From positions 1 to 30,931 of the forward strand of contig CAVXEP010000026.1 of NCBI GenBank assembly GCA_963760795.1: a stretch of 30,931 bases of DNA, in the 5' to 3' direction. The DNA comes from an uncultured delta proteobacterium (GTDB lineage Bacteria; Desulfobacterota; Binatia; UBA9968). A program made the translations under genes and the position numbers. This document shows positions 1 to 30,931 of the stretch, piece by piece; position 1 is the first letter of the stretch, and every line of letters begins with the position of its first letter. Below the pieces are notes generated by a model that saw only the letters and a list, made by a program, of their open reading frames with translations, was not told the DNA's origin and made no database searches.

Positions 1-590
1 GGAGCCGACGAAAACACCGCAGAGGTCGTAGCCCGGCGGTCGGGAACTTCACCGCCGAGCCAGACGATTTCACCATCGTCCAGGACGACTTCGACGCCCA
101 GTACATGATTGGTGGTGACGCCGTAGGCCAGCGTGTGCGGCCCGCCGGGTTATTCGCGACGTTGCCGCCGATGGAACAGGCGGCCTGACTGCTTGGGTCG
201 GGGGCGTAGAAAAAGGCCGTCCTTGGCGACCGCTTTGGTGACATCGAGGTTGATGACGCCGGGTTCGACGATGGCGAGATGATTCTCCAGATCAATTTTC
301 AGGATATGATCGAAACGCGTGAGCGACAATATGATGCCGCCTTCGGCCGGCACGGCGCCGCCGGCTAGGCCAGTGCCCGAGCCGCGCGGGACGATCGGCA
401 CATTGGCGCGCTGCGCCGCTTTGACCACCGCTGAAACTTCTTCGACGTTGGCCGGCACGACGACGATCTCCGGCATCACCTGGAAGATCGAACCGTCCTG
501 TTCGTAGACGATGACATCTTCTCTCTCGATTAGAACGTATTGTGCGCCGACGATGGCGCGCAGTTCGCCGATTAGATGCTCATGGGTCAC
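1..590 (-). CDS. FAD-linked oxidase, glycolate oxidase subunit GlcD-like (runs off the window; three single-base indels)
   Basis: N-terminus has PRGSGTGLAGGA and VEPGVIN. Correcting indels near 212, 148 and 38 restores LFYAPDPSSQAACSIGGNVANNxGGPHTLAYGVTTNHVLG...PGYDLCGVFVGS, typical of the GlcD family. Confidence 0.85.
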
Positions 591-597
591 GGCCAGG

Positions 598-627
598 AGC
601 GTAGCGGAGTGGAGAAGTATGTGTCAA
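598..627 (-). promoter_or_regulatory. Putative sigma70 promoter for the GlcD-like gene, probably leaderless
   Basis: TTGACA (627-622), 18 nt, TACGCT (603-598), then 7 nt to the GTG start at 590; no SD. Confidence 0.55.
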
Positions 628-657
628 CCTGCCGGGCGAAGACGGTAGGGATTGACA

Positions 658-686
658 TTGACGCCATTTGACGAAGTGTATATAAG
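658..686 (+). promoter_or_regulatory. Putative sigma70 promoter for TRAP operon 1
   Basis: TTGACG (658-663), 17 nt, TATAAG (681-686). TTGAC occurs three times, at 652, 658 and 668. Confidence 0.45.
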
Positions 687-726
687 CGGAAAGCTAATCC
701 GTCAGAAATCCCTGGGAAGGAATCAC

Positions 727-1899
727 ATGACTCAAGAAAACGCTGAGAAGCTGGAAACCACGAAGGTGTCGCGGCGCAATGTTTTGAAAGCGGCACTTGC
801 TGCCGGCGGCGCGGCGGTGTTGGGCTTTCCTAACATCGTCAAATCTCAGGGTGTGACCTCGATGCGTTGGCAGAGCACCTGGCCGGCAAAGGACATCTTT
901 CACGAGTACGCCAATGACTTCGCCAAGAAGATCAACGACATGACCGGCGGCGATTTGAAGATTGAAGTTTTGCCGGCCGGCGCGGTGGTGCCAGCCTTCG
1001 GCCTACTCGACGCGGTTTCCAAGGGGACTCTCGACGGAGGTCATGGGGTTCTCGCGTATCATTACGGTAAGCAGAATGCTTTGGCGCTTTGGGGATCAGG
1101 TCCGGCGTTTGGCATGGATGCCAACATGCTGCTCTCGTGGCACAAGTATGGTGGCGGCAGGGATCTGCTCACCAAGCTTTACGCTTCCATCGGCGCCAAT
1201 GTCGTATCCTTCCCTTACGGGCCGATGCCGACGCAGCCCCTCGGTTGGTTTAAGAAACCGATTCAGAAGGCGGATGACTTCAAGGGTCTCAAATTCCGCA
1301 CTGTCGGTATCTCTATTGACGTGTTTACCGGCATGGGCGCGGCGGTAAACGCTTTGCCGGGCGGCGAAATCGTCCCGGCGATGGACCGTGGCCTGCTCGA
1401 TGCCGCCGAGTTCAACAATGCCTCCTCCGACCGCATCCTTGGCTTTCCCGATGTCTCCAAAGTCTGCATGCTGCAAAGCTATCACCAGAACGCCGAGCAG
1501 TTTGAGATCATGTTCAACAAGACGAAATACGATGCTTTGCCGGCGAAGATGAAGTCGACTATCGAGTACGCCGTCGAGGCGTCCTCGCAGGATATGTCGT
1601 GGAAGGCGATCGATCGCTATTCGAAAGATTACATGGAAATGCAGACTAAGGACAAAGTCAGGTTCTACAAAACGCCGGATACGCTGCTGCAGGGACAACT
1701 CAACGCCTACGACGCGGCGGCGGCGAAGAAATCGGCTGACAATCCATTGTTCAAGGAGATCGCCGAGTCGCAGCGCCAATTCGCCGAGCGCGCGGTCAAA
1801 TGGGATCTCGACACCAACGTGCAGCGGCGCATGGCGTACAATCATTACTTCGCCAAGGCGGCTGCCAGACCCGCGGCCCCTGCGGCTAAGAAAGGTTAA
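727..1899 (+). CDS. dctP: TRAP transporter substrate-binding protein (DctP family, TakP-like) with Tat signal
   Basis: Twin-arginine signal SRRNVLK followed by a hydrophobic stretch; WQSTWP, KFRTVG and DAAEFN motifs. ATG at 727 follows GGAAGG. Confidence 0.9.
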   Translation: MTQENAEKLETTKVSRRNVLKAALAAGGAAVLGFPNIVKSQGVTSMRWQSTWPAKDIFHEYANDFAKKINDMTGGDLKIEVLPAGAVVPAFGLLDAVSKGTLDGGHGVLAYHYGKQNALALWGSGPAFGMDANMLLSWHKYGGGRDLLTKLYASIGANVVSFPYGPMPTQPLGWFKKPIQKADDFKGLKFRTVGISIDVFTGMGAAVNALPGGEIVPAMDRGLLDAAEFNNASSDRILGFPDVSKVCMLQSYHQNAEQFEIMFNKTKYDALPAKMKSTIEYAVEASSQDMSWKAIDRYSKDYMEMQTKDKVRFYKTPDTLLQGQLNAYDAAAAKKSADNPLFKEIAESQRQFAERAVKWDLDTNVQRRMAYNHYFAKAAARPAAPAAKKG

Positions 1900-1926
1900 T
1901 CGCACCGCGCAGTTTTGCTTTATCGC

Positions 1927-1961
1927 CAGCCATCCGGGATCGACCGGATGGCTGTTTTTTT
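1927..1961 (+). terminator. Intrinsic terminator-like hairpin between dctP and dctQ
   Basis: CAGCCATCCGG-gatcga-CCGGATGGCTG (11-bp perfect stem) followed by T7. Confidence 0.8.
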
Positions 1962-1969
1962 ATCCCCCC

Positions 1970-2656
1970 ATGAAAGCTCAATCGCTGCTGCGCATCGTCG
2001 ATCAAATCAGCTACTGGGTCGGCAAGACCTTTGCTTGGTTGATCGTTGCGGCGACGTTCGTAATCGCCGTGGAAGTTTTCAAGCGCTATATCTTGAATGC
2101 GCCGACCGCTTGGATCTACGACTTGAACAACATGCTCTACGGCACGCTGTTCATGATGTGCGGCGCTTATACGCTGGCGCTCGCTGGTCATGTGCGCGCC
2201 GATTTCGTTTATATATACCTCAAGCCGCGCAGGCAGGCGGCCCTCGACCTGGCTTTATACCTGCTGTTCTTCGTCCCGGGCATCCTCGCGCTGATCTACG
2301 CCGGATACGGCTATGCCGCCGAATCGTGGCGCATCGGCGAGCACTCGACCGTCACCGCGGATGGTCCGCCCATCTATCATTTTAAGTCGGTGATCCCGGT
2401 CGCCGGCGCGCTGGTGATGCTCCAAGGACTGGCCGAAATCGTCCGCTGTGTCGTCTGTATCCGCACCGGCGCTTGGCCGGCCCGGCTGGACGATGTGGAA
2501 GAGATCGACGTCATAGAAACTCAGCTCGCCCATAGCGAATTCATCGACGAAGAGTCACGACTGGCGACCATGAAGTCGGCCCATGCCATCGACGACGCGG
2601 CGCGCCATCGCAGCGCAGTGAGCGTCACTGACGCCGAGGAAGAAAAGAAGCCATGA
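1970..2656 (+). CDS. dctQ: TRAP transporter small permease
   Basis: Four hydrophobic segments and an HVRAD motif; stop overlaps the dctM start (ATGA). Confidence 0.9.
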   Translation: MKAQSLLRIVDQISYWVGKTFAWLIVAATFVIAVEVFKRYILNAPTAWIYDLNNMLYGTLFMMCGAYTLALAGHVRADFVYIYLKPRRQAALDLALYLLFFVPGILALIYAGYGYAAESWRIGEHSTVTADGPPIYHFKSVIPVAGALVMLQGLAEIVRCVVCIRTGAWPARLDDVEEIDVIETQLAHSEFIDEESRLATMKSAHAIDDAARHRSAVSVTDAEEEKKP

Positions 2657-4743
2657 GCGATCCGATCCTCGGCTTGACCATGCTCGGCCTCATCGTCGGC
2701 GCGATCATGATGGGCTTCCCTACCGCGTTCACACTCATGGGCCTTGGGATGATTTTTGGCGCCTTGGCCTTCTGGGAGCCGAGCCAACACTGGTGGCAGA
2801 ACCGAATATTTGACCTGATGGTCCAACGTACCTACGGCGTCATGGTCAATGACACGCTGCTGTCGGTGCCGTTGTTTGTTTTTATGGGTTACGTCATGGA
2901 GCGAGCCGCGTTGGTCGACCGGATGTTTCACAGCGTCCAGTTGGCATTTCGCCGCGTGCCGGCGTCGCTCGCGGTTACTACATTACTCGTTTGTGCCTTC
3001 TGGGGCATCGCTTCCGGCATCGTCGGCGCGGTCGTCGTCTTGATGGGCGTCATCGCCATGCGGCCGATGCTCAATGCCGGCTACGATGTGCGCTTGGCGG
3101 CCGGCGCGATTACCGCCGGCGGCACGCTCGGTATTCTCATTCCCCCGTCGGTGATGTTGATCGTTTATGCCGCCGTTGCCGGCCAGTCGATTGTCAAACT
3201 CTACGCCGCGGCGATGCTCCCGGGATTCTTTTTGACCTTTCTCTATCTCGTCTACATTCTTGGTTGGGCGATCGTCGATCCCAAGATCGCGCCCAAACTG
3301 CCGCCCGACCAGTATCGCCTAAAAGTGCCGGATTGGCTCCAGCGCCTCGAACATGGCCCGTCGAAACGGGTGTTTGGCAATCTCATAACCTTGCTGGTAC
3401 GGCCGGGGTTGCTGCGAGACGCCAAGACGGCAGACGGAAAACCTCTTGGCTATGGTCATATTGTCAATAACTTTGTCGCGTTGATGGTGCCGCTGGCGCT
3501 CATGTTGGGAATCTTCACTGGTACCTGGTGGTATGTGGTTATTCATAACGCGCCGGCAGCAGCGGCGGTCGCCAAATCCCAAATGGCAGCGGAAGTCCAA
3601 TCGCCCGCGCAATCGGCACCAGCGCCGGGGGAGAAACCGCAAGCGCTTGCCAGCTCTACCGATAAGCCGCAAGAATTGACTAGAGTCGAAGAGCAGGCCA
3701 CGGAATTGGGCCAGGCGGAAACCACAGTGCAACCGACCGAACCGTCCACTCCGGCGGATGGTCCGCCGCAAGAAATGGGCAGTCTTGCAGAGTCGTCGGC
3801 CGCCGCAGCCGCGGGCCAGGTGCCGGGGAATTTTTACCCATGGTTTTGGAGTTTTGCTCTGTTTTCGGCGCTCTTGTTGGCGTTGTATTACCGGCGCATG
3901 GACGGCGAACAGTTCGAGATCCTCAAAGAACTGGCCGTTTCAGTGGTTCCCTTGGGCGTGCTTACGATCGTCGTGCTGGCCGTGATTCTCCTGGGTATCT
4001 GCACCGCCACCGAGTCGGCGGGTGTGGGCGCCTTGGGCGCGCTCTTTTTGGCCGTGCTGGTGAAATATCCACGGACTTGCGGCTGGTGGAGCTTGGCCGG
4101 GGGCGTTATTGGCGTCGCACTCGGCATTCCCCGCGGCGACATCCCCGCGCTCGTCGTTTCGAGTTCGCTCGGTGCGGTTTTTCTCGGCACCGTGGCACCG
4201 CTGGCGCATTACTTGCCGAAGTCTAGCGAGCTGCGCCGTAATCTTCAGGAAGCGGTATTTCTTACCGCCAAGACCACGGCGATGGTCTGTTGGCTATTTA
4301 TCGGCTCGGCGCTGTTCTCCAGCGTGTTCGCCTTGCACGGCGGCCAAGGCTTGATCGAACGCTGGGTGCTCGGCATGAATCTCTCGCCACTCGGTTTTCT
4401 GTTCGTCTCTCAAATGATTATCTTCCTGCTCGGCTGGCCGCTGGAGTGGACCGAGATCATCGTTATTTTTTGTCCGATATTTATACCGTTACTCAGCCAT
4501 TTTAATGTCGACCCGATTCTTTTCGGCACCATGGTCGCGGTCAATCTGCAGGCAGCATTTTTATCGCCGCCGGTGGCTATGTCGGCTTTTTACTTGAAAG
4601 GCGTGTCTCCCAACCATGTCACGCTCAATCAAATATTTGCCGGCATGATGCCGTATATGCTGATCGTCGTTCTCTGTCTCATTTGCATGTACGCCTGGCC
4701 GGGTATGACCTTGTGGCTGCCGGAGTTCTTATACGGAAACTGA
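2653..4743 (+). CDS. dctM: TRAP transporter large permease, long form with internal insertions
   Basis: PLFVFMG, GTLGILIPPS, TATES and AFLSPP motifs; 696 aa versus 425 aa for the second DctM in this window. Confidence 0.9.
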   Translation: MSDPILGLTMLGLIVGAIMMGFPTAFTLMGLGMIFGALAFWEPSQHWWQNRIFDLMVQRTYGVMVNDTLLSVPLFVFMGYVMERAALVDRMFHSVQLAFRRVPASLAVTTLLVCAFWGIASGIVGAVVVLMGVIAMRPMLNAGYDVRLAAGAITAGGTLGILIPPSVMLIVYAAVAGQSIVKLYAAAMLPGFFLTFLYLVYILGWAIVDPKIAPKLPPDQYRLKVPDWLQRLEHGPSKRVFGNLITLLVRPGLLRDAKTADGKPLGYGHIVNNFVALMVPLALMLGIFTGTWWYVVIHNAPAAAAVAKSQMAAEVQSPAQSAPAPGEKPQALASSTDKPQELTRVEEQATELGQAETTVQPTEPSTPADGPPQEMGSLAESSAAAAAGQVPGNFYPWFWSFALFSALLLALYYRRMDGEQFEILKELAVSVVPLGVLTIVVLAVILLGICTATESAGVGALGALFLAVLVKYPRTCGWWSLAGGVIGVALGIPRGDIPALVVSSSLGAVFLGTVAPLAHYLPKSSELRRNLQEAVFLTAKTTAMVCWLFIGSALFSSVFALHGGQGLIERWVLGMNLSPLGFLFVSQMIIFLLGWPLEWTEIIVIFCPIFIPLLSHFNVDPILFGTMVAVNLQAAFLSPPVAMSAFYLKGVSPNHVTLNQIFAGMMPYMLIVVLCLICMYAWPGMTLWLPEFLYGN

Positions 4744-4755
4744 CTTGGTTTGAAA

Positions 4756-4782
4756 GTAGGGGCGATTCAGAATCGCCCCTAC
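4756..4782. repeat. GTAG-type REP-like palindrome
   Basis: GTAGGGGCGATTC-A-GAATCGCCCCTAC with perfect 13-bp arms. Confidence 0.75.
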
Positions 4783-4799
4783 AAGCCGCAATTACTACG

Positions 4800-6147
4800 A
4801 TGGATCTAAGCGATCTTCACCTACTCTCCGCGTCGGAAGCCGCGCGGCTGATTCGCGACGGTGTGATCAATTCGGAGCAGCTGGTCGAAGCTTGCTTGAC
4901 GCATATCCATGCCGTCGATGACAACGTTCAAGCTTGGGCATTTCTCGATCCGGAATACGCGCTGACGCAAGCGCGCGCGCTCGATCAACATCGCCTCGAA
5001 GGTAAGCCGACGGGACCGCTGCACGGCGTTCCCATCGCCATCAAGGATATTTTCGACACCGCCGATATGCCGACGGAGTACGGTTCGCCGATTCACGCTG
5101 GGCGCACGCCGTCGCGCGATGCCACCGCGGTGGCGTTGCTGCGTGGCGCCGGGGCGGTGATCATGGGCAAAGCGGTGACGACTGAGTTTGCCTATCTAAA
5201 CCCTGGGAAAACCCGCAATCCGCATAACCGAGAGCATACGCCTGGCGGCTCGTCGAGCGGTTCGGCGGCGGCGGTGGCGGCGCATATGGTGCCGCTCGCC
5301 ATCGGCAGCCAGACCGCCGGATCGACAATCCGCCCGGCGGCCTACTGCGGCGTCGTCGGTTTCAAGCCCACTCATGGTTTGATTTCGCGTCATCGAGTTT
5401 CGCCGCTGTCGCGAACGCTCGATCATGTCGGGCTTGTTCGCCCGCACCATTGACGACATCGCATTGCTCGCCGAGCAGTTGGTCGCCTACGATGAAAACG
5501 ATGCCGATACCCAACCGCGGGCGCGAATTCCGTTCTCCACTATTTCCACCGAAGAACCGCCGTTGGCGCCGATGTTTGCTTTCATCAAGACGCCGATGTG
5601 GCAACGGAGCGATGACGAAACTAAAGAAGGGTTCGCCGAGATCGTCGAGCAGTTGGGCGCCCAAGTGGAAGAAGTAGAGCTGTTCCCGTCGGCCCATGAA
5701 GCTTGGCAATGGCATCAGACGATCATGGGCGCCGAGGTTGCCCATAACTTCGAACGAGAATGGCAAAACAGCCGGGCGCTGCTATCCGAACAACTGCGCG
5801 CGCAGATCGAGCGCGGCCGTGAAGTGCGCGCGGTGGATTACCAACGGGCGCTCAAACAGATCGCGCCGATGCACGACAGTTTCGTCGAGCTTTTCGAGCA
5901 GCGCTACGACGCGATCCTGACGCCGGCGGCGCCGAGCGCCGCGCCGAGGGGGCTTACGTCCACCGGCGATCCATCGTTTTGCACCTTGTGGACGCTGTGC
6001 GGCATGCCTTGTATCACCTTACCTTTATTGCAGAGCGCCGACGGCCTGCCCATCGGCGTGCAACTGGTCGGGCCGCGCGGCGGTGATGCGCGGCTTCTGC
6101 GCACGGCGAGGTGGCTGGCGGCGAAGGTCGCGAGTGATCCTCGCTAA
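4800..6147 (+). CDS. Amidase-signature family protein (one extra G near 5431 splits the ORF)
   Basis: GPLHGVPIAIKD, TPGGSSSGSAAAV and GSQTAGSTIRPAAYCG. Removing one G from GGG (5430-5432) gives DHVGLFART and joins the two ORFs. Confidence 0.88.
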
Positions 6148-6154
6148 CGCGAGG

Positions 6155-6186
6155 AATTTCAATGCCAAATTTCACATCTCAGAATC
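6155..6186. repeat. Degenerate heptamer tandem repeat between convergent genes
   Basis: aatttca-atgcca-aatttca-catctca; similar to the array at 7995-8055. Confidence 0.45.
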
Positions 6187-6210
6187 CGGCCCAACAGCCA
6201 GCAAAGCTGG

Positions 6211-7488
6211 TTACCAGTTTACCAGATTGACCAGTGCCAGGCTGATCCACGGGACATAGGTCACGAGCAGTGTGACCAATGCGAGCACGAGCGTGAACGG
6301 CCAGCCGGCCATGAAGACTTCCCAGAAAGGCAAACGCGCGATGGTGGCGACGGTAAATAGCACCGTGGCGACCGGCGGAGTCTGCTGGCCGACGCCGAGG
6401 TTGATGGTTACGATGATGCCGAAGTGAATCGGGTCGACGCCGATCTGGCGGATGAGCGGCATGACGATGGGGACGATCAGGATAATCGCCGCCGCCGAGT
6501 GGAGAAACATCCCGGCGATGAAAAAGAAAAAATTCAGGAAAAGCAGGATCAGGTATTTGTTCGAGGTTGTTTCAAGGATCATGCGCGCGAATTTTTGCGG
6601 GATCTGCTCGCTGGTGAGATACCAGCCGAGCACGGCGGAGGAAGCGACGATGAGCATGACCACGGCGGTCTGTCCCGTCGAATCCCGCACGACGCGTATG
6701 ATCTCGCGCGCCGGTAGCTCGCGGTAGATGAAGGCGCCAATGAGCAGCGCCGCGATCACTGCCAGGGCTGCGACCTCGGTGGCGGTGGCGATGCCGAGAA
6801 AGATTCCGCCCCAGATCACCAGCGGAATGGAAAGCGCCCAGAAAGCGTGCAGCGTGGAGATGCCCACCTGACGCAAAGAAAAATTCTGTTCCACCGGTAA
6901 ATTTAATTTGCGCGCGTAATAGTAGCTCAGCGCCATCATGCAGCCGCAGGCGATGGCGCCAGGCAAGAAGCCCGCGAAAAATAGTTTGGCGACGGACACC
7001 TCGGCCATCCAGGCGTAGATGATCATTGGGATGGAAGGAGGAATCAGGATCGCCGCCGAGGCCGCGTTGGACACGATGGCGGCGCTCAAGGCACGGGGAT
7101 AGCCGCGCTTCTCCATGGCCGGGATGACAACGTTGCCGATGGCGGCCGCATCGGCGACCGATGAGCCGGAGATCTCGCTCTGGATCATCGTCGCCACCAC
7201 CGTCACCATGGCGAGCCCGCCGCGGATGAATCCCACCAGACTATTGGCCAGGTTCACCAGACGCAGCGAGATCCCCGAAGTCTCCATCAGACCGCCGGCC
7301 AAAATAAAAAGTGGAATCGCCAACAGCGGAAAACTCGACGCGCCGGAGAACAGATTCAACGGCACCACGCTGAGCGACGCGCTACCCTTCCAGATCAGAA
7401 AGATGACGGTCGTGATCGAGAGGGCGAATCCGATGGGGACACGAATGACGGTCAAAAGAATGATTATTCCGAGGATGAGCCACTCCAC
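6211..7488 (-). CDS. dctM: TRAP transporter large permease
   Basis: LAIPLFILAG, ISGSSVAD, LIPPSIP, TATE and TPPV motifs. Confidence 0.92.
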   Translation of the reverse strand: MEWLILGIIILLTVIRVPIGFALSITTVIFLIWKGSASLSVVPLNLFSGASSFPLLAIPLFILAGGLMETSGISLRLVNLANSLVGFIRGGLAMVTVVATMIQSEISGSSVADAAAIGNVVIPAMEKRGYPRALSAAIVSNAASAAILIPPSIPMIIYAWMAEVSVAKLFFAGFLPGAIACGCMMALSYYYARKLNLPVEQNFSLRQVGISTLHAFWALSIPLVIWGGIFLGIATATEVAALAVIAALLIGAFIYRELPAREIIRVVRDSTGQTAVVMLIVASSAVLGWYLTSEQIPQKFARMILETTSNKYLILLFLNFFFFIAGMFLHSAAAIILIVPIVMPLIRQIGVDPIHFGIIVTINLGVGQQTPPVATVLFTVATIARLPFWEVFMAGWPFTLVLALVTLLVTYVPWISLALVNLVNW

Positions 7489-7979
7489 ACCGCATCAGCT
7501 CCTTTCCGGCTGCCAATGCCGAAGATAAGATGCAGCAGGCGCTGGACGCTGATCACGAGCATGACGCCGCCGGTGATCGGCAGCACGCTGTAGACCCAGC
7601 CCATTTTTACCCAGACGAGGGAAACCGCGGTCTCGTCGCCCATCTTCTGCGTGAGCCGCCAGCCGTAGTAAAAGAGCACGACTTGGAATCCCAAAACGAA
7701 AAGCTCGGCGAAGGCCTCGACCATCCTTTTTGTGTTCCGCATAAACCGGTCCACGATCATCTCGAATGCGATATGGCGCCCGTGATAGCTGGCGACGACG
7801 GCGCCGTAGAAGGTCAACCAGACCAGCAGGTAGGAAGCGAACTCATCGTACCAGGCGAGCGACGCGCCGAGCGCGTAGCGAAAAAAAACCCCCAGGCAAA
7901 CCAGGACGACCATGAGGACGAGCAGGAACATCGCCCACCACTCGACTAGATCAATGAACCGGCGGAAGATTCGCTCCAT
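7464..7979 (-). CDS. dctQ: TRAP transporter small permease
   Basis: Four TM segments with VFFRY...W.DE; lies between dctP and dctM. Confidence 0.9.
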   Translation of the reverse strand: MERIFRRFIDLVEWWAMFLLVLMVVLVCLGVFFRYALGASLAWYDEFASYLLVWLTFYGAVVASYHGRHIAFEMIVDRFMRNTKRMVEAFAELFVLGFQVVLFYYGWRLTQKMGDETAVSLVWVKMGWVYSVLPITGGVMLVISVQRLLHLIFGIGSRKGADAVWSGSSSE

Positions 7980-7994
7980 GTCTCTCGCTTTGCT

Positions 7995-8055
7995 GAGAAT
8001 TTCAAATGGCAGATCGCAAATCTCAGCAAATATGTAGATGTGAAGTCTGAGATTC
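7995..8055. repeat. Inverted pair of degenerate heptamer arrays
   Basis: aatttca-aatggca-gatcgca-aatctca, followed by gatgtgaagtctgagattc (reverse complement gaatctcagacttcacatc). Confidence 0.5.
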
Positions 8056-8063
8056 GCGAAGCG

Positions 8064-9044
8064 TCAGCGCAGCGACTGGACGAGCTTGATCAAATCGCTG
8101 CCGCCGGCGATTTCCTTGCCGAACTCTTCGTAGACGGTCGCCGAGCCTTTGATGAAAGCTTCTTTGTCAACTTCGTTGGCCTTCATCGGCGGGGCGAGTT
8201 TGCTCATGAGCTCTTTGTCCAGCCGTTCGCCTTCGGAGCGGGCAAAATCCCCCATGTCCCAGGCGATCTTTGACAAAGTGCTTTGAACGTCTTTTGGCAG
8301 CTTCGCCCAAGACTCTTCTCCCATCACCAGGTAAGCGGGAGTGTAAACATGACCGCTCAAGGAGAGAAATTTTTGCACCTCGTGAAATTTCGCCGAGGCG
8401 ATTTGCGGGAAAGGGTTTTCCTGGGCGTCCATGACGCCGGACTGAAGCGCCGAGTAGACCTCGGCGAGCGGCATGGGCGAGGGATTCGCCCCATAGTCCT
8501 TGAACATTTTTACCCGCCAGACCCCACCCGGCACTCTTAACTTGATGCCTTTCAAATCCTCGGGTTTGACGATGGGTCTGACGTTGTTGGTGATGTGGCG
8601 AAAGCCGTTCTCCCACAGGCCGAGAATGCGCATGCCTTTGGCCGGCAGCCCGTCGAAAAGCGCACTCTGCACCGGTTTGCTGTCGGCGACTTTTTTCATA
8701 TGGGCGCGGCTGACGATCAAGTAGGGCATCTCGAAGACGCCGAACTTCTGCTCCGCCGTACTCATGACGGTCGACGGCAGAAACATTTCCGGCGCGCCAA
8801 TTTTGATGCCGCGCATCATCTGCTCGTCGCTGCCCAACTGGCTGGAATGAAAAACTTTGACGTCCACTTTGCCTTTGAGCGCGGCATTGGCCCGCTTGGC
8901 GTATTCATCCGTGGTAATCGCGAACAGTGAGCCGGGAAAGCCGACGTGGCCGAGGCGAATGGTGATGGGCTGCTGGGACCAGGCCGTGGTCGGCGAGAGA
9001 CCGAGCATGACCAGGATAAGAGCTAAACCGATTGTAAGCTTCAT
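8064..9044 (-). CDS. dctP: TRAP transporter substrate-binding protein (DctP family)
   Basis: True start MKLTIGL follows GAAAGGAG; Sec-type signal; QLGSD, WENGFRH, KLRVP and DAQENP motifs. Confidence 0.92.
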   Translation of the reverse strand: MKLTIGLALILVMLGLSPTTAWSQQPITIRLGHVGFPGSLFAITTDEYAKRANAALKGKVDVKVFHSSQLGSDEQMMRGIKIGAPEMFLPSTVMSTAEQKFGVFEMPYLIVSRAHMKKVADSKPVQSALFDGLPAKGMRILGLWENGFRHITNNVRPIVKPEDLKGIKLRVPGGVWRVKMFKDYGANPSPMPLAEVYSALQSGVMDAQENPFPQIASAKFHEVQKFLSLSGHVYTPAYLVMGEESWAKLPKDVQSTLSKIAWDMGDFARSEGERLDKELMSKLAPPMKANEVDKEAFIKGSATVYEEFGKEIAGGSDLIKLVQSLR

Positions 9045-9058
9045 TGTACGGCTCCTTT

Positions 9059-9781
9059 CTAATCGCCCGAGCGGTCTTGACGCGTTAAGTTGCAGGCTTT
9101 CTCGATGATGGCTTCGGCTCTCTTGATGTTGAATACCCCACAGGTGCAGAAGCGCGCCATGTAGCGCGCCGCTTGTTCGGGACTGCGACGGTTTTCCTTG
9201 ACCCAATCGACCATTTTCATGGCGAAATTGGCCGACAACATGCCGTGACCGCACATCGTGGCGAGCTCCAAGGTGGCGGCGTTGGGCAACCGGTCCACTC
9301 GGCCGCAAAAGCCCAGGGAATACTCGACGCTGTGGCGGGTGATGCCGGTGTCGTGGCAGCAACGCTCGGCGTCGTCGATGGGCGCGCTGATGTTGATCGA
9401 GATACCCAGGTTGGCGGCGCGGACATCGGCAACGAACGCCGTCATATCAGCGTAATTCTCGAAGACCGCCGCCACAGTGGTAGGGCCTTCGATGCCGGCG
9501 ATGACTTCATCAGGATTCGGCAGCTGGTCGCGCTTCCAATGAGCAGTAGGGTTCATATCCCGGCGCGGACGGAGCACGCCGCCCTTGGTAGCGTCGCCAA
9601 TGTTCACCGGGTTGTGTTTCACCGCCAGACTCAAAAAGGTGCGGTACTTGTCGACCAACTGCTCATCGTTGATAGCGCGGCTCGCCATGGCGAAGACGAT
9701 GAAGTCGTTGTCGACCGGCTGCGGGTTCGACGGCGGCTCGAAGGCGTAATGCTCGCTATAGCGGTGCAGCGTGTTGGTCAT
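9059..9781 (-). CDS. Uncharacterised protein with Cys/His motifs (MCGHG, FCTCGVFN)
   Basis: 240-codon ORF from MTNTLHRY filling the gap inside an operon; clustered C-terminal Cys/His residues. Confidence 0.8.
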   Translation of the reverse strand: MTNTLHRYSEHYAFEPPSNPQPVDNDFIVFAMASRAINDEQLVDKYRTFLSLAVKHNPVNIGDATKGGVLRPRRDMNPTAHWKRDQLPNPDEVIAGIEGPTTVAAVFENYADMTAFVADVRAANLGISINISAPIDDAERCCHDTGITRHSVEYSLGFCGRVDRLPNAATLELATMCGHGMLSANFAMKMVDWVKENRRSPEQAARYMARFCTCGVFNIKRAEAIIEKACNLTRQDRSGD

Positions 9782-9787
9782 GTGAAT

Positions 9788-9906
9788 AAAAGGCAAAATG
9801 CAAATTGCCGAATGCAAAAGTCAACACGGCAGAGGAAGATTTGAGACAGGGACAATCCCCGGCCCTCTTTAGGCTTTCCTAATTTTGCCATTTTGCACTT
9901 TTCATT
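9788..9906. repeat. Inverted pair of degenerate heptamer arrays
   Basis: aaaaggc-aaaatgc-aaattgc-cgaatgc-aaaagtc (about 9788-9822) versus aattttgccattttgcacttttcatt (9881-9906). Confidence 0.55.
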
Positions 9907-10717
9907 GTCTATACTGCATTGAGGAGATTCGTCCCAGTCCCAAATTGGTCTTTCCCCGATAGGTCGGATAGCCTTCGCGCTCCAATATCTCTCGCAGCGG
10001 TTCCTCCCCCGCGCCGTCGCAACGGGTCGACACGCCGATGCTGATCACCGTGTCGACTTCGCGGGAAAGCTCCCGCACTTTGCGCAGGACCGCCGGCACG
10101 TCGGCCAATCTGGTTTTGATCTCGACGATGGCCGAAAGAATTTTTTCATTTAGAATCTCGGGCCGGAGCAGACCGCGCGCAGAGTCGGTCATCAGCGAAG
10201 TGACGGGATTGTTGCTTTCAAATTCGACGCCGAGTTCGGCGAGGGCTTGGGTGACGCGCTCGATGTCGCGAAAGCGCGCGCCGACTCCCGGCCGGCCGAA
10301 CTCGATGACAAAGCCCGCGTCGCCTTCTTTCACGCGGCCGGTGACATCGTTGGTCTTTACCTCGGCGGTGCCGCGCCCGTGGATGCCGGTGGACTCGTGC
10401 GGGACCTGAGGATCCGAGAAAGCGCGCCGGACAACTCGCGGCCAGCTTAACTCTTCGGGAACGATTGCGTCGGTCGGGCAGATGTCCGGCTCCGGGTCGA
10501 AGCGGAAGCGAAAAACTTTGGCGGCCTTGCGGACCGCGCGCACGAATGTGGGATTCAAATGCTCCTTCGACATGCCGCGGTAGCAGGTGAAGCATTCCAC
10601 GCATTCGTCCGCGTTGATGCGCGCGCGGTTATGCGCCGGATCGATGTAAATCGCGCCCATCGGACAGACCGGCAGGCAATTGCCGCAACCAACGCATTTG
10701 TCGGGATCGATTTTCAT
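9902..10717 (-). CDS. 2x[4Fe-4S] ferredoxin-domain protein with uncharacterised C-terminal domain
   Basis: CVGCGNCLPVCP and CVECFTC...(insert)...CPTDAI. The start overlaps the aminotransferase stop (ATGA). Confidence 0.85.
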   Translation of the reverse strand: MKIDPDKCVGCGNCLPVCPMGAIYIDPAHNRARINADECVECFTCYRGMSKEHLNPTFVRAVRKAAKVFRFRFDPEPDICPTDAIVPEELSWPRVVRRAFSDPQVPHESTGIHGRGTAEVKTNDVTGRVKEGDAGFVIEFGRPGVGARFRDIERVTQALAELGVEFESNNPVTSLMTDSARGLLRPEILNEKILSAIVEIKTRLADVPAVLRKVRELSREVDTVISIGVSTRCDGAGEEPLREILEREGYPTYRGKTNLGLGRISSMQYRQ

Positions 10718-11898
10718 AACGGCGATCGTGTTGCTGTGGTTTCCAAAAGATAAGTCTCTGCCGCCGCGAGGCCGGCGCCAAGCGGGATTTTCACGCCGAA
10801 ACTTTTTAACGCCATCTCGATTCCGGCGAGGACGCCTAAGAGTTCCAGCTCATTGAGACTGCCGAGGTGTCCGATGCGAAAAAGTTTTCCTTTGACCTTG
10901 CCGAGACCCTTGCCGAGCGGAAGATCGACGAGCTTGAGCGTGTGATCGATGAATGTGTCGGAGTCCAGTCCATCGGGCATGGCGACGGCGGTCAGCGTAT
11001 TGGAATACTCTGCGGGATTGCGCGCAAAAAGTTTTAGCTGCATCGCTTCAACGGCGCGGCGACAGGCTTCGGCCAGCCGCGCATGACGGTGAAATACGTT
11101 CTGGAGACCTTCTTCAGAGAGCATTTTCAGGCTCTCGCTCAAACCGAATAACAGTGCGGTTGCCGGAGTGTAAGGGAAATGGCCGGTGGCGTTGCTTTCC
11201 AAAACCGGCCGCCAATCCCAAAACGAGCGCGCGCACTTGGCCGAGCGGTTCGCTTCAAGCGCTTTGTCGCTTACGGCGAGCAGCGCCATGCCCGGCGGCA
11301 GCATGAGTCCTTTCTGCGGCGCGGTCAGGGCGACATCCAGCTTCCACTCGTCGAAACGCATGTCGCTGCAGCCGAGGGAACTCACGACGTCGGCCAGCAG
11401 TAGCGCCGGATGGGCCGCGGCGTCGATGGCTTTGCGAATATCTGCGAGATTGCTGGTGACCCCGGTCGAGGTTTCCGTTTGAACCACCAGCACCGCTTTG
11501 ATTTGCCGGTGCTGATCGCGGCGCAACCGTTCCTCGATTCGCTGCGCCGGCGCGCCGGCACCGTACTCGACTTCCAAGCGCTCGACGTCGATGCCGTGGG
11601 CGGTCGCGGTTTTGCAAAACAGGTCGCTGAAATGGCCGTTGACGCAGCCGAGGACCTTTTCACCGGGCGAAAGCGTGTTGACGATGCAACATTCCCAGGC
11701 CCCGGTGCCTGAGCCGGGAAAGAGAAGAATGCGCCCTTCGACCGTTTTGAAGATCTCTTTCAGCCCCCCCGTGACTTCGCGCTGGAGAGACGCGAATTGC
11801 GGCCCCCGGTGGTCGATCAAGGGCTGGGACATGGCCCGCACCACGCGCTCGGGCACGAGGCTCGGTCCGGGAATTTGCAGAAAAGCTCGGCCAGACAT
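10714..11898 (-). CDS. Class V PLP aminotransferase (serine/alanine-glyoxylate aminotransferase-like)
   Basis: FLQIPGP, SGTGAWE, ETSTGV, DVVSSL, QKGLMLPPG (PLP lysine), FPYTP and FRIGHLG. Confidence 0.92.
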   Translation of the reverse strand: MSGRAFLQIPGPSLVPERVVRAMSQPLIDHRGPQFASLQREVTGGLKEIFKTVEGRILLFPGSGTGAWECCIVNTLSPGEKVLGCVNGHFSDLFCKTATAHGIDVERLEVEYGAGAPAQRIEERLRRDQHRQIKAVLVVQTETSTGVTSNLADIRKAIDAAAHPALLLADVVSSLGCSDMRFDEWKLDVALTAPQKGLMLPPGMALLAVSDKALEANRSAKCARSFWDWRPVLESNATGHFPYTPATALLFGLSESLKMLSEEGLQNVFHRHARLAEACRRAVEAMQLKLFARNPAEYSNTLTAVAMPDGLDSDTFIDHTLKLVDLPLGKGLGKVKGKLFRIGHLGSLNELELLGVLAGIEMALKSFGVKIPLGAGLAAAETYLLETTATRSPL

Positions 11899-11908
11899 AG
11901 GATGCGCG

Positions 11909-11938
11909 ACGCTAACTAATCCGCGCCCACGATGTCAA
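11909..11938 (-). promoter_or_regulatory. Putative sigma70 promoter of the aminotransferase-FeS-TRAP operon
   Basis: TTGACA (11938-11933), 18 nt, TAGCGT (11914-11909), then 10 nt to ATG; no SD. Confidence 0.55.
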
Positions 11939-12002
11939 GTAGCCATTCTTTGAATTCAATCGGCGAACGGCGACGTTAGCTGGATAATTGGAACGTCGCG
12001 TT

Positions 12003-12368
12003 TTAGTCTTTGGAAAGCTCGATTCGGTTGCCGCCGGGATCAATGACGTAAACCGAGTAGCCCGGACCTTGGCCATGCATGCGCATGCCATCGGTTTTGA
12101 TCGCCTTGCTTTCCAACTCTTTGATCAGCTCCTGCGCATCGCTCGGTCCTTCGATATCGAAGGTGTGATGCGGCACGCCGGGCGCGCGCTTTTCCGCGGC
12201 ATCGAACAGGCCCAGTCCAGTTTCACCAGCACGCAGACGGAAAACTTTGACGCCGGCGATGGTTTGTTGCGCGGTTATTTCCGCGCCCAGCGCTTGCTGG
12301 TAGAACTTGGCCATTTGATCCAAGTTCTCCGCGTGAATATTCCACGAGCGCATTCGCAATACTTTCAT
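12003..12368 (-). CDS. VOC/glyoxalase family protein
   Basis: FYQQALG, HHTFDI and YVIDPGGNRIEL; SD AAGGAGG upstream. Confidence 0.85.
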   Translation of the reverse strand: MKVLRMRSWNIHAENLDQMAKFYQQALGAEITAQQTIAGVKVFRLRAGETGLGLFDAAEKRAPGVPHHTFDIEGPSDAQELIKELESKAIKTDGMRMHGQGPGYSVYVIDPGGNRIELSKD

Positions 12369-12390
12369 AGCAAACCTCCTTATTTGACCA

Positions 12391-12414
12391 AGGGCGACCG
12401 CCGGTCGCCCCTAC
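12391..12414 (-). repeat. GTAG-type REP-like element
   Basis: Minus strand reads GTAG-GGGCGACC-GGC-GGTCGCCC-T. Confidence 0.7.
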
Positions 12415-12421
12415 CGTTATC

Positions 12422-13270
12422 CTAATTGACATGGCTCCACGCGTGATAAGAACTTCGCACCAGAGGGCCGGACTCGACGTGGCGGAAGCCAAGTTTGTCC
12501 GCTGCCGTTTTGAATTCCTTGAACTCGTCTGGATGTAAATAACGTTCGACCTTCAAGAGTTTCGGCGAGGGTTGGAGATACTGGCCCAGCGTGACGATGT
12601 CTACGTGATTCTCCCGCAACTCACGCAGCGTCGCCATGACTTCGTCGTGAGTTTCGCCGACGCCAAGCATCATGCCCGTTTTGGTTAACACTTCCGACCG
12701 CATTGCTTTGGCGGTCTTCAAGATACTTACCGAACATTCATAAGTGTGGCCGGGACGGACTTTGCCGTACAGGCGCGGCACGGTCTCAATGTTGTGATTG
12801 AGAATTTCAATTCCCGAATTGACGACGGTTTTCAACGCATCCAAGTTGCCTTCGAAGTCGGGAATCAATAATTCCACGCGTATCCCCGGATTCAAATTCT
12901 TTATCCAGAAAACCGTCTTGGCGAAATGATCGGCGCCGCCGTCGGCGAGATCGTCGCGATTGACCGACGTGACCACGATGTGGTCCAAGCCGAGATTTTT
13001 GACGGTGAGGCCGACGTTGCGCGGCTCTTCGGGGTCGAGCGCCAGCGGTTTGCCTTTGTCGATGGCGCAAAAGCGGCAGCCGCGCGTGCAGGTGTCGCCG
13101 AGAATCAAAAACGTCGCTGTCTTATTGCCCCAGCACTCGCCGATGTTCGGACAGCGCGCTTCCTCGCACACGGTGTGGAGGTTTTTCTCGCGCATTAATT
13201 TCTTAAGCCGCAGGTAGTTGGAATTACCCGGAGCCTTGACTTTGATCCAGTCGGGATGGCGGCGGGGCAT
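12422..13270 (-). CDS. lipA: Lipoyl synthase
   Basis: CEEARCPNIGEC, radical SAM motif CTRGCRFC, and RSSY. Confidence 0.97.
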   Translation of the reverse strand: MPRRHPDWIKVKAPGNSNYLRLKKLMREKNLHTVCEEARCPNIGECWGNKTATFLILGDTCTRGCRFCAIDKGKPLALDPEEPRNVGLTVKNLGLDHIVVTSVNRDDLADGGADHFAKTVFWIKNLNPGIRVELLIPDFEGNLDALKTVVNSGIEILNHNIETVPRLYGKVRPGHTYECSVSILKTAKAMRSEVLTKTGMMLGVGETHDEVMATLRELRENHVDIVTLGQYLQPSPKLLKVERYLHPDEFKEFKTAADKLGFRHVESGPLVRSSYHAWSHVN

Positions 13271-13274
13271 AAAA

Positions 13275-13968
13275 TTAGCAGTTCAAAGCGTTCAAGCCGT
13301 TTAAAACGTTCAAATCGCCGGATTGTTCGGTTACTTCTATCACTTCGTGATAACCGAAGACCTCCGCGAAGTGATGGAGAAACCGCACTCGGACATCGCT
13401 CAAGCTTTGCTCAACACTGAGTTCCTTTTGCATCGAAGTCACTTCGGCCCAGGCCAGGCCGCAGGGAATAATGCGCTGAAAGTAGGCTAGATCGGTGATT
13501 CACATTCAGCGCCAAGCCGTGGTAGGTAATCGCGCGGCGCACGGCGACGCCGAGGGCGGCGATCTTTCTGTCGTCAATCCATATTCCCGTGTGCGGCGGA
13601 CGACGGGTCGTCGTGATGTCAAAGTCGGCGAGCGTTAGGATCGCGCTTTGCTCCAGATTCCGCACATACCGGTGCACGTCCTTACGTAGCTTCGAGCGCA
13701 GGTCGACGATCGGATAGACGACTAACTGACCGGGGCCGTGATAGGTCACATCGCCGCCACGGCTAGTGCGGTGGACCGGGACTTCCCGCGGCGCGAGTAC
13801 ATTCGCATCGTTGGCGCCGCGGCCGAGGGTGTAGACATGGGGGTGCTCAACAAACAGGAGAATGTCCGCAAGTGATTCTTGCTGCTTGAGTGAGACCAAC
13901 CGCTCCTGCAATTGGACGGCGGCGAGGTAATCCAACCGTCCGATATTTTTGACCAACAAAGTCGACAT
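13275..13968 (-). CDS. lipB: Lipoyl(octanoyl) transferase (one extra base near 13497)
   Basis: EHPHVYTLGR, RGGDVTYHGPGQ, KIAALG and HGLALNV. The shifted frame continues TDLAYFQRIIPCG to a TAA at 13275, 4 nt before lipA. Confidence 0.92.
13281..13318. repeat. 9-bp degenerate tandem repeat (x4) inside the lipB 3' end
   Basis: gttcaaagc-gttcaagcc-gtttaaaac-gttcaaatc. Confidence 0.65.
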
Positions 13969-14028
13969 CTGTTTCACACTAATATCGTCCATCATTCGGG
14001 GTTTCAAGGTGAGTTGTCTCAATACGAT

Positions 14029-14058
14029 TTGACACCACCGAGCATCGACGGCTACAGT
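14029..14058 (+). promoter_or_regulatory. Putative sigma70 promoter for the permease
   Basis: TTGACA, 18 nt, TACAGT; SD GGAGA follows. Confidence 0.55.
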
Positions 14059-14089
14059 CGGCGGAACTTCAGCGGAGAATTTCTCGCTC

Positions 14090-15628
14090 ATGGCGCATCC
14101 TCTTTCCAATCCACCCTGGTTTGTCCGCAAAGATCTCGACGGTTTCTTTGGCCTGATGATCGACAATTTGATTCAGCTGATTCTCATCGTCGGCTTGTGC
14201 CGTGAGCTGATTCGGCTGCCGGACAGTTACATTTTCGGCAAGATCCTGCCGGGAGCGGCGATCTCGATTCTCGTCGGCAATTTTTTCTACGCTTGGCAGG
14301 CGCGCCGGCTGGCGCGAGAGAGCGGCCGGGAAGACGTTACGGCGCTGCCGTATGGCATCAATACCGTGAGTCTGTTCGCCTTCGTTTTTTTCATCATGCT
14401 GCCGATCGTGCAAGAGACCAAAGATCCGGTGTGGGCGTGGAAGGTGGGCCTGGTCGCTTGCTTTCTCAACGGCGTGATTGAAATCCTCGGCGCGTTTGTC
14501 GCCGACGCGGTGCGGCGGGTGACGCCGCGGGCGGCGTTGCTGTCGGCGCTGTCCGGTATCGCGATTACCTTTATCGCGATGGATTTCACTTTCAAAATTT
14601 TTGCCCAGCCGTTGGTGGCGCTGGTGCCGATGGCGTTGATTTTTGTCGCTTACTTTTCGCACCAGAAATTACCCCTCGGCCTGCCTGGCGGCATGGTCGC
14701 GATAGCTGTCGGTACGATTCTCGGCTGGTCACTGGGTAACATGAAGGGTGAGGCGTTAACGGTCAACTGGTCGTTGTCGCTGCCGGCGTTTGCCGGCGGT
14801 TCGCTGTGGGAAGCGCTCACCCATCCGGGGTTTTTGAATTACTTTTCAGTGATTTTTCCCATGGGGATTTTCAACGTGGTTGGCTCGCTACAGAATATCG
14901 AGAGCGCCGAAGCGGCCGGCGACCGCTACCAGACGTTTCCATCGCTGATGGCCAACGGTATCGGTTCGGTGGTGGCGGCGTTGTTCGGCAGTGTGTTTCC
15001 GACGACCATCTACATTGGCCACCCTGGTTGGAAACGACTCGGAGCCCGCTCGGGATATTCTTCGCTCAATGGAATTTTTATGGCTTTTCTCTGTCTCACC
15101 GGGACAATTCAAGCTGTGCTCGGTCTCATTCCATTAGAGGCGGGTATCGGCATCCTGCTCTATATCGGCATCATCATCGTCGCCCAGTCGTTTCAAGAAA
15201 CCCCGAAGGAGCACGCGCCGGCGGTGGCGCTGGGACTGGTTCCGGCATTGGCGGGCTGGGGTTTGATGATGGTTGAGACCGGACTACGCGCCGCGGGAAG
15301 ATCCCTCTATCAGGTCGGCCTGGAGAAATTCAGCCATGAGAGCGTGGCGATCCATGGCATGATCTCGTTGGAGCGGGGCTTCATTTTTACTTCAATGATT
15401 CTTGCCGCTATTGGCGTCGCATTGATCGAGAGAAAGTTTGCCCGCGCTGGGGTGTGGTCGGTCGCGGCAGCGTTGTTGTCCGCCCTCGGCATCATCCATG
15501 CCTACGATCTTACCGCTGGAGGGATTACCAGCCGGTTTGGACTGATGGCGGCGCCGGAATTTTTTATCGCCTACCTCGCGATGGCGGTAATTTTCTTTAT
15601 TATCGGTGTGATTGCCAAGCGTGAGTGA
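14090..15628 (+). CDS. NCS2-like (xanthine/uracil-type) permease
   Basis: Many TM segments; DLDGFFGL, TALPYGIN, NIESAEAAGD and YIGHPGWK...GYS motifs. Confidence 0.75.
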   Translation: MAHPLSNPPWFVRKDLDGFFGLMIDNLIQLILIVGLCRELIRLPDSYIFGKILPGAAISILVGNFFYAWQARRLARESGREDVTALPYGINTVSLFAFVFFIMLPIVQETKDPVWAWKVGLVACFLNGVIEILGAFVADAVRRVTPRAALLSALSGIAITFIAMDFTFKIFAQPLVALVPMALIFVAYFSHQKLPLGLPGGMVAIAVGTILGWSLGNMKGEALTVNWSLSLPAFAGGSLWEALTHPGFLNYFSVIFPMGIFNVVGSLQNIESAEAAGDRYQTFPSLMANGIGSVVAALFGSVFPTTIYIGHPGWKRLGARSGYSSLNGIFMAFLCLTGTIQAVLGLIPLEAGIGILLYIGIIIVAQSFQETPKEHAPAVALGLVPALAGWGLMMVETGLRAAGRSLYQVGLEKFSHESVAIHGMISLERGFIFTSMILAAIGVALIERKFARAGVWSVAAALLSALGIIHAYDLTAGGITSRFGLMAAPEFFIAYLAMAVIFFIIGVIAKRE

Positions 15629-15669
15629 GAGGAGAACCGCGCGTGCCGGTGCGCGGCGTGGGTGCTTTG

Positions 15670-16302
15670 TCAGTTTGGGATCGCTCGGCCGCGATGTTTT
15701 GCGTACTCATCGCCGTTGATGTGGGTCACCTGCCAGGAGCCATCGCCGTTGCGGTTAAGCCGGCTCATGCCGCAGGGGTCCAAATGAAAATTGCGGTATT
15801 GGTTCAGGTGGGTTCCCGTGATTCGGCAGACGATGCCGACGATGGGAAAGTTGTGGCTGACGACGACGATGGTGTCTGACGGCTCATGGCGCGTGACGAT
15901 CTGATGGAGCCCCAGCCAAGCGCGCTCGGCAACATCGGCCAAGCGCTCGCCGCCGGGCACTTGCAGCTCCGCCGGCTCGCTGCGCCAGCGCAGCAGAAAC
16001 TCGCCGTAACTCTGTTTGATCTCGTTGAACGTCAGACCTTCCAAGTGGCCATGATCGAGTTCTCGAATGCTTTCCTCGATTATCACGGGCAGGCTGTGAT
16101 GCGCACTGATGACTTCAGCTGTGCGTCGCGCCCGTTTCAGGTCGCTGGAATAGACACCGTGAATGGTTTCCTGGCGCAGTTGCGCGGCGATCTCTTCAGC
16201 TTGGCGCAGCCCAACGTCGCTCAGGTCGCGGTCGCTCGAACCTTGGCAGCGATGTTGCAAATTCCAATCGGTAGCGCCGTGGCGCACAAGGATGATTTGC
16301 AC
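15670..16302 (-). CDS. Histidine phosphatase (phosphoglycerate mutase family)
   Basis: LVRHGATDWN, SSDLKRA, PGGE and VVSH. Confidence 0.9.
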   Translation of the reverse strand: MQIILVRHGATDWNLQHRCQGSSDRDLSDVGLRQAEEIAAQLRQETIHGVYSSDLKRARRTAEVISAHHSLPVIIEESIRELDHGHLEGLTFNEIKQSYGEFLLRWRSEPAELQVPGGERLADVAERAWLGLHQIVTRHEPSDTIVVVSHNFPIVGIVCRITGTHLNQYRNFHLDPCGMSRLNRNGDGSWQVTHINGDEYAKHRGRAIPN

Positions 16303-16320
16303 GTTGGGAAACCGCGCGGC

Positions 16321-18231
16321 TTAGCTCGCTTCTAAGAAATCGTTGTTAAAATTGATCTTTGCCTTTGCCTTGAGGCTTTCGAGATACTTGGCCAAAGCCC
16401 GTTGGCGGTTTTCCACCAGCGCCTGTTTCTTCAGGAGTAGTTTCTCTTTTTCAAACTGCTCCATGTCGGCTGGCTGGCTTTCTTTGAAGGCCAAAATGTA
16501 AGCGGCATCTTTTTGCGTGTAAAGTCTATCGGCCACCGGCTTCTGCGCCGAAACCGACAGGCTGTTGCCGCGCAGCTCGGCGAGATCGCCGATTTTCGGC
16601 AGCTGCGGCGCGTTGCGCTGAAACCAGCCGGTCTCTTCGGCTTTCAAATCGTTGGCGCCGGCGAGCTTGGCAAGATCTTTTTCCTTCTTCAGCTGATCGA
16701 GCAGGCTATTACCCTTTTGCAACGCCAGCTCGTACGCCTTGGCCTCCTTGGCGCCTTTTTCGACTTGCTCTTTGACACTCTCCAGAGGCGGCACCAGCGG
16801 TTCCTTGCGTTGTTTGAGCCGGAGAAAAATATAGGCGCTGTTGGCTTCGACGATCTGGCTCACGTCCTTTTGTCCGAGGGCGAAAGCGATCTTATAAATA
16901 TCCTGGTTCTGGCCGAACTCGGGGAGGATTTCACCGGCGGCGAATAATTTGGTCTCCTTCGCCGCGATGCCGCTGGCTTGCGCGAGTTTGGCAAATTCCG
17001 TGCCCGCCTGGGCTTTGACGCGGTCATCATCAGCTACCTTGCCGGCCGCTTTCTTGGCCTGTTCGGTCTTGAGGATCTGCGTGATCTCCGCCGTGGCTTC
17101 TTTCAATGTTAGATTTTTTTCCGCGCGCACGTCATCGATCTTAAAAATCTGCACACCTCCAGGGGTCTCCACCGGATCGCTAACATCGCCCTTACCGATA
17201 CCAAAGATTAATTTATCGACCGCCGGTGGCATCTGGCCTTGGACGACCCAGCCGACATCGCCGCCTTTGGCCGCGGTGGGATCGGCGGAATCCTTTTTTG
17301 CCAACTGAGCGAAGTCTTTGCCGCGGCGTGCCTCTTTGATGATGGCTTCGGCTTTCGCCAACACCGCCTTCTTTTCTTCGGCACTGGCGGTGGGCGCGAT
17401 GGCGAGGGCGATATAACGGATCTTGGCCTCCCGCGGCCGGTGAAATTTGCTTTTCTGATTGTTCTGGTAATACTCTTCGATCTCTTTGGCGTTGACTTGG
17501 GCGTCGGCGGCGAACTGCTCAAAGGGGTAGGTCAGATACTCGACTTGGATCTTGAGAGGTTCTTTAAAAGTTTCTTTGTTGCGTTCGTAGAATTTTTTGC
17601 TGTCTTCGTCGGTGAGTTTGACCTGGGGCGCAAAGTCATTGGCCGATAATTTGACGAATTGCAGGTTGATTTTTTCTTGGTCGAGCCGGTAGCGCTCACG
17701 CACCTCGGCGTCGCTGACCTGAACCGAGTCGAGAATGATGCTGTAGAGCCGCTGCAAGGTGATCTGGTTGCGCTGGTCTTCTTCGAACTGGGCCGGTTGC
17801 AAGCGGTTGGCTTGCAACAGCTGCAAGTAGCGTTCTTTGTTGAAGCGGCCGGCGACTTGGAATTCCGGCACCTTGGCCAGCTGATGGGCGACGTCGTCGT
17901 CGGTTGCCACCAAGCCAAGGCTTTGCGCTTCCTGCAAGACGAGCTTTTTTTGCACCAGGGTTTCGACGATGGTGCCTTTGAGATTAAGCCCCTTGATCAT
18001 CTCTTCGGTGAGCTGGCCCTTGAGCATCTCGCGGTAACGCTCGACCGTGCGCTGATACTCGGCGGCAAACTCACGCTGGCTGATCGGTTCGCCGTTGATC
18101 ATCGCCACTTCCGAGGTGGTGCGGTCGCCCATCTGGTTGCCGCCATAAAACGCTACGAAAACTATGATGATGAGCACGAGCAGAAAGAGGATCGCCCAGT
18201 TCCTTTTTCTTTTGCGTAGAAAATCAAGCAT
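16321..18231 (-). CDS. SurA/PpiD-like membrane-anchored chaperone with parvulin domain
   Basis: N-terminal TM (MLDFLRK...), FQVAGRFNKERY, and parvulin motif DFAQLAKKDSADP...GGDVGW. Confidence 0.88.
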   Translation of the reverse strand: MLDFLRKRKRNWAILFLLVLIIIVFVAFYGGNQMGDRTTSEVAMINGEPISQREFAAEYQRTVERYREMLKGQLTEEMIKGLNLKGTIVETLVQKKLVLQEAQSLGLVATDDDVAHQLAKVPEFQVAGRFNKERYLQLLQANRLQPAQFEEDQRNQITLQRLYSIILDSVQVSDAEVRERYRLDQEKINLQFVKLSANDFAPQVKLTDEDSKKFYERNKETFKEPLKIQVEYLTYPFEQFAADAQVNAKEIEEYYQNNQKSKFHRPREAKIRYIALAIAPTASAEEKKAVLAKAEAIIKEARRGKDFAQLAKKDSADPTAAKGGDVGWVVQGQMPPAVDKLIFGIGKGDVSDPVETPGGVQIFKIDDVRAEKNLTLKEATAEITQILKTEQAKKAAGKVADDDRVKAQAGTEFAKLAQASGIAAKETKLFAAGEILPEFGQNQDIYKIAFALGQKDVSQIVEANSAYIFLRLKQRKEPLVPPLESVKEQVEKGAKEAKAYELALQKGNSLLDQLKKEKDLAKLAGANDLKAEETGWFQRNAPQLPKIGDLAELRGNSLSVSAQKPVADRLYTQKDAAYILAFKESQPADMEQFEKEKLLLKKQALVENRQRALAKYLESLKAKAKINFNNDFLEAS

Positions 18232-18276
18232 CGGTGGTCGATCCTTTCGTCAAAACAACCTAAAAGTAATCTTGGC

Positions 18277-18305
18277 ATGATAAAAAATGGCCTGCGGATA
18301 TGCAA
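18277..18305 (-). promoter_or_regulatory. Putative promoter for the PpiD-like gene
   Basis: TTGCAT, 17 nt, TATCAT. Confidence 0.5.
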
Positions 18306-18352
18306 CTGTAATAGTTCGATTAAAACGATTTTTCCATAGATTTATCATTACC

Positions 18353-19461
<1,109 letters not shown>

Positions 19462-19508
19462 ACCGGGGCTCGGATGGATTCCGTGTTTCGGGTATGATCG
19501 AGCCTGCC

Positions 19509-20342
19509 ATGCTTGCTTTCCTACGCAGGAACCAAATATTCTTCAGCTCCTGTTTCTGTCTGCTACTTTCGCTTTATATCTTAACCGCGTCGGCGCGCGG
19601 CCAGATCAAGAACGAACCGATTGGCGCGCTGTTGATGTGGATTCTCCGGCCGTTGCAGATCGCCGGGCAAGGCACCGCCAATTGGATCAAGGGATTCCGC
19701 GACAATTACGATACCCTCGCCGGGTTTCGTAGCGAAAACGAGCGGCTGAGAAAGCGGCTCCACACTCTCGAAATCGAACGGCAACGACTGTTAGAAGCCG
19801 AAGCGACCAACCGCCGCTTGCAGCAGCTGCTCGATTTTCGCAGCGAGTTGCCGGGCGGCGCGATCACTGCATCGATTATCGCCGGCAGCGCCACCAGTTG
19901 GTTTCAAAGTTGCGTGCTCAACAAGGGCAGCGCCGACGGTGTGCGCAAGGGAATGGCGGTGGTGACGCCTTTGGGCGTTATTGGCAAGGTTGTTACTGTT
20001 ACGGGACGGACGGCGAAAGTGCTCTTGCTCACCGATCCGAACAGCGGCATCGACGTATTGGTTCAGCGCACGCGCAGCCGCGGCATTGTTTCCGGTTCGC
20101 TCGAGAGCGGCACTGTGCTAAAATACATAAAACGCAGCGAAGACGTGCAGGAAGGCGACCGGCTGGTCACCTCCGGTTTGGACAGTGTTTTCCCGAAAGG
20201 CATGTTGGTGGGTACCGTGATCAAAGTGCGCAAACAAAGCCGGGGGCTGTTTCAAAACGTTGAAGTCATGCCCGCTGTGCAGGCTTCGCTTGTCGAAGAA
20301 GTCATGGTAGTTAGTGGCGAAACCGAAGCGGCGAAAAAGTAG
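19509..20342 (+). CDS. mreC: Rod shape-determining protein MreC
   Basis: TM plus coiled coil, NKGSADGV and TSGLDSVFPKG; synteny. Alternative start at 19494. Confidence 0.93.
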   Translation: MLAFLRRNQIFFSSCFCLLLSLYILTASARGQIKNEPIGALLMWILRPLQIAGQGTANWIKGFRDNYDTLAGFRSENERLRKRLHTLEIERQRLLEAEATNRRLQQLLDFRSELPGGAITASIIAGSATSWFQSCVLNKGSADGVRKGMAVVTPLGVIGKVVTVTGRTAKVLLLTDPNSGIDVLVQRTRSRGIVSGSLESGTVLKYIKRSEDVQEGDRLVTSGLDSVFPKGMLVGTVIKVRKQSRGLFQNVEVMPAVQASLVEEVMVVSGETEAAKK

Positions 20343-20374
20343 CCGGCCGATTGGCGATTCTAGACGATGTGCCC

Positions 20375-20878
20375 ATGAAACTGTTTCTGTTGTTTTTTCT
20401 TGCCGGGATTTTTCTGGTGGTTTTACAGACGACATTTTTTCAACTGTTGCCGATCGGTCCGGTGGTGCCCGACTTGATTCTCGTCCTATGCGTTTACTTG
20501 GGGCTCTATCATCCGTCGGTTGGGGCGGTGCTCGGATCGTTTCTCTTGGGCTATTCCATCGATACCGTGTCAAGCCCGATTTTGGGTTTTAATGCCTTTG
20601 CCATGTCGTTGGTCTATCTAGCAGTCTATCTGTGCGCGCGCTCGATCTGGTTGCATCATCCGATCGTCAGTTCGGTGGTGGTCTTGCTCGCCGCTCTGGT
20701 CAAAGGCGCGGCGATGGTGGTGATCTGGGCGATCTTTCTCAGCGTCGACGGGTTCTGGGCCGGCGCGGCTCGCTACGTGCTGTGGGAAGCTTTGCTGGCT
20801 GCGCTGCTCGCGCCCTTGGTTTTTGCACTGTTGCGCCGCGGCCAAATTTTTGTCGAACGATTTGATCCTACGGCTTGA
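20375..20878 (+). CDS. mreD: Rod shape-determining protein MreD
   Basis: Hydrophobic protein with a PDL motif, located between mreC and mrdA. Confidence 0.85.
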   Translation: MKLFLLFFLAGIFLVVLQTTFFQLLPIGPVVPDLILVLCVYLGLYHPSVGAVLGSFLLGYSIDTVSSPILGFNAFAMSLVYLAVYLCARSIWLHHPIVSSVVVLLAALVKGAAMVVIWAIFLSVDGFWAGAARYVLWEALLAALLAPLVFALLRRGQIFVERFDPTA

Positions 20879-20886
20879 TAAAAAAG

Positions 20887-22759
20887 ATGGCGCTACTGCA
20901 AATCAATAAACAAGACGGCGCGCCGGAGATTCGCCGGCGCGCGAACTTGCTTTATGTGCTGCTCGCCATCGTGTTCTTCGGCTTGATCGCCCGCCTGGTC
21001 CACTTGCAGTTGATCCAAGGTGAACGCTACACGTTCCTGTCCGAGAATAACCGCGTGCGGCTCAAGCGCGTTCCCGGCACTCGCGGCATGATCTACGATC
21101 GCCATGGCGAGCTGTTGGTCGATAGCCGGCCGTCCTTCGACCTGATTTTCGTTCCGGAAGACACCAAGGAACCTGAGCAGACATTGCGCGTGCTCGCCAG
21201 CCATCTCACGCGCGACGCCGACGAACTGTTGCAGACCTACGCAGACAGCAAGAGCCGCTCGGCCTTCGATGAGATTGTCTTGGGCCGGGATATCGAATGG
21301 GCCGCAGTGGTTGCCGTGGAGACCCACCAGCTCGATTTGCCCGGCGTAAGTTTGCGCATTCGTCCGCGCCGCAACTATGCCGATGGTCCGACCATGGCGC
21401 ATATCCTGGGCTACATGGGCGAGATCAACGACCGTCAATTAAAGAATTACAAAGAGCAAGGATATCTTATCGGCGACGAGATCGGCCAGTCCGGACTCGA
21501 GCGGCGCTGGGAAGAAGACTTGCGCGGGCAGCATGGCGGCCAACAAGTCGAAGTCGACGCCCTCGGCCGGCGCGTGCGCGTGCTGCACCAAGTGAGCGAC
21601 GTGCCCGGCTACACGGTGCATTTGACTTTGGACCGGCAGATGCAGCAGGCCGCCTTCGAGGCGCTCAAAGGCAAGGAAGGCACCATCGTCGCCATCGACG
21701 TCAACTCGGGGGCGATCTTGGCGCTCGCCAGCACGCCGGCTTTCGATCCCAACGTTTTCGCCCGCGGCATCAAAAGCAACGAATGGAATGCTCTGATTAC
21801 CGATAGGTTGCGGCCGTTAAGTAACCGGGCCACCCAGGGGCAGTTTCCGCCGGGGTCGACATTCAAAGTCGTCATGTTCATCGCCGGCCTCGAAGAGGGC
21901 GTCGTCGATCCCAACGCGCAGATTTCGGATCCCGGCTTTTTTCACTTCGGCAACCGCAATTTTCGCGACTGGAAACAGGGCGGCCATGGCTTGGTCAATT
22001 TACATCATTCCTTGGTGATCTCCTGCGACACTTACTATTACCAGTTGGGCAACAAGCTGGGCGTCGACAAGATCGCCAAATGGGCGCGCGCCTTCGGCCT
22101 TGGCGAGAAGACCGGCATCGCCTTGGACGACGAGCGGGGCGGCATGATTCCCGACACTGCGTGGAAGATGAAACGCTACCGCCAACCTTGGTTTCCCGGC
22201 GAAACCCTGTCGGTGGCGATCGGCCAAGGTTATGTCACGGTGACGCCGTTGCAAATGGCCAACATGATGGCCGCGGTGGCCAACGGCGGCAAGCTCTATC
22301 GGCCGCGCTTGGTCAGCAAGGTTGAATCCCTCGATGGATCCAACGTGCGTGAATTCGCCCCGGAGCTGATTCGCACTATCGAAATGAAACCGGATACGCT
22401 GAGCCCGTGTGCACAACGCGCTCGCCGATGTCGTCAAAGGCGGCACTGGCGGCATGGCGCGTTCGCCGCTGATCGAGGTGGCCGGCAAGACCGGCACCGC
22501 CCAGGTGGTCGAAATGAAAGGCGGCTATGTGAAGAGCGAACAGTTGAGCCGCTTCACCCGCGACCATGCCTGGTTTGTTTCCTACGCGCCGGTGGAGTCG
22601 CCGCAGGTCGCCATCGCCGTGCTGGTCGAGCATGGCGGTCACGGCGGCGATGCGGCGGCGCCGATGGCCAAGAAGGTCTACGAGAAGTTCATCGAACTGC
22701 AAAAACAGGCCGCCGAAAAACAGCATGTGCAGACAGAGGGCGCAAACCGTGCAGATTGA
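20887..22759 (+). CDS. mrdA: Penicillin-binding protein 2 (one extra C near 22405)
   Basis: RGMIYDR, PGSTFK (SxxK) and SCD. The KTGT motif is in the shifted frame (ORF 22409-22759). Confidence 0.93.
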
Positions 22760-23852
22760 CCGGCGCTTGATCTCGCACTTCGACTGGACGCTTTTTTTGT
22801 TGGTGTTGATCGTGGTCGGCATCGGTATCACGACCATCTACAGTGCCAACTACAATCTCGCCACCGGCCACGCCGGCGCTTTGCCGATGCGCCAACTGAC
22901 TTGGCTGGGTCTCGGCTTGGTGGCGATGTTCGTGGCGATCAGTTTCGACTATCACTATATCGACCGGCTGGCCTATCCGTTTTACGGCTTGATGCTGCTG
23001 CTGCTGATTCTCGTCGTCATCGTCGGCCATTCCGGCGGCGGTTCGCAGCGCTGGATCAATCTCGGTTTCTTTCGCTTACAACCGTCGGAACCCGCCAAGC
23101 TCGCCATCGTGCTGATCATGGCGAAATATTTTCAGGCCGATGAGCCCGCCGAGGGTTATTATCTGCGCAATCTCTTGGTGCCCTTTGCCATGGTGGCGCC
23201 GTTGATCATTTTGACCTTGATCCAACCTGACTTAGGCACGGCGATCATTCTCGGCATCGTGTTCATGAGCATGGTGTTGATGGGCGGTTTGCGGCTGCGG
23301 TCGTTTTCATACCTGGTTGCCGCCGGAATTGCTTTTCTGCCCGTCGCCTGGCAGTTTTTGAAGCCCTATCAGCGCAACCGCATACTCACCTTTCTCGACC
23401 CCGACCGCGATCCGCTCGGCGCCGGTTACCACGTCATCCAGTCGCAGATCGCCGTCGGCTCGGGCAAATTGTTTGGCAAGGGCTGGCTCCATGGCACGCA
23501 GAACCGGTTAAACTTCCTACCTGAGCAACACACCGATTTCATCTTCGCGGTGTTTTCCGAAGAGTGGGGCTTTGTCGGTTGCGCCGTGCTTTTGCTACTG
23601 TTCGTAATCATGGTCGCTTATTGTCTCGGCATTGTGCAGCGGGCCAAGGACCGATTCGGCGCGCTGTTGGTGTTCGGCATGCTGTCAATCATTTTCTGGC
23701 ATGTGGCGATCAACATTTCGATGGTCACCGGGCTCATGCCGGTGGTTGGCGTGCCGCTGCCAATGGTGAGCTATGGCGGCTCCGCCTTAGCGTCGATGAT
23801 GTTCGCCATCGGCGTGATCATCAACGTCAGTATGCGGCGCTACGTGTTCTGA
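22749..23852 (+). CDS. rodA: SEDS peptidoglycan polymerase RodA
   Basis: QPSE, QPDLGT, GYHVIQS, PEQHTDFIF and SYGGS; GTG start after GAGGG. Confidence 0.96.
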   Translation: MQIDRRLISHFDWTLFLLVLIVVGIGITTIYSANYNLATGHAGALPMRQLTWLGLGLVAMFVAISFDYHYIDRLAYPFYGLMLLLLILVVIVGHSGGGSQRWINLGFFRLQPSEPAKLAIVLIMAKYFQADEPAEGYYLRNLLVPFAMVAPLIILTLIQPDLGTAIILGIVFMSMVLMGGLRLRSFSYLVAAGIAFLPVAWQFLKPYQRNRILTFLDPDRDPLGAGYHVIQSQIAVGSGKLFGKGWLHGTQNRLNFLPEQHTDFIFAVFSEEWGFVGCAVLLLLFVIMVAYCLGIVQRAKDRFGALLVFGMLSIIFWHVAINISMVTGLMPVVGVPLPMVSYGGSALASMMFAIGVIINVSMRRYVF

Positions 23853-23854
23853 AG

Positions 23855-23913
23855 AATGGAGTGGTGGAGTCACGGAGTGCTGGAGCGATGGGCCGGTCCG
23901 ACCACCACTCCAG
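23855..23913. repeat. Octamer tandem repeat with inverted partner between convergent rodA and trxA
   Basis: gaatggag-tggtggag-tcacggag-tgctggag followed by ccaccactccagc. Confidence 0.55.
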
Positions 23914-23937
23914 CCGTTTGAAATTCCTCTGCTGCGC

Positions 23938-24264
23938 TTACTGTAACGCTTTATCGATGGCGGCGACCAATTTTGCCTTTGGCACCGCGCCGACGATCTG
24001 TTCTTTGACCGCGCCGCCTTTTAAGATAATCAAATTCGGAATGCCGCGGATGCCGTATTTCGCGGCGGTGGCGGGATGGTCGTCGACGTTGAGTTTGGCG
24101 ACTTTCAACTTGCCGTCGTACTCGCCGGCGATTTCTTCGACCATCGGCGCGATCGCTTTGCACGGACCGCACCAGGGCGCCCAGAAGTCGACCAGCACCG
24201 GCACGGTGGATTTGAGCACTTCAGTTTCGAAATTGTTATCGCCCACTTCGGTAATTTTTCCCAC
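23938..24264 (-). CDS. trxA: Thioredoxin
   Basis: DFWAPWCGPCK; SD AGGAGG; GTG start. Confidence 0.97.
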   Translation of the reverse strand: MGKITEVGDNNFETEVLKSTVPVLVDFWAPWCGPCKAIAPMVEEIAGEYDGKLKVAKLNVDDHPATAAKYGIRGIPNLIILKGGAVKEQIVGAVPKAKLVAAIDKALQ

Positions 24265-24274
24265 GATTGCCTCC

Positions 24275-25752
24275 TTAAAGACTCAGCAAAAATTTAATTA
24301 ACGTGCGCACGCCGAAGCCGGTGCCGCCTTTGGGACCGAGCAGATTGTCGCTTTCGGCAAAGGCCGGGCCGGCGATGTCGAGATGGGCCCAGGCGGTGTC
24401 GCCGACGAACTCCTGCAGGATCAGCGCCGCGGTGATGGCGCCGCCATGGGCGCCGCCGATGTTTTTCATGTCGGCGACACTGCTCTTGATCAGCTCTTTA
24501 TATTCCTTCACCAGCGGCAGTTGCCAGAGTTTTTCACCGGCTTCCTGCGCCACTCTGCAGCAGACTATCCGCCAACGATTGGTGGTTGCTGAAGATGCCG
24601 CCAACTTGCGTGCCGAGAGCGGTCATGCAGGCGCCGGTCAGCGTGGCGAGATTGATCATGTAGTCGGGCTTTTGCTGCGCCGCTAGGGCGAGCGCGTCGG
24701 CAAGAATCAAACGGCCCTCGGCGTCGGTATTCAACACTTCGATGGTCTTGCCGTTCATATAACGAATGACATCGCCGGGCTTCTGCGCATTGTGGCCCGG
24801 CAGATTGTCGGTGGTCGGCACGTAGCCGGTGACCTCGATATCGAGGCCCAACTTGGGCAGGCAACTCATGGTGGCGATGACCGCGGCGCCGCCGGCCATG
24901 TCGAGCTTCATGGTCTCCATCGATTTCGACGGCTTGAGCGACAGGCCGCCGGAGTCGAAGGTGATGCCTTTGCCGATCAGCGCGACGCGCTTGCGCGCTT
25001 TGCCGCGCGGGCCGGTAGTGGATACGAATGAAGCGCGGCTCTTCCAAGCTGCCGCGATTGACCGCCAGCAGGCCGGCCAATTTCATCGACTCGATCTTTT
25101 TCTTGTTCCACACTTGCACCGACAGACCGCGGCCTTGGCAAGCGCGCTGGGCTTGGATGCCGAGAAACTTTGCCGTCGCCACCGACGGCGGTTCGTTAAC
25201 CAAATCGCGCGCCAGGAAAACTCCGGGCGCGGTGGTTTGCGCGATATCTACCGATTTCTGCAACGCGCTGGTCTTCCTTAGACCGGAGCGGAACAAGGTC
25301 AACGACTTCAGTGCCGCGGCGGGCTTGCCGTTCGAGCGATATTTGTTGAATTGATAGCCGGCCAGTGCGGCGCCTTCGACGATGGCGCCGGCGGCGCTCT
25401 CGAGATTTTTTTCCGCAGCCAAGAGCATGGCGAATTCGCCGGCGCCGATGGCGCCGGCTTCTTTGCGCGCCTTGGCGCCGGTTTTGCGCCATGTGTCGCC
25501 CGTGATTTCGCCAGCGCCGATACCGATTAGCAATAGATACGCTGCCGGCAGCATGGCCGCGGTCGGATGCAGCAAAACGCTGCCTTCGGTGCCGGTAAAA
25601 TTACCTTTGCTCATGCGCGCGCGCAGTTGGCCTTTGAGATGGCGGTCGAGGGCGCGGAGCGCCGGGTCGTCGAGCTGCTTGTCGCGCACGGGGATCACGA
25701 CCAAGTCGGACTTGATGCGGTCGGCGGTGCTATCGCGAAAACGGATCTCCAT
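24275..25752 (-). CDS. pepA: Leucyl aminopeptidase, M17 family (two extra bases, near 25010 and 24558)
   Basis: ARDLVNEP, GKGITFDSGG, MKLDMAGGA, NTDAEGRL, ATLTGA and WAHLDIAG, spread over three frames. Confidence 0.92.
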
Positions 25753-25766
25753 AATGGCGCTCTCGA

Positions 25767-26315
25767 TCAATCCTTGCGCCGGATCAGATTCATGAACTCG
25801 GCGCGGGTTTCCTGGCGGGTCCGAAAGGCACCGAGCAAGCTGCTGGTGATGACGTAGGAGTTTTGTTTCTCCACGCCGCGCATGCGCATGCATAGATGTT
25901 CGGCTTCGAGCACCACGGCGACGCCTAGGGCGTCGAGTTTTTCCATGATCGTCGTGGCGATCTGGTTGGTCATGCGCTCTTGGACTTGCAAGCGGGCCGC
26001 GTAAATGTCGACCAGCCGGGCGAGTTTGGAGATGCCGACAATTTTATGATGCGGAATGTAGGCGACATGGGCTTTGCCGATGAACGGTAACATGTGGTGT
26101 TCGCACAAGGAGTAAAAATCGATGTCGCGCTGGACGATCATTTCGGAGTAATCTTCGGTAAACAGCGCATCGTTGATCACCTTCTCAGGGTCCATTTCAT
26201 AACCGCGGGTCAAAAAGGCCAGTGCCTCAGCGACGCGACGCGGCGTTTTAAGCAGCCCTTCACGCTCGGGATCTTCGCCGATGGCTTTGAGAATTTGTCG
26301 AATCTGTTCTTCCAT
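25767..26315 (-). CDS. folE: GTP cyclohydrolase I
   Basis: [31 protein letters not shown] and HLCM. Confidence 0.97.
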
Positions 26316-26364
26316 GATTGCTCCGCTGTAGGCGGGACGAATTGGCCTAGAGTAAAGTCTCAAA

Positions 26365-26393
26365 AAGCTAACATTTAGCCTGTGACGGGTCAA
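26365..26393 (-). promoter_or_regulatory. Putative promoter for folE-pepA-trxA
   Basis: TTGACC, 17 nt, TAGCTT with an extended -10 TG. Confidence 0.5.
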
Positions 26394-26405
26394 ACAAACT
26401 AGCTG

Positions 26406-27143
26406 CTAGAGCCGCTGCAGCAGCCAAGTGGGCGTGAAACGGAGCGCGTAGGCGTTCAAATAGGTCATGTAATCGGTGATCAACAGGATGCCGACGACGA
26501 TCAAGAGAATGCCGCCGACCACATGAATCGCTTGGATGTAGCGGCGCAGTTTCTGCGAGAACTGAAAAAATGAGTTGATCGCCAGCGCGCTCAAAAAAAA
26601 TGGCAGCCCCAAACCAGCGGCGTAGCTCATAAGCAAGTACGTGCCGCGGCCGATTTCGCCGGAAGTGCTGGCCAACGCCAGCGTGGCGCCGAGAATCGGA
26701 CCGACGCAAGGTGTCCAAGCGACAGCGAAGGTGATGCCGACCAGGACCGAACCTAAGTAACCGGCCGGCTTATCTTTCAGATTGAACTGCAAGTATTGGT
26801 CGAGGGCGGCGATTTTGAAGGCGCCGACGAGATAAAGTCCGACGACCAGGATGAATACGCCGCCGGCGATGCGAATCTCATTGCGATAGCCCATAAAGAG
26901 GCTGCCGAGAAAACTTGCCGAGGCGCCGAGGGAGACGAAAACCAAGGAGAAGCCCAAGATAAACGCCAGCGAGTTGAGCACGACGCGCCAGCGTAGTTGC
27001 GAGCGCGCCTGATCTCCGCGCATTTCGTCGAGGGAAACTCCTGAAACAAACGAAAGATACGACGGGATCAGCGGCAATACGCAGGGAGAGAGAAAAGAAA
27101 AAATCCCGGCGGCGAAAGCGACAAAGACGTTGACGTCGCTCAT
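26406..27143 (-). CDS. ccdA: CcdA/DsbD-type membrane thiol-disulfide transporter
   Basis: SFLSPCVLPL and WTPCVGPIL. Confidence 0.93.
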   Translation of the reverse strand: MSDVNVFVAFAAGIFSFLSPCVLPLIPSYLSFVSGVSLDEMRGDQARSQLRWRVVLNSLAFILGFSLVFVSLGASASFLGSLFMGYRNEIRIAGGVFILVVGLYLVGAFKIAALDQYLQFNLKDKPAGYLGSVLVGITFAVAWTPCVGPILGATLALASTSGEIGRGTYLLMSYAAGLGLPFFLSALAINSFFQFSQKLRRYIQAIHVVGGILLIVVGILLITDYMTYLNAYALRFTPTWLLQRL

Positions 27144-27718
27144 CGTTTGCCGTCGACCAAATCTTTGATCAGTTTACGCGCGCCTGCGCTATGCCAGTCC
27201 GCCGGTCCCCAGCCGCGCGCTAAACCTTCGCCTTTGGAACCTATGAGATAGGTCGCGGGCAATCCCCAAGCGCCATATTCCTGGCCGACTTTAGCGTCGG
27301 GATCGAGGGCGATCGGGTAGGTGAGCTTGAGTTCCTTGACGAAATCGACGGCGTCTTGTTTGCGATCTTTGACCGCCACCGCGAGGATGACAAAGTTCTT
27401 GTCCTTAAATTCTTGATAGAGCTTTTCCATCGCCGGCATCTCTTCGCGGCAAGGGACGCACCAGCTGGCCCAGAAATTCAACATGACAACCTTGCCGCGA
27501 AAGTCGCGCAAGGAGATTTTTTTGCCGTCGGGAGTGGTGAGATTGATTTCCGGTGTCGGCGCGACCTCTTTCATCGGCTGGAGAATCGGCACCGCTTTGT
27601 AGTCGACTTTGGCTGAGGACTCTGCGGCGTCGCCGTCGTGAGGTGTCCAGTCGAAAAAAATCAGCTGCACCAGACAAAGCGCGAAGAATAGATGCCGAGG
27701 CTTCATCTTCATTGTCAT
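27140..27718 (-). CDS. TlpA/ResA-family periplasmic thiol-disulfide reductase
   Basis: Signal/TM segment and NFWASWCVPCREEMP; the stop overlaps the ccdA start. True start may be 27712. Confidence 0.92.
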   Translation of the reverse strand: MTMKMKPRHLFFALCLVQLIFFDWTPHDGDAAESSAKVDYKAVPILQPMKEVAPTPEINLTTPDGKKISLRDFRGKVVMLNFWASWCVPCREEMPAMEKLYQEFKDKNFVILAVAVKDRKQDAVDFVKELKLTYPIALDPDAKVGQEYGAWGLPATYLIGSKGEGLARGWGPADWHSAGARKLIKDLVDGKR

Positions 27719-27721
27719 CGC

Positions 27722-27750
27722 ACTCTAACCAACTGTATAAAGCGGCGCAA
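27722..27750 (-). promoter_or_regulatory. Putative promoter for tlpA-ccdA (leaderless or very short leader)
   Basis: TTGCGC, 17 nt, TAGAGT, a few nt before the ATGs at 27718/27712. Confidence 0.4.
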
Positions 27751-27873
27751 TACATGCTGACTGAACCAACGGCGCGGTAAATTTGTTCCTAGGCCGGTTT
27801 CGGAGTAAAACTCGCCGCTATGCTGCCGACATGGTGTACTGAGACGGTGAAAAATTGCGGAAACGGGGTTTCT

Positions 27874-27914
27874 AAAAGCAGAAAGCCCCCCGAATCATTT
27901 CCGGAGGGCTTCTG
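27874..27914 (-). terminator. Intrinsic terminator of the small Lys-peptide transcript
   Basis: Minus strand CAGAAGCCCTCCGGA-AATGA-TTCGGGGGGCTTTCTG-CTTTT. Confidence 0.8.
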
Positions 27915-27999
27915 TGAGAGATAACCAGAACGGTTATCTGGTCGCCTGAGAGTAAGGAGGGTTTATTCCACCACCACCACAACTCCACAAATTAATTAA

Positions 28000-28047
28000 C
28001 TACTTTTTCTTTTTGGCTTTCTTTTTGGCCTTTTTCTTAGCTGCCAT
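28000..28047 (-). CDS. 15-aa lysine-rich peptide MAAKKKAKKKAKKKK
   Basis: AAGGAGGTG-ctt-ATG GCA GCT AAG AAA AAG GCC AAA AAG AAA GCC AAA AAG AAA AAG TAG; too short for the ORF track. Confidence 0.75.
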   Translation of the reverse strand: MAAKKKAKKKAKKKK

Positions 28048-28161
28048 AAGCACCTCCTTGTAAGATTAAACGGGCGGGTATTTTCTTGATAGGAAGAACA
28101 GCTTGACTCAGGCGAAGACAGTTTACTATCAGCAACCCTCCCATATTTTGTACCTGCGCAG

Positions 28162-28235
28162 AGTATAGTGACACAATTAATGGTATGTCAAGAAAAAAAT
28201 ACTATTCTACAATTTTTTTTCAGAATTTTTTCTAT
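28162..28235 (-). promoter_or_regulatory. Strong sigma70-like promoter with A/T-rich UP-like element
   Basis: TTGACA (28191-28186), 18 nt, TATACT (28167-28162); A/T tracts at 28192-28235. Confidence 0.75.
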
Positions 28236-28556
28236 TCCCATGCGCTGCACCACGATGTCTTGATAGAGTTTGCCTGCAACGACGCGTTACAAATTAACTG
28301 CGTGTTGTTTTATTCGGAATAATCGCACTCATGACGCGTCGTAACGACGCTGGAGAAGGATTGCCCGACCAATTCTTGAAAAATAATCACCCGCGTCGCG
28401 TAGAATCGCGCTGATAGAAGCGAACTCAGATGGGAAACGCGATCGCTGTCAGTCGGTACCTGGCAGGATAGTTGGTTCGCGTTGCGGGATTGAAGTAGGC
28501 GCAGACAAGGCAAAAAAAACTTCTGACGCAGACAGCGTGACACCGTGAGATTGCCG

Positions 28557-29642
28557 CTACGCCTTCGCTGCGAGGATATTAAACACTCGCACCGGGCGGC
28601 TTAGCCCTTTCAATTGGAACTCCTCGAAGGCTTCGCTATCGAAGAACTCTTCCAACCGGCTCATGGTTTTTTGGTCGGTCAGGATCTGCCCGCCCTTGGC
28701 CTCGGCGCACATGCGCGCCGCGAGATTTGGCAAATTACCGACGGAGCTATAGTCCATGCGTCCCTCGAAACCGATGGTGCCCAGGGTCGCGTAGCCGGTG
28801 GCCAAGCCGACACCGAGGTCGAGATCGTAGCCCTTCTTCGTCCAAGCGATACGCAGTTCTTTGGCCCGATCGCGCATCTCGATCGCCATGCTGACGGCTT
28901 TGCGGCCATGGTCTTCGCAGGGCAGCGGATCGTTGAAGATCACCACGATGCCGTCGCCGACGAAACGTTCCAGTGTGCCTTCAAATTTGAAAATCAGCTT
29001 GCCCATCTCGGCGTGATAATCGCGCAGCAGGTCCATGACTTCCTCGGGCTCGGCATTGTCCGAGAACGCCGTGAAGCCGCGCAAGTCGAGGAATACCACG
29101 GTGATCTCGCGGCGATGGGTTCTGAACAGGTTTTCTTCTTTCTCCAGGATGGTCTCGGCGATCTGCGGCGAGAGGTAGCGTTTCAAACGCTCCATGCGCT
29201 TCAGCTCGCCGACTTGTTGCTGGACTTTCTCCGCCAGCGTGCGATTCCACTCGCCCAGTTGGTCGTGCAGCTCTTTGATGCGCAGCATGGCGCGCACCCG
29301 CGCTAATAACTCGAAAGAATCGAACGGCTTGGTGACATAATCGTCGGCGCCGGCGTCGAGACCGGCGACCTTGTCTTCCTGGGTCGCTTTGGCGGTTAAG
29401 AGGATCACCGGCACGCTCTTGTGGCGCTCGCTCTGCCGTAGCGCCCGAACGACTTCGAGGCCGTTCATCCTCGGCATCATGTAGTCGAGCAGGATGATGT
29501 CCGGACTGAAACTATCAGCCTTCGCCAGCGCGTCGATGCCGTCGGTGGCGCGCTCGAGGACATATTCGTACTCCATCAGCTCTTGTTCGAGCAGATCGAG
29601 ATTAAACGGTTCGTCGTCGACGATTAAGATTTTGTTTGGCAT
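28557..29642 (-). CDS. Response-regulator receiver fused to a class III nucleotidyl (adenylate/guanylate) cyclase
   Basis: Receiver: ILIVDD, LLDYMMP, LTA, KPF. A coiled-coil linker leads to the cyclase: [23 protein letters not shown]. Confidence 0.93.
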
Positions 29643-29707
29643 AAGTCATCCTAAGATCCTGCGCATTCGCTCAGGACAAGTTTTGGATTTTCGATTGTCC
29701 AACGCGT

Positions 29708-29734
29708 GTAGGGGCCGACCTGCGTGTCGGCCCT
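29708..29734 (+). repeat. GTAG-type REP-like element
   Basis: GTAG-GGGCCGAC-ctgcgt-GTCGGCCC-T. Confidence 0.7.
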
Positions 29735-29753
29735 CCGAACTATCGCCCCTTGC

Positions 29754-30045
29754 CTACTTAATCACCTTGCCCGCCCGCACCAGCACATTTGGCGGGATCG
29801 TCACGCCAATCTGCTTGGCGGCTTTGAGATTCACGATGAACTCGAACTTCATCGGCTGCTCGACCGGCAGGTCGGCTGGTTTTGTCCCTTTGAGGATCTT
29901 GTCGACCATCACCGCGAGCGCGTCTGTATGGTTCCGTCTGATCGGCTCCGTACGACATCAAGCCGCCGCTCTCGACAAAGTCTCCCTGGCTGTACATCGC
30001 CGGCAGGCGATTTTTGCCGCCAGATCCACGAACCGAGCTCGTTCC
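29754..30045 (-). pseudogene. C-terminal remnant of an ABC transporter substrate-binding protein (ABC_sub_bind/DUF534 type)
   Basis: With two indels it reads ERARFVDLAAKNRLPAMY...GGLMSYG...[50 protein letters not shown]; the N-terminal part is absent. Confidence 0.85.
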
Positions 30046-30190
30046 ACACAACACAGTATTGCTGTGGCAAAGATAATCGGTCGCTGTGCAGAGTGCCAAC
30101 CGCAGCATCGGTCCAACTGTTAGGCGCCACTCACAGCTTTTGATCGCGTGGTGGTGTTGATGTAGACTTTGCCAAGGAGGTAGATGGCTT

Positions 30191-30439
30191 ATGGCCCGCA
30201 TAGAGATCGGTAAACACTTGGCGGCGGATACCCGTGTTTGCAATGGGCGGTTGATCTTTCGCGGCACGCGAATTCTGGTATCCGATGCAGTTGAATTGAC
30301 CAAAGCGGGGTACACGCCTGACGCCATCGCCCGGCAATATCGCGGCCTGATCACGGCGCAGGGGGTGCGCGAGGCGCTGGCATTGACCCGCCGCGGCATT
30401 GTCAGAGAAATCCCGGCGCGACGTAAAACCGCCGCGTGA
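30191..30439 (+). CDS. DUF433-family antitoxin-like protein
   Basis: DTRVCNGRLIFRGTRILV...GYTPDAIARQY; SD AAGGAGG; the stop overlaps the next GTG (GTGA). Confidence 0.85.
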   Translation: MARIEIGKHLAADTRVCNGRLIFRGTRILVSDAVELTKAGYTPDAIARQYRGLITAQGVREALALTRRGIVREIPARRKTAA

Positions 30440-30800
30440 TCGTTCTGGATCACAATATTGCTCACGACCAAGCGCAGCGGCTGCGCCACCGCCGCATTCA
30501 CTTTCGCCAAGTCGGTTTCGAAGTCGGGCGACCCGAGTGGGACGATCAACAAGAAATTCTTAGGTATTTGCATGCGACTAAACAGCCAACGTTTTTTACT
30601 CGCGTTTAGGTTTTTATCGCGCGCCGTTGCGCCATGCCAACTATTGTCTGGTGGCGTTAACCGTGCCTGTGATGGAAACTGCCCAGTACATTTCCTAGCT
30701 GCTACGTCACCCTCACTTCAACACCAGAGCCAAGCGCAACGGAAAAGTCATCCGAGTTTCGACGGAGAACATAGCTTTCTGGGAGATGGGACAGACAGAG
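30436..30800 (+). pseudogene. PIN-like (DUF5615/VapC45-type) toxin, disrupted; 3' end uncertain
   Basis: MIVLDHNI...WDDQQEIL...TFFTR[D]LGFY...YCLV; one base missing near 30605 and an in-frame TAG at 30696-30698. Confidence 0.7.
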
Positions 30801-30931
30801 ACGGAGCGCCCTGAATTCATGAGCGCTATTTTCCACGAACGACGAACTCCTCCCCCCATCCGACCTGCAGAAGCCTGGATGTTATCACTCATACCTCTTG
30901 GCCGAATGACTCTATCCGCCGGCACCAGCAC

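Follow-up and report, generated by a model that had tools for sequence, protein, structure and literature searches.

To our knowledge, control by pairing between the 5'UTR and the 3'UTR of a bacterial mRNA is known from very few cases. In ribosomal-protein leaders, the protein represses the translation of its own mRNA, and the dual-function small RNAs RNAIII (delta-hemolysin) and SgrS (SgrT) are both regulators and mRNAs. Type I toxins are hydrophobic peptides. Very small, basic and lineage-specific ribosomal proteins, such as bTHX and bS22, have a defined sequence and a fixed length and contain arginine, histidine and aromatic residues. In the hok/Sok toxin-antitoxin system, which is of type I, the hok mRNA is closed by the tac/fbi helix, which joins its 5' and 3' ends (PMC9841398), and in the icaR mRNA of Staphylococcus aureus a C-rich motif of the 3'UTR pairs with the Shine-Dalgarno (SD) region (PMC3868564).

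The element reported here lies in the window, that is, the whole stretch of 30,931 nucleotides that was analysed. It is probably a previously unannotated gene of the Binatia, a group of uncultured soil bacteria, with an mRNA of about 280 bases whose UTRs pair around a frame of 15 lysine and alanine residues. The initial annotation had proposed a candidate new class of structured RNA; in view of the coding selection documented below, the element is better described as the structured mRNA of a micro-protein than as a new class of non-coding RNA.

Organization of the locus

All motifs named in the initial annotation were found on the minus strand where it had placed them (Table 1). The promoter reaches a consensus score of 11/12. 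Of 39 aligned homologues, 38 share its A/T-rich tract and -35 box without variation and the remaining one is truncated before both; the A/T tract and TTGAC occur in distant families too. Such a near-consensus promoter preceded by an A/T-rich tract appears to resemble in type the rRNA promoter of the same genome. Elsewhere in the genome, the promoter motif gave just four further loose matches, which are uninformative, and the plus strand of the window has weak promoter-like sites only.

Table 1. Features of the element, with positions in the window
Feature	Position	Strand	Remarks
Promoter	28162..28220	-	A/T-rich upstream tract; -35 TTGACA 28191-28186; 18-nt spacer; -10 TATACT 28167-28162
Predicted monocistronic transcript, ~282 nt	27874..28155	-	Start inferred from the -10 box; end taken as the terminator U-run
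5' G-box GGGAGGGUU	28134..28142	-	5' strand of candidate pseudoknot helix Pa
P1 5' strand (box5') UCGCCUGAG	28107..28115	-	Pairs with box3'
C-box CCCGCCC	28072..28078	-	Upstream of the SD; potential partners SD or (GGU)n tract
Shine-Dalgarno AAGGAGGUG	28051..28059	-	Complementary over 9 nt to the 3' tail of the same genome's 16S
ORF, 15 codons and TAG stop	28000..28047	-	ATG 28047; stop 28002-28000; product MAAKKKAKKKAKKKK
G/U-rich tract GUGGUGGUGGUGG, 3'UTR	27968..27980	-	
3' C-box AACCCUCCUUA	27953..27963	-	3' strand of Pa; resembles anti-SD
P1 3' strand (box3') CUCAGGCGA	27942..27950	-	Pairs with box5'
8-bp hairpin AGAUAACC-GUUCU-GGUUAUCU	27919..27939	-	
Intrinsic terminator and U-run	27874..27912	-	Stem 27912-27882

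Rfam 15 gave no match at the gathering threshold, either in the window or in seven homologous loci; sub-threshold hits to STnc180, a snoRNA and a miRNA had E-values of 7 or more and were put down to chance. As had been claimed, the conserved, structured and expressed RNA of about 280 nt thus belongs to no family that an Rfam model recognises. At the protein level, Pfam-A and NCBIfam returned no family at E-values up to 10 for five homologues of 29-40 aa (the 15 aa of the window's peptide being too short), a profile built from 18 sequences had no hit among 1.84 billion representatives, and seven homologous peptides were absent from about 15 billion predicted proteins. The gene has been missed by gene callers. 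Term searches of the literature found no account of the RNA or of the peptide, and those on Binatia small RNAs, on lysine-rich small proteins and on lysine codons in short ORFs brought up nothing relevant.

Coding frame and peptide

An SD, an ATG and an intact frame closing in TAA or TAG were present in 74/74 and 22/22 homologues, 96 having been read in all. The frame extends over 12-40 whole codons, so that all insertions and deletions are in frame, and its variation is concentrated at third codon positions. Indeed, in the AKKKAP[A/S]KK core, carried by 32 of the 39 distant transcripts, the entropies at the three codon positions are 0.037, 0.000 and 0.949 bits, and the A-P-A residues that interrupt the lysines are conserved at the amino-acid level. 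Given the intact frame, the length changes by whole codons and the third-position variation, the element is regarded as a protein-coding mRNA; on this comparative evidence, the frame has been shown to be translated and under purifying selection as a protein.

The peptide of the window has 15 residues, all Lys or Ala after the start, and its relatives have 12-40, with the consensus MAAKKKA..SKAKKKAPAKKKAAKKKK outside the window's own family. The homologous peptides are made of K and A with a few S, T, P, G and R, and contain no hydrophobic stretch. The very low complexity and variable length of the candidate peptide argue against a specific binding site.

Long-range pairing and other helices

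The 9-bp complementarity between box5' UCGCCUGAG (28115-28107) and box3' CUCAGGCGA (27950-27942), already pointed out from the single sequence, persists in every sequence and shows covariation between families. This helix, P1, was selected by RNAalifold. On alignment A4, which was fitted to the model, counts two spurious antisense hits among its 39 rows and is biased toward the modelled structure, seven of the nine pairs had changes in both strands, and the paired share of cells was 99.1%, against 30-58% when the partner strand was slid; for the four helices of the structure taken together, none of 500 shuffles on the same alignment reached the observed covariation. By eye, seven loci (L195, L196, L202, L203, L205, L206 and L207) carry very different yet complementary boxes at the same places. 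An alignment-free comparison gave longest Watson-Crick runs of 9, 8, 9, 17, 8, 16, 9, 8 and 6 between each 5'UTR and its own 3'UTR, versus a mean of 6.0 and a maximum of 8 for non-cognate UTR pairs. It replaced a comparison of RNAduplex energies (-48.0 for cognate versus -43.4 +/- 8.0 for non-cognate UTRs), which was uninformative because the G-rich and pyrimidine-rich background swamps the signal. An unfitted MAFFT alignment of the distant transcripts (A5) was, with its 449 columns, too long for a second model and placed the divergent boxes out of register. Since both strands have been swapped for other, still complementary sequences in distant families, P1 can be taken, on comparative grounds, as a proven 5'UTR-3'UTR closing helix, 9-17 bp long among relatives. 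It closes a loop of about 190 nt that contains the SD and the ORF, so the frame is looped out by long-range pairing as the initial annotation had it; the SD itself lies outside the helix. RNase III usually requires a double-stranded stretch longer than P1.

The second long-range pairing, Pa (GGGAGGGUU/AACCCUCC), crosses P1 in position. Its 8-bp core, GGAGGGUU (28141-28134) with AACCCUCC (27963-27956) on the minus strand, is present exactly as described, and Pa is complementary in all sequences of families f1 and f2, with at least six contiguous pairs in 124 of 125. None of its nine pairs changed on both sides among 50 sequences, and no compensatory change occurred among 125; the 5' G-box and the 3' C-box as such are absent from most other families. 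The pseudoknot therefore stays a proposal: the two pairings cross and P1 covaries, but Pa is invariant and restricted to a lineage, so that covariation was found for only one of the two crossing helices. Pa remains a candidate pseudoknot pairing, unproven and confined to f1 and f2.

Both 3' structures, the 8-bp hairpin and the terminator, exist as first described and covary, with changes on both sides in 7/8 and 7/10 pairs, respectively; distant families have a hairpin at the corresponding position. The outcome differed for the 5' hairpin thought to display the 9-mer. Its arms UGAUAG and CUAUCA do flank box5' in the window, but three or more enclosing pairs were found in only 21 of 50 sequences, with a mean z of +0.2 relative to shuffled flanks, and it was rejected as not conserved.

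Folding of the window's transcript alone permits no conclusion, as its minimum free energy (-80.1 kcal/mol) is no better than that of shuffles (-73.35 +/- 5.04; z = -1.34; 18 of 200 fold equally well). By our own arithmetic, chance alone would yield about 0.2-0.6 perfect 8-9-mer complements in a 283-nt RNA. The feature is judged real from its conservation, not from the single-sequence fold.

A G-U-rich helix had been suggested to hold the SD and the ORF in an open loop. The pairing is possible but no better supported than its rival between C-box and SD: the C-box/(GGU)n and C-box/SD helices each have one pair with two compensatory cells. In addition, the CCUCCUU of the 3' C-box could form 6-7 bp with the AAGGAGG of the SD in f1 and f2 (-12.5 kcal/mol), a pairing that does not covary, competes with Pa and is missing from the other families. 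In nested thermodynamic folding, the SD has an unpaired probability of 0.24 for f1/f2 and of 0.42 for the remaining families (UTRs: 0.36 and 0.33). As it is predicted to be mostly paired, repression fits at least as well as an SD that is kept open.

Distribution and expression

Homologues were found in 38 of 61 relatives and in 63 of 151 genomes of the class, always one per genome. An apparent second copy at C25:188424-188705 is a contig-end overlap (97.3% identity over 3767 nt) and not a paralogue. Among class genomes, the gene is present in 8/8 of f1, 2/2 of f2, 16/17 of f11 and 15/17 of f12; with a single model, few or no matches were obtained in f8 (1/18), f9 (3/18), f10 (1/17) and f5 (0/7). 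It was not found in family f3 (0/19 relatives and 0/8 class genomes), the one match of a pattern search in 21 of its genomes being likely due to chance, and this absence indicates that the gene is dispensable. DNA identity between families amounts to 67-72% over about 250 nt; judged by these comparisons, the element is among the best-conserved stretches of Binatia genomes outside classical genes.

Of 120 metagenome loci, 87 carry the element, and named records with it are mostly "Candidatus Binatia". The HMM left 33 loci unmatched, among them L221, which resembles a distant family member that it missed. The remaining ones are ordinary genes, or small proteins with a K-rich tail on marine low-GC contigs, and were judged unrelated, the "SD" of the K-rich-tail loci being coding sequence. 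These marine contigs appear phage-like.

All or part of the stretch was contained in 14 RNA-library runs. Short contigs of the element came from soil and rhizosphere metatranscriptomes of four studies, even from RNA libraries of just 9-12 million letters, and the gene is apparently highly expressed. RNA contigs covered 27908-28132, 27908-28116 (depth 53.5) and 28003-28226, although contigs as such give no expression level. Their ends at 27908 (in two studies) and at 28132 and 28116 were considered as transcript ends and rejected, because these positions coincide with strain differences. The contig reaching 28226 extends 70 nt beyond the predicted start on the upstream side and that of one relative goes further still, which may reflect read-through or DNA carry-over.

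Interpretation

Most likely, the element serves as a closed-loop mRNA, stable and strongly expressed, from which a polycationic micro-protein is made. We hold with good confidence the combined reading of a gene for a tiny Lys/Ala protein, with UTRs paired by P1, a hairpin and a terminator behind them, a strong promoter, a protected mRNA and a polycation as product. The promoter with its A/T-rich tract would drive very high expression, and the short mRNA would be protected by its closed 5'-3' architecture, by the 3' hairpins and, in the window's family, by the crossing GGGAGGGUU/AACCCUCC helix. The helices would also occupy the C-rich boxes that could otherwise pair with the SD, so that the tiny frame could be translated many times, and the target of the polycationic product would be nucleic acid, ribosomes or some other polyanion. 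The peptide might also exert feedback, or the G-boxes and C-boxes might switch partners. A more elaborate housekeeping version, in which the closed loop, pseudoknotted in the window's family, would bring the stop codon beside the start for reinitiation on a polylysine frame of 12-40 codons, the G- and C-boxes would switch the SD, and a new ribosome- or nucleoid-associated polycation would be under growth-rate control with RNA feedback, seems decidedly improbable.

It is conceivable, if doubtful, that the transcript has a dual function and, besides coding, acts in trans through the C-box AACCCUCCUUA or the G-rich tract on other RNAs, on the 16S tail or on a protein, in the manner of RNAIII or SgrS. 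Its apparent abundance in RNA libraries would suit such a role, and the strands of both Pa and P1 are constant across f1 and f2 amid variable neighbouring sequence, which suggests a constraint beyond mutual pairing. The C-box moreover differs by only a few letters from the genome's own 16S anti-SD. Since this box and the 5' G-box are missing in most other families, no trans function that they may have is ancestral. The G-rich tract is retained in every family but shifts in position (the 20-nt segment richest in G falls within the 5'UTR of 39/39 distant transcripts and within the 3'UTR of 83/125 f1/f2 transcripts), and so behaves like a linear binding site. A G-quadruplex was set aside, as the strict four-tract motif occurs in only 25/39 distant and 41/125 f1/f2 sequences, which also weighs against the dual function; so does the frequency of SD-like sites, 4.8 per transcript versus 4.5 in shuffles, and a reading as many SD-like standby sites was dropped for this lack of enrichment. 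Autoregulation, with a ribosome- or nucleoid-associated peptide binding P1 or the G-tract of its own mRNA as a target mimic and repressing translation, as in ribosomal-protein leaders, is an unlikely reading: the rRNA-type promoter, the extremely basic product and the partial sequestration of the SD in predicted folds speak for it, but the sequence of P1 is wholly replaced in several families, which makes a sequence-specific protein site there improbable, and the peptide varies from 12 to 40 aa.

With lysine codons at 11 of 15 positions and a terminator behind the frame, the locus also recalls a lysine-sensing attenuator, in which the translation rate of a leader peptide would decide on termination before downstream genes. 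For the 5' G-box, the 5' terminator arm would be almost as good a partner as the 3' C-box in Pa (duplex energies of -15.6 versus -16.1 kcal/mol), and in f1 the genes downstream of the element on its own strand are usually tlpA-ccdA-folE, at a variable distance. These three genes are absent from the 1-kb flanks in f2, however, and f11 and f12 have other neighbours; downstream genes vary by family and include no lysine gene, and the gap before them ranges between about 150 and over 1000 nt, at times wide enough for another gene. Across families, the element thus appears independent of its neighbours. The conservation of A-P-A as amino acids counts against the attenuator as well. From the stop codon it is still about 50 nt to box3' and about 90 nt to the terminator, so that ribosomes translating the frame stay clear of the terminator; we consider this explanation very unlikely. 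Hardly any credence is left for a non-coding structured RNA with an incidental or tmRNA-like frame, or its variant, a type I toxin mRNA. The lack of protein family matches and, for the toxin, RNA ends that pair as in the hok mRNA would agree with it, but the codon-position pattern and the in-frame indels show coding selection, and the peptide has no hydrophobic residues besides Ala and Met. ARAGORN found no gene in 27500-28600, and the tmRNA match (RF00023, 194 bits) lies on another contig of the same genome.

Comparison with described systems

The closed-loop mRNA of a micro-protein favoured here adds a class-wide, covariation-supported case of 5'UTR-3'UTR pairing in a bacterial mRNA. It also suggests that a phylum which is uncultured but distributed worldwide possesses a polylysine protein of extremely small size. 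The element would, moreover, offer a compact system for asking what end-to-end pairing does to the translation and stability of a micro-ORF.

The initial annotation had likened the locus to tmRNA, and the likeness holds for the topology, a short frame looped out by structured RNA. On the contrary, there is neither a tRNA-like domain nor an Rfam match, the frame has a perfect SD and an ATG, and the genome's canonical tmRNA is separate. Like bTHX and bS22, the product is tiny, strongly basic, expectedly highly expressed and lineage-restricted, whereas it consists essentially of K and A over 12-40 aa and matches no profile; no ribosome association is known for this product. With the dual-function small RNAs, the element shares abundant structured transcripts of a few hundred nucleotides, a short frame and long-range helices, but no homology; its peptide is of another kind and its trans action only a candidate.

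Similarly to icaR, 5'UTR and 3'UTR pair in one mRNA and a C-rich motif of the 3'UTR is able to pair with the SD. The proven helix P1 nevertheless leaves the SD uninvolved and is shorter than the double strand that RNase III usually needs, and the C-box, itself confined to two families, could pair more strongly with the 5' end of the transcript (-16.1 kcal/mol).

The hok mRNA resembles the element as a short mRNA of a small peptide whose UTR ends pair over a long range, with competing complementary boxes around the SD (PMC9841398). P1 represents a long-range closing helix of the hok type, by analogy of architecture alone: there is no sequence relation and no Rfam match, and neither an overlapping leader frame nor an antisense RNA was seen at this locus. 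Unlike the hydrophobic toxin of hok, the product is a soluble polycation; P1 does not include the SD, and the gene is chromosomal, single-copy and preceded by a very strong promoter.

Identity and layout of the element

The element (minus strand, 28155-27874) is real and unannotated, and corresponds to a structured mRNA that encodes a tiny, new polylysine protein and whose two ends form a proven helix. The initial annotation had proposed a new structured RNA class; the element is indeed real, unannotated and structured, but the label is better replaced by that of a structured mRNA of a micro-protein. As anticipated there, no known family was recovered: Rfam gave 0 matches at gathering thresholds in the window and in seven homologous loci, and only chance matches in the window at E up to 10. 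ARAGORN found no tRNA or tmRNA at the element, in agreement with the reported lack of tRNA-like ends, and a canonical tmRNA is present on another contig of the same genome. The micro-protein, which is below the length that gene predictors call, had no match in profile libraries, protein collections or exact look-up. All complementarities described initially are present on the minus strand of the window, and the positions of the two long-range pairings (P1 and Pa in the table) bear out that they cross. The single-sequence fold of the element is no better than that of shuffles (z = -1.34).

Features of the element in the window
Feature	Position	Strand	Remark
Promoter TTGACA - 18 nt - TATACT	28191-28162	minus	Consensus match 11/12; A/T-rich tract upstream
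Leader G-box GGGAGGGUU	28142-28134	minus	5' strand of Pa
Leader box5' UCGCCUGAG	28115-28107	minus	5' strand of P1
C-box CCCGCCC	28078-28072	minus	Upstream of Shine-Dalgarno (SD)
SD AAGGAGGUG, 9 nt	28059-28051	minus	Exact complement of own-genome 16S 3' tail
15-codon frame, product MAAKKKAKKKAKKKK	28047-28000	minus	Read from sequence
(GGU)n tract	27980-27968	minus	Read from sequence
3' C-box AACCCUCCUUA	27963-27953	minus	Read from sequence
box3' CUCAGGCGA	27950-27942	minus	3' strand of P1
8-bp hairpin	27939-27919	minus	Read from sequence
Intrinsic terminator	27912-27882	minus	Predicted

Distribution in the class

A DNA search of 61 relatives returned a single match per genome in 38 of them, distributed among families of the class Binatia as 32/36 in f1, 5/5 in f2 and 0/19 in f3, with identity as low as 67% over about 255 nt. 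From A1, an alignment of 50 distinct full-length sequences, a covariance model was derived that detected the element in 63 of 151 genomes taken from across the class, including 16/17 in f11 and 15/17 in f12; the few or no matches in f3, f5, f8, f9 and f10 are lower bounds, since the model is tuned to f1. In the species genome collection, a pattern scan yielded 118 loci, 39 of them with the element, in records mostly titled 'Candidatus Binatia bacterium' or bearing older labels such as 'Deltaproteobacteria bacterium'. Scanning metagenomes for the SD-start pattern gave 120 loci, of which 87 carry the element (80 full-length, 75 of these being new distinct sequences). One metagenome contig (L221:2060-2088), missed by the f1-based HMM, encodes a 30-aa peptide of this family and has boxes resembling those of L196 (f13), hence the counts understate the extent of the family in metagenomes.

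Some candidates were set aside. Twelve pattern hits (L214, L225, L226, L233, L234, L242, L243, L285, L298, L301, L320 and L321) were judged unrelated to the Binatia element; these marine metagenome contigs have a low GC content (35-43%) and look phage-like by eye, and in several of them AAGGAGG reads in frame as Lys-Glu-Val within a frame of ~40 aa, such frames ending in a lysine-rich tail of 20-25 residues. A second copy in the genome of the window was rejected as a paralogue, because it arises from two overlapping contig ends: window 27176-30931 is 97.3% identical over 3767 nt to one end of contig C25 in the same assembly (189403-185642), and the two are probably strain variants assembled apart.

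The encoded micro-protein

All homologues read (74/74 and 22/22) start the frame with an ATG behind a strong SD and end it at TAA or TAG. These frames are all intact at 12-40 codons, hence all length changes are in frame. Outside f1 and f2 the products are of about 25-34 aa and share a core around AKKKAPAKKK that is invariant. Codon entropy, computed on this core in the 32 of 39 distant transcripts where it is present, is 0.037 bits at position 1 and 0.000 bits at position 2, both nearly invariant, and 0.949 bits at third positions, all nine of which vary. Variation so concentrated at third positions marks selection at the protein level, and at the sequence level the frame reads as a translated micro-ORF.

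Promoter and G-rich tract

The upstream A/T tract and the -35 box are invariant in f1 and f2, and promoters of distant families present an A-run/T-run, TTGAC and a good -10 box. The 16S rRNA promoter of the same genome (L208:3200-3290) is of the same type, with an A/T tract, TTGACA, 17 nt and TATAAC. A G-rich tract of GG repeats occurs in every family, located in the 5'UTR before box5' in 39/39 distant transcripts (L169-L207), and in the 3'UTR, after the ORF and inside the P1 loop, in 83 of 125 f1/f2 transcripts (window 27968-27980). Its spacing is G-quadruplex-like in part of the sequences only, and SD-like sites are no more frequent than in shuffles.

A helix between the two untranslated regions

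Within f1 and f2 (A1), seven pairs of the 9-bp helix P1 are invariant and one shows three double changes, from C-G to U-A. Its core is the same in f11, f12 and f6, lengthened to 10-13 bp, and L195 displays U-A to C-G and A-U to G-C exchanges within it. In L196 (f13), L202 and L205 (f15), L203 and L207 (f7) and L206 (f18), the boxes are quite different, 14-17 nt long and mutually complementary, and occupy the same two places, ahead of the SD region and immediately ahead of the small hairpin. In the model-fitted alignment A4, which is biased towards the model and contains two spurious antisense rows, both-side changes affect 7/9 pairs and 99.1% of cells are paired, versus 30-58% in controls with slid partners. 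An alignment-free control compared the longest Watson-Crick run between each 5'UTR and its own 3'UTR (9, 8, 9, 17, 8, 16, 9, 8 and 6) with non-cognate combinations (mean 6.0, maximum 8); L192 was the sole case without excess. Single-sequence MFE folds contain some 5'UTR-3'UTR pairing in 42/45 cases, often P1. The 9-bp pairing noticed initially is thus supported by covariation, and by comparative criteria the distant families settle P1 as a covarying helix enclosing the frame.

The 8-bp hairpin and the terminator that follows it, also described in the initial annotation, are both present and covary in A1, with both-side changes in 7/8 and 7/10 pairs, respectively. The GCCC...GGGC core of the terminator stem is almost invariant across the class, and the loop and outer pairs vary; such constancy is uncommon in an ordinary terminator and may stem from the G-boxes serving as alternative partners.

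In f12 (L169-L177, L181, L182, L185, L186 and L188), box5' can also form a hairpin of its own (5 bp, GCCU loop) and the extreme 5' end (GUUGAG) is able to pair with box3', an alternative taken by several f12 MFE folds that would possibly act as a conformational switch. A 3'UTR block, GCUAGGCACGUA, lies between the stop codon and box3' in f11-type homologues (L179, L180, L183, L184, L187, L189-L191, L193-L195, L197-L199 and L204; a one-letter variant in L201), without counterpart in the family of the window.

The candidate crossing helix

All f1/f2 sequences contain the 8-9-bp crossing helix Pa (GGGAGGGUU with AACCCUCC), and at least six contiguous pairs link the 5' end with the 22 nt before box3' in 124 of 125. 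Its strands are essentially invariant, with single changes that are mostly wobble-compatible, although some at the ends break a pair. Of the two helices of the pseudoknot claimed initially, P1 covaries, whereas Pa has no both-side change, either in A1 or in the 125 f1/f2 sequences, and its boxes are not present in other families. In f7, f13, f15 and f18, a UCCC-type stretch just ahead of the box3' core pairs with an AGGGA-type stretch just past the box5' core, which reads as a nested extension of P1 and not as a crossing helix. Rival partners exist for both boxes: the G-box can pair almost equally well with the 5' arm of the terminator, at -15.6 kcal/mol versus -16.1 for Pa, and the 3' C-box can pair with the SD at -12.5 kcal/mol, so that box invariance may reflect several alternatives. 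For the C-box upstream of the SD, the (GGU)n tract and the SD itself are both possible partners, with equally thin evidence for each. The crossing helix is a plausible candidate for a lineage-specific rearrangement, and with it the pseudoknot is a lineage-specific possibility. The 5' hairpin proposed initially around the 9-mer, which would display it in the loop, lacks conservation (21/50 sequences, mean z +0.2) and was abandoned.

Genomic context and expression

The element is usually flanked in f1 by a response-regulator/cyclase gene and, on its other side, by tlpA-ccdA-folE, on the same strand and 150 to >1000 nt from tlpA; these genes were not found within 1-kb flanks in f2. The element follows an enolase-like frame in f12 and a GcvH-like frame in f11 (gene names read from translated frames), with different downstream frames. 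Since neighbors differ between families, the element behaves like a gene on its own rather than the leader of one given operon.

A public-run index placed the whole or part of the element in 20 runs from 12 studies, of which 14 are RNA libraries, several of only 9-12 million letters. Contigs from four runs of four studies, which carry no information on strand, transcript ends or level, are identical or near-identical on 27908-28132, 27908-28116 (depth 53.5) and 28003-28226, plus fragments; among them, the downstream gene has a low-depth contig only and 28251-28405 has none. A metatranscriptome contig (X9, depth 26.8) stretches from the ORF to 28226, where it meets sequencing adapter; this point is 70 nt ahead of the predicted start, and the transcript may therefore be longer or the library may carry over DNA. 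A contig of a relative in X1 extends further upstream. Coverage of 28156-28226 possibly stems from a start located upstream, from transcription reading through out of the response-regulator gene, or from library DNA.

Proposed function and known systems

Across the class the gene is conserved, and RNA libraries contain it. Its strong rRNA-like promoter and closed architecture would provide a high and stable output of polycationic peptide, and G-boxes and C-boxes would be rivals in pairing with one another and with the SD. In nested folding the SD is predicted to be largely paired (unpaired probability 0.24 in f1/f2), hence the structure may repress translation rather than promote it. Among the closest known systems are the hok mRNA with its tac/fbi closure (PMC9841398) and the icaR mRNA with its 5'-3' UTR pairing (PMC3868564); both resemble the element in architecture only and are not homologous to it.

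Follow-up and report, generated by a model that had tools for sequence, protein, structure and literature searches.

The minus strand of the window, by which we mean the whole stretch of 30,931 nt that was analysed, carries a small open reading frame (sORF) at 28047-28000, with the ATG at 28047-28045, 15 sense codons down to 28003 and a TAG stop at 28002-28000. Direct translation gives MAAKKKAKKKAKKKK, a peptide of 15 aa with ten lysines and four alanines, and the conservation of the frame is of the coding type. With about even confidence we suggest that this is a monocistronic micro-gene for an abundant polycationic peptide, which would be made from a structured RNA of ~280 nt and act by charge on cellular polyanions. 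The 15-aa polylysine peptide gene claimed in the preliminary description of this DNA is present, on the minus strand, and the strong Shine-Dalgarno sequence (SD) claimed for it was also recovered. The SD, AAGGAGGTG, lies at 28051-28059 on the minus strand, 3 nt (a CTT spacer) 5' of the ATG; it occurs once in the window with both strands counted and pairs perfectly over 9 nt with the 3' end of the genome's own 16S rRNA, ...GGATCACCTCCTTTCT. Its AAGGAGG core is unchanged and the ATG start is kept in 42/42 aligned sequences. The whole genome has 15,015 ORFs of 8-40 aa that are led by an SD, and of these only the two copies of the oligolysine sORF reach a lysine content of at least 50%.

Blastn matches to the sORF unit were obtained in 27 of 41 relatives, distributed as 21/24 in the genus, 5/5 in a second family and 0/11 in a third. 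The unit occurs in two families of the window's order (Candidatus Binatia) and is near-universal in one of them. A pattern search across the order gave matches in 52/121 genomes and none with the reversed-pattern control, and four of five pattern-negative family members still carry a homologue with a peptide variant. The preliminary description had taken the sORF for a selected coding sequence and had named homologues with synonymous variation as a check; both are borne out. All 26 blastn homologues (15-19 aa) retain ATG, frame and stop, and their variable ORF columns fall on codon positions 1/2/3 as 2/1/12, so that the variation is mainly in third positions. ORF indels are all multiples of three (gaps of 3, 6, 9 or 12 nt), lysine-type codons are AAR in 710 cases and AAY in none (406 of the AAR lie outside pattern-fixed codons), and alanine is encoded by GCA, GCC, GCT and GCG alike. 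In relatives the peptide keeps its composition, charge and shortness, while the exact placement of alanines is not kept and the length drifts between 12 and 19 aa. The proposal that no A-run exceeds five holds in the window and fails among homologues, where the longest run is 5 in 18/42 and 6-10 in 24/42; the alternation of AAA and AAG, which had been read as a sign of selection, is a pattern that the homologues do not keep. Variable columns make up 82/112 of the 5' UTR and 96/128 of the 3' UTR (73-75%). In the ORF 15/45 nucleotide columns vary, which is more conserved than a neutral coding model needs, hence an extra constraint at the RNA level may act on the A-rich tract.

Upstream of the sORF we find a sigma-70-type promoter at 28162-28191 (minus strand), with TTGACA at 28191-28186, an 18-nt spacer and TATACT at 28167-28162, matching the consensus at 11/12 positions. 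Sequence reading places an A/T-rich UP-like tract 5' of the -35 hexamer (28192-28234, minus strand). Its block ATTTTTTTCTTGACATAC shows no variation in 26 full-length homologues, and the A/T tract persists in 20 further family members. A search of the assembly (6.58 Mb) for the form TTGACA-N16-18-TATA[AC]T gives two occurrences, one in each copy of the sORF locus. From the promoter spacing, transcription is predicted to start near 28155. An intrinsic terminator follows at 27874-27912 (minus strand), ~90 nt past the sORF stop, and consists of a 13-bp stem (27912-27882) and a T-run; the stem covaries, with both-sided changes in six of ten tested pairs. The claim that the sORF has a promoter and a terminator of its own thus stands. 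The tlpA-like gene downstream has its own promoter-like motif, conserved within the genus. As read from this separate motif, the covarying terminator and a covarying stem-loop in the 3' UTR, the sORF is a stand-alone unit.

The unit is represented in soil and rhizosphere RNA libraries. One metatranscriptome contig of 225 nt spans 27908-28132 with 0 mismatches (from a run of 8.8 M letters), and another of 209 nt spans 27908-28116 at a depth of 53.5; the two come from two studies. A further contig, X16, reaches 28226, a position 5' of the -35 hexamer, and may therefore stem from read-through or from carried-over DNA. Contigs X17 and X19 both end at 27908; as contigs can break where strains differ in the terminator stem, this shared end says nothing on the end of the RNA. 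It should be noted that such contigs are uninformative on RNA ends and levels, and that the parts they leave uncovered carry no weight.

The UTRs contain several conserved boxes, all given here on the minus strand. The RNAalifold consensus holds a long-range helix P1 between the 5' strand CGCCTGAG (28107-28114) and the 3' strand CTCAGGCG (27943-27950), with 99.1% of cells paired, seven of eight pairs invariant and an end pair that appears as CG, UA or UG. In the distant variants L032 and L059 the ORF is closed by a long-range helix of other spelling. Further 5', the G-box GGGAGGGTT (28134-28142) is complementary to the 3'-UTR box AACCCTCC, and 95.2% of cells are paired in 42 sequences with 0 compensatory changes. 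The anti-SD-like box AACCCTCCTTA (27953-27963) has pairing potential with either the 5' G-box, through 27963-27956, or the SD. Its duplex with the G-box has a mean energy of -16.4 kcal/mol, compared with -8.7 +/- 2.4 for shuffled partners, and its duplex with the SD in cis (95.2% of cells paired) has -11.1 kcal/mol against -6.6 +/- 2.1, with no covariation. Compensatory changes were sought in P1 and in the G-box/anti-SD-like pairing among the 42 sequences, and none were found. If these two pairings form simultaneously they cross, which makes a pseudoknot.

The 3' UTR has a covarying stem-loop AGATAACC-GTTCT-GGTTATCT at 27919-27939, where both-sided changes occur in seven of eight pairs and 97.0% of cells are paired; the loop consensus is GTTCT, with T/C exchanges in a few sequences. 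A C-rich box CCCGCCCG (28071-28078), conserved as CCCRCCC, lies 5' of the SD and is paired with it in the RNAalifold consensus. Right after the stop codon follows a GG-repeat box GTGGAGTTGTGGTGGTGGTGG (27968-27988), conserved as GGNGGNGG with U/C swaps between the GG doublets. Duplex energies for the pairings C-box/SD, C-box/GG-box and GG-box/anti-SD-like box were no better than those of shuffled partners, and we therefore rejected them; no tested partner of the GG-repeat box was better than its shuffled controls. The minimum free energy of the window's transcript has a z-score of only -1.6, thus energy alone gives no evidence. The conserved UTR blocks vary as little as the ORF does, and a simple peptide gene leaves such blocks unexplained.

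The micro-gene that we favour could work as follows. The promoter, in a form unique to this locus and nearer to the sigma-70 consensus than the others of the assembly, would drive an RNA of ~280 nt from ~28155 to 27874 on the minus strand. In this RNA the leader block CGCCUGAG would pair with the 3'-UTR block CUCAGGCG, and the 5' G-box GGGAGGGUU could pair with the anti-SD-like box AACCCUCC, so that the ends of the mRNA would be tied around an unstructured, purine-rich coding loop. Such tying probably makes the mRNA more stable while the SD of 9 nt stays accessible, and ribosomes would then translate the coding loop into MAAKKKAKKKAKKKK. The initiator methionine is expected to be removed before alanine, which would give a 14-residue peptide with ten lysines. 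As composition, charge and shortness are kept and the alanine placement is not, the peptide most likely acts by charge. It would bind polyanions, with ribosomal or other RNA as the first candidate and DNA or polyphosphate as alternatives. A free 14-mer might undergo rapid degradation. In mass spectrometry, trypsin would cut such a peptide to pieces and a C18 column would let it pass.

Similar units seem to exist far outside the order. Among the matches listed by a pattern scan, 120 loci that all come from MAG records, 89 have a tiny oligolysine ORF of 11-30 aa; they belong to Acidobacteriota, Verrucomicrobiota, Patescibacteria and other groups, and are flanked by promoter-like and terminator-like signals of their own. 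As the UTR structures differ across phyla, what these loci have in common is the peptide. No synteny across phyla, including synteny with ribosomal genes, was seen among ten neighbouring proteins, which are mutually unrelated (hydantoinase B, radical SAM, RmuC, VWA, RsmB, MBL, sulfatase, exonuclease, Der/EngA and enolase). The conservation in this lineage of uncultured soil bacteria, along with the look-alikes in several phyla, suggests that tiny polycationic proteins form a class that has so far escaped description. At 15 codons, a gene is shorter than the minimum length that gene callers commonly apply. The statement that the sORF matches no known family agrees with our searches. Rfam gave 0 matches for the window at the gathering score, a single chance row (E = 9.8) for an 861-nt region in E-value mode, and 0 matches for the transcripts that carry the sORF at 17 loci outside the lineage. 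For ten longer relatives (20-38 aa) we obtained 0 NCBIfam families and no Pfam family (two chance-level rows, E > 5), and the same ten are absent from a collection of 15 billion predicted proteins. A literature search for oligolysine micro-ORFs returned no description, and the literal peptide strings occurred in 0 papers.

The closest known architecture is that of rreB and rreR, which Hahn et al. 2016 (PMC5711450) present as conserved stand-alone small mRNAs of alpha-proteobacteria with an RpoD-like promoter and a terminator of their own and sORFs of 14-18 codons. In the same paper, rreB, an mRNA of 165 nt whose sORF encodes 14 aa, binds 30S and has a start-codon-dependent stability; the rre sORFs, of 14 or 18 codons, have an unusually strong SD and no assigned peptide function there, and their genomic context varies between lineages (PMC5711450). 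A rival view, which we consider unlikely, is that the RNA of the present unit is itself the active agent, as a small RNA that binds ribosomes or has a dual function; the peptide would then be of lesser importance or account for one function out of two. The SD, the SD-like G-box and the anti-SD-like CCCUCCUUA box would then contact 30S or the SD regions of other mRNAs, and the mini-ORF would mainly load ribosomes and set the stability of the RNA, as proposed for rreB. The UTR blocks that are invariant across two families and the cis pairing of the anti-SD-like box with the SD, at the energies given above, speak for it, as does rreB itself as a 30S-binding small mRNA (PMC5711450). Against it, the UTR structures vary between phyla while the oligolysine ORF recurs, and the codon-level evidence is of selection on the encoded residues. 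Further, the rre RNAs are defined by 16-17 nt complementary to the 16S 3' end, including the first base of a GTG start, and this long complementarity keeps their translation weak (PMC5711450). The complementarity here is 9-10 nt, with 9 nt in the window (AAGGAGGTG versus ...CACCTCCTT) and 10 nt in the family consensus, compared with at least 16 nt in the definition. The start differs also, since rre genes use GTG, with ATG in Azospirillum only (PMC5711450), while the oligolysine sORF starts with ATG at normal spacing and belongs to a different phylum. RreB, whose aromatic residues are mentioned in the legend to Fig. 2C (PMC5711450), is not an oligolysine peptide. In folding as a small structured transcript and encoding a tiny peptide, our unit also has a likeness to dual-function sRNAs. 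These include Spot 42 with the 15-aa SpfP, SgrS with SgrT, and RNAIII with hld; the oligolysine peptide is of another kind, and no Rfam family was matched.

We give little credence to a regulatory leader or sensor ORF, in which stalling at the ten lysine codons, caused by low Lys-tRNA or by the polybasic nascent chain, would refold the RNA and thereby decide whether transcription passes the terminator into tlpA-ccdA-folE or another downstream gene. Lysine does take up 10/15 codons, a terminator lies 3' of the ORF, and the G-rich and C-rich boxes have potential alternative pairings. Attenuator leader peptides for amino acids such as his, phe and thr likewise consist of a short ORF in which one codon family is overrepresented, with a terminator behind it. 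They differ from the present case, which lacks a conserved co-oriented biosynthetic operon and a terminator/antiterminator overlapping the ORF. We rejected a transcription attenuator on the same grounds, there being no conserved co-oriented lysine operon and an independent covarying terminator hairpin without alternative pairing that overlaps the ORF. When the downstream neighbour is called crudely as the longest ORF, 44 of the 89 loci among the matches listed have it on the opposite strand, 37 have it on the same strand and 8 have none, and this disfavours the translation-stall sensor of a downstream gene that the preliminary description had offered. Moreover, the neighbour families have no lysine link and vary by lineage, the terminator lies ~90 nt past the stop with pairing helices that do not overlap the ORF, and the downstream gene in the genus has its conserved promoter-like motif. 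Hardly credible, to our judgement, is a non-coding RNA that binds a protein similar to Hfq or S1 through an (AAN)n tract and the U-tailed terminator, the ORF being incidental. The coding tract does repeat A-A-N without a break, the terminator behind it has a U-tail, and A-R-N repeats bind the distal face of Hfq. However, the first two codon positions show no drift to G, the third base of alanine codons varies four-fold, and 26/26 homologues retain the ATG, its distance from the SD, the frame and the stop, with indels in multiples of three. The N being always a purine, as the AAR and AAY counts show, fits coding rather than an ARN motif, where N may be any base. For a functionless intergenic ORF arisen by chance the probability is negligible; small size alone favours it, whereas the homologues across families, the order-wide pattern matches, the coding-type variation, the composition unique among the 15,015 ORFs and the locus-only promoter form oppose it, and the conservation across families already refutes it.

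Returning to the charge-acting peptide, two groups of basic proteins are similar to it. The tiny ribosomal proteins bTHX, bL37, bS22 and eL41 have 24-33 residues dominated by Lys and Arg, are highly expressed and were long missed by annotation. The oligolysine peptide is likewise very small and basic. Each of the ribosomal proteins has a specific sequence that is conserved and mixes K/R with Gly and aromatic residues, whereas the oligolysine peptide conserves composition only, and its alanine positions and length (12-19 aa) drift. A replacement of bS21 was considered and rejected, as bS21 is present in 60/61 genomes of the order, in carriers and non-carriers of the sORF alike. The C-terminal tails of Hc1 and HU are histone-H1-like Lys/Ala repeats. 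AlgP is described as a histone-H1-like Lys/Ala repeat protein of bacteria in PMC9239181. The oligolysine peptide shares with this group an AKKK-type low-complexity polycation, and the histone-H1-like proteins bind DNA or polyphosphate by charge. Their repeats are tails or arrays of tens to hundreds of residues, often on a folded domain, in contrast to a free 15-residue peptide with its own gene, a conserved stop and a terminator. Mimicry of the 16S 3' domain was also rejected, the longest shared words in 42 sequences (8-12 nt) being within the range of 300 shuffles (8-13 nt); the family consensus and the genome's own 16S have ACAAGGTAGCCGT in common.

If the peptide is made at the level that its signals suggest, an oligocation of charge +10 would be a major uncounted counter-ion, and such a role, if true, would serve ribosomes, nucleoid or polyphosphate in abundant soil bacteria. 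More tentatively, and with a confidence well short of even, we speculate that oligolysine genes of 11-20 residues form a widespread, unrecognised bacterial class (in Binatia, Terriglobia, Verrucomicrobiota, Patescibacteria and others), a ribosomally made, genetically encoded 'polyamine' whose expression signals are among the strongest in the genome. By coating rRNA, nucleoid or polyphosphate, or by bridging them, the peptides would tune translation or condensation globally. The Binatia mRNA would itself be a riboregulator with a closed and possibly pseudoknotted fold, in which the SD-like and anti-SD-like boxes make the output of peptide depend on how much free 30S is available. The sORF unit offers a clean test case for peptide versus RNA function in a 'small mRNA', and the order SD, ATG, 10-20 Lys/Ala codons, stop and terminator can serve as a search recipe for more such genes. 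In regard to a possible role of the peptide as a substitute for polyamines, matches to the Spermine_synth domain above the cut-off number two in the genome, in proteins of 622 and 1148 aa.

The oligolysine gene, hereafter the sORF, was read from the window sequence as a minus-strand feature. An A/T-rich tract (about 28234-28192, minus) stands ahead of the promoter TTGACA-18 nt-TATACT (28191-28186 and 28167-28162), which scores 11/12, and a leader of about 105 nt connects this promoter to the Shine-Dalgarno sequence (SD) AAGGAGGTG (28059-28051) and its CTT spacer. The 15 codons begin with ATG at 28047, end with TAG at 28002-28000 and translate to MAAKKKAKKKAKKKK. After the stop codon come about 125 nt of 3' UTR and then an intrinsic terminator, whose 13-bp stem (27912-27882) is followed by a T-run reaching about 27874, giving a predicted transcript of ~280 nt. 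The near-consensus promoter and the intrinsic terminator claimed in the preliminary description were thereby located, and its view of the sORF as the sole credible ORF between them is borne out, as the ORF listing of the predicted RNA held no second credible ORF, only short and unconserved frames.

Homologues for the coding test were picked by DNA similarity, not by peptide. The ATG, frame and stop are kept in 26 of 26, with products of 15-19 aa, and variation over the 45 sense positions is confined to 2 first, 1 second and 12 third codon positions, while 82 of 112 columns vary in the 5' UTR and 96 of 128 in the 3' UTR. All gaps inside the ORF in the alignment of 42 sequences are of 3, 6, 9 or 12 nt. 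Across 76 distinct tiny ORFs we counted 710 AAR codons (304 fixed by the search pattern and 406 free) and no AAY, and the Ala codons GCA/GCC/GCT/GCG were used 119/64/54/27 times. Neither the three-base periodicity nor the exclusion of AAY would be expected from a purine tract or an A-R-N protein-binding motif. Because start, frame and stop are kept, variation falls on third positions, gaps are in frame and AAY is absent, translation of the sORF is strongly supported by these comparisons. The preliminary description had called the sORF a selected coding sequence and proposed a synonymous-variation test on homologues, and both agree with the retained start and frame and the 12 third-position columns. 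Its further argument, that A-runs of at most 5 mark a coding sequence, did not hold; 18 of the 42 homologues have a longest run of 5, and the remaining 24 have one of 6-10.

Within its own assembly (G000; 6.58 Mb, 57% G+C, completeness 88.9%, contamination 6.15%) the locus is exceptional. Among 15,015 SD-led ORFs of 8-40 aa, only the two copies of the sORF reach at least 50% Lys, and the only two instances of TTGACA-N16-18-TATA[AC]T in the assembly both fall at the sORF locus. AAGGAGGTG is found once within the window, and since the organism's own 16S rRNA terminates in ...GGATCACCTCCTTTCT, the SD is perfectly complementary to it over 9 nt. The second copy sits at the end of contig C25, and its simplest explanation is a contig-end overlap or strain variant rather than a paralogue: positions 27176-30931 of the window's contig match C25:189403-185642 in reverse orientation over 3.76 kb at 97.3% identity, and the 341-nt unit around the sORF is 100% identical. 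Two strains overlapping in the MAG assembly probably account for this match.

By blastn the 341-nt unit was matched in 27 of 41 related genomes, namely in 21 of 24 of the genus, in 5 of 5 of a second family (68-72% identity) and in 0 of 11 of a third. The SD-plus-ORF pattern was present in 52 of 121 genomes of the order, the reversed control pattern giving no match in these 121. Family f1 accounts for 51 of 87 genomes and f3 for 0 of 28; f2 scored 0 of 5 because its peptide deviates at a pattern position. In four of five f1 genomes lacking the pattern, blastn still revealed a homologue whose peptide is a variant (MATKKKAAKKKAKKKKK, MAAKKKAAKKKAKKKKK, MAKKKAKKKKKR, MAAKKAKKKAKKKK). An even sample of the phylum gave 2 of 401 genomes, both f1. 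Matching contigs are labelled 'Candidatus Binatia'. It should be noted that the unpublished genome G004 entered the blastn distribution, family alignment, RNAalifold consensus, codon-column count and order-wide scan, and the unpublished G487 and G490 the order-wide scan. Binatia-type or acidobacterial-type units were also seen in MAGs titled as Chloroflexota (L042), Syntrophobacter (L092 and L108) and Dormiibacterota (L029); these titles look like mis-assignments or binning errors, and L042 and L092 are the same contigs as the genus-level relatives G005 and G021.

Scanning the genomes of 185,579 species for GGAGG-N4-9-ATGGCNNCNAARAARAARGCNAAR gave at least 120 stretches. The ORF stops within 30 codons at 89 of the 120 matches listed, the other 31 being N-termini of ordinary Lys-rich proteins. 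MATKKKAKKKKH occurs at at least 40 loci labelled Acidobacteriota/Terriglobia, and the matches listed further include MATKKKAKKKKKH, MAAKKKAKKKR and MATKKKAKKKATKKKH (Acidobacteriota), MAAKKKAKKKKKK (Verrucomicrobiia), MAAKKKAKKAAKKKK (Limisphaerales), MAAKKKAKKAKKKK (Brevinema), MAAKKKAKKAKKKTAKKKAR and MAAKKKAKKAKKGGKKRI (Patescibacteria), and 21-27-aa forms in Planctomycetia, Gammaproteobacteria, Bacteriovoracaceae, Rhodospirillaceae and Auribacterota. The tiny ORFs have promoter-like sequence and a GGAGG SD ahead and a hairpin-plus-T-run terminator behind. As the search pattern fixes the N-terminus, the true class may be much larger than the matches listed. Within the order to which one acidobacterial carrier belongs, matches were obtained in 10 of 81 genomes, six of them with two distinct loci (G521 at C5:199726-199762 and C9:322798-322834, G547, G551, G569, G582, G599); the two loci differ in ribosome-binding context, GGAGGAACCTTC-ATG versus GGAGAATAGAAAC-ATG. 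The verrucomicrobial genome G522 likewise has two oligolysine loci.

RNA structure was assessed with RNAalifold and explicit pair counts on 42 sequences. The long-range helix P1 joins CGCCUGAG (28114-28107) to CUCAGGCG (27950-27943) on the minus strand with 99.1% of cells paired; seven of its pairs do not vary, and the terminal pair is CG in 35 sequences, UA in 2 and UG in 2, with no pairing in the remaining 3. Both-side changes were found in 7 of 8 pairs of the 3' stem-loop (27939-27919) and in 6 of 10 pairs of the terminator. The anti-SD-like box AACCCUCCUUA (27963-27953) has two possible partners, the 5' G-box GGGAGGGUU (28142-28134) or the SD, with 95.2% of cells paired in either and no compensatory change in either pairing among the 42 sequences. 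Calculated duplex energies favour the G-box (-16.4 kcal/mol vs -8.7 +/- 2.4 for shuffled partners) over the SD (-11.1 vs -6.6 +/- 2.1), and since P1 and the G-box pairing cross, a pseudoknot would result if both form together. In two distant loci with 29-30-aa ORFs (L032, L059) the closing helix is respelled as UGCCUG-U-GAGAGAGGG with CCCUCUUUC-CAGGCA, and the MFE folds again enclose the ORF in a loop. The closed-loop topology is thus supported by complementarity, strict conservation and one independent respelling, the 42 sequences showing no within-family covariation for it; for the window transcript, the MFE z-score reaches only -1.6. The acidobacterial consensus fold has local hairpins only, hence the peptide composition recurs and not the RNA fold. 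After the stop, a GG-repeat box (27968-27988, minus) keeps at least four GG doublets while the intervening bases change from U to C across the family; this would fit a two-tier RNA G-quadruplex, and duplex energies gave no pairing partner better than shuffled controls.

Parts of the stretch were present in 20 public runs from 12 soil and rhizosphere studies, six of the runs being RNA libraries. With only 8.8 M letters in the run, X17 gave a 225-nt contig (27908-28132) with 0 mismatches, X19 a 209-nt contig (27908-28116) at depth 53.5, and X10 covers 27700-28201 at depth 3-16. Several X16 contigs, some of them from relatives, lie over the ORF, and their depths add up to as much as 217. One X16 contig extends to 28226, upstream of the -35 hexamer, and could be read-through from the upstream 361-aa ORF (28557-29642, minus), which on inspection by eye resembles a fusion of a response-regulator receiver with an adenylate/guanylate-cyclase-like domain. 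RNA-library contigs record presence and not RNA ends or levels, and they lend expression weak support.

Reading the sORF as a leader peptide was rejected on its surroundings. At the 89 loci among the matches listed the downstream neighbour is on the opposite strand in 44, on the same strand in 37 and absent in 8, ten neighbours examined were functionally unrelated, and in the genus the downstream tlpA-like gene has its own conserved promoter-like motif. Replacement of bS21 was rejected, bS21 being present in 60 of 61 genomes, and resemblance to 16S rRNA did not go beyond chance. The expectation that the gene matches no known family agrees with the searches: no Rfam family was found for the RNA in the window, the surrounding region or the sORF transcripts of 17 loci from other lineages, ten longer relatives of the peptide (20-38 aa) were not found in the protein collection, and no Pfam or NCBIfam family was found for these relatives.

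We suggest that an exceptionally strong promoter would drive a short RNA with tied ends, probably a stability device, which leaves the maximal SD accessible beside an unstructured coding loop, from which ribosomes would make an abundant peptide of ~14 residues with a charge of about +10. The peptide varies in length (12-19 aa) and in where its Ala residues stand but keeps its charge and composition, a pattern that fits non-specific electrostatic binding better than a shaped pocket. Because ribosomal and other RNA is the cell's largest polyanion pool, and most of the very small, conserved basic proteins of bacteria belong to the ribosome (bTHX, bL37, bS22), we would rank RNA or the ribosome first as target and DNA or polyphosphate second. 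For the latter alternative AlgP offers a comparison (PMC9239181). The best architectural match is rreB/rreR, conserved stand-alone small mRNAs of unknown function that bind 30S and carry 14- or 18-codon sORFs behind an extraordinary SD; the present gene differs in having 9-10 nt of 16S complementarity whereas 16-17 nt define rre, in starting with ATG and not GTG, and in the kind of peptide (PMC5711450). Our literature search found no description of oligolysine micro-genes, and the sORF gene is placed here with the small-mRNA micro-protein genes, among which it may head a new widespread family.

Some minor observations were made nearby and in the other lineages. In the acidobacterial MATKKKAKKKKH transcripts (L029-L146, e.g. 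L029) the anti-SD-like sequence AAGCACCUCUU makes up the terminator loop and 3' arm, and an element of this kind is thus common to this terminator region and the 3' UTR of the Binatia RNA. Two matches to Acido-Lenti-1 RNA in L033, at 7271-7316(+) and 7454-7501(-), score 47.5 and 50.3 bits against a gathering score of 37; the acidobacterial sORF is ~4.5 kb away on that contig. Downstream of the sORF terminator, several members of the window's genus have a GTATTGCGYCGC...CAGTTGGTTAGAGT motif (about 27725-27765, minus) adjoining the TlpA-like ORF 27718-27140 on its upstream side, which looks like a separate promoter (TTGCGC-17-TAGAGT) for tlpA-ccdA-folE-like genes.
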